From Candidatus Bathyarchaeota archaeon (GTDB lineage Archaea; Thermoproteota; Bathyarchaeia; Bathyarchaeales; Bathycorpusculaceae): 64,000 nucleotides of DNA. The DNA lies in contig CAVZIW010000006.1 in assembly GCA_963775465.1 (NCBI GenBank), positions 128,001-192,000 on the forward strand. Direction: 5' to 3'. The notes under the pieces are model-generated. The model was not told the origin of the DNA, did no database searches, and was given only the letters and a program-made list of their open reading frames with translations. Of the stretch, positions 1 to 64,000 are shown one piece after another (position 1 is the first letter of the stretch; each line of letters begins with the position of its first letter). The position numbers and the translations under genes are program-made.

Positions 1-221
1 TTATTCTCATAGGTTCCTTACGCTATTTGGAAACATCGATGCCGGCATGGCAAGCGTGGCTTATTATGGGAACTACCTCAGCTTTTGCCGCTGCAGCGCT
101 TTTCATAGCTCTCTTTTTCGTATTAAGAAAACAGCTAAGAACTACCCAAACACCAATTCAACCTTCCCCAACAAATACAACTCTGAAAAAAGAACCAGTT
201 GAACCATCAATAAACGAGTAA
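1..221 (+). CDS. 3' end of a membrane-anchored protein (partial; frame open from window start)
   Basis: No stop from nt 3 to TAA at 221; hydrophobic helix followed by RKQLR and a P/T-rich tail. Confidence 0.55.
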   Translation, partial: ILIGSLRYLETSMPAWQAWLIMGTTSAFAAAALFIALFFVLRKQLRTTQTPIQPSPTNTTLKKEPVEPSINE

Positions 222-500
222 GCATACCGTAGAACTAAAACAAGAAAATGAGAAATGAGGGCTTCAAAAGTAGTCTACGTCCAAGTTTTTGTTTGAGGTG
301 CTAGAATCTTCGGAGTGAGTTCGTTGCAGCCTTGTTTTTGTGATATTTTCAAAGTATAGATAGAACGCAGTAATGTCAACTTATTGCGAATGTTATACTC
401 TTCATCGCAGAAATAATTTTGAGGGAACTTTCTCTTCTCGGGCAAAAACATTGTTTGTCTAAAAAATAAGGCTTAAGCAAAAGGGAAAAGAAAAAGAAAT

Positions 501-1688
501 TTATTCTTCTTCTGAGGGAAGACCGATTTTGCGCAGGTAATCGCGTGCGTATTTAGGGTTGTAGGCTAACAGTTCTTTGCTTCGGAGTAATCTGCGATCA
601 AGTCTGTCTAATGCAACTCGGAAAGTGGGCTCAACACCCCAGCCTTCAGATGAACTAAAGAATGTTCCCTTGACGGTTCTGAACTGCAGACGGCAGTGAA
701 TCATAGGAGTTCCTCGCATACTGGTATTTCCATGACTCTTCATGTACACAAACAATGTTCCCATCTGGAAAGCTTCCTGATACTTATGAACAAACGAATC
801 AAACTCATCCATCATGAACGCCTGCTGCTCAGCCGAAACATCAATATCTTTGGTTCCAAACTGCACCGCCAACTTTCGATCTGCAGATGCTTCCATCTGT
901 GATATCGGCTCAAGAAAATCTAACCTTGTTACTATTCCAACCAACCGTTCTCCATCAACAACCGTCAGACAGGATATGTCATGATCATGCATTTTGCATT
1001 CAGCATCACGCAAACTCATCTTAGCATTCACTGAAATTACTGGAGAATTCATAATTCCTTTAACTGGAACACCAAGCGTCTCAATTTTTTCACCAACAAT
1101 GTCGCCTTGTCTTTGGCGTCGTTGCGGCCAATAGATATTCTCAAGAATATCTTCGATGCTAACCATACCTACCAGTTTTCCGTTGTCTAAAATGGGAACG
1201 TGCGAGATACCGCATTCACGCAAAATACCCAAAACTGCGCCGACACTGCGGTTTGACTCTAACGTGTGCGGAGCACGAGTCATCACGGTTTCGACAGTTG
1301 CTTTGCCCCAGTTTTCTGCAACAGCTGCATGAATAATATTTTCGTCAGTAACGAAACCCAAAATTTGGTTCTTCTCAACCATGGGCAGCTGTCGCATGCC
1401 ACTATTAATCATAAGCTTTGCTAACAAACTTAGAGAAGCATCTAAACCCACGGTAGGTGCAGCTTTCATTAAACTTTTAACCTTGTTTTTTGTAGGGTCA
1501 AGGTGAGAACGCAAAATTGCTCGGCGCGTAATCATGCCAACGTATTTGTCTTTTTCATCCAAGACAGCCAAAGCTGGAGGCAATCCTTTCTTAAAGCTCT
1601 CCAAGCACCTTGACAGCGAATCGGTTTCCTTTACAGAGTTGAATTTTTTTGAATAAATATCCTTAGCAGTAACGAGTGTGGACATCAA
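501..1688 (-). CDS. 4xCBS protein with C-terminal HPF/RaiA-like domain (archaeal Hib-type ribosome hibernation factor)
   Basis: Four CBS repeats (e.g. LPMVEKNQILGFVT, VPILDNGKLVGMVS); C-terminal beta-alpha-beta3-alpha pattern ending EGWGVEPTFRVALDRLDRRL. Confidence 0.75.
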   Translation of the reverse strand: MMSTLVTAKDIYSKKFNSVKETDSLSRCLESFKKGLPPALAVLDEKDKYVGMITRRAILRSHLDPTKNKVKSLMKAAPTVGLDASLSLLAKLMINSGMRQLPMVEKNQILGFVTDENIIHAAVAENWGKATVETVMTRAPHTLESNRSVGAVLGILRECGISHVPILDNGKLVGMVSIEDILENIYWPQRRQRQGDIVGEKIETLGVPVKGIMNSPVISVNAKMSLRDAECKMHDHDISCLTVVDGERLVGIVTRLDFLEPISQMEASADRKLAVQFGTKDIDVSAEQQAFMMDEFDSFVHKYQEAFQMGTLFVYMKSHGNTSMRGTPMIHCRLQFRTVKGTFFSSSEGWGVEPTFRVALDRLDRRLLRSKELLAYNPKYARDYLRKIGLPSEEE

Positions 1689-2103
1689 TAATCACTGGAA
1701 AATTTATGTGAAGAGAAGAATTTAAACATTGCAAACCTTAATCCGCGATACAAATGAGCGATAGACCAGTTGTCCTTTCCATTGCAAAATGTTAATTCCA
1801 ACATTGAAGGTTAAACTAAGTTGATGCATAAAAATCTTAAAAAAATAAAGTCAAACTTGAACATGAAGAGAAGATGCTGCTTATGCTGTTGCAACCCAAT
1901 TTAAAATCATAAGTTGCATCAATCAAAAAAAACCAACCAAAAAACAAAAAAATTGCATCACAAAAATAACAACGGAATTACAATTTTCAAATCCAGAAAA
2001 GACACCCATTTGAATACTACATACTTCAAGAAGATTTGACCATAACCTATATGCTTAATAGCAAAGCAGTCAAAATTATCTGGATCTGGAGTAGAAAACT
2101 GCT

Positions 2104-2841
2104 TTGTTTGCTGTCGGGCACATGTCTTTGGCTTACCTTTTAGGCAAAGGCTCTGGCAAACTCGTAGGCGTGAAACCTAATGTTGCTCTGCTTATGGTTG
2201 TCTCAATTTTGCCCGACATTGACATAGTTTTCGACTTCTTAACAGGATCACAAATACACCGAGGTCCAACACATTCAATCGTTGTTGCATTCCTGGCGTT
2301 CATCCCTCTCTTCATTATTTATCGCAAAAAAGCAATTCCCTACTTCTTAGCCTTAATTTCTCATCCCTTAATTGGGGACTTTTTCATAGGAGGGCACCTT
2401 CAGCTATTTTGGCCTCTTTCAACAACTGACTTTGGGCTGCACGAGTTGGGATACCTCTTTATCGGCATCTTTAGCCCCATCAACATCACTTTAGAGTTGA
2501 TCTTGTTCGTTTTCGCTATGCTCGTTTTATACAAATCCAAAGACTGGAAAGTATTTTTTAAAGCAAATAGAACCAACCTTATTCTAATAATCCCTGTTGC
2601 CACAGTTTTGCTCCCCAGCACCGTCGGATATCCGTTTACTGAGTCTTTGCTTTTGTCCGAACCACTTCTGGCTTTAGCACACTTAGTTTACCTCGGGCTA
2701 TTTGTTATCGCCATTTTAAAGTCGCTTTCACTTCTTTACAAACGACTCGCTAAACATGATTCGAGCCAATTTCAGCCTAATCCCAAAACCCTCAAGCAAC
2801 AAATGAATAAAAAACAAAGAAAACTGCCCAATAACATTTAA
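2104..2841 (+). CDS. Membrane metal-dependent hydrolase (YdjM-like)
   Basis: GH, LPDID, HRGPTHS and SHPLIGD motifs; multiple TM helices. Confidence 0.8.
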   Translation: MFAVGHMSLAYLLGKGSGKLVGVKPNVALLMVVSILPDIDIVFDFLTGSQIHRGPTHSIVVAFLAFIPLFIIYRKKAIPYFLALISHPLIGDFFIGGHLQLFWPLSTTDFGLHELGYLFIGIFSPINITLELILFVFAMLVLYKSKDWKVFFKANRTNLILIIPVATVLLPSTVGYPFTESLLLSEPLLALAHLVYLGLFVIAILKSLSLLYKRLAKHDSSQFQPNPKTLKQQMNKKQRKLPNNI

Positions 2842-3078
2842 CAAATAAATTACTTCCAAAGTAAATCTACAAAAACCAAGTAAAATGTATCCTAAAACTA
2901 TCAAACCTTTAGAAAAAATGATGATAACGTTCTAAGCTTCGATTTACGATTTTCTCCTTAGAAAAAACGGTTTCTTCAAGCAATATTTATACGACAGCTC
3001 CACAATGACTTTTCCAGCTAAAAAGTATAAAGGCATAATGCAAAATCAATCATGCTCTATGCCTCTGGTGATAAATAA

Positions 3079-4026
3079 ATGCCGTTAAAAACCATAAAGC
3101 AAGATGCGGCAGATGCTTTAACATTAGAATGGATTTTGCAGGTTAAAGATTACAAATTAACATTGGACAAGAACCGTTGTGTTGGTTGCCAAATATGTAG
3201 CCTAGCTTGCCCAAAAGAGGCCATAAAAACCACAAAGCAACCAAAAATCGAAGGAGAAAAAACAAAAAAAGCCAAAGTAGACATCGACTTGGCAAAATGC
3301 AACTTTTGCGGAATCTGCGATGTCACATGTCCTTATGGAGCAATAAAGGTAACACTAAACGGAGCACATAATCTCTCCATAATAGACAAGGAAAGCTACC
3401 CCAAACTAATCAGAGAATTCGATGTAGATACACACAAATGCGAAAAAGAATGCGTCGAATGCGAAACCGCTTGCCCCTTGTCACTCATCAAAATCACAAA
3501 AACAGGATTTGACGGAAATCCCATTCAAGACATAAAAGAACTCTCACCAACCGCCAAACAAAGGGTCCAACTAAACATAGACATCCAAAAAGAATTCTGC
3601 CCAACCTGCAAAATCTGCGAACTCAAATGCACCCAAGGAGCACTAAAAGTCAAAAAAACATTCGAGGGAAAAATCGCAATAAACAAAGAAAAATGCCCCG
3701 AAAACTGCAAAGACTGTCTAGACGTTTGCCCCATCCCAGGAACACTCGTACTGGGAGACGACAAAAAAGTCTACGTAAACGAGTCATCATGTACCTATTG
3801 TGGCGCATGCAAAAACGTGTGTCCAATCGATGAAGCACTATGCGTTAAAAGAACAACCGTTTGCCACACACCGATCCACTCAGGAACATGGAACAAGGCA
3901 ATGGAACGCATAACAAGCCCAGCAGACGCAGCCAAAGAGCTCAAAGCCCAAGCAGCAAAAAGCAGACGCAAAGTCATCGAAAAACGCTTCCAATCTGAAG
4001 AGCTAAAAACAGAGGATTACGCATGA
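3079..4026 (+). CDS. Polyferredoxin (FwdF/MvhB-like, about six 4Fe-4S motifs)
   Basis: Repeated CxxCxxCxxxCP motifs; ATGA overlap with hdrA. Confidence 0.85.
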   Translation: MPLKTIKQDAADALTLEWILQVKDYKLTLDKNRCVGCQICSLACPKEAIKTTKQPKIEGEKTKKAKVDIDLAKCNFCGICDVTCPYGAIKVTLNGAHNLSIIDKESYPKLIREFDVDTHKCEKECVECETACPLSLIKITKTGFDGNPIQDIKELSPTAKQRVQLNIDIQKEFCPTCKICELKCTQGALKVKKTFEGKIAINKEKCPENCKDCLDVCPIPGTLVLGDDKKVYVNESSCTYCGACKNVCPIDEALCVKRTTVCHTPIHSGTWNKAMERITSPADAAKELKAQAAKSRRKVIEKRFQSEELKTEDYA

Positions 4027-6479
4027 GCAAGCCACAGACCTTAGCACCTGAACAATCTGAAACATGTGCATGCAAACCCGAAGAACTCAGAGTAGGAGTC
4101 TTCGTATGTCACTGTGGACTAAACATTGCAGGAACCGTCGACGTTCACGCCGTAGCCGACTACGCAAAAACCATACCGGACGTAGTTTTCGTAAAAGAAA
4201 ACCGCTACACCTGCGCAGACCCCGGACAGGCCGAAATAAGAAAAGCTATCAAAGAACAAAAACTAAACCGCGTCGTTATTGCCGCATGTTCACCAAGAAT
4301 GCATGAACCTACCTTCAGACGCACGGTCGCAGAAGCAGGACTAAACAGCTTTCTCTACGAAATGGCCAACATCCGCGAATTCGCCTCCTGGTGTCACCAA
4401 AGCGACCCAGCCGCAGCAACCGAACGTGCAAAAGACGCAGTACGCATGGCAGTTGCAAAAGTACGTTTAATGCAGCCCCTGCAAACTATCGAAGTCCCAG
4501 TAACCAACAAAGCTCTTATCATCGGCGGTGGAATCGCAGGGATGAATGCAGCTTTAGACCTTGCTGAACAAGGCTTCAAGGTTTACATGCTGGAAAACTC
4601 TCAGAGCATCGGCGGTCACATGGCTGCTTTGGATAAAACCTTCCCAACCTTAGACTGCAGCATTTGCATTGAAGGACCAAAAATGGTAGATTGCGCACGT
4701 CACCCCAACATAACCATTTTCGCCAGCTCCGAGCTTGTTAAAGTTGACGGATACATTGGCAACTTTAAAGTAAAAATCCGTAAGAACCCACGTTATGTTA
4801 TCCCAGAAAGATGCACAGGCTGCGGCGAATGCAAGGATGCTTGTCCAATCGAGTACCCCAACGAGTGGGATATGAACCTTGGAACTCGCAAAGCCATATC
4901 TGTTCCTTTTGACCAGACAGTTCCTTTAATCTATTCTATAAATAGAGACTACTGCATTGAATGCTTCAAATGCACAGAAGTTTGCGGTGAACGACAAGCC
5001 ATCGACTTTAACCAGAAACCTGAAGAAGTCGAATTCGACGTGGGCGCAATAATAGTTTCAACAGGCTTTGATGTTTACCTACCGTACGATATGCCTTTGC
5101 TGGGCTATGGAAAATACCCAAACGTTATAACCAGCATGGAGTTTGAACGATTAATTCTAGCAGCTGGTCCCACCGGAGGCAAAGTCATCCGTCAAAGCGA
5201 CGGAAGAAAACCCCACCGAATTGCCTTCATCCAATGTGTCGGAAGCCGAGACAAAACCCACTATCCATACTGCAGCAACTTCTGTTGCATGTACACACTA
5301 AAACATGTGGTGCAGCTTAAAGAGAAATACAAAGAAGACGTGGAAGTCTACGTTTTCTACATGGACATACGCAGCCCAGGCAAAGGATACGAAGAATTCT
5401 ACGACAGAGCCCGCGAACGAGGCGTAAACTTCGTACGCGGAAGAGTAAGCCGAATCGACGAAGATCCAACAACTCACAATCTAACAGTCCACTCTGAGGA
5501 CTCATTGCTTGGAGCCCCCATCGAAATCGATGTAGACATGGTCGTACTCGCAACAGCAGCCATACCCAAAAAAGGCTCAGAAGAAGTCGCACGCATCCTC
5601 AACCTATCACGCGGATCAGACGGCTTCTTTATGGAAGCCCACCCAAAACTAAAACCCATGGATGCACCCACCGACGGAGTCTTCTACGCCGGTGCATGCG
5701 CAGGACTAAAAGACATACCCTACAGTGTATCACAAGGCAGCGGCGCCGCATCAAGAGCCGCAACAGTGATTAGCAAACCAAAATGGAAAATCGAACCAAT
5801 AATATCCATAATTGACGAAGCCAAATGTAAAAAATGTGGTATCTGCGTTAGCAAATGCCCCTACGGCGCAATCCGTCAAGAACCTGGCAAACCTGCCAAC
5901 ATCATCACAGCAAGCTGCCACGGTTGCGGAACATGCGTTGCAGAATGCCCACAACACGCAATCACCCAAATGCACTTCACCGATGCACAAATCATGGCTC
6001 AAGTTCGAGCAGCACTCGAAGACAAACCCGAAGAAAAAATCCTGGCCATCCTATGCAATTGGTGCAGCTATGCCGGTGCAGACCTAGCAGGCATCAGCAG
6101 ATGCGATTACCCTGCTAGTGTCAGAGCCATCCGTGTCATGTGTAGCGGTAGAGTTGCTCGAGAATTCGTTCTTGAAGCCCTTCGGCTTGGCGCTGGCATG
6201 GTTTTAATTGGCGCATGTCACTTGCCATATGACTGCCACTATATCAGCGGAAACTACAAGATGAAAGCCCGAACCGACGCCCTCAAAACAATGCTGACTA
6301 AGCTGGGAATGAGTCCAGAACGGTTCCGAGTTGAATATGTTTCTGCCGCGGAAGGAATCCATTACTCCGAAGTGATTAAAGAAATTGATGCCGACATGAA
6401 AGCTTTGGGCAAAGAGAAAATTCAAGCAGAAAACGCTAAACTAAAGCCGTTTCTTGAGAATATGCTAAAACGCAAATAA
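4023..6479 (+). CDS. hdrA: Heterodisulfide reductase subunit A fused to C-terminal MvhD
   Basis: GVFVCHCG, ACSPRMHE, GGGIAG, DKTFPTLDCSIC and QCVGSRD; MvhD motifs CNWCSYAGAD and RVMCSGRV. Confidence 0.93.
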   Translation: MSKPQTLAPEQSETCACKPEELRVGVFVCHCGLNIAGTVDVHAVADYAKTIPDVVFVKENRYTCADPGQAEIRKAIKEQKLNRVVIAACSPRMHEPTFRRTVAEAGLNSFLYEMANIREFASWCHQSDPAAATERAKDAVRMAVAKVRLMQPLQTIEVPVTNKALIIGGGIAGMNAALDLAEQGFKVYMLENSQSIGGHMAALDKTFPTLDCSICIEGPKMVDCARHPNITIFASSELVKVDGYIGNFKVKIRKNPRYVIPERCTGCGECKDACPIEYPNEWDMNLGTRKAISVPFDQTVPLIYSINRDYCIECFKCTEVCGERQAIDFNQKPEEVEFDVGAIIVSTGFDVYLPYDMPLLGYGKYPNVITSMEFERLILAAGPTGGKVIRQSDGRKPHRIAFIQCVGSRDKTHYPYCSNFCCMYTLKHVVQLKEKYKEDVEVYVFYMDIRSPGKGYEEFYDRARERGVNFVRGRVSRIDEDPTTHNLTVHSEDSLLGAPIEIDVDMVVLATAAIPKKGSEEVARILNLSRGSDGFFMEAHPKLKPMDAPTDGVFYAGACAGLKDIPYSVSQGSGAASRAATVISKPKWKIEPIISIIDEAKCKKCGICVSKCPYGAIRQEPGKPANIITASCHGCGTCVAECPQHAITQMHFTDAQIMAQVRAALEDKPEEKILAILCNWCSYAGADLAGISRCDYPASVRAIRVMCSGRVAREFVLEALRLGAGMVLIGACHLPYDCHYISGNYKMKARTDALKTMLTKLGMSPERFRVEYVSAAEGIHYSEVIKEIDADMKALGKEKIQAENAKLKPFLENMLKRK

Positions 6480-6549
6480 ACCAAATTCCTCTTTTTGCGA
6501 CTATTATTGAACTATTCAAGTGCATTTGCTTTTTTAAGACTTAGTGCCG

Positions 6550-7215
6550 TTAAAATTGTTTTTTCTCAAACAGCAGAATTGCTCCAGCAAGCAAAGCTGC
6601 GGCAACAGCTCCCGCAAGACCAATTGTAAAGAACGCTGCATTTTGGATGTTTAGTAAAGTCGGTACAAGGGGAATCACAGAAATTTGGTTCCCGCCATAA
6701 ATGACTAATATTGCTCCAACCAGAACCGAGGGTGAAGCTACACCGATGATTACTCCAGCTGAGCAGGCAACCGCAATCATGGATAAACTGGTTGCCAAGG
6801 ACTGACCGGCATCGGCTAAAATGTTTGTTGATAATGCACCCGTTGAGGCAAAATCAACGGTTATTCCCGCTAAGACTGCGATTAAGCTCGCAATTGCCAC
6901 GCATACATAGACTGAGAAGAACTTTGCCAAGATGATGTCTCTTCTTTTTAGGGGCCTGATTAGAAACAAGTCATAGACGTGTCTGTTTTTCTCGTTGATC
7001 AAAAAAACTGCAAGCATGACAGAAGCTAATGTGCCGCCGATGCTGGAAACCACTAGAGCTGAGACAAGTGTGAAAGGCAAGCTTTGTCCAGAACTGATTG
7101 ATGAAATGTATCGAAACAGCAGCGCTATCACCGGCAAGCCAATCCAAAGGAAAATCATAACTTTAGACTTGTAGAATCCTCTCAGCTCATCAACAAAAAG
7201 AAGCCCTAATTGCAT
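6550..7215 (-). CDS. ABC-2 type exporter permease
   Basis: About six TM helices; EKNRHVYDLFLIRPL...ILAKF motif; overlaps ATPase stop. Confidence 0.8.
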   Translation of the reverse strand: MQLGLLFVDELRGFYKSKVMIFLWIGLPVIALLFRYISSISSGQSLPFTLVSALVVSSIGGTLASVMLAVFLINEKNRHVYDLFLIRPLKRRDIILAKFFSVYVCVAIASLIAVLAGITVDFASTGALSTNILADAGQSLATSLSMIAVACSAGVIIGVASPSVLVGAILVIYGGNQISVIPLVPTLLNIQNAAFFTIGLAGAVAAALLAGAILLFEKKQF

Positions 7216-8183
7216 CAGTTCTCAGCCTCCGAGACATAGTTAAAGTAAATTTCATCTAATGAAGGTTCCAACAATGTGACTCCTCGAACTCGAATGCCTA
7301 ATTCCACAATTTTTTGAATTACGTCATTTACAACTTGGTCCTCGTCTGCACCGTTTTCAAGGTCTAAAATAAGTCTTCCAGGTGAAGGCTGCTCAATATC
7401 AGTCACGTTTTTTACTTTGCCAAGCAGCTGCCATTTGTCGCTGGCATAGGTCATTAAAACCTGTAGGGTCTTCTTGGAAGAAAGAGAAGTCTTCAACTCA
7501 TTTATGGTTCCGACTTGTTTTATTTTGCCCCTGTTAATGATGCCGATTCTATCCGCTACATCTTGTACGTCGCTAAGGATATGTGACGAAAACAGGATAG
7601 TTGCCCCATTGCTCGCAAGTTTTAGGACGATTTCTTTGAATTGATGGCGACTCAAAGGATCCAAACCGCTAAGAGGCTCATCTAATACTAGAAGTTTAGG
7701 TTCATGAAGAAGCGCCTGTGCCAATCCCACTTTCTGCATCATTCCACCCGACAATTGAGACACTTTCTTGTATCTAGCGTCAGCTAAACCGATTAGCTCC
7801 AAGATTTCAGGGATTCGTTGTTCAATTTTCTCATTGCCCAAGCCAGACAGTTTCCCAAAGGTTACCAGTGCTTGGTTTACAGTTCGCCAATCTTGGAAGG
7901 CAACGCTTTGAGGCAAATAACCCAACAGTTTGTAGCTTTCCTCTCTCTTTTCAGGGAGTCGGTAACCGCTTAATTTGACTTCTCCCCAAAAATTAGTAAT
8001 TAAGCCAACAAGGATTTTCATAGTGGTTGTTTTGCCTGCGCCGTTAGGACCGATATACCCAAAGATTTCCCCTGTTTTTATGCTAAAAGACACATCGTCT
8101 AATGCTCTAAACCCATTGTAGTCTTTAGTTACGTTCTGAAACACGACGCAGTTGTTGCTGTCGATTGATGAGTTATTGATCAT
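7215..8183 (-). CDS. ABC exporter ATP-binding protein
   Basis: GPNGAGKTT, LSGGM, LLVLDEP, SSH. Confidence 0.93.
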   Translation of the reverse strand: MINNSSIDSNNCVVFQNVTKDYNGFRALDDVSFSIKTGEIFGYIGPNGAGKTTTMKILVGLITNFWGEVKLSGYRLPEKREESYKLLGYLPQSVAFQDWRTVNQALVTFGKLSGLGNEKIEQRIPEILELIGLADARYKKVSQLSGGMMQKVGLAQALLHEPKLLVLDEPLSGLDPLSRHQFKEIVLKLASNGATILFSSHILSDVQDVADRIGIINRGKIKQVGTINELKTSLSSKKTLQVLMTYASDKWQLLGKVKNVTDIEQPSPGRLILDLENGADEDQVVNDVIQKIVELGIRVRGVTLLEPSLDEIYFNYVSEAEN

Positions 8184-8370
8184 CTTGTTATAGCCCGTAA
8201 ACTGTTACTAAGCAACTGCAATTTAAGATTTGAGATGGGCTTTCAAGGATAAGTCTTCTTATACTCTAACAAAGTATTTTTTGAAACTACACACGGTCTC
8301 GGCATTAATTCGCCTTAATAAAAGAGAAAATCAAAAAATTATTACAGTTTAATAAAATTTTAGGAAAAGT

Positions 8371-8652
8371 TTAGTCTTCTTCGTAGAGTTTTCGTTCTTT
8401 AATTTTCAGGGTGTTTTCTTCGTCAGCGATAACTTTGAAGTTTTCCGTTAGTTCATGTTTATGTAGGAACTTTTTGACTGTAATTCGAACGTATTTTTTG
8501 GCAAGTGCTGCGCCTTCGCCTTTTACGGTAACCATTTTTGAATCGGTTGTTACATCTCCGCCTGTTTTTTCCTTAAGGAAATCGGCTAACTTCTCAATTA
8601 GTTTGCGCTCTTCACCTTTTAGTTCTGAAGCATTGACTTTCATTTCAACCAT
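8371..8652 (-). CDS. rpl22e: Ribosomal protein eL22 (L22e)
   Basis: LADFLKEK...KKYVRITVKKFLHKHEL...FKVIA resembles the eL22 core; GAGGTGA SD. Confidence 0.78.
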   Translation of the reverse strand: MVEMKVNASELKGEERKLIEKLADFLKEKTGGDVTTDSKMVTVKGEGAALAKKYVRITVKKFLHKHELTENFKVIADEENTLKIKERKLYEED

Positions 8653-8739
8653 TTTTTGTTCACCTCGATTCGCGTCATTGCAAATCTCTGTTAGCTGTCT
8701 TTGTCATGACTGCTCTATTGATAAGTTTTCCGCTCTAAC

Positions 8740-8802
8740 TTGTCAGTTCGCCCGTCGAGTCTTTCTCACTGCAAAGCTCAGACTCTAGTGCTCATCATCC
8801 AA
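8740..8802 (-). ncRNA. C/D box guide sRNA, predicted to direct 2'-O-methylation of 16S rRNA C1402 (E. coli numbering)
   Basis: C box ATGATGA 8798-8792, D' CTGA 8781-8778, degenerate C' GTGAGAA, D CTGA 8746-8743; D guide CGACGGGCGAA is complementary to conserved 16S CGCCCGUC(G); terminal TTG/CAA stem. Confidence 0.8.
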
Positions 8803-9125
8803 ATCTTCAATTTACGAAGAACCATAAGTCTCTTGCGTTTTGGTAACAAATTTGTATGAGTTGACTGAAAATCGGTGCTTTCTTTAACTCGCATAATTCA
8901 TCAGAGTCATATTTTGATTTCTTGCGGTAATGTTATCTGTATAGGTGCTCTTTGCCTTTCTAGAAGTTGTTTTTATTTAGTATAACAATGTTTAAAAGGG
9001 CGATTCCCATTTTTGATTGGCTTCCGAAACAGTAGGTACATGTGCGAATCAGTTGGGCGCTGATCAGGAAGACTTGTTCTCAAGTTTCGAGAAAAAAATC
9101 ATAATAACAGGAGGAAAAGAAAAAG

Positions 9126-9251
9126 ATGTTGTCGAGAGATTGCGATGGATGCTCTCAAATGAAAACGTGCCGCAAAAGATTTGTTATCGCTGAGGTTGGC
9201 GAGAAAGTCTATTGCCCAGACGGAACAGCCCATCTAGTAGATGGAAATTAA
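9126..9251 (+). CDS. 41-aa Cys-rich micro-protein (putative zinc finger)
   Basis: MLSRDCDGCSQMKTCRKRFVIAEVGEKVYCPDGTAHLVDGN; AGGAGG SD upstream; below ORF-track cutoff. Confidence 0.65.
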   Translation: MLSRDCDGCSQMKTCRKRFVIAEVGEKVYCPDGTAHLVDGN

Positions 9252-9290
9252 AACAAAAATAAAGTATTACTTCTTTATTTTCTCGTTTCT

Positions 9291-9704
9291 TTAGGTTAAG
9301 GTTTGTAAAGTTTTCTTTACGTGCTCAAGAATTTCTGTTAAATCTGCTTCTTTGTCAGGTTTCATGCCTTTTTTGGAAACCTTCAGAATAGTTTCATAGC
9401 CCTTCTTTTTTAACTCCTTTTCCATTGCATTCATTGTTCGGTTGTTTCCGAAAAGACGGAAAGTACAGAAGAGGATAGCTTTTCCATCTTCCCGACGGTT
9501 CATGTTTGCTATGAATGCGGCAGTTTCTTTAGCGGGGCTGGAGCCTTCTACGGGCGTGCCCAAAACAAGTGGATTAAAAGTTTCGATGGTGGAAGGTAAA
9601 GTGCCTGCTATATTCATGAGTGGAGCATTTATGGAATCAGATATTGCCTGGGCGACACGTTGCGTGTTGCCTGTTCTGGAGAAGTAAACTACGACGGGAT
9701 CCAT
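9291..9704 (-). CDS. Flavodoxin-family protein
   Basis: YFSRTGNT FMN-phosphate loop; LGTPV. Confidence 0.85.
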   Translation of the reverse strand: MDPVVVYFSRTGNTQRVAQAISDSINAPLMNIAGTLPSTIETFNPLVLGTPVEGSSPAKETAAFIANMNRREDGKAILFCTFRLFGNNRTMNAMEKELKKKGYETILKVSKKGMKPDKEADLTEILEHVKKTLQTLT

Positions 9705-9802
9705 GTGTCAAATAGCGTTTGTTTGCTTAATATAATTTCGCTCTTGAGCGGTTGTGCAATTTTAATATCCTAGACTTGTGAGTATTTGTGTGAGCGAAAG
9801 AC

Positions 9803-11566
9803 ATGGATTATACCGTAATTGCTGATTCCTACGAAAGAATAGAAGCAACCACTAAACGTTTAGAAATGACTGATTTACTTGTGGAGCTCTTAAAAAAAAC
9901 CCCCCAAGACATCATAGCTAAGGTTGTGTATCTTACGCAGGGTAAGCTTTATCCTGATTTTGTCGGAGTTGAAATGGGTGTTGCGGAAAAACTTGCAATA
10001 AAAGCTCTTTCAAGAGCTGCTGGTCATAGTGAGAGTAAAATTCAAGCGGAACTGCAGAAAAGCGGTGACATCGGGGAAACTTCGCAGAAACTGTTAGCCA
10101 AACGCAAACAATCAACATTTTTCACTAAAACACTTACAGCGGAGAGGGTTTATGAGACATTGGATAAAATGGCGAAAACTTCTGGGTCAGGTGCAGTGGA
10201 TACCAAGATGGCGCTTATTTGTGGGCTTCTATCGGATGCGTCGCCTAAGGAAGCTAAATGGCTTATTCGCACTGTTACAGGCAATTTGCGCCTTGGAATT
10301 GCAGATATGACAGTTCTTGATGCATTAGCTATTGCTTATGGTGGGGGCAAAAAAACGCGTGAACTAATAGAGCGGGCCTACAACATTTCTTCTGATCTGG
10401 GTAGAGTTGCGAGTATAGTTGCTGAAAAAGGCATTGAGGGAATACAGAAGTTTCAGGTGGAGGTTTTTGAGCCTATACGTCCGATGCTTGCGGAACGTTT
10501 AGGTTCGCCTGAAGAGATTTTGGAGAAGTTTAATGGAAAATGTGTTGCGGAGTACAAGTATGATGGCGAACGTGTGCAGGCTCATAAAAAGGACAACAGG
10601 GTAGTGCTCTATTCTAGGCGATTGGAGAATATTTCTAGCCAGTATCCAGATGCAGTTGAATTGATTAAAACCCAAGTTGATGCTAAAGAAGCTATTTTGG
10701 AGGCTGAATGTGTTGCCATGGATTTTGAAACAGGTGATATGCGTCCTTTCCAAGAACTTATGCATCGACGACGAAAATATGGTGTAGAAGAAGCCATTGT
10801 GCAGTATCCTATTTCGCTATTTATGTTTGATGCACTCTATGTTGATGGTAAAGATTTTACCTTGGAGCCTTTTCCTCAGAGGCGTAAAATATTGGAGAAA
10901 ATCATAAAGCAAGGTGACCGTGTAAAACCTGCCACTCAAAGATTGGTAAGTGGTCTTAAGGAGCTTGAAGATTTCTTTGAGGAAGCTATCGAAGAAGGCT
11001 GTGAAGGACTTATGTGTAAATCAGCTGCTAAAGACTCTGTCTATCAAGCGGGTTCCAGAGGTTGGTTGTGGATAAAATACAAACGGGACTACAAGAGTGA
11101 GATGACTGATACGGTGGATTTGGTGGTAGTTGGCGCTTTTTATGGGAGAGGAAAAAGAGTTGGAACTTATGGTGCTCTGCTTTTGGCTACCTATAACAAG
11201 GAAAAGGAAACTTTTGAAACCGTAACTAAATGTGGCACAGGCTTCACTGATGAAGATTTGGCAAAGCTCCATGAAATGCTGCAAAAACATATTATTCCGC
11301 GGAAAAATAGCCGTGTTCAATCTACATTTGATGCAGATGTTTGGTTTGAACCTGCTTTGGTTTTGGAAATTTTGGGTGCAGAAGTCACGTTAAGCCCGAT
11401 TCATATGGCTGCTATGGATTCTATCCGTAAAGGTAGCGGTTTAGCAATACGTTTTCCAAGGTTTACGGGGAAATATCGCACAGACAAGGCTCCTGAAGAC
11501 GCAACAACATCCAAAGAAATCGTTGAAATGTATCGTGGACAACTCAAAAAGATCGGTGAATCGTAG
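9803..11566 (+). CDS. lig: ATP-dependent DNA ligase
   Basis: EYKYDGER, EGLMCK, WIKYKRDY, RFPRF...RTDK. Confidence 0.97.
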   Translation: MDYTVIADSYERIEATTKRLEMTDLLVELLKKTPQDIIAKVVYLTQGKLYPDFVGVEMGVAEKLAIKALSRAAGHSESKIQAELQKSGDIGETSQKLLAKRKQSTFFTKTLTAERVYETLDKMAKTSGSGAVDTKMALICGLLSDASPKEAKWLIRTVTGNLRLGIADMTVLDALAIAYGGGKKTRELIERAYNISSDLGRVASIVAEKGIEGIQKFQVEVFEPIRPMLAERLGSPEEILEKFNGKCVAEYKYDGERVQAHKKDNRVVLYSRRLENISSQYPDAVELIKTQVDAKEAILEAECVAMDFETGDMRPFQELMHRRRKYGVEEAIVQYPISLFMFDALYVDGKDFTLEPFPQRRKILEKIIKQGDRVKPATQRLVSGLKELEDFFEEAIEEGCEGLMCKSAAKDSVYQAGSRGWLWIKYKRDYKSEMTDTVDLVVVGAFYGRGKRVGTYGALLLATYNKEKETFETVTKCGTGFTDEDLAKLHEMLQKHIIPRKNSRVQSTFDADVWFEPALVLEILGAEVTLSPIHMAAMDSIRKGSGLAIRFPRFTGKYRTDKAPEDATTSKEIVEMYRGQLKKIGES

Positions 11567-11620
11567 TCTGGCAGAGAAAGCTAAAACTGATAAGCATCCT
11601 GAGTATTAGAGTAGTTCTGA

Positions 11621-12256
11621 GTGTTGGTTGGTTTGGCTCAAGATCCTGAAAAAATGAAATCCATGATTGCTTTTAAAAAACGCCTCGAAGAGCAACTTGA
11701 GAAGTTGAATGCTGAGACTGTAGAGGTTCAAGCTACCCTTGACACAGTTAACACGATTCTTCTGGAGAAAGGGTTCAAACGTGGCGATATTAAAGAATTG
11801 GCGGCAGCGTCTGCACCTCTCTCTAAGGAAGTTGTTTTGCCAAAACATGAACCTGAACCGCCTAAAGTTATTGTTGCCCCAGTAAAACAGTACATGTCTG
11901 AAACTGAAAGTGTCATACCCCTAAAAACAATGAATGATGAACCATTAGCATTGATGTATTTTGATACGCAGCATATCCATGTAATGCCTGATGAAAGCAA
12001 GAAATTTAGTGTTAATACGCCGCCTTTTGGGAATTTTCTTGTGGAGAAAGTCTTTTCAAAGATGCAGGAAAAAGATAAAGAGCTCGTGCGGTTGGGTCAA
12101 CTTAACTCGGCTGAAATGTTCTCTTACAGCATTGTTCGTGAAGGTGACTTGATTAGGGAAATTATCATTAAGAATGTTGATGAAGAACGGTTAAAGGAAC
12201 TTAAATCTAGCATTCGATGGACATTTGAAAAAATGCATGAAAAAATGAAAAGTTAA
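11621..12256 (+). CDS. Hypothetical protein with N-terminal coiled coil
   Basis: Long ORF directly after lig; heptad-rich N-terminus; start uncertain. Confidence 0.7.
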   Translation: MLVGLAQDPEKMKSMIAFKKRLEEQLEKLNAETVEVQATLDTVNTILLEKGFKRGDIKELAAASAPLSKEVVLPKHEPEPPKVIVAPVKQYMSETESVIPLKTMNDEPLALMYFDTQHIHVMPDESKKFSVNTPPFGNFLVEKVFSKMQEKDKELVRLGQLNSAEMFSYSIVREGDLIREIIIKNVDEERLKELKSSIRWTFEKMHEKMKS

Positions 12257-12580
12257 CTATTCATGTTTTTTTAGTGCGTCGCTAATTCTGTCTTTGGGGC
12301 ACAAACCAACGAGTCTTTCTGCTTCTACGCCATCTTTGAATATTATCATTGTTGGAATACTGAATACTTGATAGCGTTCGGCAGTTGCTGGGTTTTCGTC
12401 TACGTCTAATTTACCGACGAAGATTTTTCCATTGTATTCTGTTGCAAGTTCCTCGATGGTTGGCGCTAATGCTCTGCATGGACCACACCAGTTTGCCCAG
12501 AAGTCAATAAAAACTACTTTGTTGTTCTTGATTGTTTCGTCAAAATTTTGGTCGGTTACATGAAAAGGTTTGGTGCTCAT
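12257..12580 (-). CDS. trxA: Thioredoxin
   Basis: WCGPC active site; SIPT. Confidence 0.95.
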   Translation of the reverse strand: MSTKPFHVTDQNFDETIKNNKVVFIDFWANWCGPCRALAPTIEELATEYNGKIFVGKLDVDENPATAERYQVFSIPTMIIFKDGVEAERLVGLCPKDRISDALKKHE

Positions 12581-12683
12581 TTGCTAAGTCTCCAATTAAC
12601 ATATTATACGTGTAGGTTTGTTTGATATAAACAGTTCGCGAAGATAAAGCCTTGATTTTTCTTGGGTCAGGAGGATTAGCAAT

Positions 12684-13902
12684 TTAGAAGCTAACAAAAT
12701 TGTATTTAATAATTGATACTACTCCCCATAAATTGATCAGTATGCTGATAATTATTAAGCTCTTTTCGGACCAGCCCAATTTTTCCTGCATGCCTTTAGC
12801 TGTCAGGAGTAATAGAAATGGTGTGAAATCGAGGCTAAAGCGATAACCAAACTGTGTAAATCCTACTGTGCCATGGGTGATTAAAATTGGTAAGATACAG
12901 AGGACTGCTAAAGCTGCTTTTTTGCTCAGTGCTGTCCAGGGTCCTTTGAAGATGTAGATGAATGCGGGTGTGGTGAAGAAGAGTCCTAGTCCCATCCATG
13001 AAGGTTTGAAGTAGGGGAAAGTGTCGAGGAGTATTGGTCCTTGGAAGATTATTGCGTATATGTTGCGGGGGATGTAGCTGAGGTTGAAGATGCCCATTTG
13101 GAAGTAGGGGTCTTGTTGGATTCCTGGGATCATGTAGTAGCCTACATCGAAGAAGTTGCCGTATCGTGCAAAATTGTATAGGGCGTTTAGACCGATTGGT
13201 ATGGCTAAGCCCGCGAAGAAGAGAGCGGCTTGTTTTAGTTGAGGTTTCCAAGTACTGTTTTTGTCGTATAAGAGGAGCAGAAAAAACGGAAACGCCAAGA
13301 CCGTTGGTAGACGTGAAAGAGCTGAAAAACCTAGACAATAATCCTACTAAAAAATTGTTCTTCTTGTATAAGGCAAGGATGATGGCAGACGTTAAGAAAA
13401 GAATTGAGGATACATGTTCTATATACCATGAAGAACCCACGGCTGCTGTGAACCAAAAGCAGGTGCCGAATCCGAACAAAGCAACTAGCCATAAGAGTTT
13501 GCTGCCTTTTACTCCAGTTTTTTTAAGCATGAGCCACGTTAATGCGACACCCAGACTAGCGAGCCCTATTGACATCAGACTTTGGTCAAAGCTTGTTCCA
13601 AAAACTGCCACAAAGGGTACTAAGAGAACTGCTGGCATGGGTGGATAAACGACATAAAAATTGTTGTTATAGTTGACGATTTCGGCTAGTGCTGTCCCTT
13701 GTCCGGAAAGTCCCAACTTGCCATGAAGGAAAGCGTCAGCTAAATAGACAAAATGGTTCTGTCCAGGAGGTGAACCTTTGCTGAGGTAAAAAACCAGAAA
13801 CGCTACTAAGGCAATTATTATGAATTTACGGAAAGTGCTTAAAGATGAGATCTTGTCGAACACTTTTTGTATTCTTTGGTTGGGCCAAATCATACTGGTC
13901 AT
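12684..13902 (-). pseudogene. Multi-pass membrane protein (GT-C glycosyltransferase-like) split by a 1-nt insertion near 13335
   Basis: GTA GGA TTA TTG T CTA GGT TTT: removing one base joins the ORFs into ...VGLLLGFSALSRLPTVLAFPFF...; YYPP-like (VYPPMPA) and FGYRFSLD motifs. Confidence 0.7.
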
Positions 13903-14133
13903 TCAAGTTTGGAGGAAATAGCTAATAGTTTTTTTGTTCCAAATTCTTGTTATATCTGGAGGAATACGATTAGTTTTGTAGCCTAAGAGTTTAATTGCCT
14001 TACTTAGTATTTTCAGGTTTACGAGCTTTGTGTATTTGGACATAGTTTTAAGGATTTTGTTCTTACAACCTAATCTGTAACACAAAGAACATAAACCTCC
14101 GATCATTTGATTTACAGAGACAGGTTCCTTAGT

Positions 14134-15102
14134 ATGAATAGAAAGGAACTATACAAAATTTTTAAGACTTCATTCTACGCTTGGATAAAAGATAACGCCA
14201 CGCTAAGAGCTGCCGCGCTAACATTTTTTATAATTTTGCCATTGCCGACTTTATTGTTAATTGTGATAGCTATTTTTTCTCAGTTTTATGGACCCGCTCA
14301 GGCAATTAATTTGTTAATTCAACAAATATCTTCTTTTGCTGGGCCGGCTGTTGCAACCTTGTTTAGTGAACTTGTGGCTAATACGGGGTCTCCTTTTGGT
14401 TCGGTTTGGACAACGATTGTTGTTGTCGGTTTTTCTTTTGTTGGAGCAATTGGTGCATTCTCGGTCTTGAGGGACACAATAAATTGTATATGGGAAGTTA
14501 AATTGCCAAACAAGCTTCCTTTCTGGAAGATGATACGGCAAAAAATTGTGCCTTTTTTTCTTTTGTCTGCCTCGGGTTTAATTGTTATTGTTTGGTCAGC
14601 GATTGCTGGTAGTTTGCTTAGTTTAATTCGTTTTTTCTCAATAAATGATGCTCTAACTGCTTTTGCTTTAGCGGTTACTCAGGTTCTTTTGTCTTTTACT
14701 GTTTCGGCGATTTTGTTGGCTCTTATCTATAAATTGATTCCTGAAGCAAAAGTTCACTGGAGGGACATATCTTTAAGCGTCGTGGTAATAGGCATCGCTT
14801 TTACTATAACTAACTATGTTTTCGGAACATACATCACCGTGTTCACTATAACTACTGTTGTTGGTGCAGCAGGTTCACTGTTAATTATTCTGCTTTGGAT
14901 TTTTATTTTAAACGAAATGGTTCTTTTTGGAGCAGAGCTGTCTAAAATTTATGCAGAAACAATTGGATCTCATGCAAAAGAGCATTTACCTTCATCACTG
15001 GACAAAATTGTGGATCCCATCGAGAGGGTTGGAAGGAAAATAGAGCAAGCAACAAAAGACGAATACGAAACAGATCTGAAAGAGGAAGAATATGAGGATT
15101 AG
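14134..15102 (+). CDS. YihY/BrkB family membrane protein
   Basis: AAALTFF...LP, INCIW, IYKLIP, LFGAEL motifs; ATG at 14134 preferred over TTG at 14107. Confidence 0.88.
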   Translation: MNRKELYKIFKTSFYAWIKDNATLRAAALTFFIILPLPTLLLIVIAIFSQFYGPAQAINLLIQQISSFAGPAVATLFSELVANTGSPFGSVWTTIVVVGFSFVGAIGAFSVLRDTINCIWEVKLPNKLPFWKMIRQKIVPFFLLSASGLIVIVWSAIAGSLLSLIRFFSINDALTAFALAVTQVLLSFTVSAILLALIYKLIPEAKVHWRDISLSVVVIGIAFTITNYVFGTYITVFTITTVVGAAGSLLIILLWIFILNEMVLFGAELSKIYAETIGSHAKEHLPSSLDKIVDPIERVGRKIEQATKDEYETDLKEEEYED

Positions 15103-15104
15103 GA

Positions 15105-15182
15105 TGGTGGGCCGAGGCGGATTTGAACTGCCGACCTTTCGATTATCAGTCGAACGCTCCAGCCGTGCTGAGCTACCGGCCC
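15105..15182 (-). tRNA. tRNA-Ile(GAU)
   Basis: Cloverleaf; TTCGA-CT GAT AA-TCGAA; TTCAAAT T-loop; encoded CCA. Confidence 0.95.
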
Positions 15183-15282
15183 ATATTTGAGGTGACACCA
15201 TTCTAATATTATGTGGGTTTATAAGAATTGCCATAAATCTTTTAATGCAACTCCATTATTGAGTTGCTAGATTTAGGGTTGG

Positions 15283-15565
15283 TTACAGGGTTTTTGCGAA
15301 TTCACTCAATGGTTTAACTGGCTTGACTTCAACTGTCATTGATCAAAGAATTTCTTTATTGCTTCTGGGTTTTGGATATCTGTAGTGAAGAAATCATTGG
15401 TCCACTGGCGCGTCTTGCGGGCAGCTGATGTAGGCGGATTTTAGGTTCATTCCAGCTTTTTTCATATTCTGTTTGAAGAAAAGTTGCTTAAGCATTGTTT
15501 TTCTCTCTGAACTTAATAAAGAGACATTTAGCAGCTGGATGGGAATAACTTGTTTTATACAGCAA
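15283..15565 (-). pseudogene. Decayed small gene (about 95 codons, several frameshifts)
   Basis: Protein-like pieces in successive frames: LLYKTSYSHPAAKC / MLKQLFFKQNMKKAGMNLKSAYISCP / FFTTDIQNPEAIKKFFD / MTVEVKPVKPLSEFAKTL*. Confidence 0.4.
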
Positions 15566-16168
15566 GCAATTCCTCTCCATTTTATTGAATGAAAAATATT
15601 CTTGTATCTGTAAGATGCTGACGAATTTGAACTTATTTTAGAAAGAAGAAGGTCATGGCATGTACTCTTCTTCTACCCATTATATGATAGCTTGTGTTTA
15701 GAATCAACTTTAAGTGCGAAAGAAGAAACCTCGTTTACTGCACAGGGAATTTTTCCTTCTTCTACAATTTGTTCTCGAGTTCCCGACTAAACCGCCTTTC
15801 AAGGGTGTCAGTTTATCGGTAGCATTAACTGCTGAACGGGATGGAAGAGTAACATGCAAGGTTTTGGGGAGGCTGTTGTGTGTTTAGTTTAGTAGTAGTC
15901 GTCTGCTGAATTTGCTGGACGACTACTTCTAACGAATAAAAGATGACTGGGCGGTTTATTCTCTTCTAATATTAAAACAGCGTTTCTGGGTCGATAATTG
16001 GAAGAAGAAAAAACAGGTTTTTTTAGTGGAGAATCGATTTTTTCTTCTTCTCTGAACGAAGAACAAAGCATAAGCATTATGGTTGTTGTGTTCTTCTTTA
16101 GGCTAATTGAGTGACAGACAATAACATCTTCCATTTCATCATACTCAAAAAAGCTCAGACTTACCTAA

Positions 16169-16278
16169 TGGGAACCAATCGAAACTGTGAAACTGATCCT
16201 GACCACAGTGAAAAGATAAGCCGGTGCGGTGCCGAAGGTTATCAGGAATCCAATACAACAGAACGACGGGTAGGCCCA
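16169..16278 (+). ncRNA. Candidate structured RNA of unknown family upstream of tRNA-Arg
   Basis: Closing stem TGGG..ACC..TCG / CGA..GGT..CCCA; ACTGTG/CACAGT; GATAA/TTATC; loop GATCCTGA complementary to TCAGGAATC. Confidence 0.35.
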
Positions 16279-16407
16279 CTGCTTAAGGAAGGGAAAAACG
16301 TTTGCTAAGCAACGGAATAGAATGTAACTATTCCAGCCAAAAAACTAAAGTAATCCATCACCAGCAAATACTAAAATGTAAGTATTCCATCCAGAAAGCA
16401 TGGAAAA

Positions 16408-16486
16408 GGGTTCGTAGCCTAGCACGGATTAAGGTGTCGGCCTTCGGAGCCGGAGATCGTGGGTTCAAATCCCACCGGACCCGCCA
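16408..16486 (+). tRNA. tRNA-Arg(UCG)
   Basis: TCGGC-CT TCG GA-GCCGG; GTTCAAATC; encoded CCA. Confidence 0.95.
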
Positions 16487-17043
16487 ATCCAGAGGCGGAT
16501 TTACACTGAAGCCTCATGTCGAATTAACTGTTTTAGTTGACTGCTGAGAACTGACAGTTGGTGGTTTTCGAGTCTTCTTGTTTTTACAAGCGATTGCTTC
16601 ATCGATTAAGATGTCTCTGGTTAGTTGTTGTTTTGGGTTCTTCCCAAAGTACGTATTATTTCTTTGGGTGCTCATTCCTCTTACTACAGGCGGGTAAATT
16701 AGACTTGGAAATTACGAAATTAACCTGCCCGTAACGTATACTCTTCTGCCAAAGGAATCAGAAGTATTCGAAAACCAGACGATTAGTGGCACTTTTGAAA
16801 TTGGGGTAAGCTATTTAGCGAAATATGATTTTTCCTTTGCTGACAGAAGTGTTTTTTCCGCAACTACCTCGGTAACGTTTAAAGACAATACAAAGTAAGC
16901 CGCATTCTGCTGAGATGTTAACAGTTCTTACCACAGTAAACCCTCATATTGGTAATTGATTTATGGAATTCATTTCTAAAGTGACCTTAAAAGCAAGTGG
17001 GAAAGTCCAAGCTGATAGTGGAATAATAGAAGCATACGCGATT

Positions 17044-17409
17044 TTATTTTACGGTTATAGGTTCTGCTATTATTCCTGTTTCGGTTTCTGGCGCTAATTT
17101 TTGTTTAATCATGATTAGTGCGTTTTCAGCGAAGTTTAGGACGTCTTCTCCTCGTCTGGTTAGATTGTACACTTTCTTGGGTCTTTCACAATCCATATTC
17201 CATGCACTTTCAATGTAGCCTTTTTTCTCAAGCAAGCCAAGCAGGGGATATATCGTGCTTGGCCCAAAGTATACTCCGAATCCTTTGCGTATTTTTGTGA
17301 TTAGCTGGTAGCCGTGCATACTTTCTTGCTGCAAATATTCCAGAATTATAGTGTCCAAAAGACCTTTCGTGAGTTTTGTTTGGACTTCTTTTTGATATTT
17401 TGTGTTCAT
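17044..17409 (-). CDS. PadR family transcriptional regulator
   Basis: MHGYQL, GPSTIYPLL..LEKKG, RPKKVYNLT. Confidence 0.92.
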   Translation of the reverse strand: MNTKYQKEVQTKLTKGLLDTIILEYLQQESMHGYQLITKIRKGFGVYFGPSTIYPLLGLLEKKGYIESAWNMDCERPKKVYNLTRRGEDVLNFAENALIMIKQKLAPETETGIIAEPITVK

Positions 17410-17982
17410 TCTCCATCTTCTCCATGTTGTATTATGTCTTCTTTATCGTTATACGCGAAGATAAAGCCTTGTACATAACCAAAGCATATCAAAAACCAAC
17501 CTGCACAACACAACTACAGATCAATACATGAAATATAGCGCCAAAACCAATATTTCAAATCTCAGAGTATGACGAAAACAAACTGTACAGCACATAAACA
17601 CAAACTCGACTTACCAGTCTCCAACACAAAAAAATCTTTCTTTGGCAACATCATCTACTTTGCAACATAGACTCACAGATGTGGACCATAAAGAAAACAC
17701 GTACAAATCTGAAATTAAAAGTGGAGGTTTAAACGACATTTACATACAGGCAGGGAGAGATTGCTAAAACTATCCAGATAGTGGTTTGGTTTGTCCAGTT
17801 TTCTCTTTTCTTCCAAGCCATCGTATTAGTTCATCTGCTAAAAATAAATTAACTTTTTCCTTCAGATGCAATTAAAGAATTACTGACAAAAATAGACCTG
17901 TGACTTCGACTGTGTACATGTGGATTTTGTGTTCTAATTTTCTTGGTTATTGATATTGAAAACAGAAAAAGAAAAAAAGATG

Positions 17983-18933
17983 TTAATCTAAGTTATCTGA
18001 CCAAGAGATAAGTTCAATCAAATGTGAAGGCACAGCATCCAAAATTGGTTGATCTAAGTGTCCGCCTATTGGCACAATGTATTGTCTGTAGAGGTCTGCG
18101 TGTCCTGAGTTTATAACTGCTGCTTGATACTCAAGGTGTACTGGTACTGGGACGATGGGATCAGCTCCGCCAATAACGCTTATCACTGGGATGCTTATGT
18201 CAGCGTGGAGTGTTGTGTCATGTTTTTCATAAGTGTTAGGTTTGTTTTCTCTTGTTTTGCCATTGTTGGCATCTGTTAGGTCCGCCATTACCTGCGTGAA
18301 GAATACCTTAAGACCAGCTATGTCGTCATCTGAAACGGATGATGGTATTGAAAATATTGCTCTCAATATCGGTACCGGAAGTGTGACCCATAAGTTAGCA
18401 AGGTTATATTGAGTTAAACTCCCTTTGCTTCCGCAGACATCCAGCACACCGCTATACAGCATAGGGTATTCTACAGCTAGGTTAAGTGCAATCTGCCCTC
18501 CCATAGAAAAGCCAACAAGGAATATTTTGTCAGTTACTTGGTATTTGTCAACAACATACATCGTTAACTGGTGGGTGCGGATTATTCCTTCTTTAACTAG
18601 CCATGCACGCTCGCCTCCATTGTAATTACATGCAGCAAAAGCATATCCTGCAGACACAAGTCCCTTAGCAAGTAGGTCAAAGCCAAATTCAGGATGGGGG
18701 TCTTGGAAATAGTTGTAGCCCGTGCATCCAACAATAAAGCGTCCATTCCAAGCTTCCGGCATGTAAATTACGTAGTCTGCGCCTCCAAGGTTTCCTGTTG
18801 TTTGAGTGAAAGGCATCCCATTGTAATTATCGTAGATTGTGTTGGTGGATTTTGCTGAGGATGGACTGAAAAGCATTGATGACATTAACAAGCTTATCGC
18901 TATTAATATGATTGAAATTGTAATCTTCTTCAT
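17983..18933 (-). CDS. Secreted alpha/beta hydrolase
   Basis: Signal peptide; GFSMGG nucleophile, DPIVP, GGH; GGAGGTGA SD. Confidence 0.85.
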   Translation of the reverse strand: MKKITISIILIAISLLMSSMLFSPSSAKSTNTIYDNYNGMPFTQTTGNLGGADYVIYMPEAWNGRFIVGCTGYNYFQDPHPEFGFDLLAKGLVSAGYAFAACNYNGGERAWLVKEGIIRTHQLTMYVVDKYQVTDKIFLVGFSMGGQIALNLAVEYPMLYSGVLDVCGSKGSLTQYNLANLWVTLPVPILRAIFSIPSSVSDDDIAGLKVFFTQVMADLTDANNGKTRENKPNTYEKHDTTLHADISIPVISVIGGADPIVPVPVHLEYQAAVINSGHADLYRQYIVPIGGHLDQPILDAVPSHLIELISWSDNLD

Positions 18934-18978
18934 TTTTTCACCTCCTCAATCTTTTATCCATAAAAAGAAAAAAGCGAT

Positions 18979-19464
18979 TTAGTTGCCAATCATGACAAAT
19001 CTAATGTACAAGCCATTTGGATACATGTTCGAATAGTAATTTGCAATGTTTATCACGTTTGGATTTTGTTGCATTGCGAAGCCGTTGAATAAGAAGTTCC
19101 AATAGCTATCATGTGACAAGAAAATCCATTTGTTTTCTGCCCCAAAGAAGGCGTACATATCAACAACACCGGGATCAGAAGGGCTTGGCGAAGTAGCCAT
19201 GTGTATTATCATTTCAATGGCATTTCCAATATGGAAGTCATCTGCATTCTTATGTTGGTACAAGATTGTTGTGCCGAAGCTTGGTGAGGGTACCCATTCA
19301 GTAAATTGCCCACTGGGAAGCATGAATTGCACCCAACCCAAATCAAAAGCATTATCAACATTGAGGTTTTTAACAGCATTCTGAGGTCCAATAGCCATAG
19401 ATGGGGAAGCTAACATTGCTATTGCTAAAACCGATACAATAATTCCTAAAATTCCCTTATTCAT
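18979..19464 (-). CDS. Secreted hypothetical protein
   Basis: ATG at 19464 after a GGAGG SD; signal peptide MNKGILGIIVSVLAIAMLASPSMA. Confidence 0.75.
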   Translation of the reverse strand: MNKGILGIIVSVLAIAMLASPSMAIGPQNAVKNLNVDNAFDLGWVQFMLPSGQFTEWVPSPSFGTTILYQHKNADDFHIGNAIEMIIHMATSPSPSDPGVVDMYAFFGAENKWIFLSHDSYWNFLFNGFAMQQNPNVINIANYYSNMYPNGLYIRFVMIGN

Positions 19465-19673
19465 TCTTTCAATTCCTCCTTTATTGAAACATGTTAAATG
19501 TGGAAAAATACGTAACTTTTTTTCCACTGAAAAAAACAGAGATAACTTCTTTAAAAGGAATTAAGAGCAAAATAAAAGCCTATTATCGAGTTGTGAGCCA
19601 TTAATATTGGCTAAAAACATAAATAAGTGTAAATAGACCATTAATTTTTATTTGAGCTTTAAATCAGTCTTAT

Positions 19674-22600
19674 TCATTTTTTTCCTTTGCGAATCAAATA
19701 TTCAACATGTTTTTTCACTGTTTCTCTATCATAGCTTATTCTAAGACGAATGATATTTCCTCCTCGACCACGTTCGCCAGGGAAGAATCTTTGCTCTATT
19801 AAACCGCGATGTTCTAATTCGACCAACGCGCGGTGCCTATTTTTGTATATTGTTGACTTAGGGATCCTCTGAGAATCGGCGATTTCCACAAGTGTTCTCC
19901 AACCAGCTTTTTCCAAGGCTAATCTGCGTTGCATATAATCTTTAATAAACTCATTTGTTAGGAAATTGAATACTCCTTTGGCAACACCGGAACCGAACAG
20001 GAAAAGTTCTTCTTCTCTTGGTTTCTCAGGAGTTATCGTCACTTCTTCTTTCTTGACTGTTGTATTAACAAAATCTCGCGTTCTCTCTCCTTCTTCAGAG
20101 GAGGTTTTAACAGTTATATTGATCGGTTCAGGTCTGTATAACGCGTTGCCTTGATGCATATCTCCGTATTCTATAGCGGAAGTGAGAGTAAAATGCCCAT
20201 TTTTTATCGCTTTAAATTCGAAATGTATCGCTTTCACGCTAAAAGGTTCGAGCTCGCTCTTTTGTAAATACAACATTCCCTGATTTAGTTCCGTTATCTG
20301 TGACTGTTCAACTATAATAAATTCTGAAGGCACTGCAGTGTAAACCTCTATAGAGCAAGATGTTCTCGATATATTAACTACGTCTAATCTACAGCAAAAA
20401 GATTCTCCCATCTGTACTTCCTTAGGGACTACAAAATAGGCCTTAATGCTTGGATCTTTAAACTTTTGTTCATATTCTAAGGTTGTTTTTAAAATGTTTT
20501 CCACTATTTCACACGCTTTCTTTTTTTCACCACTTTTCTGCAACACCCAGGCGAAATCAGATAATGGAAGATCTATTACTCGGGGGTTAGGGAAATTTTT
20601 GCGAAATGTTGAAAGATATTTGTTAAACTGCTCTATTGATTGTTGGAAGTGACCTTGTCCTGCAAGCAATACCATCTGGGATAGGGCGTAATAGAAGTTC
20701 CAAATTGTATTACTAGTTTCGGAAGGTGTAAATATTGACTTTAGCTTAGCGTCATACTCTTTCGCTTTTGCTATTTCTCCCTTTTTCGTTAATTGCTTGA
20801 CGAGATTTGAATATATTATTGTGAGAAATAAGGGTGAGTTTGATTTGTTTGAATATTCAATAGCTTTAAGATTTCTTTCTATTGCGCTGTTCAGATTGCC
20901 TGTTATTTCACATAGCAAAGAGTAAAAACAATTCGCCTTTGCGAGCATGATGTAATTTGCCATTTTCGTCTGTTGTTCAATTTCAAAGACTCTTTCAAAC
21001 ATTCGTTGCGCTTCGGGGTAGAGCCCGCAATATATGAACACTTTCCCTGTCTCATTGCATGCTTCCATCATTGATCGGTAATCACCTAATTCATCGTATA
21101 TGGAAAGTGAACGTAAACAGTAAGCTACTGCTTTCTCAATTTCCCCTTGACCAGAGGCGAAATCAGCAACTACAAATAATAACCACGCTGCATCGGAAAG
21201 GGAATATTCTTCTTCAAGAATATTTAGAGATTCTTCACATAATTTTTTCGCTTCTAACACTCTACTTCTCAGACATGTCGCTACTACACCTTTGTAATGG
21301 AGAATTCGAGCCTTTTGAAGTCGTCCTAAATTGCCCACTGATTCAGCTCTTGTTACTATTTGATCGATACGCTGAATATCACCCTGAAAAAAGGCTGATG
21401 TCATAGCCTTGACTAAAGCTCCTTGGTAAACAGATCCAGAGCTGATTTCAGCTAGAGACTCGTAGGTCTTGATTGCATCTTTAAAAGCATTACTAGCATA
21501 GAAGGCATCACCTAATCCGCCTAATGCCTTCCTTTTTATTTCCAAATCTGCTTTGTCATTGGAGATTGTCTGAAGAACCCAATTAAAATGTTTGATTGCT
21601 TCAAGATTGCTGTATCTCTCTAAAGCATCCTTGCCGGCTATAATACTGTATTCTATAGCTTTTGCTTTATTTCTGCCCTCAACATAGTGAAAAACGAGTT
21701 GATTTATGGAGAAACTCTCTCTGTTATTTTTATTTTCAATTTTTTCAGCGATTCTCTCGTGATAGCCACTTCTTAGAGGTTGGGAGATTTCTTGATAAAG
21801 TACTTCTCGGGATAACGAGTGGTCAAAAGCGTAGACGTTATCTTCAACTTTCAAAAGAAAGGTTGTGTGGAACATCTTATTCAGCGTTTCCAGAACAATT
21901 AGACTATCAATAGAAAGGACTGAGCCGATTAAATTTGAATCAAACTTGTCTCCGATAACCGCTGCAACATCAAGAATCCTTCTTTCTTCAGGTTTGAGTG
22001 CTTCTAACCTCCGAAGGATTACTTCTCTGACTTTGTATGGGATGCCTATCTTGCCTTTAACTTGCCAGGTGCTCTGTTCTTTTACAAGACACCCATTTTC
22101 TGCTAACATGTGGATCGATTCTACAACAAAGAGGGGATTACCCTGACTCTGAGTTAACATGCTATGGACTAAAGCTGAGTCTACTGGACCGCCAAGCATA
22201 CTTTCAGCGATTTTACCCACGCTCAATAGGTCCAAATTTGCAAGCTTAATTTCCTTAAACAGACCTTCTCGACCCATAAGATGTAAAGTTCTAGATAACG
22301 GTTGGGGTCCATCTTCACCAGATAACTCTTCACTTCTGAATGTTCCCAATATCATTATTCTCTCGGAAGTTACAGCACGGGACAAGTAGTGAAGAAGCGC
22401 AAGTGATGCGGTATCTGCCCAATGCATGTCCTCTAAGACCAACAACAACGGTTTCGCTGAAGACATGAAAAGCAATTCGTTAACAACTGCTAAAAACGCT
22501 TTATCCTTCCAGACAAGCGGCGGCGCATGCTTATTTTCAACAGTTTCTGGCCCGTAAGGTTCACTGAGATAAGACACCATTTTTAGCGCGGAGCAAGAAA

Positions 22601-22902
22601 GCTCAGTAGAGTAGCCATTTTCTCGGTAAGACGAATTGTAGGAACTAAAAGCTTCAATAAACGGAAAATAGGGAACATTGCTGCTGCTTAGGCACCAACC
22701 GAAAAGTATCATAACTCCCTTTTTTCTTAGCCATATTGAGAAATTCATTAGTTAACCTTGTTTTTCCGCTTCCTGCAACTCCAGAAATGAAAAAACTTGT
22801 CCCGTTTCCTTCAAGCGTAGCTTCTAAGCTTCTTTGCAATTTGGTTAGTTCTTTTTTTCTGCCAACTAAGACTGGCTTGGCTAATACAGGAGATTGCTGC
22901 AC
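19674..22902 (-). pseudogene. STAND-like ATPase-TPR-Ig-like-wHTH regulator, frameshifted at an A6 run (plus-strand T6, 22720-22725)
   Basis: VGRKKEL and GVAGSGKT in the 5' ORF; EDMHWAD, GNPLFV, TPR helices and a C-terminal HTH-like segment in the 3' ORF; a +1 shift joins them. Confidence 0.8.
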
Positions 22903-23057
22903 GAGTTGATGCTTCCAGGTAATTCAAGTACTATAGAACTCTTAAGTGTGGATGAAGCTGAAATAGTTTGTTCACAGGCTATTCTTCTCAGAAAGAGTGT
23001 GTAATGGAAAGTCTTAAGAACTGATCATTTGCATAGGTGGTTGACTGGAATTAATCT

Positions 23058-24278
23058 ATGCAGAAAGATAGATCAGAATATCCGCGAAGGCTTTTCGTTC
23101 CAGCGCTAATCGTTTCTTTTCTCGCAGTAACAATCTCAGTGCCTATGTTGTCAATATTAACTATTGATATAACTCAATCTTTTTTTGGGAATGCCGAACC
23201 CATTGCGCTGGGGCAAGTTGCACAGGTAAGTACAATCAACAGAGGCGCTGAAGTCTTATTCGCCATAGCAGTAGGTTTTCTTACTCTTCGCTTTAAGAAC
23301 AAGCCATTGCTGTTGCTAGGCGTGTCAATTCTATTAGTATCTGCAGTTGGAAGTTATTTTGCACCAAACCTGCTCTGGCTACAGTTATTCTATGCTTTAG
23401 AAGGTGGCGGAAGTGTGATTGTTGCAATAATGGCGTTTACAGTAATTGGAGATCTATTGCCATCTAGAGAAAAGCCGAAGGTTGTCAGCTATATTAATGC
23501 GGTAGGTTTCGGGGCAATACTTGTCGCAGCTCCAGCAATAAGCATAATTACGAATATAGGCGGTTGGAGGCTAAACTACCTCTGGCTAGTGCTTCCACTT
23601 GCTATAGCCGGCTTGGCACTCGCGTACATGGGATTACCTTCTAAACAAACAGTGCCCCCCAACTCACAGCAACCTTTTTATAAAGGCTACAAAGAAGTTT
23701 TTAAAAATAAATCTGCATTTTCTTGTTTAATTGCAGGCATGTGCGGTACAGTGGGCAATCTAGCAGTTTTCAGTATTGCATTTTATAGGCAACAATTCTT
23801 AAACAACACTCCCGTCGCAGATCAGATAAATTTTAGCACCGGAATCTTGATGGCCGTCGCAGTGATATTCATTGTTGCTAACATAGTAATGGGACGCCTC
23901 CTGAACAAGATAAGCGCTATTACTCTTACCATTATTGGCGGTATTGGAAATGGAGTATTTACAGCGGTATTCTTTTTAGCACCAAATTTGTCAGCAGCAA
24001 TAATCATGCATATGTTTCAAATTTGGTTTTTTGCCATGGCTGTGACACCTTGGAGCGTTCTGGCTCTTGACCAGGTTCCTGATTTTAGGGGAACTATGAT
24101 GTCCCTAAGATCAATCGTCCTTAGCATAGGTTCAGCAATCGGCACCGCAGTGGGTGGCATAGTACTTACTTCTATAGGTTCATATCAAGTAGTTGGCATC
24201 TCCTTAGGAGTCATAATAATAGCAGGTTTTCCACTCCTCTACTTTTTTACAAAAGACACATCAAAAAACTATAGATGA
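23058..24278 (+). CDS. MFS transporter
   Basis: About 12 TM helices; GGWR and RGTMMSL motifs. Confidence 0.9.
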   Translation: MQKDRSEYPRRLFVPALIVSFLAVTISVPMLSILTIDITQSFFGNAEPIALGQVAQVSTINRGAEVLFAIAVGFLTLRFKNKPLLLLGVSILLVSAVGSYFAPNLLWLQLFYALEGGGSVIVAIMAFTVIGDLLPSREKPKVVSYINAVGFGAILVAAPAISIITNIGGWRLNYLWLVLPLAIAGLALAYMGLPSKQTVPPNSQQPFYKGYKEVFKNKSAFSCLIAGMCGTVGNLAVFSIAFYRQQFLNNTPVADQINFSTGILMAVAVIFIVANIVMGRLLNKISAITLTIIGGIGNGVFTAVFFLAPNLSAAIIMHMFQIWFFAMAVTPWSVLALDQVPDFRGTMMSLRSIVLSIGSAIGTAVGGIVLTSIGSYQVVGISLGVIIIAGFPLLYFFTKDTSKNYR

Positions 24279-24934
24279 TAGGTGCATTACAATATTAGCA
24301 ATCGCAAGTTTATTTCCTTGAGGAATATAGGCAGATATTGCTACCTTGTTTTGTGTTGTCTAAGAGCTAACTCACTTTTCGTTGTCTTCTCTTTTGATGT
24401 AAAATATAAAGCAGAAGTTGTCCTTTGAATGTTAGGTTAACAAGAGGATGAAACCGAGCAGAAATCTAAATCAAACTCTTCTATGATTCTTGCAAATTAT
24501 ATTATGACCATTTTCTTCGAGTTTTGGGATAATTTTGGGTTTTTCCTTTTTTGCTACGTGGTCATGCTTACGAGGTTTAAAAAACTTTATTATGAAATCT
24601 GCTTGCTCCATCTAATCAGCCTCAAATACAATGAATACAAGACAAAAAAAAAAGGGGAAAATGTTTCAGAATAAATTCGCTTCTGGACGGTTGACTTCCA
24701 CCGGATCCGCTTGTATTTTTCTGCTAAATTTTTTCTTGCATGTAACTTGATATTAGAAAGAAAACTCTGCATATCACCCAAGAATCTTCAACAACTACAA
24801 CCAAACCGCAACTAAACAAAGCCCCAACCCAAAAACCAAACAAAATACCAAACAAAAAAAACCACAACACCACAGCACTTCACAACAACCAAAACAAAAA
24901 AACCAGCTCCAAAAGCAGATGTAAGTTGACTCTT

Positions 24935-25390
24935 TTAGGAGCGTTTGTTTTCTTTTATTTTTATGTAGTCTTTTATCATTTGGTCATGTTCAAAAGCCAA
25001 TGGAGTTGGAAGCGCATCTAGGCTAAACAATTCTATTTTTTGGATCTCGCTGTCTTGTTTTTTTAGCTCTCCACCGACGGGTTCAACTACAAAACATGTC
25101 GGGTAGTACTCGTAGTCGACTTCATCTTTGAAGCCTTTTTCGACGTATTCCCCAATTTTGCAAATTATAGCCACATCTAGGCCTGTTTCTTCTTTAACTT
25201 CTCTAACTATTGTTTCCTCAACTGTTTCGCCAAGATCCATTCTGCCGCCAGGCAATGCCCAGTAACCCACAAAGGGTCGTGTGTTTCTTTTTACCAGTAA
25301 AATTACGTCGTTCGGGAAGGGGATTATAGCTGTTGCAGTTTTGCCCGTATATCTTCTTGTTTTGTTCAAGTTGTTATTTTCTTTCTCCAA
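24935..25390 (-). CDS. NUDIX hydrolase (ADP-ribose pyrophosphatase-like)
   Basis: Nudix box GGRMDLGETVEETIVREVKEETGL; LAFEH. Confidence 0.92.
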   Translation of the reverse strand: MEKENNNLNKTRRYTGKTATAIIPFPNDVILLVKRNTRPFVGYWALPGGRMDLGETVEETIVREVKEETGLDVAIICKIGEYVEKGFKDEVDYEYYPTCFVVEPVGGELKKQDSEIQKIELFSLDALPTPLAFEHDQMIKDYIKIKENKRS

Positions 25391-26163
25391 TTGATTATTA
25401 CAGTAACAGCAAAAATTATGATTCCAACGATAACTACAATTGGACCGGGGAAGGGCAAATTGAAGTTAAAGATGCTCCACAGAAGAACCCCCGTGAAGCC
25501 TGAGACAGCACCGAAGATTGCGCTAACTAGAGCATAACGTTTCATTTGGGTGCTCAGGTTTTTTGCTGCAATGGCGGGAACAACAACTAGAAAGCCTACT
25601 AGCAAGGTTCCGACAATTTGGATGCCGATGGCGACGACTACGGATACTAGGAATAGATAGAGTAGGTTTGTTCTTGCAACGTTGATGCCCTTTGAGATGG
25701 CTAAATCCTCAGAAATCATCGCTAAAACCAATTTGTCATAAATAACCTTCGTTAGTACCATGGCAACAACACAAACTGCTGCCGCAGCAAGAGTGGAAAC
25801 CGCCGTTACTTGAGAAATATCTCCGAAAAGTGCTGCTTCCAGCGCATCTAAATTATCTCCATAGAGTAATATGCCGATTGCCAAGGCCAATGTAAACATG
25901 GCGCCAACTAGTGCTTCAAAGGAAATCTTTGTTACTCGCTGAATATGCCAAATTATCACTGCTGATACAAATAGGAAAGTGAACGCTCCAAGATACGGGT
26001 TAAAATTTAAAGTAATGCCTATAGCCAAACCTGGTAGGGCTACGTGTGAAAGAGCGTCGCCGACTAGCGCCATCTTTTCCAGAACCATAAGTGAACCCAG
26101 ATATCCTGCCGCAACGCCGACAAATATTGATAGGAAAAGGCTGAAGAGGATTGTGTCGGGCAA
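25366..26163 (-). CDS. znuB: Zn/Mn ABC transporter permease
   Basis: GDALSHVALPG, LFGDI, VGTLLV; TTG start at 26163 preferred. Confidence 0.88.
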   Translation of the reverse strand: MPDTILFSLFLSIFVGVAAGYLGSLMVLEKMALVGDALSHVALPGLAIGITLNFNPYLGAFTFLFVSAVIIWHIQRVTKISFEALVGAMFTLALAIGILLYGDNLDALEAALFGDISQVTAVSTLAAAAVCVVAMVLTKVIYDKLVLAMISEDLAISKGINVARTNLLYLFLVSVVVAIGIQIVGTLLVGFLVVVPAIAAKNLSTQMKRYALVSAIFGAVSGFTGVLLWSIFNFNLPFPGPIVVIVGIIIFAVTVIINWRKKITT

Positions 26164-26165
26164 AA

Positions 26166-26861
26166 TTAGGCTTCTCCTCTTCTTGTCTCTACGCAAACAG
26201 TTTCGCCATAGATTTGTCGTTGGATTTCGGGTTTTCCAATTTCCGCTGAGGGCCCGCAGAATGTTATGCATTTGTTTAGTGCCAAAAGATCATCAGCGTA
26301 TTCTTGGACAATGTGAATGTTGTGCGTTATTAGAAATATTGTTATTTTTTGAGCTTTTTTTATTTCGTTGAGCAGCAGGTAAATTGGCTCTTCGCTGTCC
26401 ATATCCACTCCCGTTGTGGGTTCATCAAGTAGTAACACGTTTGGGTTGTCATTTAAAGCCCAAGCAATTAGAACACGCCTAAGCTGCCCTCCCGAAAGCG
26501 TCCCAAGCCTTTTGTTTAAGATGCTAAGATCCGTTAATCTTACCTTTTTTAAAGCGTTTTCAAGGTTGACTCTACTGTTGATGGACAGAAACTCCTTTAC
26601 TGTCATTGGAATGTCTGAAACAGCAATATATTGAGGCACATAACCGATTTTGACTTTTTCAGTCCACTCGATTGAACCCGTATGTGGGACCAGATTGAGA
26701 AGTGTTCGAAAGAGGATTGTTTTGCCCGCTCCATTTGGACCTAGAATAGCTATGGTTGTTCCTTTTTTTACGTTGAAATTTAGATGCTCCAATACGGGTT
26801 GATTTTGCATTCTCACTGCAAGATCTGAAACTTTAAGTATATACTCTTTATCATCTGCCAT
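26166..26861 (-). CDS. znuC: Zn/Mn ABC transporter ATPase
   Basis: GPNGAGKT, IGYVPQ, LSGGQ, LLLDEP. Confidence 0.88.
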   Translation of the reverse strand: MADDKEYILKVSDLAVRMQNQPVLEHLNFNVKKGTTIAILGPNGAGKTILFRTLLNLVPHTGSIEWTEKVKIGYVPQYIAVSDIPMTVKEFLSINSRVNLENALKKVRLTDLSILNKRLGTLSGGQLRRVLIAWALNDNPNVLLLDEPTTGVDMDSEEPIYLLLNEIKKAQKITIFLITHNIHIVQEYADDLLALNKCITFCGPSAEIGKPEIQRQIYGETVCVETRRGEA

Positions 26862-26962
26862 AACTAACCACTTTTCTCATCTGCCTTCAAAGGGTAAGAG
26901 GCAAGAACAATAGTATTCTATATGTCTGGTACAATAAGTTTTTGAACCTATTCAAAGTTATA

Positions 26963-28570
26963 CTAAATTTGCTTGCTCAAAGCTTTGTATTCTTTATCAG
27001 AGATCCAACCCGCTTTCTTCATAAAAGATAAACCTTCTTCAACGTTTGTTTGAAAGACACTGCTCTTTAAGAGGTTGTTTTTTTCTCCTAATCTAAAAAG
27101 ATGATTTTCGAATTGCACGTTTTGCTGAATCAATTCTTGACGGTTTTGTAAAAATGCTGCGATTGCTTTGAATCGTGGATTTAGAAGATCTTTTATTCTT
27201 GATATCCCAAGTGCTCCTTTGAGTTTTGTTGAAAAATCCAGATGACCAACGGTTGATGGCGGAACAATTAAGTAACGTTTGGTTTCATTTTCCAAAAAAC
27301 AAGCAAAATAAAAGGGTATATAAAATAAGCTTGGCAGATCGAACTTTTCTCTTATGCCTATATTTACAAATTTGTCCTGAATGGACTCCCAACATTTTAG
27401 GTTTCTGTTTATCCCGTTGATTACAGGTGTTCCAAGGGCAATCATCTTCAGAATTTGTTGCCTGAAAAAAATTGTTTTGTCATCACATTCTTTTTCAAGA
27501 TCAATTATGGGCTGTTGGATCTGTTTAATTTCCGATTCCAAATCAAATTTTAGCTTGTGAATTTTTTGGCTTTTTTCCTTACACAGATTTTCAATATTGT
27601 TTCCTATTGTTTTGAGTTCTTTTTTTAGACCGTTTATCTCTGATTCAGTGCGCTTAATTTTTTCTCTCCATCGCTTCTCATAGATTAGATGTCTCATTTT
27701 TTCTTGTGCTTCTGCTTCCCACCCATAGTTTCTAATTTTTTTCTGATTCTTATTGATGGATCTTGTTGTCCTTGCATGTAATTTCTGTAGTCTTTGGATT
27801 TCTTTGTCAAAACTTCTTGTTACATTCTTGATATTTTGGTTATATTCCTTTTTTATTTTGACTATTTGAGGATTTACATACTCCTCTATTGCCTTTATCT
27901 TTGCATCTGCTTCTTCTTTTGCTGCCGCTGATTCGTATTCAATTGCCGTTTTGAATAAAATATTCGTTTTCTTAATTAATTTCAGACATTCAGGAAGATT
28001 ATCTGCTTCCTCTTTAAGAGTTGTTTGCAGAGAATCGAATTCACTTAGAACATTTTCCATATCTTTTAAGTTGAGGTTGGGCTCAATCGAGAAAAAATTT
28101 TGAACTGTTTTATCAGATACCTCAAAAGCTTCCTTAAAGTAAACTTTGAAATCATTTTTAAAATCGGGATCAACTATCAAGCCTTTCAGAATGAATTGTG
28201 TACCTGGCAAAGGTTTTCGGAAATAATCAGCATAATTTGAAAGGAAAGTGAAGTAGTCTTCCAAGAGTTGACTGCTTGATTCAATTTTTTTCACGAAAAG
28301 CTTAGAAGACGGAATTTCATTGTAAACGACAACAAAATTGGAATAATTCAACCCATCAAAAATAAATGTTTGATCCTTTCTTGGAAAAAGCCACAACGGA
28401 TAACCAACTTTTGATAAAAACAACAATCTTTCTTCTTGGTGTTTGACAATTAAACCGCTACCTTTGCCCCTTTCAAACTCCGCTAAAGCAAAGACCGCTG
28501 CAGCCTCTGTTTCCATAGCGTAATCCTCTTGGAAGGGTAGAGTATATTGTTTGGCAATAGCGGTTGACAT
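26963..28570 (-). CDS. Hypothetical protein with long central coiled coil
   Basis: 535-aa ORF; about 200-aa K/E-rich heptad region between globular ends. Confidence 0.75.
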   Translation of the reverse strand: MSTAIAKQYTLPFQEDYAMETEAAAVFALAEFERGKGSGLIVKHQEERLLFLSKVGYPLWLFPRKDQTFIFDGLNYSNFVVVYNEIPSSKLFVKKIESSSQLLEDYFTFLSNYADYFRKPLPGTQFILKGLIVDPDFKNDFKVYFKEAFEVSDKTVQNFFSIEPNLNLKDMENVLSEFDSLQTTLKEEADNLPECLKLIKKTNILFKTAIEYESAAAKEEADAKIKAIEEYVNPQIVKIKKEYNQNIKNVTRSFDKEIQRLQKLHARTTRSINKNQKKIRNYGWEAEAQEKMRHLIYEKRWREKIKRTESEINGLKKELKTIGNNIENLCKEKSQKIHKLKFDLESEIKQIQQPIIDLEKECDDKTIFFRQQILKMIALGTPVINGINRNLKCWESIQDKFVNIGIREKFDLPSLFYIPFYFACFLENETKRYLIVPPSTVGHLDFSTKLKGALGISRIKDLLNPRFKAIAAFLQNRQELIQQNVQFENHLFRLGEKNNLLKSSVFQTNVEEGLSFMKKAGWISDKEYKALSKQI

Positions 28571-28613
28571 TAACGATCATCATCCATAAGAGAGACTGTT
28601 TTTTTAAAAGTTG

Positions 28614-29969
28614 TCATATAGTTTGTGACGTAAAGAAGTCAGTTATTCTTTTCTGGAATAACGCTTTCTTTAACAGTTCACTTTGAAGTATCCACCGTTG
28701 CATAGGAATCTCGAACCTTCCACTGATAAATTGCAGGGATTCTGCAAGATTCTTAAAAAAGTGCGGTTTTTGTTGCATGGCGTTTCGGACGTTTTCGCGA
28801 ACTTGCCAAACTCCAATGGGCATGATGTATCCTGGTCTTGCTTCTCTTAGAACTATAGCGGTCGCTTGACGTTGTTCTTTAGTGAGTTGCTCACACACTG
28901 CTAAACGTGCACTATAGTAGCACCCGCCAATCTGGGCGTATGTGGTTCTTCCGTTGTTTCCTTCCCAATCAGAAAAGATGGCAATGTTCGTTCCAGCTGG
29001 GTTCCAAACGGTTCCCGGGTACCATGCTTCCATGGATTCATAGCTCCATTTCCCTGGGATCATTAGAATTTCAAAGACGTTATCCATGTATATGGATTCA
29101 TAAACTCTAAACTCATTGATTTCTGGGAAAGTTTTGACTTTTTCTCTTAAATTCTTGGATATAATATCGTCGACTGCTGTTATGCTCCAGCGTGTTGGAA
29201 CAAGGCGCCTCTTTTTCTCAACTCCAAAGGCACCAACACTGAAAGCTTTCTGAATTTTGGACACCATGACGCCGCGCTTATAGAGTTCCACCACAGCGTT
29301 GGTTGCTTTCAAATCTGTATCATAATACGCCTTTTCGATTTTGTCATCGTATCTTGCATTACCAACATGAAGGTCTCGAATAGGTGCAGAAGGACCAAAC
29401 GGTTGCACATCATCATCAAGGTAAATGGAGCCACGGGGCTTTTTTGTCAGGTTTAATTCAATATCTACGCTACTGTCAGCAAGGGCTAATTCGCGGGTTT
29501 GATCCAAAATCTTGCCCCCCTCATTAAATTTTTGAACATTAACACGGTGTTTGCCCCGTACAAGCAAACTGCGGAAACCCACAATTTCATCCATAGACTT
29601 TCCAAACCAACGCTCCGGCAAATCATAAATGCCTGTATCTTCATGAACAGGCGGTACAAGGGGACCAGCGTAAACGTTCGGATAACCTATTCTTCCAATA
29701 AAAACACTCGGCGGGGACATACCATCAATATCTTCAGTTGCCATAAGAGGTGCGCTTTTAAGAAAATAATTTACTTTTACCATTATAGGGCATCGGGTTT
29801 TTCCACAAAGAGCTCGAGCCCCCTTGCACAGAACGCAGAGGCTGTTGTTTCTGGTACGAAGCGCTATTTGTTGGTCTTCGAGGGCATTGTGGTTGACTTT
29901 TCTTATTATGTCAACTAGCCAGTTGTCGGGTTTCACTCCTGAACTTTGAGATTTCTGGGTTAATGTCAT
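28614..29969 (-). CDS. nreA: Nre family DNA repair protein
   Basis: CxxCKG...CG..RCP, SPPSVFIGR.GYP, LVPTRWSITAVDD; C-terminal PIP box QKRITDFF. Confidence 0.92.
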   Translation of the reverse strand: MTLTQKSQSSGVKPDNWLVDIIRKVNHNALEDQQIALRTRNNSLCVLCKGARALCGKTRCPIMVKVNYFLKSAPLMATEDIDGMSPPSVFIGRIGYPNVYAGPLVPPVHEDTGIYDLPERWFGKSMDEIVGFRSLLVRGKHRVNVQKFNEGGKILDQTRELALADSSVDIELNLTKKPRGSIYLDDDVQPFGPSAPIRDLHVGNARYDDKIEKAYYDTDLKATNAVVELYKRGVMVSKIQKAFSVGAFGVEKKRRLVPTRWSITAVDDIISKNLREKVKTFPEINEFRVYESIYMDNVFEILMIPGKWSYESMEAWYPGTVWNPAGTNIAIFSDWEGNNGRTTYAQIGGCYYSARLAVCEQLTKEQRQATAIVLREARPGYIMPIGVWQVRENVRNAMQQKPHFFKNLAESLQFISGRFEIPMQRWILQSELLKKALFQKRITDFFTSQTI

Positions 29970-30169
29970 GTATGCATTGATTATTGTGTTGTTGCCTCAT
30001 ATGGTTTTTTCTACAAGAAAATGTTTAAACGCCCTCCTAATTTCAAATCTTGCTAATTAATAGCTGCTGGAAAAGATCACTTGTTATTGTCTTCTTATGG
30101 TTAACTTGGCATGTTCTATCGATATTGAATGGATGAATCATGCATTATTAACTATGTATAAGAAATCAA

Positions 30170-30364
30170 TCAAACAACATATTGGCTCGCAATTTCTGGA
30201 AACTGCAATTGAATTTTCTGGGAATGAACTTGGGGTGCGTGTTCTAGTAGCCAAACAGTAAGCACTTTGCAGTCATTGGGAATACAGGAAAATTTTTTCT
30301 TATCCTTTTTCCAAAACTTGCAACTGGCGCAGGGAATCTCTCGATGTCTATACATCACAATCAC
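30170..30364 (-). CDS. Small Cys-rich protein
   Basis: PCASCKFW...FSCIPNDC; own TATA-like element upstream. Confidence 0.5.
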   Translation of the reverse strand: MIVMYRHREIPCASCKFWKKDKKKFSCIPNDCKVLTVWLLEHAPQVHSQKIQLQFPEIASQYVV

Positions 30365-30464
30365 AAATTGGTTAATGCCTAGATAGACTTATGGTTTGTG
30401 AAACCTAAATATTGAATAATAATTTTTACCCAAGATTCCATAAAATATTTTGCAAGAGAATAAG

Positions 30465-30542
30465 TGGCGCCCAGGCCGGGATTCGGACCCGGGTCCTGCG
30501 GGCGACAGCCGCATATACTAGACCGAACTATACTACCTGGGC
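30465..30542 (-). tRNA. tRNA-Asp(GUC) with atypical T-loop TCCGAAT
   Basis: TGCGG-CT GTC GC-CCGCA; 7-bp acceptor stem; encoded CCA. Confidence 0.92.
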
Positions 30543-30700
30543 AATTAAGCGCCGCAAAACATACACATTATTTTAGCTAATTAACCTTTCTCGAATTTGT
30601 CTTCGAATAGTTTGCTGGAAACCTTGAAATAGATTTATAGGTCTGTTTTTTCGGCAATTTTAATATGTTTGTCGCAGTATGGGTTAACGTTACTTAAGAG

Positions 30701-32617
30701 GTGAGTGAAGTCACAGCAAACACTGCTTGGAGAGCACTTGCAGAAAAGTATTGGCTCTCATTTGTGTTGTTGCTGTTGGTCTTAGTATCGGTTTTTTCAG
30801 GTGCAGTTGCAGTTTTAACTGCTTTGTTTTTTACTTTTTTGGTTCCAGGGTTGATTGGTTACCGTTTTTTTCCTTTGAAGAAATACGAAATTTGGGCGTT
30901 TGTTCCAGTCTTTAGCATTCTCGTATCTGTTTCAATGGTCTACTACGTTTCTTTGGCATTTGGGTATTCGCGTGCTACGATTCTTTTATGTTTTCTTGCT
31001 TTAACAGTCGCATATTTTTTGGTAGTTTATCGCAAAGGTGAATCATTGAAGCTTCCAGGGTTTCTAAGACAAATAATGTATTTTAAAAAATCTACTCTCT
31101 TGGTTTTTGCAGTAATTTTCTTTGTTTCTTTTGGTGTTTTGTATCAGAGTGTTTGGCGCAGTGATCAATATGGAATTGTACTAACAGGTTCAAATTGGCA
31201 AGATACGCCATTCCATTATGAAATAATTGAGAGTCTAAATCAAGGTAATTTTCCGCCTCAAACCCCAAACTACATCGGCACACCCTTAACTTACCACTAT
31301 TTCGTTGATTTCCATACTGCAATTGTGGAAAAAATGTATGGTTATTTGCCTACTTTGATGCCTTTTCTCAACGCCGTTTTTATTTTGGTTTTTGCTTTGG
31401 CAATTTATGCGTTAGCGAGACCTTATGGTAGAAAAGTTGCAGTTGTTGCGACAGTCATTGCAGTGTTCGGGTGGGGCTTTAGCTATTTCGGCTTATTCTC
31501 AGCTCTACTTAACGGCACTTTTAATCCAACACAGAATTACATCTATCAATTCCAGCAACAATTCGGTTTACCTTCCATGTTTGACAACTTGCTCCAGCAA
31601 CGTCCCTTGCTTATGGGTTTACCTGTGTTTGCTTTGGTTTTAGCGCTTCTGCGGGACATGGGTGATAAAAACAAGATAATTTTAGCTGGCGTCTTAACGG
31701 GTCTAGTTTTCCAGTTCCACAACGTTGCCTTCTTCTGTTGTTATCTCGCTTTCGCAGTTAGTGTTCTTTTTAGTCTGCGGAAATTCAAGTTTAGCTTCCT
31801 CTATTTTCTGATTCCAAGCGTTTTTGCGTTGCCATTTATTCTTTCGAGCGGTGGCTCGTTTAATTTCTCTGTTAGTTCTCTGTTTGTGGCCCAGTTTGTT
31901 CAAAATCCTTTTGTCTATTACTTCTTAAATCTTGGTGTGCCTTTCATCTTGGCTATTGTTTCATTTATAAAACCTGGTCACGAATACCTGAAGGTGACTT
32001 TTCTGCTTTTATTTTTTATTCCTAACCTTCTGTTATTGACACCTTGGGTTTGGGATATGTACAAGTTTTTCATGTTTGCTTGGGTTCCCATCGCTGTTTT
32101 GTTAGGAATTGTTTTGGCTAAGGTTAAATGGCGAATTGTTGTGGTGGCGTTGGTTTTAGTTTCAGTTTTGACATCCACAAGTGTCATAATTTATAATGTT
32201 GGTACAGAGTACCAAGGAGCTAACTGGGACGAGTACAATTTGGGGCTATGGATTAGAGATAACACCCCGCAGAATTCGGTGTTTTTAACGTATTATGGCA
32301 TTCATGAACCGCCGACCATGATAGGTGGGCGCTTGCGTGTTTCGTCATATGTGTATTGGCCCTATGGGCATGGGGTCCCCTTGGATCAAGTCTTCCAGAG
32401 GGAAAATGAAATTGACTCTGCATTCAACGGAACAGAAACCCAGTTGGCAGCAATAGTTCGCCTGTACAATGTTAGTTACGTTTATGTTGGAAACGAAGAA
32501 CTCGACAACTACCCTGCTTGTATAATCCATTTCGCTTCTATAAACTGGTTAACAACTGTTTATTCGGAGAGGACATTTAGGGTTTACCAAATAGATTGGG
32601 CTTTGATGGATAGTTAG
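30701..32617 (+). CDS. Large multi-pass membrane protein, GT-C glycosyltransferase-like
   Basis: NWQDTPFH, FPPQTP, YHYFVDF; C-terminal WIRDNTP...YNVSYVYVG periplasmic-type domain. Confidence 0.75.
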   Translation: MSEVTANTAWRALAEKYWLSFVLLLLVLVSVFSGAVAVLTALFFTFLVPGLIGYRFFPLKKYEIWAFVPVFSILVSVSMVYYVSLAFGYSRATILLCFLALTVAYFLVVYRKGESLKLPGFLRQIMYFKKSTLLVFAVIFFVSFGVLYQSVWRSDQYGIVLTGSNWQDTPFHYEIIESLNQGNFPPQTPNYIGTPLTYHYFVDFHTAIVEKMYGYLPTLMPFLNAVFILVFALAIYALARPYGRKVAVVATVIAVFGWGFSYFGLFSALLNGTFNPTQNYIYQFQQQFGLPSMFDNLLQQRPLLMGLPVFALVLALLRDMGDKNKIILAGVLTGLVFQFHNVAFFCCYLAFAVSVLFSLRKFKFSFLYFLIPSVFALPFILSSGGSFNFSVSSLFVAQFVQNPFVYYFLNLGVPFILAIVSFIKPGHEYLKVTFLLLFFIPNLLLLTPWVWDMYKFFMFAWVPIAVLLGIVLAKVKWRIVVVALVLVSVLTSTSVIIYNVGTEYQGANWDEYNLGLWIRDNTPQNSVFLTYYGIHEPPTMIGGRLRVSSYVYWPYGHGVPLDQVFQRENEIDSAFNGTETQLAAIVRLYNVSYVYVGNEELDNYPACIIHFASINWLTTVYSERTFRVYQIDWALMDS

Positions 32618-32665
32618 ATGTTGCTTCAAAAATCTTATATACTCAGACACTTGAAAAGTGAAACT

Positions 32666-33067
32666 ATGACCTCTAAGGCAATTAATTTAGGTTTAATTCA
32701 CAAAATCCTCATAATATTTGTTACGATAAATATTATAGGTGACATCGGCAACGTTGCTTTTTGGTGGGTAAGCCCTGATTCAAGGGCAGCGTCGCTGAAC
32801 ACAGGATACATTGGTGTTGTAGCAGGCATCGACAACGCGCTAGTCGCAGGGACAATAATCCTATTAGTTGTTGCAGCGGTTTACATTGTCGCTCTCTTCG
32901 GCTTGCTAAAGAAGATGACTTGGGCACCATTATTAGTTATAGCTATATCCATCGCTAACCGTGTTATCGCATTGCCGCTCTACTTTATCAGTCCCGCTTT
33001 CGCCTTTTGGGCAATCTGGACAGTAATTCTTGTCGTTGTTTCCTATCTTGATTGGCGCAAAATGTAG
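32666..33067 (+). CDS. Four-TM hypothetical protein
   Basis: Hydrophobic ORF; ATG at 32666 lies downstream of a TATA-like CTTATAT. Confidence 0.7.
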   Translation: MTSKAINLGLIHKILIIFVTINIIGDIGNVAFWWVSPDSRAASLNTGYIGVVAGIDNALVAGTIILLVVAAVYIVALFGLLKKMTWAPLLVIAISIANRVIALPLYFISPAFAFWAIWTVILVVVSYLDWRKM

Positions 33068-33098
33068 ATAATGCCGCAAGGATAAACTTTTTTCTTTT

Positions 33099-33590
33099 TT
33101 AACTTTCGGTCTTTAGCGGGGTAATATGTTTTTTACCGCTTAGGTAGTTAATGTCAATCCTGCCCATGGTGGTTTTCTGCAGTTTTTCTGGCTTGATTTT
33201 GGAGAGCTTTAGTTCAGGGTTTGGGGCTACTTGAAGTATGAGAACTTGTATTGCGTGCCATTTTTCCTTAAGTTCAGAAATAAGACTAAATGTGCCACTG
33301 AAGTGAACGCATGTGTAAGCATAGTCGCATTCGTCAGTTACACCGAAATCCAGCACTGCCTGACCCCATACGCGGTTGTTGGACTGTGCATAAATCAGCT
33401 TTTTACCTTGGGGTGCACAATGAAAATATAGGCAGTTTCTTATTTCGTCATATCCATGGCTCAAAGCTACGAGGTAAGGCTCATTGTCTTTGCTGAGTGC
33501 GATAGTGACATATTTTGTGGTTTTTAGAACTTGACGCATTTCAGTGAGGTCAGTGATTTCGCGTTCTTTGCGACGGACATGAAACGACAT
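33099..33590 (-). CDS. Pyridoxamine 5'-phosphate oxidase-like FMN-binding protein (NimA-like)
   Basis: RRKEREI, PYLVALS, LYFHCA..GKK, SGK; GGTGA SD. Confidence 0.88.
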   Translation of the reverse strand: MSFHVRRKEREITDLTEMRQVLKTTKYVTIALSKDNEPYLVALSHGYDEIRNCLYFHCAPQGKKLIYAQSNNRVWGQAVLDFGVTDECDYAYTCVHFSGTFSLISELKEKWHAIQVLILQVAPNPELKLSKIKPEKLQKTTMGRIDINYLSGKKHITPLKTES

Positions 33591-33623
33591 ACTTCTCACC
33601 TAATTGATTTGATGCTGTTTATT

Positions 33624-34139
33624 TTAGCGTTTGCCCCTGTGGTAAGTTTTTGCTATCTTGTTTTTGATGAAGCCAATTACGCTAGGAGTAAATATGGAAA
33701 GCGACGCCAAGGCAAAGTTTAACGGGAAAACCATTGGGTATTCAAATAGATTCCCACCGTATGACCCCATGATATTTTGGAGGTTACCCCAAAGCTGAAA
33801 GAGTGACCAGAGGCTTGTCCACAGCAATGCGCCTCCAAGTCGAGCTAAATATTTTTGCTTTCGAGTGAATCCTTCTTTGTGAAGGTTCGTGTATAGAATT
33901 TCTCCTGCAACTGCTCCTGCGCCTCCTGGAAAAAAGGCGTTAACCAGAATCTTCTCCACTAAATTACCTGGAATATAGTGATCAACCCATGGAACTGCAA
34001 GCAAACTTAAACCGGGGAGTAGAACGTTGCCTGTTACTACTCGAACCAAAACTGGTAGCGCGTATATGACTGCGCCGCCAATTTGCCAAACCCAAAATCG
34101 TTTCGACCTAAACAAGTTTGCAATTGCATTCAAGCGCAT
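33624..34139 (-). CDS. Membrane hypothetical protein (possibly co-transcribed with citG)
   Basis: Hydrophobic ORF; NAFFPGGAGAVAGE motif. Confidence 0.7.
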   Translation of the reverse strand: MRLNAIANLFRSKRFWVWQIGGAVIYALPVLVRVVTGNVLLPGLSLLAVPWVDHYIPGNLVEKILVNAFFPGGAGAVAGEILYTNLHKEGFTRKQKYLARLGGALLWTSLWSLFQLWGNLQNIMGSYGGNLFEYPMVFPLNFALASLSIFTPSVIGFIKNKIAKTYHRGKR

Positions 34140-34213
34140 AGCAACTAAGAATTCTTGATTATATAAAAAACCTTTCAGCAATAAAGAGAAGAAGTCATCG
34201 CTAATAGTGTCTG

Positions 34214-35161
34214 TTAAGGGCGATAACCGTTAAGAGTCGCTAAGGCTAGTGCAGAGGCAGTTAAATCCGCCGTTGTTCCCGGGTTGCATTTGTTTCCTGA
34301 GGAGCGGAGTTTCTTGTCAAAGGCTTTAAGACTTTTTCTTCCCTTGATTGTCTCGAGTCCGCCGAGTTCTAGCACAATTTTTGCTTCTGATGATACTTCA
34401 AGGGCTTTTTCTTTGCCGACTTTTCGGGCTATGAATGTGTCTGGTCGTGTTGAAAGGATTTTAAGGAATGTATGTACGATTGTAACGTTTAATGGCTTAT
34501 GATTCAGTTGTTGCTCTAAGTAGGGATAGGCCAAGTCAAAGGTTACAGGGTAATTGTTAACCCATTCGTGACAAATATCATCGTAGTCTTGAGCTAACTT
34601 GAATACTTCAAATAATCCAACATTTTCCTTAATCAACCGCTCTTTTGAGTTTGGGTTAGAAACATCCAAATCGGGTGCACCGCCTAAACCACTTGGATTT
34701 GCAATATCCACTGCTTCATACAGATGCACTGAATCCACAGCGCTTGTGGATTTAACTACTGTTTTTAGGTTTCTGCGCATAACTGAAAAATCAATAGCTG
34801 TATCTTTTTTTTGCGCCGTCATGCCAGCAGCGACCGCTAGAGGTACAAGCAGCATAATAGTTCCCAAAATCGTGTTGCCTCCTCGCTGCCAAACTGCAAC
34901 ATTCATTGCACAAACTTTAATCAACTCACCAACACCGACTTTGCCTGCCTCAAGCCTGCCTTCTAATACCTCCACACCGCGTTGAGCTGCTTTTTGAAAT
35001 GTAGGTCCAACTGCAACCGCAGAAGCCAAAAAATGCTCCGCTCTGGTTCCTTGAAAACCTGTTTCAAAACCCACGTTTCCAGGTTTTTGAACGCTTACCT
35101 CAAGAACGGTTGCTAACTGTAGACAGCGCGATATGTTTTGGGTTTTTTCGCAGTTACTCAT
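34214..35161 (-). CDS. citG: CitG family triphosphoribosyl-transferase (archaeal, H4MPT-linked type)
   Basis: LEVSVQKPGNV, NTILG, DTFIARK, NPGTTADL. Confidence 0.9.
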   Translation of the reverse strand: MSNCEKTQNISRCLQLATVLEVSVQKPGNVGFETGFQGTRAEHFLASAVAVGPTFQKAAQRGVEVLEGRLEAGKVGVGELIKVCAMNVAVWQRGGNTILGTIMLLVPLAVAAGMTAQKKDTAIDFSVMRRNLKTVVKSTSAVDSVHLYEAVDIANPSGLGGAPDLDVSNPNSKERLIKENVGLFEVFKLAQDYDDICHEWVNNYPVTFDLAYPYLEQQLNHKPLNVTIVHTFLKILSTRPDTFIARKVGKEKALEVSSEAKIVLELGGLETIKGRKSLKAFDKKLRSSGNKCNPGTTADLTASALALATLNGYRP

Positions 35162-35233
35162 TGATAGCTCTAGCTATTCTGGTTCAAAAAAGCTTTATTA
35201 AAGTTTTTAGGCTTCAACCTTGAAGCGTTTATT

Positions 35234-36250
35234 ATGATGCCTCGAGAAGGGGACTTAATCAAAACAAAAAGCGGTGTAGTCTTTGATGTTAAGGGACTTA
35301 TTCATCCACCAAGTAAAATTATTGCGTTTCCACGCTTTATTCCATCGCCCGAGGGTACCCGAAAAGGCAAAAATGCGACTTATGGCAAAATTTACAGTCT
35401 CGGTGACCGGTTCAATTATCTGCAGCAGAACCATCCTGACCTCATAGTTTTTGACCCTGTTTTCGGTGAAACTCTCTGCGAAGTGCCCTTTAGCCATATT
35501 GCCACGCACTATCGGCCAACAGAAAAACTCGCTTCACTTCTCAAAGCTAAACATCTAACAGAACTCGAAAACAAGGCTTTACAGCTTGCGATAAGGCTAA
35601 AAGAAAAAGCCAAAATTCCATGGAGCGCTATTGGTATTTCAGGTTCGATCATGGTGGGTTTAACTAATGAAGCCTCAGACATTGACCCCCTTGTTTATGG
35701 CACAGAAAATAGCCAAAAAGCATACATTGCACTGCAGAAGCTCCGTTGTGAAGCGGATTCAGACTTCAAACCCTATACTCAAGATGAACTCCACGATCTC
35801 TTCGACTTTCGTTCGAAAGATACACAGATGAGCTTCGAAGACTTCGCAGTAGTCGAAAGTCGTAAAGCTTTCCAAGGAAAATTCATGAAAACCGATTACT
35901 ACATTCGATTTGTGAAAGATTGGAGTGACCTCAATGAACAATATGGCGACATGTGTTTCAAAAACAGTGGTTATTCAAGAATAGTAGCCACCACAGCTGA
36001 CAGTTCCAACGCACTTTTCACTCCCTGCACTTACAAACTAAAAGACGTGCAAGTGCTTGAAGGACCCAAACTTGCACCAATTGAGGAAGTGGTGTCTTTT
36101 CGCGGAAGATTCTGTAAACAAGCCTTCGACGGAGAAAAAATTGAGGCGCAGGGCAAAGTTGAGTTAGTGACAAACAAGAAAAATACTGCGAAACATTACC
36201 GTTTAATTCTAGGCAATAAGCCTGCCGATTATATGGTGCTATTGCGTTAA
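35234..36250 (+). CDS. Pol-beta-like nucleotidyltransferase, paralogue A (COG1665-like)
   Basis: EGD..FDVKGLIHP; GISGSIMVG...SDIDPLVYG; C-terminal beta-rich domain. Confidence 0.85.
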   Translation: MMPREGDLIKTKSGVVFDVKGLIHPPSKIIAFPRFIPSPEGTRKGKNATYGKIYSLGDRFNYLQQNHPDLIVFDPVFGETLCEVPFSHIATHYRPTEKLASLLKAKHLTELENKALQLAIRLKEKAKIPWSAIGISGSIMVGLTNEASDIDPLVYGTENSQKAYIALQKLRCEADSDFKPYTQDELHDLFDFRSKDTQMSFEDFAVVESRKAFQGKFMKTDYYIRFVKDWSDLNEQYGDMCFKNSGYSRIVATTADSSNALFTPCTYKLKDVQVLEGPKLAPIEEVVSFRGRFCKQAFDGEKIEAQGKVELVTNKKNTAKHYRLILGNKPADYMVLLR

Positions 36251-37320
36251 TGAATTACTTTTAGGACTTGTTCGTAGTAGCGTGGGCAATAAGTAAGGGT
36301 GATTTGGCTGAAACTATCCTTTGGAGAATCAATCTCCTCTAAGTTGCCTTCCACGACTATGATTTCGTCTTTTTTGGCTTGTTGGCGGAACTCCTCCATA
36401 TAAGAGAAGATACGCGTCACTCCCATTGCCTCTTTTGGACCGCTTAACACCTCTAAGGGTTCTATGCCATATACCGATGGAATAAACGGTGAATCCTCGT
36501 CGGTGGTTACGCGGGCTCGGATTCTTGACCAACCCCTCTGCATGATGTGTGCCTTGGGGTTATATTCCGATTTGATTTCGTTCCAAGCTTTCACAGGCTC
36601 AAACTCAGCCTTAATCACTCTGCCACTATCTTTACGGTCATCATACAAGCCGTAAATCATCTTGCGGCGTTGATGCCACACAAAATCTTTAACATCAAAG
36701 TTTTTGAATCGCCAATCTTTACCTTTCATGACTTCATAGGATTCAAACTCGTTTTTTAAACCAGAATTGTTGTCAGCATAAAGTTCACTCATGGTTTGGC
36801 AAATTTTTGCGTTTTCTTCTTTGCCATAAATAGTAAAATCAATGTCTGAATATTTTGGGTGATGAAAACCATGGAGCATGGATCCGAAAACGCCGAAACT
36901 TTTTGAAGACACACCTGAAATTTTAGTCGTTATACCCAGGACCTTTTCCATTGCTGATAACAAGGGATCAATTGGTCCTGTCTTTAGCAGTTCTTCTAAA
37001 CGTGGTTGTGGTTGTCTGGCTTCAATGATTAAGTTTTGAGGAACGCCAACGATTCTTAACCCCAGCATTTCATGGTTAACAAGGTAATGAGGATATTTTT
37101 TTGTGACGAGTTTCATGCCTTCGTCATTATAGAATTTGTAGTAAAGTTCGCCTCTGCCTTCTCTGGGCGCCCGTGGATCTGTTGAATGGAAAATCTTTGA
37201 GGAAGCATATTCAGCATCACAGATGTAGCTGTCTTTGGGGTGGCTGTAACCGAAGACTCGGAAAATTATGCCTTCGGCTGTTTGAATAGCATCGCGGTCG
37301 CGCAGGTTTAGATTGGCCAT
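36247..37320 (-). CDS. Pol-beta-like nucleotidyltransferase, paralogue B
   Basis: [12 protein letters not shown]; GVFGSMLHG...SDIDFTIYG; ATG at 37320 overlaps the stop of paralogue C. Confidence 0.85.
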
Positions 37321-38354
37321 ATGTATTCTTCTTCTGAAGTGGCTGTTCCGACAACAACTTGGTAGAAGACGCTGCCGTCTTTGATGCTTTGGGCTTTTTC
37401 GAGGGTGCCTGCGACTTTTATTTGTTGTCCAGCTCTTGCAACGTTTCGGTAGCAACCGATGTTTGAAGTAACGATGGTTGGTGTTTGTTCGAGGGCAATT
37501 TCACTTTGGGCGTCTTGTGGTTGATAGTGGCTTATTCTGTAGATTGCAGGTCGATACATCGTTTGTGTGTCACTGCAAACTGTTGCGGTAAATCTCAGCT
37601 GGGAAAGAGGCGTGAAAGTATAATCGCCGTATTGAATTTTTATTTCATCAGGTTTCTTGGTTGCATTGTACATCCATATTTTGCCCTGATATTTTCCTAC
37701 AAACTTTCGGGCTGCTTCGATGCGGTTGCCCGCGATGTATGTAAATTTCGCTTCATTAACAAGACGCTGTATGGCTTGTTCAACTTGGCGGAAGTTTTCT
37801 GTGCCATAAACGACAAAGTCTATGTCTGATTCAGGTGCATGCATCTCCAATGCAATTGAACCATGAATGCCCAAATCACTTTTTGGAACACCTGCTTCTT
37901 TGGAGACTATATCAATTAGTTCAAGTGCTAGTGATTGGAGGCTATCGGGGTTCTTTAGGTTCTGTAGCCAAACGAGGCGATCTTTGGGCACGAATACTTG
38001 CTCGATTTTTTCCAGAGGTGCCGTTATTAGTTCTTTGCTTCGGGTCTGGTCGTAAAATAGGTAGTCGGGGAAAGTTTTTCGGAATGCTTCGATGAATGTT
38101 TGATAGTTTTTAGCAGTGTACAGTTTTTCAGCGCGAAAAAGCTGGCTGGTCATTGGGTTTGTACCAAAACGCCATGTACGTGAGAGCATTTCCACTTTGA
38201 AAAGTGCTTTGTACTGAGCTGGAATATACTTGAGAAATGCGAAGACACGGTCGTCGGGGTGTTCATACCCAAAAGTGTTCATGATAAAACCGTCTTTAGT
38301 GACGAATGTGTCTCCATCCATCGGCGTCCAAATTTGTGGTTCTTCTTCCGTAAT
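37308..38354 (-). CDS. Pol-beta-like nucleotidyltransferase, paralogue C (start ATT 38354 or ATG 38321)
   Basis: [12 protein letters not shown]; GIHGSIAL...SDIDFVVYG. Confidence 0.85.
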
Positions 38355-38566
38355 CGTGCACCGCAAAAATAAGGTTGGACGTTGATTAAAAAAGCTATTT
38401 GTCAGCAACTTGATTATAATTTTTAGTAAATTCCAAGTTTAAATTACTGAGCCAGAAACTTTGCTTTTAAAGCTCTAAGGTCCTTGTAGGGGTAGAAATT
38501 TAATATAGACGCTTGACAAAATATACATTTACGATGTTATTTTCTGTTGCTGGGGATCGGTAAAAT

Positions 38567-39235
38567 ATGGTTTCCACTGGCATTGAAGATTTAGACCATA
38601 TTCTTGAAGACAGAGGTTATCCTGATAGGTCTGCAATTTTATTAATTAGTCCTCCAGGCGCCGGGAATGCACCCCTTGCCTATCTATTCCTGAAGTACGG
38701 CTTTAAGTGTGACGACACTGTAATGTGCCTCACCTCCAAGCCAATTACTGATTTACTAAATGACATGGCAGTTTTCGGCGTAAACAAGCAATCACCTGCA
38801 CAATACATCCAATGCTACGCAGATACATCACCCTACAGCCTAAACAACTTGACAAATCTCTTTATCAATATTAAAAAACAAATAGACACACTCACAGCTG
38901 AGCATAAAAGAATATACATAGACTTTCTTTCAGCTCTCTACATGTTGCATCCCGCTAAAACAGTCTACACATTTATCTGCGGACTTATTCAATACCTAAA
39001 AGACCAGGGTGCAACTATCGTAGCCAGTCTCGACGAAGGAGTGGTCGCTCTTGAGGCTCAACGTTCGATGGAAATGGTGTTTGATGGAGCTATAGAAATA
39101 AAAATCTTTGAAGAACGCTTCAACATAATACCATTAATGAGGGTTAAGAAAATGATGAGCCAAACCCCTTCTTACAATTATTATCGACTTGCCGTCTCAA
39201 AAGGAGAAATACATTTCCATGATTTCAACACTTGA
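38567..39235 (+). CDS. KaiC/RAD55-like single-domain protein with degenerate Walker A
   Basis: STGIEDLD..L..RGYP; SPPGAGNAP lacks K-T; RIYIDFLS; FDGAIE; RVKKM. Confidence 0.8.
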   Translation: MVSTGIEDLDHILEDRGYPDRSAILLISPPGAGNAPLAYLFLKYGFKCDDTVMCLTSKPITDLLNDMAVFGVNKQSPAQYIQCYADTSPYSLNNLTNLFINIKKQIDTLTAEHKRIYIDFLSALYMLHPAKTVYTFICGLIQYLKDQGATIVASLDEGVVALEAQRSMEMVFDGAIEIKIFEERFNIIPLMRVKKMMSQTPSYNYYRLAVSKGEIHFHDFNT

Positions 39236-39953
39236 AATTGTTCTCCTTCTCATAGGGACCGCAACCGTGCTTGCATTAGCATACAGTTCATTTTGGGCTT
39301 TCTCAATCAGAAGAGCACTCTATGAAAAAACCTATCGCCAACGAGCATTATGGACAGGTGCCTTCGCAACCTATAGCGCCTTAGAAATTGCTCTTATCGT
39401 CTATTTTCCGCACATTATAGGTTCATTAGCTATCAACATTGCTTGGCTTATCCTTGGTAGTGCATTATTACTTATATTGACTGTCTGGGCTTCCAGTAAC
39501 ATAAAAGTAGTTGTCTCTCTTGACCCGTATCACAAAAACCGCATGAAATGGCTTCAAACAAAAAAAATAGTTTGGTTAATTTCAATTCTTATCGTTGCTA
39601 TGAACATAGCTCCAGCACTCTACCTGCTGGGATACATTGATTATGCCCCTGTTTTTACCTTTATTAATACTTTGCAATTGACCTTCTTTGTAGCCCTCTT
39701 GGTATACCTGATTTCAGTAGCTCTGGCTTACCAATCTGTAATTCATGACAAACTTATGAAAGCATACCTCGAATCTTTCCTCTTCCTGCTCATAATACTA
39801 ATGTTAAACATCGTGCTATCGCCCGTATCTTCAGCTCTGGGTCTTTTTATAGGGCCATTTGCATTAACCGACAGCCTATTAATTCTCTCAGCATTCTTCC
39901 TTTATCGAATGTCAAAATCACTAGTTCCGGTAATAACAAAAATAAACCTGTAA
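39219..39953 (+). CDS. About seven-TM membrane protein (putative sensor)
   Basis: Seven hydrophobic segments; start overlaps the 3' end of the KaiC-like gene. Confidence 0.75.
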   Translation: MISTLEIVLLLIGTATVLALAYSSFWAFSIRRALYEKTYRQRALWTGAFATYSALEIALIVYFPHIIGSLAINIAWLILGSALLLILTVWASSNIKVVVSLDPYHKNRMKWLQTKKIVWLISILIVAMNIAPALYLLGYIDYAPVFTFINTLQLTFFVALLVYLISVALAYQSVIHDKLMKAYLESFLFLLIILMLNIVLSPVSSALGLFIGPFALTDSLLILSAFFLYRMSKSLVPVITKINL

Positions 39954-40219
39954 CATACTTTTGCTTCGAAAGTTTAAACCCAAAATCAATCTCCTTTACT
40001 TCATTTGTTCCATCTTCCAACTCGATGCATAGCCAATTGAAGGCTACGCAATAGAGCTATTGATGCTTTATGAATGAACTAATAATCAAGAAAATATAGA
40101 CGGAATTCATTATACACGCTTTTCGAAAATACTGATTTCTTACAATTAAGAAAATAATTTTATGTTCGTTGTTAATTTGAAAAGAAAATTATGGGGAAAA
40201 CATTCCCAAACTTGAGTAT

Positions 40220-40978
40220 CTATTTTTCGTTAAATATAGACATTGAAGGGTACACTTCAATCCCTGTTTGATCAATTGTATAGGGCACAAGACTTGGATT
40301 CACACTAACCCCTCGCATCTTTGAAACTTGGATGCCTCGAGAAGTTGTTCCACCCATGAAATACGTCTGCATCATTACAACGCCATGAACAAGAAATTCC
40401 TCGTCTGAGATTTTACGTTCAAGCCCTATCTGGCTCAATTCCGTTGTTATGAGAACTGTCACTCCCAAATCTGAAAGTGCCTCAATTAAGTCTACTCCCG
40501 CCGTTCTTCGTTCTGTCAAATCAGTGAACCGATAGAACAATGCAGCTAAAGAGTCAATAATTACCCTCTTAGCGTGTATTTGTTTAATTTTTGCTTGCAG
40601 TTCCTCTATAAGTTTATCGATTTCAAGGGATTTTCCTCTTAGACTACTGGACTCTACCTTCATCATTTTTTCTTTCAACATAGCTACTCTGGAAAGTCTT
40701 GTTGCATCTATGAAAGCAAATTTGCCTTCTTCCTCAGCTTTTTGAAAGTCCCAACCGAAATTCTTCATTTCTGAAAAAAAATGATTTTTATTTTCATCTA
40801 GACTGACCATTATTCCGTCTTCGTTAAATTCACTCAATCCTTTGTATAAGAACTGGGATGTTAGAACAGTTTTTCCAGTGCCTGGTCCTCCTATTACCAA
40901 GATTACTCTTCCTCTTGGGAAACCTCCACTCATTAATTCATCTAATCCGGGGACTCCAGTTGGAACCGTTTCTGTCAT
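40220..40978 (-). CDS. KaiC-like RecA-family ATPase
   Basis: TGVPGLDELMSGGFP, GGPGTGKT, VIIDS, SKMRG. Confidence 0.9.
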   Translation of the reverse strand: MTETVPTGVPGLDELMSGGFPRGRVILVIGGPGTGKTVLTSQFLYKGLSEFNEDGIMVSLDENKNHFFSEMKNFGWDFQKAEEEGKFAFIDATRLSRVAMLKEKMMKVESSSLRGKSLEIDKLIEELQAKIKQIHAKRVIIDSLAALFYRFTDLTERRTAGVDLIEALSDLGVTVLITTELSQIGLERKISDEEFLVHGVVMMQTYFMGGTTSRGIQVSKMRGVSVNPSLVPYTIDQTGIEVYPSMSIFNEK

Positions 40979-41094
40979 TTGATTCACCGTTCAAAAAGTC
41001 AATTATTGGATATTTATAAGTTGCGTCAAAAATTAAAGTGGAGAAACCACAGTTGCTGTTTCTTTTCCATCTATCTTTAACTAACTTTTAATGA

Positions 41095-42090
41095 TTATGT
41101 TATCCCGAGAGAGATTTTTAAAACATCCACTTCTAGATTTCCAGCTCGGAATGTTTTGCCTGTTTTTGCGTTAGTTATTGCGACTACTGCTGGAGCAAAT
41201 ATATTTGTGTCGATTTTGTAGAAGTCAAAACCTGCTTCTTTGAAGATATCCATAAAACGTGGACTCTTTTGCGACAAGCGTTTTGCTTCTTTTAGAAACT
41301 CTGAAGCAGACGATGGAGCTTGCCTAACTATATTCTCAAGGGTTGCTTCATCATCGTAATTGCCTGTATAATTAGTTACGCCGCCATACAGGATTGCGTC
41401 ATTTGTCCTCCCCATAGCTTCACCTGCATTAGGATGGACGGGAACTATTGGAGCATATCCCCACGCATGTTTTACTGTTAGTAGGTCAAGTCCAAGTCTT
41501 TCCAACTTATGCAAGCCTGTTTCCACGATTCGACCAGAAACCTGTGTAGCGCCTGAGAGACTAGTTGTAGAAAACATGACCACAAACAAGTTTTTTGTTG
41601 AGACATTACATTTTAAGGCTATTTGTTCAAGAACTGCTTCGGGTGGAGTTGCTTCGGTCTCCAAAACGATTACTGCAATATCTGATTGTTCTTGATGATT
41701 GAGTTTCGTGTAAAGGCCTTTTGGTTTAAGGGCAAGTGCTCTTGCTGGTCCAGAAGCAATTGCCGAATAATTCTCACCTTTTATTTGCCAACCCGCGAAC
41801 TGTGACCCTAATAGCGACAGCGCAGGATGGTCTGTCTGGATAAATACTGAGGGCAAAACAATGTCTTCATATTGTACTGGCATTATAGTGGCTCTTCCAT
41901 ATCCTGCTAGACATATTTCTGTTATAACTTCGCCAGCTAGATATCCTCCTTGAGCATTTATGCCTGCGTCAATTATGGTAGCGCCTACAGAGCTTTTTTC
42001 CACCAAAACTCCATATCTATCAGCATCATCGACTAACTTGTTAAATAAACGCATAGCCGACTTATTTAGGTTGATTTTTGGTGAGGACAT
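41095..42090 (-). CDS. mch: Methenyl-H4MPT cyclohydrolase
   Basis: SQFAGW, SGPARAL, QVSGRIVETG, AMGRTNDAILYGG, DFYKID...FAPA. Confidence 0.95.
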   Translation of the reverse strand: MSSPKINLNKSAMRLFNKLVDDADRYGVLVEKSSVGATIIDAGINAQGGYLAGEVITEICLAGYGRATIMPVQYEDIVLPSVFIQTDHPALSLLGSQFAGWQIKGENYSAIASGPARALALKPKGLYTKLNHQEQSDIAVIVLETEATPPEAVLEQIALKCNVSTKNLFVVMFSTTSLSGATQVSGRIVETGLHKLERLGLDLLTVKHAWGYAPIVPVHPNAGEAMGRTNDAILYGGVTNYTGNYDDEATLENIVRQAPSSASEFLKEAKRLSQKSPRFMDIFKEAGFDFYKIDTNIFAPAVVAITNAKTGKTFRAGNLEVDVLKISLGIT

Positions 42091-42285
42091 GCTGTTTATC
42101 GCTCTTTAAACTTAGGAACAATTAAAATTTGCTAAAATAGATTAAGGTTTTCCTTTCGATGCTGAGAAAGTCGATGTTTTTGTTTATAATATCACGTTTT
42201 GGAGAAAAGGAATTCTAGCCTTTTTGTCTTCAGTTGAACAAAAAATCCGAGGAGATGAGTTTCTTTGAAAGTTCTGGGTTCTTTT

Positions 42286-42921
42286 TTATTTTTTGATTTC
42301 TACGTTGCATTTTGCGTTCTGCGGCATCGTCAAATGTAGCACCTTTTGGACTCTTTGTGCAATCAACCATGCTATAGGAATGGTATACAAGGCTAAGGTC
42401 GCGTTGAAGAATGCTGCAAACGGTAAGTAAGCATTTGTTACTGCCTGGTCGAATCCAAAGCTTGCAAAGCCGATTGGTGCGGGTTGTGGAAGAGCAAAAT
42501 AGAGCAAAACTGACATTAAAACTACGCGAGTTAAGATTCCTGTAGCGGTTGCGATTGTTGCCCATTTGATGCTGAAGAGAATGTTTGCATCCGGATTATT
42601 TTTGCAGGCGATTCTTTTGCCTATTGCTACGATTGCGTAAATACCAATTTGCATAGATAGAGTGGCTGCGAGGTTGTATGCTGGTCCGGTTGGAAGTATG
42701 CCTGGGAAGATCGCGAATAGAACGGCAGTGTTTACTAGTGAAACAGCTATTCCTGTTATTGGACTGATTATTAGGAACGCGATTACGATTGGGATTTCCC
42801 ATACTTGATAAATAAGTCCGTTAGCGAGTGGAAAGTTGAGGGATATGTGTGTGAAGGTTGGGTTTAATGCGATTGCTATGGCTGCGAAGACTATTGTCAA
42901 GGTGAGTTTTTTGGTATTCAT
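42286..42921 (-). CDS. ECF S-component-like membrane protein
   Basis: About six TM helices; FAAIAIALN, YQVWEIP, FN motif. Confidence 0.7.
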   Translation of the reverse strand: MNTKKLTLTIVFAAIAIALNPTFTHISLNFPLANGLIYQVWEIPIVIAFLIISPITGIAVSLVNTAVLFAIFPGILPTGPAYNLAATLSMQIGIYAIVAIGKRIACKNNPDANILFSIKWATIATATGILTRVVLMSVLLYFALPQPAPIGFASFGFDQAVTNAYLPFAAFFNATLALYTIPIAWLIAQRVQKVLHLTMPQNAKCNVEIKK

Positions 42922-43098
42922 AATTGTCTATTCCTGTTTTGGTTACTGATGCAGTCGTTAGCTATTTAAGAGTAACTACCCAAAAATGGGTTGCTCACAG
43001 TGCTATATTCTGTGTAATTAACGACGTAGATTTAACAGAATTCAGTGCTAAAATTGATAAACAAGCCTGCCAATAAATAACCTAAGCGTGAAGCATAT

Positions 43099-44352
43099 TT
43101 GACGGAACAAACCATTCAATTCTCTTCCTCAACTGAAACAAAACGATGGCTTGAAAACCAAACGGTCAGCACCCTCAAACCCGTGCATACTCAAGCCAAA
43201 AAACTCAGTGACGATACCAATCTTGCAATTCACAGCGTTGAGGAAGTCAGCAAACTCCTCTTCGACACTAGCTCCAAAGAAATAGAAAAAAGAAATATGA
43301 AACTCTATAACCGTGCAAGAGCTCTAAACAAACTCTCTCGCCTATTCCTCGACCGCCTCAAAAAACTTACCCCCCCAGAACAAATCTCATACGACTCGAT
43401 GAGTCGGTATTCACAAGAAACCCAAAAAGTCTTCATCGTAACGGATATAGATCTTAAGAATTGGTTTCCGCGGATTTCTCCGTACTTCATTATGGACCGC
43501 CGAAAGTTTTTAGCAGTCTATGAACGCGCCAGACAAGCATACAATACCATGAACGATTATGTCAACAAAGAGTATGTCAAAACTAAAACACTTGAGGAAG
43601 CACTCCAACAATTAAACGAGCTACAAAATGTCGAAAAACAGTTAATTACACTTAAACGAGAAAAAGACTCCATAACAAATGAGTGTAAATCTCTACAACA
43701 AGAAATCGAGGCTTTGGAACAAAAAATCTTTGAGTTAAACAGCAAAGGTCCTATAGACAAATTAAACTTGGTTAACTCGGAAATCGACTCTTTAAGCAAC
43801 GAGCTAAAACACACATTACGTTACCTGCAAAAACCCTTCATTAAAATGCAAGCATTAGCGACTCAGGGCGGCGGAGGTGGAATAACTCCGGATGAATTGA
43901 CCCAGATTAGCAAATATTTGGAGTCGCCTTTTGATGCATTGGTTTCAGAGCAACAAGGGTATCCCTTGTTTAAGGAGATTTTGCAGAAATTAGAAGCAAT
44001 GTTAGCTGAAGATAAGCTTAAGCTAAAATCAGATAAAGCAAGAAAAGCCGAACAGACGGTCAACGAAATATTGTATAAAAATGGTTTAGACAGTCTACAA
44101 ATCAGATGCACTGAAATGGCAAACAACAAAAAGCATCTTTTGGCTTCATCAAAACTGGATGAGATAAAACAAAGCATAAGCCAACTTCAAGAACAAGTCG
44201 ATCAACTCAAAACCAGAAAGGCAAGTGTCGAAACCCACGAAGCTGTAAAAGAAAACTCGTTCAAGGAAGCAGTGGATAAAATAAGTGGTCTGAAGCGGAC
44301 AATTGAGCGCAACGTTTACTCGTCATTAGAGATAAAGATTCAAATCGCTTAG
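43099..44352 (+). CDS. Coiled-coil hypothetical protein
   Basis: 417-aa helical, K/E/Q-rich ORF. Confidence 0.75.
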   Translation: MTEQTIQFSSSTETKRWLENQTVSTLKPVHTQAKKLSDDTNLAIHSVEEVSKLLFDTSSKEIEKRNMKLYNRARALNKLSRLFLDRLKKLTPPEQISYDSMSRYSQETQKVFIVTDIDLKNWFPRISPYFIMDRRKFLAVYERARQAYNTMNDYVNKEYVKTKTLEEALQQLNELQNVEKQLITLKREKDSITNECKSLQQEIEALEQKIFELNSKGPIDKLNLVNSEIDSLSNELKHTLRYLQKPFIKMQALATQGGGGGITPDELTQISKYLESPFDALVSEQQGYPLFKEILQKLEAMLAEDKLKLKSDKARKAEQTVNEILYKNGLDSLQIRCTEMANNKKHLLASSKLDEIKQSISQLQEQVDQLKTRKASVETHEAVKENSFKEAVDKISGLKRTIERNVYSSLEIKIQIA

Positions 44353-44512
44353 TTTTATGAACCTTCTTTTTTCTCAAATAAAATATTTCATATCTGAACG
44401 CGATAAATGTATTCAAATGATGTGACGCAGACTTTTAACCTCAGTTCAATCAGCATGCTTTTTATTTGCGTTGCATCTATCCACTAAACGAACTCGTACA
44501 GGAGGCACTTTG

Positions 44513-46042
44513 ATGGCTGAACTTAGAATACAGGAACAACAACTACTAAACGCTCTAGAACAGGTTGGGGGGAGGGCAACTGTAGAAGAACTCATGGAAA
44601 AATGCGAGTTGCCGGACGCAGCTATCATGCGTAATGCCCTCACATTACAGGAAAAAGATTTCATAACCATTCGTGCGAATGTGCAGAACGTAATTAAACT
44701 AACTTCCGAAGGCGAAAAATATGCCCAAGAAGGTTTGCCTGAGCGCAATCTCGTTCTTGCTGCAGCTCAACTCGGTGGTACTGCAGACTTGCAGACTGCA
44801 GCGAAACAAGCTAACTTGTCTAATGCGTTTGTCCAAATCGCCCTTGGTTGGGCAATCCGAAAAAAATGGGTAATCTTTGCGTCAAAAGAAAATAAACTAA
44901 TCATATCAGAAACGCTTCTTCATGAAACAATCATCCCAGAAGGTTGTGATGAGTCGCTTCTAAAACACCTAAATACAAGCCATCAAGAAACAATGGAAAC
45001 CCTGAGTCCTGAACTTCAACAAGCAACTCAACAACTGAAAAAACGTAAACTCCTGACAGTTGAAGCCAAAACCACTCGAACCATCCAAATTACTCCTGAA
45101 GGCAAAAAAGCCCAAAAAGAATTGAAAACAACACCCCCTGAAGTCACCCAACTTACGCCTGAACATATTATTACGGGCAAATGGAAAGAAATCCAACTTC
45201 AAAAATACAACATTCAAGCGCCTGTTGCTAAAACATACGGGGGCAAGAAACACCCCTACCTGCAATTTCTCGATGAAGTTCGCGCTAAACTGGTTCAATT
45301 GGGATTTCAAGAAATGATCGGCACAGCAGTTGAAACTTGTTTTTTCAATTTCGATGCCCTTTATGTGCCGCAGGATCATCCAGCCCGTGAGTCCTCAGAC
45401 ATCTATTACATTAAGAACCCCAAAAATGGTGACTTAGATCAACATACTGTTGCTCTTAATCTTGTGAAGCAAACGCATGAGAATGGTGATAGTACTGGTT
45501 CAACAGGTTGGGGATATAAATATTCGCTGCAAGCTGCTCAGCGTTTAATTCTTAGAGGACATGGGACCTGTCTTTCTGCTAGAACGCTGGAAAGCGGGAA
45601 TTTTGAAGTTCCGAGCAAGCACTTTAGCATAGCAAGAGTCTACCGTCCTGAAATCACTGATAAAACGCACTTGTCTGAATTCAACCAGGTTGAAGGCATA
45701 ATTGTCGATGAGAAACTGACTTTGAAGGATCTTCTTGGTGTTTTGGGAAAGTTTGCTAAAGAAATCGCCGGAGCCGACAAAGTTCGATTTAAACCCGACT
45801 ATTTTCCCTTTACCGAACCTAGTGTAGAGCTCTCCGCTTACAAAGAGGGTTACGGTTGGGTGGAATTTGGAGGTTCAGGCATTTTCCGTCCTGAAGTCAC
45901 TCTGCCACTTGGTGTTAAGGTGCCTGTGATTGCCTGGGGTCTTGGTGTGGATCGACTTTTCATGATGCGTAATAGAATAGATGATATTCGAGAGATTTTT
46001 AGTCAGAATTTGCAGTGGCTTAGAAACAAGCAGGTGACTTAA
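44513..46042 (+). CDS. pheS: Phenylalanyl-tRNA synthetase alpha subunit
   Basis: NFDALYVPQDHPAR, THLSEFNQVEG, YFPFTEPS, GIFRPE; GGAGG SD. Confidence 0.97.
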   Translation: MAELRIQEQQLLNALEQVGGRATVEELMEKCELPDAAIMRNALTLQEKDFITIRANVQNVIKLTSEGEKYAQEGLPERNLVLAAAQLGGTADLQTAAKQANLSNAFVQIALGWAIRKKWVIFASKENKLIISETLLHETIIPEGCDESLLKHLNTSHQETMETLSPELQQATQQLKKRKLLTVEAKTTRTIQITPEGKKAQKELKTTPPEVTQLTPEHIITGKWKEIQLQKYNIQAPVAKTYGGKKHPYLQFLDEVRAKLVQLGFQEMIGTAVETCFFNFDALYVPQDHPARESSDIYYIKNPKNGDLDQHTVALNLVKQTHENGDSTGSTGWGYKYSLQAAQRLILRGHGTCLSARTLESGNFEVPSKHFSIARVYRPEITDKTHLSEFNQVEGIIVDEKLTLKDLLGVLGKFAKEIAGADKVRFKPDYFPFTEPSVELSAYKEGYGWVEFGGSGIFRPEVTLPLGVKVPVIAWGLGVDRLFMMRNRIDDIREIFSQNLQWLRNKQVT

Positions 46043-46043
46043 C

Positions 46044-47765
46044 ATGCCCACGATAGATGTAAACTATTCCGAACTTGAACGCCAACTCGGCATCACACTT
46101 AACGATGATATTGATAGACTCGACGAGATTTTGGCTAACGTTAAAGCTGAAGTTAAAAGTTACAGCCAAAAAGATGATTCTGTTAGCGTGGAAATGAAAG
46201 ATACTGCGCGTGCTGACCTCTGGAGCGTTGAAGGTCTAAGTCGAGCACTGCAAGGTTATCTAAACCGTAGCAGGGGCATAAAACCTTACTCGGTGGGTAA
46301 ATCCGTTATTGAAGTTAAAGTGAGTGCTCAACTTTTTGGGATTCGCCCCTACATTTGTTGTTCAGCTGTTAAAGATATTCATCTCTCAGATTCAATCATT
46401 AAAGGAATTATGCATCTGCAAGATAAACTTGATCAAACCCATGGTCGAAGCCGACAGAAGACTTCTATCGGTATCTACAACTTGGATTTAATTAAGCCTC
46501 CAATCCTTTATTCGGCTGTGAAGCCCTCGGATGTAAAGTTTGTGCCATTGGGTTTTTCAGAGAAAATGTCTTTGGATGAGGTTTTGGAACGCCATCCTAA
46601 AGGCATCGAATATGGTCACATCGTCAAGAAAAACTCGCTCTACCCAATGCTGTTCGATAGCGAAAACAAAGTTCTCTCGTTTCCACCCATAATTAACTCC
46701 AACGATTTGGGCAAGATCACTGAGGAGTCAAGGAATTTACTGGTGGAAGTCACAGGAACCCAACATAAAACCGTTCTTGACACCCTTAACTTGGTGACTT
46801 TAGCTTTAATTGACCGAGGAGGCAAAGCATACAGTGCAACAATTCATTACCCCCAAAATTCGGAATACACGGAAAGAACAGTTGCAACCCCAAACTTTGA
46901 CAACCGACACTTCCAGCTAAGCGTAGAAGAAACCAATCGCTTATTGGGTTTGCAGTTGTCTGCCCAAAAAATCGGTGCCCTTCTTGAAGTTGCAGGTTTA
47001 GGCGTGGAGCAGGCAGATGCTGAATCTGTATCGGTTTTGGTCCCCTGTTATCGCGTTGATGTTATGCATCAAGTTGACCTAATAGAAGATGTCGCCATCG
47101 CTTATGGCTACAATAACATAGAGCCGCTTTGGCGCGAACTTGCAACGATAGGCGCTGCAAACCCTCAGCAACATTACGTTGACAACGCGCGGGAATTAAT
47201 GATTGGATTGGGCTTTCAAGAAGTCCTCAACACCACTCTGACGAACCAGGAAACCTTGTTTTCGAAAATGAATGTGTCCCCAAGCAACATAATTGAGGTT
47301 TCTGATCCCAAGGTTCTAACAATGGCTTGCGTTCGAAATTGGCTATTACCTAGTCTATTGGATTTTTTGAGTGTTAACGCATCCGTTGAGTTTCCGCAAA
47401 AAATCTTTGAACTCGGAAAAGTCACCTTACTTGACGAAACAAAGGAAACCAAAACTAGAGATGAAGATTATCTTGCCGCTGCAGTATCTCATCCAAATGC
47501 AAACTTTACCGAAATTAAATCTATTGTGGATTCATTTATGACCAATTTTGGCTTGAACTGGCAAATAGAAGAGACTGCGCATTCTTCGTTTATTGAAGGA
47601 AGGGTTGGCAAACTATTTGTGAGTGGGGTTGATGTTGGAGTTCTCGGCGAAATTCATCCAGCAGTGCTTGGAAATTGGAAGCTGGAAAACCCCGTGGTCG
47701 CTTTCGAAGTAAACTTTCAAAGCGTTCTCGATTGCAAGCTAAAGAAAATGCCTTTAGAACCATGA
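46044..47765 (+). CDS. pheT: Phenylalanyl-tRNA synthetase beta subunit
   Basis: RADLWSVEG, LSFPPIINS, DLIEDVAIAYGY, GEIHP. Confidence 0.97.
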   Translation: MPTIDVNYSELERQLGITLNDDIDRLDEILANVKAEVKSYSQKDDSVSVEMKDTARADLWSVEGLSRALQGYLNRSRGIKPYSVGKSVIEVKVSAQLFGIRPYICCSAVKDIHLSDSIIKGIMHLQDKLDQTHGRSRQKTSIGIYNLDLIKPPILYSAVKPSDVKFVPLGFSEKMSLDEVLERHPKGIEYGHIVKKNSLYPMLFDSENKVLSFPPIINSNDLGKITEESRNLLVEVTGTQHKTVLDTLNLVTLALIDRGGKAYSATIHYPQNSEYTERTVATPNFDNRHFQLSVEETNRLLGLQLSAQKIGALLEVAGLGVEQADAESVSVLVPCYRVDVMHQVDLIEDVAIAYGYNNIEPLWRELATIGAANPQQHYVDNARELMIGLGFQEVLNTTLTNQETLFSKMNVSPSNIIEVSDPKVLTMACVRNWLLPSLLDFLSVNASVEFPQKIFELGKVTLLDETKETKTRDEDYLAAAVSHPNANFTEIKSIVDSFMTNFGLNWQIEETAHSSFIEGRVGKLFVSGVDVGVLGEIHPAVLGNWKLENPVVAFEVNFQSVLDCKLKKMPLEP

Positions 47766-48548
47766 AAGGGTTCCGTTTTTTCTGGCGGTTTTTAGGCACC
47801 AAGAGTAAGCTATGTAGCCAGCGGGGAGAATTATAGCGCACATTAAACCCAGGATGGCTAAGTCGGGTAAAATTGCTTCTATTCCTTGTCCAATAAGCAT
47901 GGGTCGAATGCATGTGAAGAAGTAGTATTGGGGCACAAAGAAACTGATTATTTGTAGGGGAAGTGGCATGACCGTGATTGGGAAGAGCACGTTTCCAAAA
48001 AGGTTGGTGGCTAATGTTATGATGGTTGTGATGGGATCGCCTTGTTTTGTTAAAATCAGGACCCCTGCACCTAGCATGCTAAAGCCGATAAATGTTCCAA
48101 TGCCAAGACCTACAACTATTATGGTTCCGATGATGTTGACGCTGAGTATGACGCCGAAAGCGAAGACGCCAACTGATAAATAAATGACGATGACAAGGGT
48201 GCTCCAGATAAAACCCCAAAGTGAGCTGCCTATTATGAATGTTACCAACCCGGTGGGGGAAACCAGCACTTCTTCTAGGCTCCATGGGTTAATTGTTCGT
48301 TGAACTAAAGTTAGGCTTTGCGACAAGTATGTGTTAAAGGCCAGTCCAATTAGCAAGTAAGTGACAACAGGCATGCCCAGGTTTTGCACGCTTGGCATTG
48401 AAGCATTTGAACCCCAAAATGCATATGATAACGCTCCAAAGAGAGCGCTAATCACGCTGAGTAAAATGTTTGTTTTGTAGGTTGAGAAGGAAATGATGTC
48501 TCGTTTCATGAAGTAATAGATTTTGTCGAGTTCCTGCGTTAACTTCAC
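47754..48548 (-). CDS. ABC-2 type permease
   Basis: LEEVLVSP, LFPITVMP; about six TM helices. Confidence 0.85.
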   Translation of the reverse strand: MKLTQELDKIYYFMKRDIISFSTYKTNILLSVISALFGALSYAFWGSNASMPSVQNLGMPVVTYLLIGLAFNTYLSQSLTLVQRTINPWSLEEVLVSPTGLVTFIIGSSLWGFIWSTLVIVIYLSVGVFAFGVILSVNIIGTIIVVGLGIGTFIGFSMLGAGVLILTKQGDPITTIITLATNLFGNVLFPITVMPLPLQIISFFVPQYYFFTCIRPMLIGQGIEAILPDLAILGLMCAIILPAGYIAYSWCLKTARKNGTLSWF

Positions 48549-49561
48549 GTGCCTGCACCAGTTCCAGTTAACTCGATAAATGCGTCTTCTAGTGCGGGTT
48601 CTTCCTGTTGGAAGTTTACAAGTTTGATTTTTTCTCTGAAGAAGAAATCCAACACATTTGATAAGGTATCCGTGTTTTCCAAGCGTACTCTTAGGTGAAT
48701 CTGACCAAGAACTGAATCTTGTATTTCTGAGGCTAAACTAGACACGCCGTCTAAACTTTGCAGATTATTCACTTGGGTTGTGGACATATTTTTAACGACA
48801 AAGTTGGCGACTTCGCCTTTCTTTGCCATGCCTTTTAATGCATCAGGAGTGTCTAAAGCAACGATTTTGCCTCTATTCATGATTCCTACACGGTCACACA
48901 TCTGAGATACTTCTTCAATGTAATGCGTTGTGTAAAGAACGGTTTTGCCGTGCTTCTTACCCAGGTCGTTTTTTATGAAATTTCTAATGGTGTGTGATGA
49001 AGTAACGTCTAAACCAGTTGTTGGTTCATCGAGAAGTAGAATAGGTGGGTCAGGTAGCAATGCTCTGGCTAAGGCAAGTTTTCTTTTCATCCCCCCCGAA
49101 TATTTCTGGAAGACCACAAAAGCTTTCTCTTCCATTCCAACCAGCTGTAGAACTTCCATTATTCTTTCATGTCTTCCTTTTCTGGGGACATTATTTATGG
49201 CGGCGAAAAACTCTAGGTTGCTGTATCCGCTTAGTCTCCAGAAGAAGCCGCGTTCGCCTACGCTGAAAAGGGTACCGATTGACTCTTTCACGCGCATCTG
49301 TTGTTTTAAAACATCAAAACCATTTACTGTAGCTGTTCCTTGGTCAGGAGGTAGGAGTGTGCAGAGGACTTTGACAAGTGTTGTTTTTCCTGCGCCGTTG
49401 GGGCCAAGAAGCCCGAAGACCTCGCCTTTTTTTATTGTTAAGTTAAGGTTGTTGATGGCGTTCACTGATTGGGTTTTTCGATTAAATAGTTTGCCAGTTG
49501 CGGTTTTTGTCTTAAATTTTTTAATTAGATTGATTGTTTGAATAGCGGGTTCTTGTTGCAA
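48545..49561 (-). CDS. ABC exporter ATP-binding protein (DrrA-like)
   Basis: GPNGAGKTT, YSGGM, LLLDEPT, TTHY. Confidence 0.93.
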   Translation of the reverse strand: MQQEPAIQTINLIKKFKTKTATGKLFNRKTQSVNAINNLNLTIKKGEVFGLLGPNGAGKTTLVKVLCTLLPPDQGTATVNGFDVLKQQMRVKESIGTLFSVGERGFFWRLSGYSNLEFFAAINNVPRKGRHERIMEVLQLVGMEEKAFVVFQKYSGGMKRKLALARALLPDPPILLLDEPTTGLDVTSSHTIRNFIKNDLGKKHGKTVLYTTHYIEEVSQMCDRVGIMNRGKIVALDTPDALKGMAKKGEVANFVVKNMSTTQVNNLQSLDGVSSLASEIQDSVLGQIHLRVRLENTDTLSNVLDFFFREKIKLVNFQQEEPALEDAFIELTGTGAGT

Positions 49562-49766
49562 ACCTTAACCTCAACTGTTTTGGCTTTGTTAGAAGATATG
49601 TTTTGTTAAGTTTTAGACTTAGCGTGCAATTAAGTTTTTCTGCATATTATTTTGTTATGGGATAGCTCGATTTTTGATTTGTTAAGCAACAATAAGTTCT
49701 TTGTTGATCTGTTTTTTTATTATTTAATTCAAGATGAGAAAAAGGAAAAAGGTTGTGTAAAGGACT

Positions 49767-49868
49767 TTAGCGTCTGGAGGCTGTACGTGCGCAAGCGTCA
49801 CTGCAATATTTTGATTTAGCGCTAAAAGTGGTGTATTTTTTCTTGCAAACTGGGCATTTCTTTTCCAT
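49767..49868 (-). CDS. 33-aa zinc-finger micro-protein (CxxC...YCSxxC)
   Basis: MEKKCPVCKKKYTTFSAKSKYCSDACARTASRR; T-rich terminator-like tract downstream. Confidence 0.65.
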   Translation of the reverse strand: MEKKCPVCKKKYTTFSAKSKYCSDACARTASRR

Positions 49869-49989
49869 GAACAACCCTATTTAATAGATAATTAGCTCCG
49901 AGTAATAAATTTACAGTTTCTTCAAAGAAAATCCGGCTCTGCTTAATCTATGTCAAGACCAGACACTCAAAAAAAACTGTTTGTCTGCT

Positions 49990-50026
49990 AGAACAACAAC
50001 ACCTAAAAATTTCTTGTTGTTGTTCT
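49990..50026. repeat. Perfect 12-bp inverted repeat with 13-nt spacer
   Basis: AGAACAACAACA (49990-50001) / TGTTGTTGTTCT (50015-50026). Confidence 0.6.
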
Positions 50027-50220
50027 TCCATCCCTCTATGCGCAGAGAAAGTGTTTGAGCCTAAGATTGCAGTTTTTTTCTGGGAATAACATGGCCTCCC
50101 TTCTATTATGCAACCTCAATATAACTTGATCTGTCCAAACACTAAAACCCGTTTTTCTTCGTTTTGTTTAAATATTAGTGTTATGACTATGCATGTGCAA
50201 AAAGAAGGAATATCTTAGAT

Positions 50221-50661
50221 ATGGGTTCCAAGTCTCCAAGAGGCGAATTTGCCGCAAGGCAGTTAGCAAAGAAACGGAAAAACTTCCGTTGGCACGATAG
50301 GTACTTTAACCGACGCATGTTACGGCTCGACGAAAAAGTTGATCCAATGCAGGGCGCACCCCAAAGCCGAGGCATTGTTCTCGAGAAAGTAGGTGTTGAA
50401 TCTAAACAGCCCAACAGCGCCATTCGAAAATGTGTCCGCACACAACTTATCAAAAACGGCAGAACCATCACAGCGTTCTTGCCTGGTGACGGCGCCCTTA
50501 ACGTTATAGATGAACACGACGAGGTTGTAGTGGAGGGTATTGGCGGAACCAGAGGCGGCGCTATGGGAGACATTCCAGGAGTCCGCTGGAAGGTCGTTAA
50601 GGTAAACGGTACCTCTTTGAATGAACTAGTATATGGACGTAAACAAAAACCAGCAAGGTAA
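50221..50661 (+). CDS. rps12: 30S ribosomal protein uS12
   Basis: [16 protein letters not shown]; [10 protein letters not shown]. Confidence 0.97.
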
Positions 50662-50668
50662 GAATGTT

Positions 50669-51250
50669 ATGTCAGCTTCCCAACGTCAAGAAATCAAACT
50701 TTTCCAAAAATGGAGTTTTAACGATATTACAGTAAAAGACATCGGTCTGCAACGTTACTTAAATTTAACTCCGATGGTTGCCCCTCACAGCATGGGACGC
50801 CATGAGCACCAACGATTCCGCAAAGCTAAAGTTAACATTGTCGAACGATTAATTAACGGATTAATGCGAAGTGGACCAAACGCAGGCAAAAAAGCCAAAG
50901 CAACAAACTTTGTAAAAGAAACCTTTGAAATCATCAACATCAAAACAGGCAGAAACCCTATCGAAGTTCTTGTTCAAGCAGTTGAAAACGCATCACCCTG
51001 CGAAGACACAACACGAGTCAGCATGGGAGGAGTTGTCTATCACCTCTCAGTTGACGTTGCACCTCAACGCCGAATCGACCTTGCTTTACGTCACATTACT
51101 GACGGTGCACGAAATGCATCAAAAAATAATCCCCGCAGTATCCAAGAAACACTCGCAGATGAACTCATCCTTGCAGCCAACAAAGACATAAAGAGTGCAG
51201 GCGTCGCCAAACGCAACGAAATTGAACGGGTTGCCCAATCCAGCAGATAA
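50669..51250 (+). CDS. rps7: 30S ribosomal protein uS7
   Basis: IVERLINGLM, NPIEVLVQAVEN, VDVAPQRRID, ERVAQSSR. Confidence 0.97.
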   Translation: MSASQRQEIKLFQKWSFNDITVKDIGLQRYLNLTPMVAPHSMGRHEHQRFRKAKVNIVERLINGLMRSGPNAGKKAKATNFVKETFEIINIKTGRNPIEVLVQAVENASPCEDTTRVSMGGVVYHLSVDVAPQRRIDLALRHITDGARNASKNNPRSIQETLADELILAANKDIKSAGVAKRNEIERVAQSSR

Positions 51251-51313
51251 ACTGTTTATTTTTTTCTTTTAATTCTATTCTATAGCTATGAACTCGTTAG
51301 AGTATACTTCAGT

Positions 51314-52504
51314 TTACAGTATTTTGGCGTGAATCTCAATTATATCGCCGTCATCTAATACGAAGTTTAACCCAACTTTCTTTGGACTAAACGGTAACCG
51401 CTTTGCCCATACCATGGCGAACATGAAATTGGACAGCAATTCTTTGTGGATGTTTTTCGCCAGCTCATTGACGGTAGCACCTTTTCTGAGTGTAAAGGGG
51501 CGTTCACTGTGAGCTTTTGCGCCGGGTTCTTTGGTGTAGATGCGAATGATTCCCAGCGATTCAAAGATAGCTTTTCCTAACTCTTGCATGCCGAGTTTGC
51601 GTTCACATGACATTGGAACTATTGGTAATTTGTCTTTTACATGTTCTTTTAGACGTTGCAGATTAACCATTGTTCCGGGTAAGTCAAGTTTGTTTGCGAC
51701 AATTACGGCAGGTTTATAGATTGTGTTTTCATAGATTGCATCTTCTACGTCGCTTAGGGTTACAGCTCCCTTAATGCGTACGATGGCATCGTTGATTTTG
51801 TAGGTTCTCAACAGTTCCTCAATATCTTTCATGCTGCAGTCGATGAGTCTGCCCACAATTACAACTCTTAGTCGTGCACCTGCCGGTCGTCTTTCAATTT
51901 GGACTCTTCCTCCACTGGGCTTACTCACTAAAACCCGCGTTTTTTCCAGTTCTTCCAAGATCAAGTCCAGCTGCGCAACGAGATCACGGGACGCGTCAAG
52001 CATTAGAATTAAGCCATCAGCGTTTCGTGCTAACCCTAGCGTTACATTGCCGCCTGCTTTTCCTTCTGCTGCTCCTTCCATAACGGCGGGTGCTTCAACA
52101 ATCTGAAACTGTACATCCAAATAATTCATGATGCCAGGTACAGGTTCATGTGTGCTAAAAGGTGTAGGGGTAGGGCGCACTTTTGAGTTAGTTGTCGCGC
52201 ACATAAGGCAGCTTTTGCCTACATTGGTCATGCCGATTAACGCAACCTGTGCTGAAGCGGCTTTTTCTATGAAAAGTTTGGGTCCACCGCTGCTTTTTCC
52301 TGTGCCCATGCGCTTCTTTTTATCTAAGTCGTCTCGGATCAGTGCGATTTTTCTGTTTATTTCTCCGCGAAGCTTCATGGTGCCCTTGTGGTGTGGAACG
52401 TATCTTAGGAACTCTTGCATGGCTTCCATTTTTTCTTTAGGAGTCTTGGCTTGCTCAATTAGCTCCCATTTATCCATCGCTTCGGGCGGCAAGTTAGTTG
52501 GCAT
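51314..52504 (-). CDS. DRG/OBG-family GTPase with TGS domain
   Basis: MPTNLPPE, HKGT, GMTNVGKS, PFST, NKLD; C-terminal TGS. Confidence 0.9.
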   Translation of the reverse strand: MPTNLPPEAMDKWELIEQAKTPKEKMEAMQEFLRYVPHHKGTMKLRGEINRKIALIRDDLDKKKRMGTGKSSGGPKLFIEKAASAQVALIGMTNVGKSCLMCATTNSKVRPTPTPFSTHEPVPGIMNYLDVQFQIVEAPAVMEGAAEGKAGGNVTLGLARNADGLILMLDASRDLVAQLDLILEELEKTRVLVSKPSGGRVQIERRPAGARLRVVIVGRLIDCSMKDIEELLRTYKINDAIVRIKGAVTLSDVEDAIYENTIYKPAVIVANKLDLPGTMVNLQRLKEHVKDKLPIVPMSCERKLGMQELGKAIFESLGIIRIYTKEPGAKAHSERPFTLRKGATVNELAKNIHKELLSNFMFAMVWAKRLPFSPKKVGLNFVLDDGDIIEIHAKIL

Positions 52505-52758
52505 TTAAACTTCAGAAAATACATAGTCTAAAGACAACCATAAGACTATTTCTAGAATAAACCCTCAAAATATCCTAACTTAACGTAGTTTGCTACTTTG
52601 GACTTTGTATCTGATTTATGTTTGTAATGTTATCGCTGCTTTTTTCTTCGTTTTTAGGTATTTGTGTCTGTTTATTGAGCGTTTGTCTTTTTGGGCGTGT
52701 TTGAGGTTGCAAAATCTTTTATGCAGTAAAGTCTGAATAATATTCTTAGGGAAAGATA

Positions 52759-54411
52759 GTGAATTCTATCGTTGTAGCCCCTCCCAAAACAAAAAAACGT
52801 TCGTCGATGATCCATTTCTCTATTTTGCCTTCTAAAAATAAAACGAGCCAGAATAGTGAGGTCGGGGTCTTCTTCTCAGAGTTAGGCATTCGTAGTGAGC
52901 AATTCAAAAGTTTGTTTGATAATCTTCCGCAAGGCGTAGCTTTGTATAAAATGGTTTATGATGACAGAAATTTACCTGTAGATTTTATTCTTTTGGACAG
53001 CAACAAGGCATATGAAAATCTTTGTTCTTTTTGTAGAGTCCGCTTAGGGAAAAAACCAATTGCATATAACCTTCAAATCGAAAAAGATTCTGCCTATTGG
53101 ATTGATATTTATAGTAAAGTAGCCAATTTCGGCGTTCCAGAGACTTTTGAAGTTCATTGCCGTGAAACGGATGAATGGTATCAAATTTTTGTTTTCAGCC
53201 CAAAGAAGACCTTTTTAATTTCAGTATTTACGAACATAACGAATCGGAAAAAGAAAGCTTCACAAAGGTTGAGGAACCAGAGAAGAGCGAAAAGAGCACT
53301 TTTGTTGGCCGAAAAAAGGTACCGCAGGTTCTTCGAGACAAGTCATGATGGAATAATGGCCAGAGATATGGATGGAAAAATGATTGATTGCAACAAAGCC
53401 TACGCTAAAATGCTCGGTTATACAAAAAAAGAATTAAGACAACTCTCTGTTCAGCAACTGCTTCCTGAATTGTGGCATGAACAACGAGAAAAAATTGTTA
53501 AAAAAGTCTTGAGGGGTGGGCGTTCGATTGTTTTTGAACGAGAATATAAGCGGAAAGACGGTTCGGTTTTTCCAGCGTCTGTAAGAACTTGGCGGTTGAT
53601 AGATCCTAAAGGGCCAGTTATAGGAATCTGGTCTATTGTTAGGGACATAACTGAACAGAAAGATCAACAGAAAAGCCTTGTACAGCAAGCAGGGGTTCTG
53701 GAAAAGTTGGTTGCTGAGCGGACAAAGCAGCTTAAAGATGCTGAACGGTTAGCTGCTATAGGTCAAACTGCTGGTATGGTTGGACATGATCTTCGTAACC
53801 CTTTGCAGACTGTCCTTGGCGAATTGTATCTTGCAAAGAGCGATGTTGAATCACTCGCTGATGACTCTGTTAAATGTAGTTTGTTTGAGAGTATTCGCGG
53901 GATTGAGGAGCAAATTGTTTACATGGATAAGATTGTGTCTGATTTGCAGGCGTTTGTGCAACCCGTAAAGATTGACAAGAAACCCTTTAGTTTAAGCCAA
54001 CTCGTAAGCTCGGTTTTAGAAACGGTTATGATTCCCCAAGAAATTTTGGTGCAAATTCGTATTCCTGAAAATATTCCTCATGTGAAAGCTGATCCTCAAC
54101 TGTTAAAAAGAGTATTAATTAATTTAGTCACTAATGCGGTTCAAGCTATGCCTGAAGGCGGCACATTAAACATATCCTCAAATTCTGGTTTAGACGATAA
54201 ATTATTTTTGTTTATTGAAGATTCTGGTGTTGGGATATCTGACGAAATAAAGAACCAGATTTTTACGCCTCTTTTTACAACTAAACCTCGCGGTCAAGGC
54301 TTTGGTTTAGCTGTCTGCAAACGTGTAATAGAAGCACATGCCGGTACCATAGGATTTGAAAGCCAAGTGGGGCAGGGAACAAAGTTTACTATTCAGCTTC
54401 CTTTAGGCTAA
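52759..54411 (+). CDS. PAS-PAS sensor histidine kinase (start uncertain)
   Basis: Two PAS domains; H box GHDLRNPL, NLVTNA, DSGVG, GFGL. Confidence 0.92.
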   Translation: MNSIVVAPPKTKKRSSMIHFSILPSKNKTSQNSEVGVFFSELGIRSEQFKSLFDNLPQGVALYKMVYDDRNLPVDFILLDSNKAYENLCSFCRVRLGKKPIAYNLQIEKDSAYWIDIYSKVANFGVPETFEVHCRETDEWYQIFVFSPKKTFLISVFTNITNRKKKASQRLRNQRRAKRALLLAEKRYRRFFETSHDGIMARDMDGKMIDCNKAYAKMLGYTKKELRQLSVQQLLPELWHEQREKIVKKVLRGGRSIVFEREYKRKDGSVFPASVRTWRLIDPKGPVIGIWSIVRDITEQKDQQKSLVQQAGVLEKLVAERTKQLKDAERLAAIGQTAGMVGHDLRNPLQTVLGELYLAKSDVESLADDSVKCSLFESIRGIEEQIVYMDKIVSDLQAFVQPVKIDKKPFSLSQLVSSVLETVMIPQEILVQIRIPENIPHVKADPQLLKRVLINLVTNAVQAMPEGGTLNISSNSGLDDKLFLFIEDSGVGISDEIKNQIFTPLFTTKPRGQGFGLAVCKRVIEAHAGTIGFESQVGQGTKFTIQLPLG

Positions 54412-54414
54412 AGA

Positions 54415-54702
54415 TTATTCTACTTTATTTTTTTGTAGTTTTTGTTTTAGAGTATAAATGAATACGATAAACCAGAAAACGACTGTAACCCAGGTGAATG
54501 CAAAGCCAATAACATTTCCAAGAAGATAATATGCTATTTCAAAACCGACGATGGAGACAAAAGTTAGAAATGACCCGACGATGCTATATCCACGGAGTAC
54601 ATTTCTATTTTTAATAACTGCCCTTAACATCAACAATAATGCAGCAAAGTTAACTACACTGGCAACATCTAAAAATAAATTAGCTAACGCATAAGTGTCC
54701 AT
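54415..54702 (-). CDS. Small three-TM protein
   Basis: Three hydrophobic helices with a basic tail. Confidence 0.65.
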   Translation of the reverse strand: MDTYALANLFLDVASVVNFAALLLMLRAVIKNRNVLRGYSIVGSFLTFVSIVGFEIAYYLLGNVIGFAFTWVTVVFWFIVFIYTLKQKLQKNKVE

Positions 54703-54917
54703 CGGTTCGTATTTCCCAATGCCAGATCTGTTTACCCTAACTTAAGATTATCGCAAGAGGTAGCTTAGTTTTTTATTCAAATTTTTAATTTTAAGTTTTC
54801 AGCGAAGCTGTTTTTGAGTTGTGGCGGATTTTATCTATATTTTGTTCTAATTTTAGATAGATTTTGGTAAAACGATAAATAGGCTGTTTAGCAAAAAATA
54901 CAGGTAAAGGTGGATCA

Positions 54918-55571
54918 ATGAAGGCATCAAAAACAATCATAATTGCACCGTTGTTAGTTGTTTTTCTTTTTTGTGGTTTTGCTTCCGCAGTAACGCTTAC
55001 TTCCGATCAAGCATATGTTAGAGCATTTATCTCAAACCCTCAATCACAAGCTGGAGAAACCATTACAGCTGCAATCTATTTTGAAAACAACTACACAGAA
55101 TCTCTTGTTCTGGATTATATCGGCTTTCATTTCAGTTGGATGCCTGAAAATACCCTTTATGGGTTCAACTTTTCAAGTTCACCTGTTTCTGTAGCCGTGG
55201 GCTCCAGCTACTCAAGTTCCATAAACATAACAATTCCTCAATCTGCCAACGGAGTAATAAGCTATTATGCTGGAGTTGATGGAAATCTAGGAAGCTCATC
55301 CACTGATACATTCTCTATCAATTCAGAGTCTGCTGAATTTTTGGTCTCTGGTACCGGTCCAACAGCTACTCCAACAAGTACCCCTTCAATAGGTCAACCA
55401 TCATCGAACATTCTCTTATACGGATTGATCATCGTAGTCGTCGTTGTCGTCGCCTCACTAATTTTAATAATGATGTTACGAAAGAAAAGAAAACACGCTG
55501 AGAAGCCTGCTGAATCAGCGGCCCAGCCTAGTTCTGAGCAGAAACCTTCCGAGCAAGATTTCTCAGTATAA
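54918..55571 (+). CDS. Surface protein: signal peptide, Ig-like domain, C-terminal TM anchor
   Basis: Signal peptide; P/T linker; TM followed by RKKRK. Confidence 0.8.
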   Translation: MKASKTIIIAPLLVVFLFCGFASAVTLTSDQAYVRAFISNPQSQAGETITAAIYFENNYTESLVLDYIGFHFSWMPENTLYGFNFSSSPVSVAVGSSYSSSINITIPQSANGVISYYAGVDGNLGSSSTDTFSINSESAEFLVSGTGPTATPTSTPSIGQPSSNILLYGLIIVVVVVVASLILIMMLRKKRKHAEKPAESAAQPSSEQKPSEQDFSV

Positions 55572-55634
55572 CTTTTTCTTTAGACAACATTTGAAAAGGC
55601 TTATAGCTCAACTCAACAACATAAGACTGCAACA

Positions 55635-56303
55635 GTGCCAACTTTGAAGACGAACAGAAACACAGCCCTAACTGGACTTGGAATAATCATTCTGATAGCA
55701 GTATTATTCTTCTATTTTTCCCCAAACTCACAAGCTCAAACCAAACAAAGCTTCACACCATCAGACAGGTTTGACATCCAATCACTTAACGGCTCCATAA
55801 GATTTGCATCAAATGGAACATTTTCGTCGGCAACTTTAGAGAATGACGCTTGGGTCTTTAGTGATTTAAGATTCAACATATCTCGACCCCAAGGTAATCT
55901 AATAGTCTCGGCTGAAAATTCTAACATGACAATTTTTTCTTATCAGACAATTAGCTTCATCGGTAGAAGCGAGTTTTTGAGAGTCGAAGTAGAGGGTTTG
56001 GGCAGGCAAACTGTAAATCTTGGTTTGAATTATTCGAAGCCGACGAGCGGTAGCGAATGGAGCGTTGTTACTCCCGGAAGTGTTTTTCTTGCTGAAGGTG
56101 AAGGTTGGAAGCTCTTACCTGATAATACAGTAGTTATTACTAATCTAACGGGCAACTTTTCCATAGTGCATTACAATTTAGGCTTAAATAGCGATGAAAA
56201 CCTGCCTTTTTATCAAAAACACTCTATAATCATCATAACAGCATTTGTGTTAGCTTCTACTGTAACAGTCTGCGCGATAATTAATTTTAGAGGGAGGAAA
56301 TGA
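55635..56303 (+). CDS. Membrane-anchored beta-rich hypothetical protein
   Basis: N- and C-terminal TM helices; ends 4 nt before the next gene. Confidence 0.72.
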   Translation: MPTLKTNRNTALTGLGIIILIAVLFFYFSPNSQAQTKQSFTPSDRFDIQSLNGSIRFASNGTFSSATLENDAWVFSDLRFNISRPQGNLIVSAENSNMTIFSYQTISFIGRSEFLRVEVEGLGRQTVNLGLNYSKPTSGSEWSVVTPGSVFLAEGEGWKLLPDNTVVITNLTGNFSIVHYNLGLNSDENLPFYQKHSIIIITAFVLASTVTVCAIINFRGRK

Positions 56304-56307
56304 AAAG

Positions 56308-57552
56308 ATGTTCGGTGACTACTACCCCTCAATAGTATTGCTGATTTACGCTATAGTAGTTGCGGGGGGCATCATCCTTATCCTCAAACTATCCAGAGAC
56401 AAAACAAGAAAAATCAGCTCTCTTCGTCTCTTTGTCCAGATCGTTGCTTTGATTGCAATATTTATGGGTCTTCTAATCGGTCCTTTCAATCAACCTAATT
56501 CACTATTCTATCCTCTGGGTACTTCTCCGCGAGACCGTTTAATTGGTGCTGATATTTTAGGTAATCAATTTCCAGACGGAATCTCACTTCCAATTTTAGC
56601 CTGTTATTACCCCAATGGACGAACAGTTACCTGCGCGCTCTGGCAATTGCAAGCATATATTTTTCCTTTCTGGGACTATCCTCGAGGTTATGAGGTGATC
56701 TATTCAACTTCAGGCTTGGAGAAAATAGCTATAGTAATCGGTATGCTGGTTGTCGCATCGCTGTTGTTAGGTAGATTTTTCTGCGGTTGGCTCTGTCCCT
56801 TTGGTCTATACCAAGACATTCTAACGCGAATCCGAAAATTAGTTCGACGGCGACATCTGAATTTCTCTGATAAAACAAGCATAAAGCTTGGTCAATCACG
56901 CTACATCATAATCGCAGCTTTCTTGATTTTAAGCTTTATTTTTGCATCCTACACTATTTTCGGAACAGAAATCATTCCTGGAACAAAACTTGGTGGACCG
57001 CAGGGAACTGAAGCAGGTATAGTCAGCAACATTAACGAACCATTCTGCTTGATATGTCCGATGAGGCCATTATGCATCTTGGCAGAAACTGGCATTGGAC
57101 AAATGAATTACTCCTACATCTCTCAGATTGTGTATGGTCCATTTTGGATTTCAGGTTTCTACTTGACATCGATTAACTTGGCTGTTTTAGTAGCAGTTAC
57201 AATTTTAGCGTTTGCTTATAGACGGTTCTGGTGCAGAATCTGTCCCCTAGGCGCTTTAACTGCCCTTTTCAGTTCCTTCACTCCCTTCAAACAGATAGCT
57301 TTGACAAAACTTCAGAAAGATGTGCATAAATGTACCAAATGTGGCGTCTGCAAACGTGTCTGTCCAACCCAAGCCACAGCAATGTATGAACAGAAAGGCG
57401 GAGACGTAACTGAATCAAGATGTATGCTCTGTGCAAGATGTGTTGAAATCTGTCCCTACGAAGGTGCATTAAAACTAGATTTCGCTGGAAAAACTATGCT
57501 GAAGTCAAGGAATTGGCTGCAAGAAAACAAATCTATCGATAAGAATGATTGA
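56308..57552 (+). CDS. Membrane 4Fe-4S protein (NapH/MauN-like)
   Basis: GRFFCGWLCPFG, RFWCRICPLG, two CxxCxxCxxxCP motifs. Confidence 0.88.
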   Translation: MFGDYYPSIVLLIYAIVVAGGIILILKLSRDKTRKISSLRLFVQIVALIAIFMGLLIGPFNQPNSLFYPLGTSPRDRLIGADILGNQFPDGISLPILACYYPNGRTVTCALWQLQAYIFPFWDYPRGYEVIYSTSGLEKIAIVIGMLVVASLLLGRFFCGWLCPFGLYQDILTRIRKLVRRRHLNFSDKTSIKLGQSRYIIIAAFLILSFIFASYTIFGTEIIPGTKLGGPQGTEAGIVSNINEPFCLICPMRPLCILAETGIGQMNYSYISQIVYGPFWISGFYLTSINLAVLVAVTILAFAYRRFWCRICPLGALTALFSSFTPFKQIALTKLQKDVHKCTKCGVCKRVCPTQATAMYEQKGGDVTESRCMLCARCVEICPYEGALKLDFAGKTMLKSRNWLQENKSIDKND

Positions 57553-57789
57553 TGATTGTTTTTTCTGTTTTTGGGCGCATTGGAATTACGCTCTTTTTGC
57601 ATTATTTCTGCTATAACAACAATTTTTGCTTTTTTTATATTTGTGGAGGTTTATTTTGGTCTTATTTTTTTGTATTGGGTTTGTTTTATATGCAGGGTTC
57701 GTTATAAAAAGGCTTAAAACGTTTGGGAAAGGATAGAAAAGTCAAAGCTTCAAGATAGAAACGCTTTCTAAAATGTGCTATAGACGCTT

Positions 57790-58518
57790 CTAACTTTTAC
57801 CATTCTTTTTTTTGCTAAGGGGGTCTCCGCATTTTTTGCAAAATGAAGCTTGTAACTTGTTCTCGGTGCCGCAGCAACGGCAAGTTGACATTTTTGTATT
57901 TTCATTTGGGGGTGTTTGCTTTTGGATTTTTGTGCCGCAGTTTTGGCAAAAATTTGCGTCAAAATCATTTACATAGCTGCAACATTGGCAGACGGGACCT
58001 TTTGTGGTTGATTTTTCTTGGTGAATGGTTCTTGTTTGTAATGTGTTGCCATAAATCAAGAGTTTGTCTTTCAGCATTTCGATTTTGGGCAGTAGACCAC
58101 TTAGTTGAGTAAATTGCTCAGGGTTTGGCGCAAACTTGGATATACATTCTTTGCTTAGAATGATAAACTTGGGTTTGCGTGCTGGAATCAGCTTAACTTT
58201 TTCTATCTCATCGTAAGTGTAAAAGCAGCTTTTCTTGCTAATTTTTAAGACTTCATCGAGTGATAAAGCATTGATTTCTTCTTCTATCTCTTGCCTTTTA
58301 GTTTTGTAATCTTCATCATTTGATGCTGGCGGCGGACCACCCAACACTTGAGACATCAAATAGGGACGGCCAACTTCTTCCAAATTGGAACGGTTTGCTC
58401 TTCCCATACAGACTAAGGCGATGCGTTTGTCAGTAAAATAAACATCGTATCTAGTGGAAACGTCAATCGGTAAAACGACATCTTTGATGATTGCAAGTTT
58501 CTGTTCTGAACTTGACAT
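57790..58518 (-). CDS. Protein with C-terminal double zinc ribbon
   Basis: CQCCSYVN...FCQNCG and CRCCG...FCKKCG. Confidence 0.8.
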   Translation of the reverse strand: MSSSEQKLAIIKDVVLPIDVSTRYDVYFTDKRIALVCMGRANRSNLEEVGRPYLMSQVLGGPPPASNDEDYKTKRQEIEEEINALSLDEVLKISKKSCFYTYDEIEKVKLIPARKPKFIILSKECISKFAPNPEQFTQLSGLLPKIEMLKDKLLIYGNTLQTRTIHQEKSTTKGPVCQCCSYVNDFDANFCQNCGTKIQKQTPPNENTKMSTCRCCGTENKLQASFCKKCGDPLSKKKNGKS

Positions 58519-58573
58519 GATTCAAAGCTCCAACCGAGAATTGTTATTTGCGGTATTAGCTCTTAAGGTTATT

Positions 58574-59170
58574 CTAAGCCTGTTTAATCAGGTTAATTTG
58601 GATATTCAAATATCTGCTCGCTTTTGTAGCTAAAATAAAAGCAATAGGAACTGTGTATAGAACAGTTGTTACATTATATAAAACAAAAACAGGAACCAAT
58701 CCAATTATAACAATTTCAGGAAGAGAAACTCCGAAAAACAACGGTAAGAGAACATGATATAATACACTAAAATCCACCAAAGGCATAATGCTACCCCTAA
58801 ACGCAACGCCAATACCCGTCAAAAATACAATTAGCTTTCTTTGACTAAACTTTCCTTCACCGGTTCTCTTAGCAATCAATCGGGTAGCAAAATACAAGCC
58901 CAATAACGTTATCAACAATGAAATAAAATCCATTGAATACGCCACAATTCCGTTTAGACCCAATGGAAATAACGTAATAGCACCTAACCAGTTGATTGCC
59001 CCCACAAGTACCCCCGTTCTAACGCCGAAAAGAAAAAAGACAGCTATTATGGGTATTTGGCTAAATTGATAGAATACCTGTGACCAGTAAATTGTGGGGA
59101 TTCTAACTGCATTCAATACTATTGCAACAGCAGCAAAAGCAACTACTAAAGCAATAGTTTTGGATTCCAT
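58574..59170 (-). CDS. ECF S-component-like membrane protein (paralogue of 42286-42921)
   Basis: FAAVAIVLN, YQFSQIP, YN...YTVP. Confidence 0.7.
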   Translation of the reverse strand: MESKTIALVVAFAAVAIVLNAVRIPTIYWSQVFYQFSQIPIIAVFFLFGVRTGVLVGAINWLGAITLFPLGLNGIVAYSMDFISLLITLLGLYFATRLIAKRTGEGKFSQRKLIVFLTGIGVAFRGSIMPLVDFSVLYHVLLPLFFGVSLPEIVIIGLVPVFVLYNVTTVLYTVPIAFILATKASRYLNIQINLIKQA

Positions 59171-59222
59171 GGTTACTCAATATAGCCGATTTTGATTTAA
59201 AACTGTTCTTCAGCGTTTTTAG

Positions 59223-61274
59223 CTATCTTGACTTTTCAGGAGGGTAGATAGTTATTATCGAATCTCTAATAAGGTATCCATCAGTGCCTGGTCCTGAGTA
59301 TTTTGAGGCGGGATGGAAGAAGGTTACAAATGCATCCAAGTAGTTTTCTTCGCGAACAATTCTATAACCCGGTGGAGGCACCACAGTATAGGCTGTGGTT
59401 TTAACATCACCATACCCTTCTATCAATATGCATGCTGGAGGAAGAGTGAGTTTAGGCGGATGGAGTGGTATTGGTACTGTCCAACCCGCAAAGAGAGTGT
59501 TTCCGTGTACTTTTATCTCAATTTCATCTTTTTTTATCAAGTGGGTATTTTGACCAGCCGGGTTGCCTCTGTTCATCTTTTTCCAAAATTCATGAGCTCT
59601 TGGATTATCTCCTACAATGGCAACTGGTACGTAGGCAAACCCCTTAGTGGTTTGAAGCTTTGACAAGAATATTATAGCATCTTCTTCTCCGAGGCTTGAT
59701 GATTTTTCAATTTTGTCAACTATAATCATTATTTCTGGCAATTTCAGGAATTTAGGAGGATGAATAACAGCTAAACCAATGCTACCAAATCTTCTGTCTA
59801 TAGCTTTCGCAGATATAGCATTGCTAACCCTTTTTGCTGCTACCATCTTTTGAAGTACGTCTTTTTCAGTCAGAGTTCCAGGGGGGATCTGTTCGATAAT
59901 AAAGGGACTCCCCATAAGATTAGGGGGACCGTATGGAAATGGGGAAAGCGTAGGGTCAACCTTTTGAAGTATTGTTTTAAGAGTGGAAACTGACGGCATT
60001 TGGGCGTGTTCCCACATATCATTTAGCATCTTTTTTAATCTAATCACGTAATCATTATCATTAGCATAGATAGTATTCTCAAAGGACATTTCCAATCCAT
60101 GATCTGGCGTTTTGAATTGGAAGAGGTGATTTTCATCGATGAGTGTCATCCCCAAATAACCAACAGGTATGTGTCTAACTCTATATTTTTTAAGAAGTTC
60201 TTGGGCAACGTCTCTGTTATCACTAGTTATTGAAAACATTAAACGGACAGCCACATCTTTTTGAACTGAATTGTTTAACAATTGCTTTGTTTTGTCTATT
60301 GCTAAAGGGCTATCAGACGCAATTATCATAATGATCTCTTTTTTTGCAGACTGCAATGCGTCACGATATTTTGCATAAGCGGTATGGGAATTATTTATGA
60401 TCTGTATTTTTTGGGTTAAAAAATTACCTGTTTGGGATTCGCTGATCTTAGTTAGTGCTCCTGTAGAACTAGACCATAATTCTTCGAAAACAAGCGAAAA
60501 AGCGTCAATAAGAGACTTACAATTTGTCCACAGAAAAAGATCTTTGTTCCGTTCTTTAAGATTAGTTGATTTGCCAGCGATCTGAAATAAAGCTTCTTCA
60601 TTGTCCCTTATAGTCATCTGAGGAAAATGCTCTACTTCAAGTTCAGGAACTCTTACATCAATATTGGGTATCTTTGCTGCAATTTGTCTGAAGATTTCTT
60701 TCATAGCAGCTAGATTTTGGTTCTGACTCTCGATAAGAAAGCGGAAAGAAATTTCTGGGCGCAGATTCTTAAAACGCTGATCGAAAACTCCAAAATAGTC
60801 TGCTTGCGCTAAGTTTTGTGATGTCATTATGATAGAGAAACTATCCTTTGTTTTGTTAAATAGTTGAGATTGTTTGTGCGCTATCTTTTGTTTTCCCTCG
60901 ATTAACGCAAACTTTTCAACAGAAATGTCTGGCTTAGGATTATCGATCTTTTTCCAGTACGTTAACAGAGTATTTTTTTCCTCTTTTATTCTGGCAACTT
61001 CGCTAAGCTTAGACTGAATGTTTAGATCGATAACGTTTTCAAAAGGAACGGCAGAAAAACGCGCTGGAAACTCGACAGTTGATTCGACAATACATTTAGC
61101 TTGTAGACTTCGCAGAATTCGATAAACAAGTGCTTTTGTAGTCTTAGTTTGCTTAGCAATTTCTCCTCCCTTTAAAATGCCTTGTTTTGCTAAAAAAATG
61201 TAAATGTCCATTTCCTTTTCTGTTAGTCCGAACTCTTTCAGAATTTTTCTAACAGCTTCTTCACTCATTGGCAT
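59223..61274 (-). CDS. Large TrmB-family regulator (HTH, two PLD-like sensor domains, C-terminal domain)
   Basis: LKEFGLTEKE..IYIFL...VYRILRSL..K; PARFSAV; duplicated sensor segments. Confidence 0.88.
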   Translation of the reverse strand: MPMSEEAVRKILKEFGLTEKEMDIYIFLAKQGILKGGEIAKQTKTTKALVYRILRSLQAKCIVESTVEFPARFSAVPFENVIDLNIQSKLSEVARIKEEKNTLLTYWKKIDNPKPDISVEKFALIEGKQKIAHKQSQLFNKTKDSFSIIMTSQNLAQADYFGVFDQRFKNLRPEISFRFLIESQNQNLAAMKEIFRQIAAKIPNIDVRVPELEVEHFPQMTIRDNEEALFQIAGKSTNLKERNKDLFLWTNCKSLIDAFSLVFEELWSSSTGALTKISESQTGNFLTQKIQIINNSHTAYAKYRDALQSAKKEIIMIIASDSPLAIDKTKQLLNNSVQKDVAVRLMFSITSDNRDVAQELLKKYRVRHIPVGYLGMTLIDENHLFQFKTPDHGLEMSFENTIYANDNDYVIRLKKMLNDMWEHAQMPSVSTLKTILQKVDPTLSPFPYGPPNLMGSPFIIEQIPPGTLTEKDVLQKMVAAKRVSNAISAKAIDRRFGSIGLAVIHPPKFLKLPEIMIIVDKIEKSSSLGEEDAIIFLSKLQTTKGFAYVPVAIVGDNPRAHEFWKKMNRGNPAGQNTHLIKKDEIEIKVHGNTLFAGWTVPIPLHPPKLTLPPACILIEGYGDVKTTAYTVVPPPGYRIVREENYLDAFVTFFHPASKYSGPGTDGYLIRDSIITIYPPEKSR

Positions 61275-61413
61275 TCTCTCCTAACTGGTGACTAACTTTG
61301 GTTACTAGTTCATTGTTATGTGCTTGAACGGATTTATTATTTTTTCAGCACCGTAAAGCGGTCAATATATTTGAGGTTTCCAATAAAGGAAAAAGCTAGG
61401 GGAGGTGAAATGA

Positions 61414-61965
61414 ATTAAACGAAAAGTAGCATCTATTGTGGTTTTACTATGCATTGTTTTGGCAGCATCATTGATTTTAGGAGCAACTGCAAATTGGGGA
61501 AAAGAACATAAAACCTATGTTGACTATAAATTCCAAGCGGTCTTGGACAATCCAGTAGTTACAACAACTGTTAATCCTCCAATTCTCACCGTAGATGGGT
61601 ACCGACCAGCCTCTGGTATTCAAGATTGCAACGTGACAATCAACAATAAAACCTACTTCTATCCCGACGACTTCAGCTACCAAGAAACCTTCCATGTTGA
61701 AGCCAACCAAATTACTGGAAAAAGTATCATGTTAGTGACAACGACTCTTACTTTCAACTTACCTGGACACCCAACTATAACGGAATACTTGACGCTACAG
61801 TCCACAAGAACTGGACCAAACACCAGTACAGATGATAGCCAATTCTATTTGACAGGAACAAGAACGTTTAGAAATGTAGAAGGCGGAGGATTCGCAGAGA
61901 GCTACGGAATTTCAGGAACAGATTACGCACTTCACATAGGTCTAATCAAAGGGTGGCCATTCTAA
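61414..61965 (+). CDS. Secreted hypothetical protein, probable ATT start
   Basis: GGAGGTGA at 61401-61408, in-frame TGA at 61411, then ATT AAA CGA AAA giving a complete signal peptide. Confidence 0.72.
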   Translation: MKRKVASIVVLLCIVLAASLILGATANWGKEHKTYVDYKFQAVLDNPVVTTTVNPPILTVDGYRPASGIQDCNVTINNKTYFYPDDFSYQETFHVEANQITGKSIMLVTTTLTFNLPGHPTITEYLTLQSTRTGPNTSTDDSQFYLTGTRTFRNVEGGGFAESYGISGTDYALHIGLIKGWPF

Positions 61966-62031
61966 CACAACTCAAATCGCCCCTATCTTTTTTTGTTACC
62001 TGCTATGCCAGGTTTTCTATTTTGTACATAG

Positions 62032-62280
62032 CTTTACGAAGAGAAAATTAGGACAGCCGATTTAAATTCCAAATTAACAATTTTAGCCTATGAATTAGGA
62101 TTTAATCCATCAAAAATCTGCGAAAGCGCCTTAAAACTTGCCATAAGGCGACTACAAGGGTTAAACCAAAATGATCGAATGGTGGACGAGGCGGGATTTG
62201 AACCCGCGACCTCCACGATGCCAACGTGGCGATCATACCAGACTGATCTACTCGCCCAAACTGTCCGGATTCTATTCTAA
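62032..62280 (+). mobile_element. Remnant N-terminal fragment of an SSV1-type split integrase or CcdA-like RHH gene overlapping tRNA-Ala
   Basis: Start-less open frame LAYELGFNPSKICESALKLAIRRLQG...MVDEAGFEPATS reading antisense through the tRNA. Confidence 0.45.
62180..62257 (-). tRNA. tRNA-Ala(GGC)
   Basis: CCACG-TT GGC AT-CGTGG; G3:U70; encoded CCA. Confidence 0.96.
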
Positions 62281-62573
62281 AATCCGCCTCATTTAATAAG
62301 CGTTTCTTAAGCCTGATATGGAGAGTTGCCGAAAAAGCCTCCGCTACCTCTTGGGGCTTTTTCTTTCTTAAATCAAGTTTGCAGAAAGCTTCAGTGCCTA
62401 AAAGCATTTTGGGATAGTAAAATTTAAAGAGTCACAGGACAGCCAGTTATAATTATAATTTTTCCCTCTTGTGCTCTACTAAGATATGTAGCTTAGAGGA
62501 ACCGCAGAAAGTTAAGACAACTTTGAAGCCCTTAAAGCCTACACAAAGAGCTAAAGAATGTCATTGAGTTTTG

Positions 62574-63407
62574 TTATAGCCCTATGGCTCTTTTTATAGA
62601 GGAGATAAACCAGAGAAACCCATACGCCAAACGGGACACCCAATCTTCCGGCGGCGGAAAATACAGCAGATACGGCTCCTTGAAGGGGTCGGACAGGTCA
62701 TGACCAAACCTATTTGTTGCATACAGGTAATACCATTTCTCAAGCAATGCCCGGTCAAGCCTTTCCAGTTTTGGATTTAGCCTAATTTTTTCATCTTCCA
62801 AAAGCTGCCGTTTCAACCCTGCAAAAACGTGGTAACAATTTAAAATAACCACAGGCGGACGCCCATCTTCTAGCAACAACTGCTCTATGGGTATCTGTCG
62901 AATCTGAGTAGCATTGTTTTGCCCCATCTTGCCCCCCCAAGGATAGGTCTTCTCAGAAGCTGTAGTATAAACTACTGTTCTAAAAGACGCTGAAGAAATT
63001 TCCATGTAGACTTCGACGCCGTGTCCTCCGTTCTCAATAGGTCCAGTTGATGACACTACGATTCTATCTAGTTTGCCGCTCTCCAAGTTGAAGTGGACTT
63101 GAATCTGCTCGTAATCATGGTCATGGTCTTTGTTGAGTTCCTGCCAACTGCAATCTTGACGCCTCCAGTACACTTCATAAATTACTGCGAGCTGCTTTGA
63201 CGGTTTAAAAATCAACCTGTAAGCAATCATGTCCGGCGGGTAGGGGAAGCTACCGTAGCTACGGGGATCATACAGTACAGGCATATAGTCTAGAGCTAAT
63301 TGATCACTGTACCCCACATATAAGCCAGTTGGGACAAACGGGTCTTTGGGGTCGTATTCAACATTGTACTGTTTGTCTTCAAGAGTCAACAAGGCGTTTT
63401 CTACCAT
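62574..63407 (-). CDS. Hypothetical protein with NPP1/Vps62-like motif
   Basis: AVIYEVYWRRQD...DHDHDYEQIQV. Confidence 0.7.
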   Translation of the reverse strand: MVENALLTLEDKQYNVEYDPKDPFVPTGLYVGYSDQLALDYMPVLYDPRSYGSFPYPPDMIAYRLIFKPSKQLAVIYEVYWRRQDCSWQELNKDHDHDYEQIQVHFNLESGKLDRIVVSSTGPIENGGHGVEVYMEISSASFRTVVYTTASEKTYPWGGKMGQNNATQIRQIPIEQLLLEDGRPPVVILNCYHVFAGLKRQLLEDEKIRLNPKLERLDRALLEKWYYLYATNRFGHDLSDPFKEPYLLYFPPPEDWVSRLAYGFLWFISSIKRAIGL

Positions 63408-63455
63408 CACTTCCCCCCCAGACAAGTACTTTAACCCAAAAATGGGCCGATGCCA

Positions 63456-64000
63456 CTAATGGGGGCTTATTTGGAGCCTACGCTTCACAGGGATCGTTTT
63501 TGCGGATTTAGTTGTTGCTTGCCGAGTCAGCTGGGGCTCGTTAGGTTTAGCGCGATCTTCTGGCTTGATAAGCTCAATTCTTATGCGGGACGGCACCTTT
63601 AAGCAGAAAATTAAAGCTTGAGCGGGGTTGATGCAAATTTTGGCTGGCGTTATGGCGCATTCACTGCATTCCACCGATTGAGGCGGCGCGTTTCGAGGTG
63701 TTTTTCCAATTTCAGGATAGACTATTTTAAGTTCCGCTTGTGTTTTATTGAGTGTGTTTCGGATTAGGTAGCTACCTGGTCGGAGAAGTGTGGCTATGTA
63801 GAGGTCTTCAGCTTTCAGTTCGAGGCTGTCGAAAACTTTTGCTGCGTTGTCCTTGTTTGTCTTGTGGATTTCTAAGCTGTAGCCTCCGGCACCTGAAGAC
63901 ACATAGAACAATGCGGTTCCGCCAGTTTTTAGCGTATAGCAGTTGCATTTTTCGCTCTCGAAATGTTTTTGCGGAGGCAGTTCAAGCGGCTGTAAGTCGA
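63456..64000 (-). CDS. Hypothetical protein (partial; 5' end beyond window)
   Basis: Frame open from 63998 (DLQPLELPPQKHF...) to the stop at 63456. Confidence 0.7.
   Translation of the reverse strand, partial: DLQPLELPPQKHFESEKCNCYTLKTGGTALFYVSSGAGGYSLEIHKTNKDNAAKVFDSLELKAEDLYIATLLRPGSYLIRNTLNKTQAELKIVYPEIGKTPRNAPPQSVECSECAITPAKICINPAQALIFCLKVPSRIRIELIKPEDRAKPNEPQLTRQATTKSAKTIPVKRRLQISPH

Follow-up and report, generated by a model that had tools for sequence, protein, structure and literature searches.

Positions 8740-8802 of the 64,000-nt window (the whole stretch of DNA analysed here) carry, on the minus strand, the motifs of a box C/D sRNA with a guide facing the decoding centre of 16S rRNA. 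Is this an RNA gene or a chance arrangement of short motifs, which nucleotides would it address, and is it tied to the ribosomal protein gene that lies downstream of it?

Architecture of the sRNA

Read from 8802 to 8740, boxes C, D', C' and D follow one another in order, and the sequence is exactly the C/D layout that the first-pass annotation had given. The elements are the following.

8822..8836, minus strand: BRE/TATA-like motif GCAAGAGA-CTTATGG, a putative promoter element; CTTA starts 30 nt before box C
8740..8802, minus strand: box C/D sRNA of about 63 nt, with probable ends placed by a 3-bp UUG/CAA terminal stem
8792..8798, minus strand: box C, AUGAUGA
8782..8791, minus strand: D' spacer, GCACUAGAGU
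8778..8781, minus strand: box D', CUGA; in relatives CAGA, UAGA or UUGA, often 2-3 nt further along
8763..8769, minus strand: box C', GUGAGAA, degenerate; GUGAUAA in many relatives; closes a GC-capped loop with box D'
8757..8761, minus strand: GACUC, 3' strand of a probable internal helix, within the D spacer
8747..8757, minus strand: D guide, CGACGGGCGAA, 9 bp to 16S 1364-1372
8743..8746, minus strand: box D, CUGA

The RUGAUGA-type box C, the CUGA box D, the short closing stem and a length within 50-70 nt are those of archaeal box C/D sRNAs. An internal D'/C' pair (CUGA/GUGAGAA) is present as well; the GA of box D' and the UGA of box C' are invariant in 59 of 59 aligned rows, as are G3 and C61 of the RNA. 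The degeneracy of box C' counts against a working guide RNA, but we consider that the locus is a real and likely functional C/D sRNA gene. It occurs as a single copy within the 64-kb window. When the window was searched with Rfam, tRNAs alone reached the gathering level, and at the sRNA locus no family came up to its cut-off. The best-scoring C/D families there, sR2 (22.9 bits) and sR12 (20.5 bits), were rejected; their scores are driven by the boxes.

The D guide and its predicted target in 16S rRNA

The genome has one 16S gene (G000:C4:86580-88073) and one 23S gene. Its 16S rRNA reads CGCCCGUCG at 1364-1372, and guide positions -3 to -11 form nine Watson-Crick pairs out of nine with this segment, with positions -1 and -2 unpaired. 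The N+5 base, G8751, stands opposite C1366, the last base of the C-G-C that is numbered 1400-1402 in E. coli and hence the equivalent of E. coli C1402, forming a G-C pair. Antisense complementarity of at least 9 nt to a stable RNA of the same genome, with a Watson-Crick pair at N+5, is thus found, and the C1366 site has the top score among all sites in 16S, 23S and the 44 tRNA calls.

The first-pass annotation had placed the D guide on the decoding centre with its N+5 position on C1402, had proposed a check against the rRNAs of this genome and had named a 16S without the complement as a refutation. The check was run, the proposed register is exact in the organism's own 16S, with the complement present at 9/9 pairs, and the C1402 site ranks first. 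A duplex of 9 bp, with -1 and -2 unpaired, is near the lower length limit, and this weighs against the assignment. The D guide is nevertheless predicted to direct ribose methylation at C1366.

Chance arrangement or conserved gene

Box-like words may come together by chance in intergenic DNA with no RNA gene behind them, and several counts are compatible with such an origin. Shuffled versions of the guide find some 9-bp site in 16S and 23S in 4.8% of 20,000 trials. Box cassettes are no commoner in the genome than in shuffled genomes (11 against 7-17, no excess), and with looser boxes there are 34 against 27-32; all Rfam families stay below their cut-offs. Since the cassettes are not in excess over the shuffles, the case rests on the register and on conservation. 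The first-pass annotation held the register to be unlikely by chance. This view is borne out by a probability of about 1e-5 per cassette for one prescribed base (our own arithmetic) and by conservation measured against a reversed-pattern control.

The least biased view of this conservation comes from 30 eL22 loci of the genus, which were fetched without reference to the RNA. The sRNA lies within 1.5 kb of eL22 in 25 of them, as a conserved island between drifting flanks and with the upstream motif kept at a fixed distance; in two of the other five genomes the sRNA is present further from eL22. In the class, the guide and box D pattern is found in 75 of 301 genomes, compared with 7 for the reversed-pattern control, and box C lies upstream at 25 of the 28 listed loci of this search (by eye). 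All 34 genomes that have both the sRNA and the 3' part of 16S keep the 9-bp duplex, so that conservation of boxes and guide among relatives, on which the earlier proposal depended, is upheld. Among the 59 aligned homologues, which were selected on that motif, none departs from the common sequence at guide positions -3 to -10 or in box D. Judged from these sequence comparisons, the N+5 register at a known modified base, together with the conservation, excludes chance, and an origin from random box-like words is hardly credible.

The distribution across the class is patchy by the same pattern, which is a point against the guide reading: 31 of 48 genomes match in the host family, and 5/71 and 0/12 in two other families. 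A first, looser class pattern was set aside; its matches were dominated by chance. Outside the class, 7 of 341 genomes of the host phylum match, with a pattern that misses wobble and D'-type guides. A scan of named genomes gave at least 118 matching stretches, 80 of them titled and 30 of these archaeal. Among the matches listed, 18 of the 30 archaeal ones are titled Bathyarchaeia or Bathyarchaeota and include the closest forms, and full cassettes occur in Methanomassiliicoccales, Proteinoplasmatales, Nanoarchaeia and other Thermoproteota. The 50 bacterial-titled matches among those listed were judged to be chance.

In the four of ten distant archaeal genomes with a usable 16S, guide position -11 tracks 16S position 1408: it is U against A1408 in 4/4, and C against G1408 in Bathyarchaeia. 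The guide pattern matches 9 of 201 genomes (0 controls) in the phylum of genome G683, and eight of the nine have C-like boxes by eye; we infer this phylum to be Asgard because two of its members encode eukaryote-like actin, at 455-456 bits. A D'-type pattern gave matches in 46 of the 201 genomes of this phylum, mostly by chance; by eye, 28 of the 30 listed loci are not cassettes.

Two further cassettes were observed. L263 (G736:C2:63316-63331, minus strand) resembles L249-L251, but an additional base separates its guide from box D, and N+5 would thereby shift from C1402 to G1401. L144 (601-767, plus strand), in a Nitrososphaeria record, is a cassette resembling the C1402 guides and sits immediately upstream of a tRNA gene.

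The D' spacer

The 3' half of the D' spacer, GAGUC (8785-8781, the first base of box D' included), complements the GACUC with which the 16-nt D spacer begins, and the two pair in the predicted fold. The folding energy is no better than that of shuffles (z 0.23). Across 59 of 65 distinct homologues, 93% of the cells of the internal helix are paired, a level reached by none of 500 shuffles. Double changes occur at two pairs, UA to CG in four rows and CG to UA in three, and probably reflect one or two events; the three outer pairs are almost invariant, and both points weigh against this reading. The six rows omitted from this count are L055, L095, L114, L115 and L134, which are too divergent, and L222, which is not a cassette; the genus homologues L016 and L019 were also left outside it by the filter. 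In the omitted row L114 the 5' strand of the helix is kept and the 3' strand lost. In genome G894 the helix is compensated inside the sRNA, with 16S helix 44 of that genome unchanged. By comparison of the homologues, then, the D' spacer is likely to pair inside the RNA with the D spacer.

A search for a conserved methylation target of the D' spacer found none; three candidate roles on rRNA deserve discussion. The strongest is that of a true double guide, in which C1402 is methylated through D, and U820 of 16S, in the helix-26 region, is methylated or held through D'. All 10 nt of the spacer pair with 16S 816-825 (8 Watson-Crick and 2 G-U pairs), with a Watson-Crick pair at N+5 on U820, and this is the best D' site in the organism's own genome. 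Of 34 genomes, 14 retain the full 10-nt match, among them 13 of the 20 in the genus (the D' columns of G085 are void in this comparison), and in G022 and G894 it improves. It is lost, however, in 7 of the 20 genus genomes while the 16S site is unchanged there, and is absent in five tested family members of other genera. Nor is its register stable: among the 13 keepers in the genus, box D' abuts the spacer in seven and sits 2 nt later in six, which moves N+5 from U820 to U818. As many as 4.1% of 3,000 shuffled spacers score as well, and the 3' half of the spacer is taken up by the internal helix. With a match in 14/34 genomes and a shifting N+5 position, the features expected of a double guide are lacking, and we regard this function as unlikely.

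Slightly less probable still is an accessory arm that, some 20 nt away from C1402, would pair with the 5' strand of helix 44 (16S 1383-1395) and hold or open that stretch without methylating it. The core AGAGUC complements GACUCU of helix 44 in most genomes of the family, with a longer match of 8-11 nt in G036, G178 and G089. In this genome it comes to just 6 contiguous bp, the spacer does not follow rRNA changes in G892, G897 and G214, and in G894 the spacer changes without a matching change in the rRNA; moreover, the site is G/U-rich, so wobble matches are easy.

The first-pass annotation had suggested that the D' guide could be aimed at the CUAGU flank of the 23S sarcin-ricin loop, which reads UCCCUAGUAC in this genome. 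A 5-nt complement to CUAGU does adjoin the loop, but the suggestion fares poorly: by hand count 7 of 10 pairs form with a longest run of 5, the site is outside the best-scoring ones, and the 5' half of the spacer varies freely among relatives. Such a target is very improbable.

Because the D' targets fail and the internal helix shows compensatory changes, the sRNA is read as a single-guide RNA with a masked D' spacer.

Relationship to the eL22 gene

Two further features lie downstream of the sRNA.

8719..8733, minus strand: a separate promoter-like motif, GCGGAAAACTTATCA, ahead of eL22, a putative promoter element
8371..8652, minus strand: eL22-like ribosomal protein gene, 93 aa, with a GAGGUGA ribosome-binding site at 8666-8660

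The gene was identified by Pfam L22e (28.5 bits against a cut-off of 23.6), and 33 of 33 PDB matches are eL22-type chains. Of 61 genomes from the genus and order, 46 have an eL22-like protein; in the available part of a 2015 review, L22e is described as eukaryote-specific, with a putative Lokiarchaeum homologue (PMC4571567).

From box D to the ATG of eL22 there are 90 nt on the same strand, in agreement with the distance of about 90 nt noted earlier. The sRNA might therefore be processed from, or co-regulated with, the eL22 mRNA, as is the case for eukaryotic snoRNAs hosted by ribosomal protein genes. The two genes are 86-119 nt apart on the same strand in 20 of the 30 genus loci, in two further genera or families of the order eL22 follows the sRNA at a distance of 70-812 nt, and the intervening sequence, as read, has no clear terminator. 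Against this, the spacing is 179-1008 nt in five of the 30 loci and above 1.5 kb, or the sRNA absent, in the remaining five. The eL22 motif is present at all five eL22 loci without an sRNA nearby, so that it stays with its gene; in G025 and G006 the sRNA is kilobases away, in G006 on the opposite strand; and homologues in other orders have no eL22 match within 1.5 kb downstream, a result that divergence could produce by hiding eL22. A regular expression locates the promoter-like motif of the sRNA at -30 to -32 in 19 of the 25 loci, and the other six have a ACAGTCTTA variant in the alignment. (A sigma-70 promoter scan was set aside as not applicable to archaea.)

An intergenic position, variable spacing and separate promoter-like motifs do not describe a snoRNA hosted by a ribosomal protein gene. 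The functional linkage proposed in the first-pass annotation is therefore not supported, with varying spacing and a conserved promoter-like motif for each unit, and its synteny with rpl22e stands in part: the 86-119-nt arrangement holds in 20/30 genus loci, and the neighbourhood, which returns loosely within the order, was not seen beyond it. The sequence comparison suggests two adjacent transcription units in loose synteny, and an origin of the sRNA from the eL22 transcript, or co-regulation with it, is improbable.

Comparison with known C1402 methylation and guides

Methylation of this base is well documented: Cm1376 of P. abyssi corresponds to E. coli m4Cm1402, yeast Cm1639 and human Cm1703 (PMC7005279, Table 4), a review table gives the P. 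abyssi site as Cm1369 (PMC11542601), and Cm1402 was detected in N. equitans by RiboMeth-seq (PMC5389701). Guides have been published as well. Archaeal Cm1402 and archaeal guides for it are thus already on record, and the novelty implied by the first-pass annotation falls away; the sRNA is a bathyarchaeal example of the archaeal C1402-directed C/D guides, real but ordinary, and not new in kind. In Rfam and the literature searched, subscription papers being outside the scope, no bathyarchaeal C1402 guide was found. The exact guide had no match in the available parts of the supplements of Dennis 2015 and Lui 2018, a search that misleads because published guides carry a G-U wobble or mismatch, and no passage on the C1402 site was found in the available text of Breuer 2021.

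Among the closest counterparts are Mka sR114, Sac sR122 and Iho sR11 (Dennis 2015, PMC4644070), C/D sRNAs detected by RNA-seq that carry the guide GAUGGGCGG and, in our reading, place N+5 on C1402 as the bathyarchaeal sRNA does. Their guide is at box D' and contains one G-U wobble, whereas the RNA described here has its guide at box D, with nine perfect pairs to 16S and a D' spacer that pairs within the RNA. For Mka sR114 and Sac sR122 the table of that paper, as available, gives no target for the GAUGGGCGG guide. The same paper assigns 16S C1389* to Pca sR25 and Tte sR35, whose D guides are predicted to act at alignment position 1389; since 1395 corresponds to A1408 in the numbering of that paper, this is E. 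coli 1402, the position predicted here. Pca sR25 has an A at N+5 (starred, a mismatch) and a second target, C1349, in contrast to the G-C pair at N+5 and the lack of a conserved second target in the bathyarchaeal RNA.

Pyrococcus sR12 (Gaspin et al. 2000, via PMC3511168) is likewise a predicted guide for the snR70-equivalent site. The bathyarchaeal sRNA scores 20.5 bits with the Rfam sR12 model RF01147, below its gathering threshold of 38; the printed consensus of RF01147 is without this guide, and a whole-genome search with the model did not recover the sRNA. Because of this low score and this consensus, the name sR12 may cover different RNAs.

In eukaryotes, SNORD43/U43 and yeast snR70 (clan CL00059) address the same base, human 18S Cm1703 and yeast Cm1639 (PMC7005279; PMC3511168), unlike the bathyarchaeal sRNA in that the latter is a stand-alone 63-nt archaeal gene. 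Archaeal sR12 is the predicted counterpart of snR70, and orthology and convergence were not separable for Hoeppner and Poole (PMC3511168). With the CL00059 models, no similarity beyond the guide was found at E up to 10, and a set of 14 homologous loci likewise gave none with E up to 1. One may imagine a single RNA lineage leading from early archaea through Bathyarchaeia, Thermoplasmatota, DPANN and some Asgard to SNORD43/snR70, with the bathyarchaeal form, whose C'/D' motif is degenerate and whose D' spacer is tied up in the internal helix, as a natural archaeal step toward the single-guide, internally paired design of eukaryotic snoRNAs; we think such a descent rather unlikely. The homologues collected here do offer a larger sample for the question of homology between archaeal and eukaryotic guide RNAs (sR12 versus SNORD43). 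With them, Bathyarchaeia gain a gene family so far missing from annotation, and nature supplies, in the self-paired D' spacer, a clean test of whether an archaeal sRNP functions when one guide is masked.

Protein partners and proposed mechanism

Among the genes of this genome, which is 92% complete, are fibrillarin, Nop5 and members of the L7Ae family. A search for RsmI (TIGR00096) found none there (the control was matched in 12 of 14), in agreement with the statement that archaea are without RsmI (PMC2831307). Bacterial RsmI places the mark predicted here on the identical base, but is a stand-alone protein acting on the assembled 30S (Kimura and Suzuki, PMC2831307).

We propose that the sRNA would be transcribed from its own TATA-like promoter, and that its K-turn (C/D) and K-loop (C'/D') would be bound by L7Ae and then by Nop5-fibrillarin, following established C/D biology. 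The 3' half of the D' spacer would pair with the 5' part of the D spacer, which is 16 nt long, and the resulting helix of 5-6 bp would shorten the D guide to its customary 11 nt and deprive the D' side of a methylation target. The 11-nt guide would then bind 16S 1364-1372, and C1366 would gain a 2'-O-methyl group. In E. coli, the methyl group at 1402 has been proposed to stabilise the C3'-endo pucker and the P site's geometry (PMC2831307). RNA guidance would thus achieve what RsmI does in bacteria. That the D guide directs fibrillarin to 2'-O-methylate P-site C1402, in what is likely a single-guide sRNA, is a prediction that we hold with high confidence. It suggests that sediment Bathyarchaeia place Cm1402 by an RNA guide instead of RsmI, and no new mechanism is implied.

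Few C/D cassettes are evident in this genome. The pre-tRNA-Trp (G000:C6:291457-291632, minus strand) has a long intron with box C/C'-like motifs by eye, presumably the expected intron-encoded C/D guide, and these motifs favour the guide reading of the sRNA. A second plausible cassette lies on the minus strand of G000:C3 at offset 26076 of the reverse complement; its D' guide matches 16S around 1024.

Three public runs match weakly, holding 0.07-0.19 of the words. Contigs of two RNA runs cover 9043-9250 only, with none over the sRNA, and an untyped run has a contig over 8638-8788; contigs can neither show nor exclude a 63-nt RNA.

An adjacent small open reading frame

On the plus strand at 9126-9251 there is an unannotated, cysteine-rich ORF of 41 aa with a GGAGG ribosome-binding site. 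All 13 aligned genus loci keep the same start, reading frame and stop, with changes mostly in third positions, and searches against NCBIfam and Atlas gave no match; it is possibly a small metal-binding protein. Two weakly paralogous stretches are found on C4. At this ORF, contigs from the two RNA runs, which belong to different studies, extend over about 9043-9215, although contigs do not prove transcription. Upstream of it, at about 9045-9075 on the plus strand, lies a short hairpin-like element whose arms covary among relatives in the alignment by eye.
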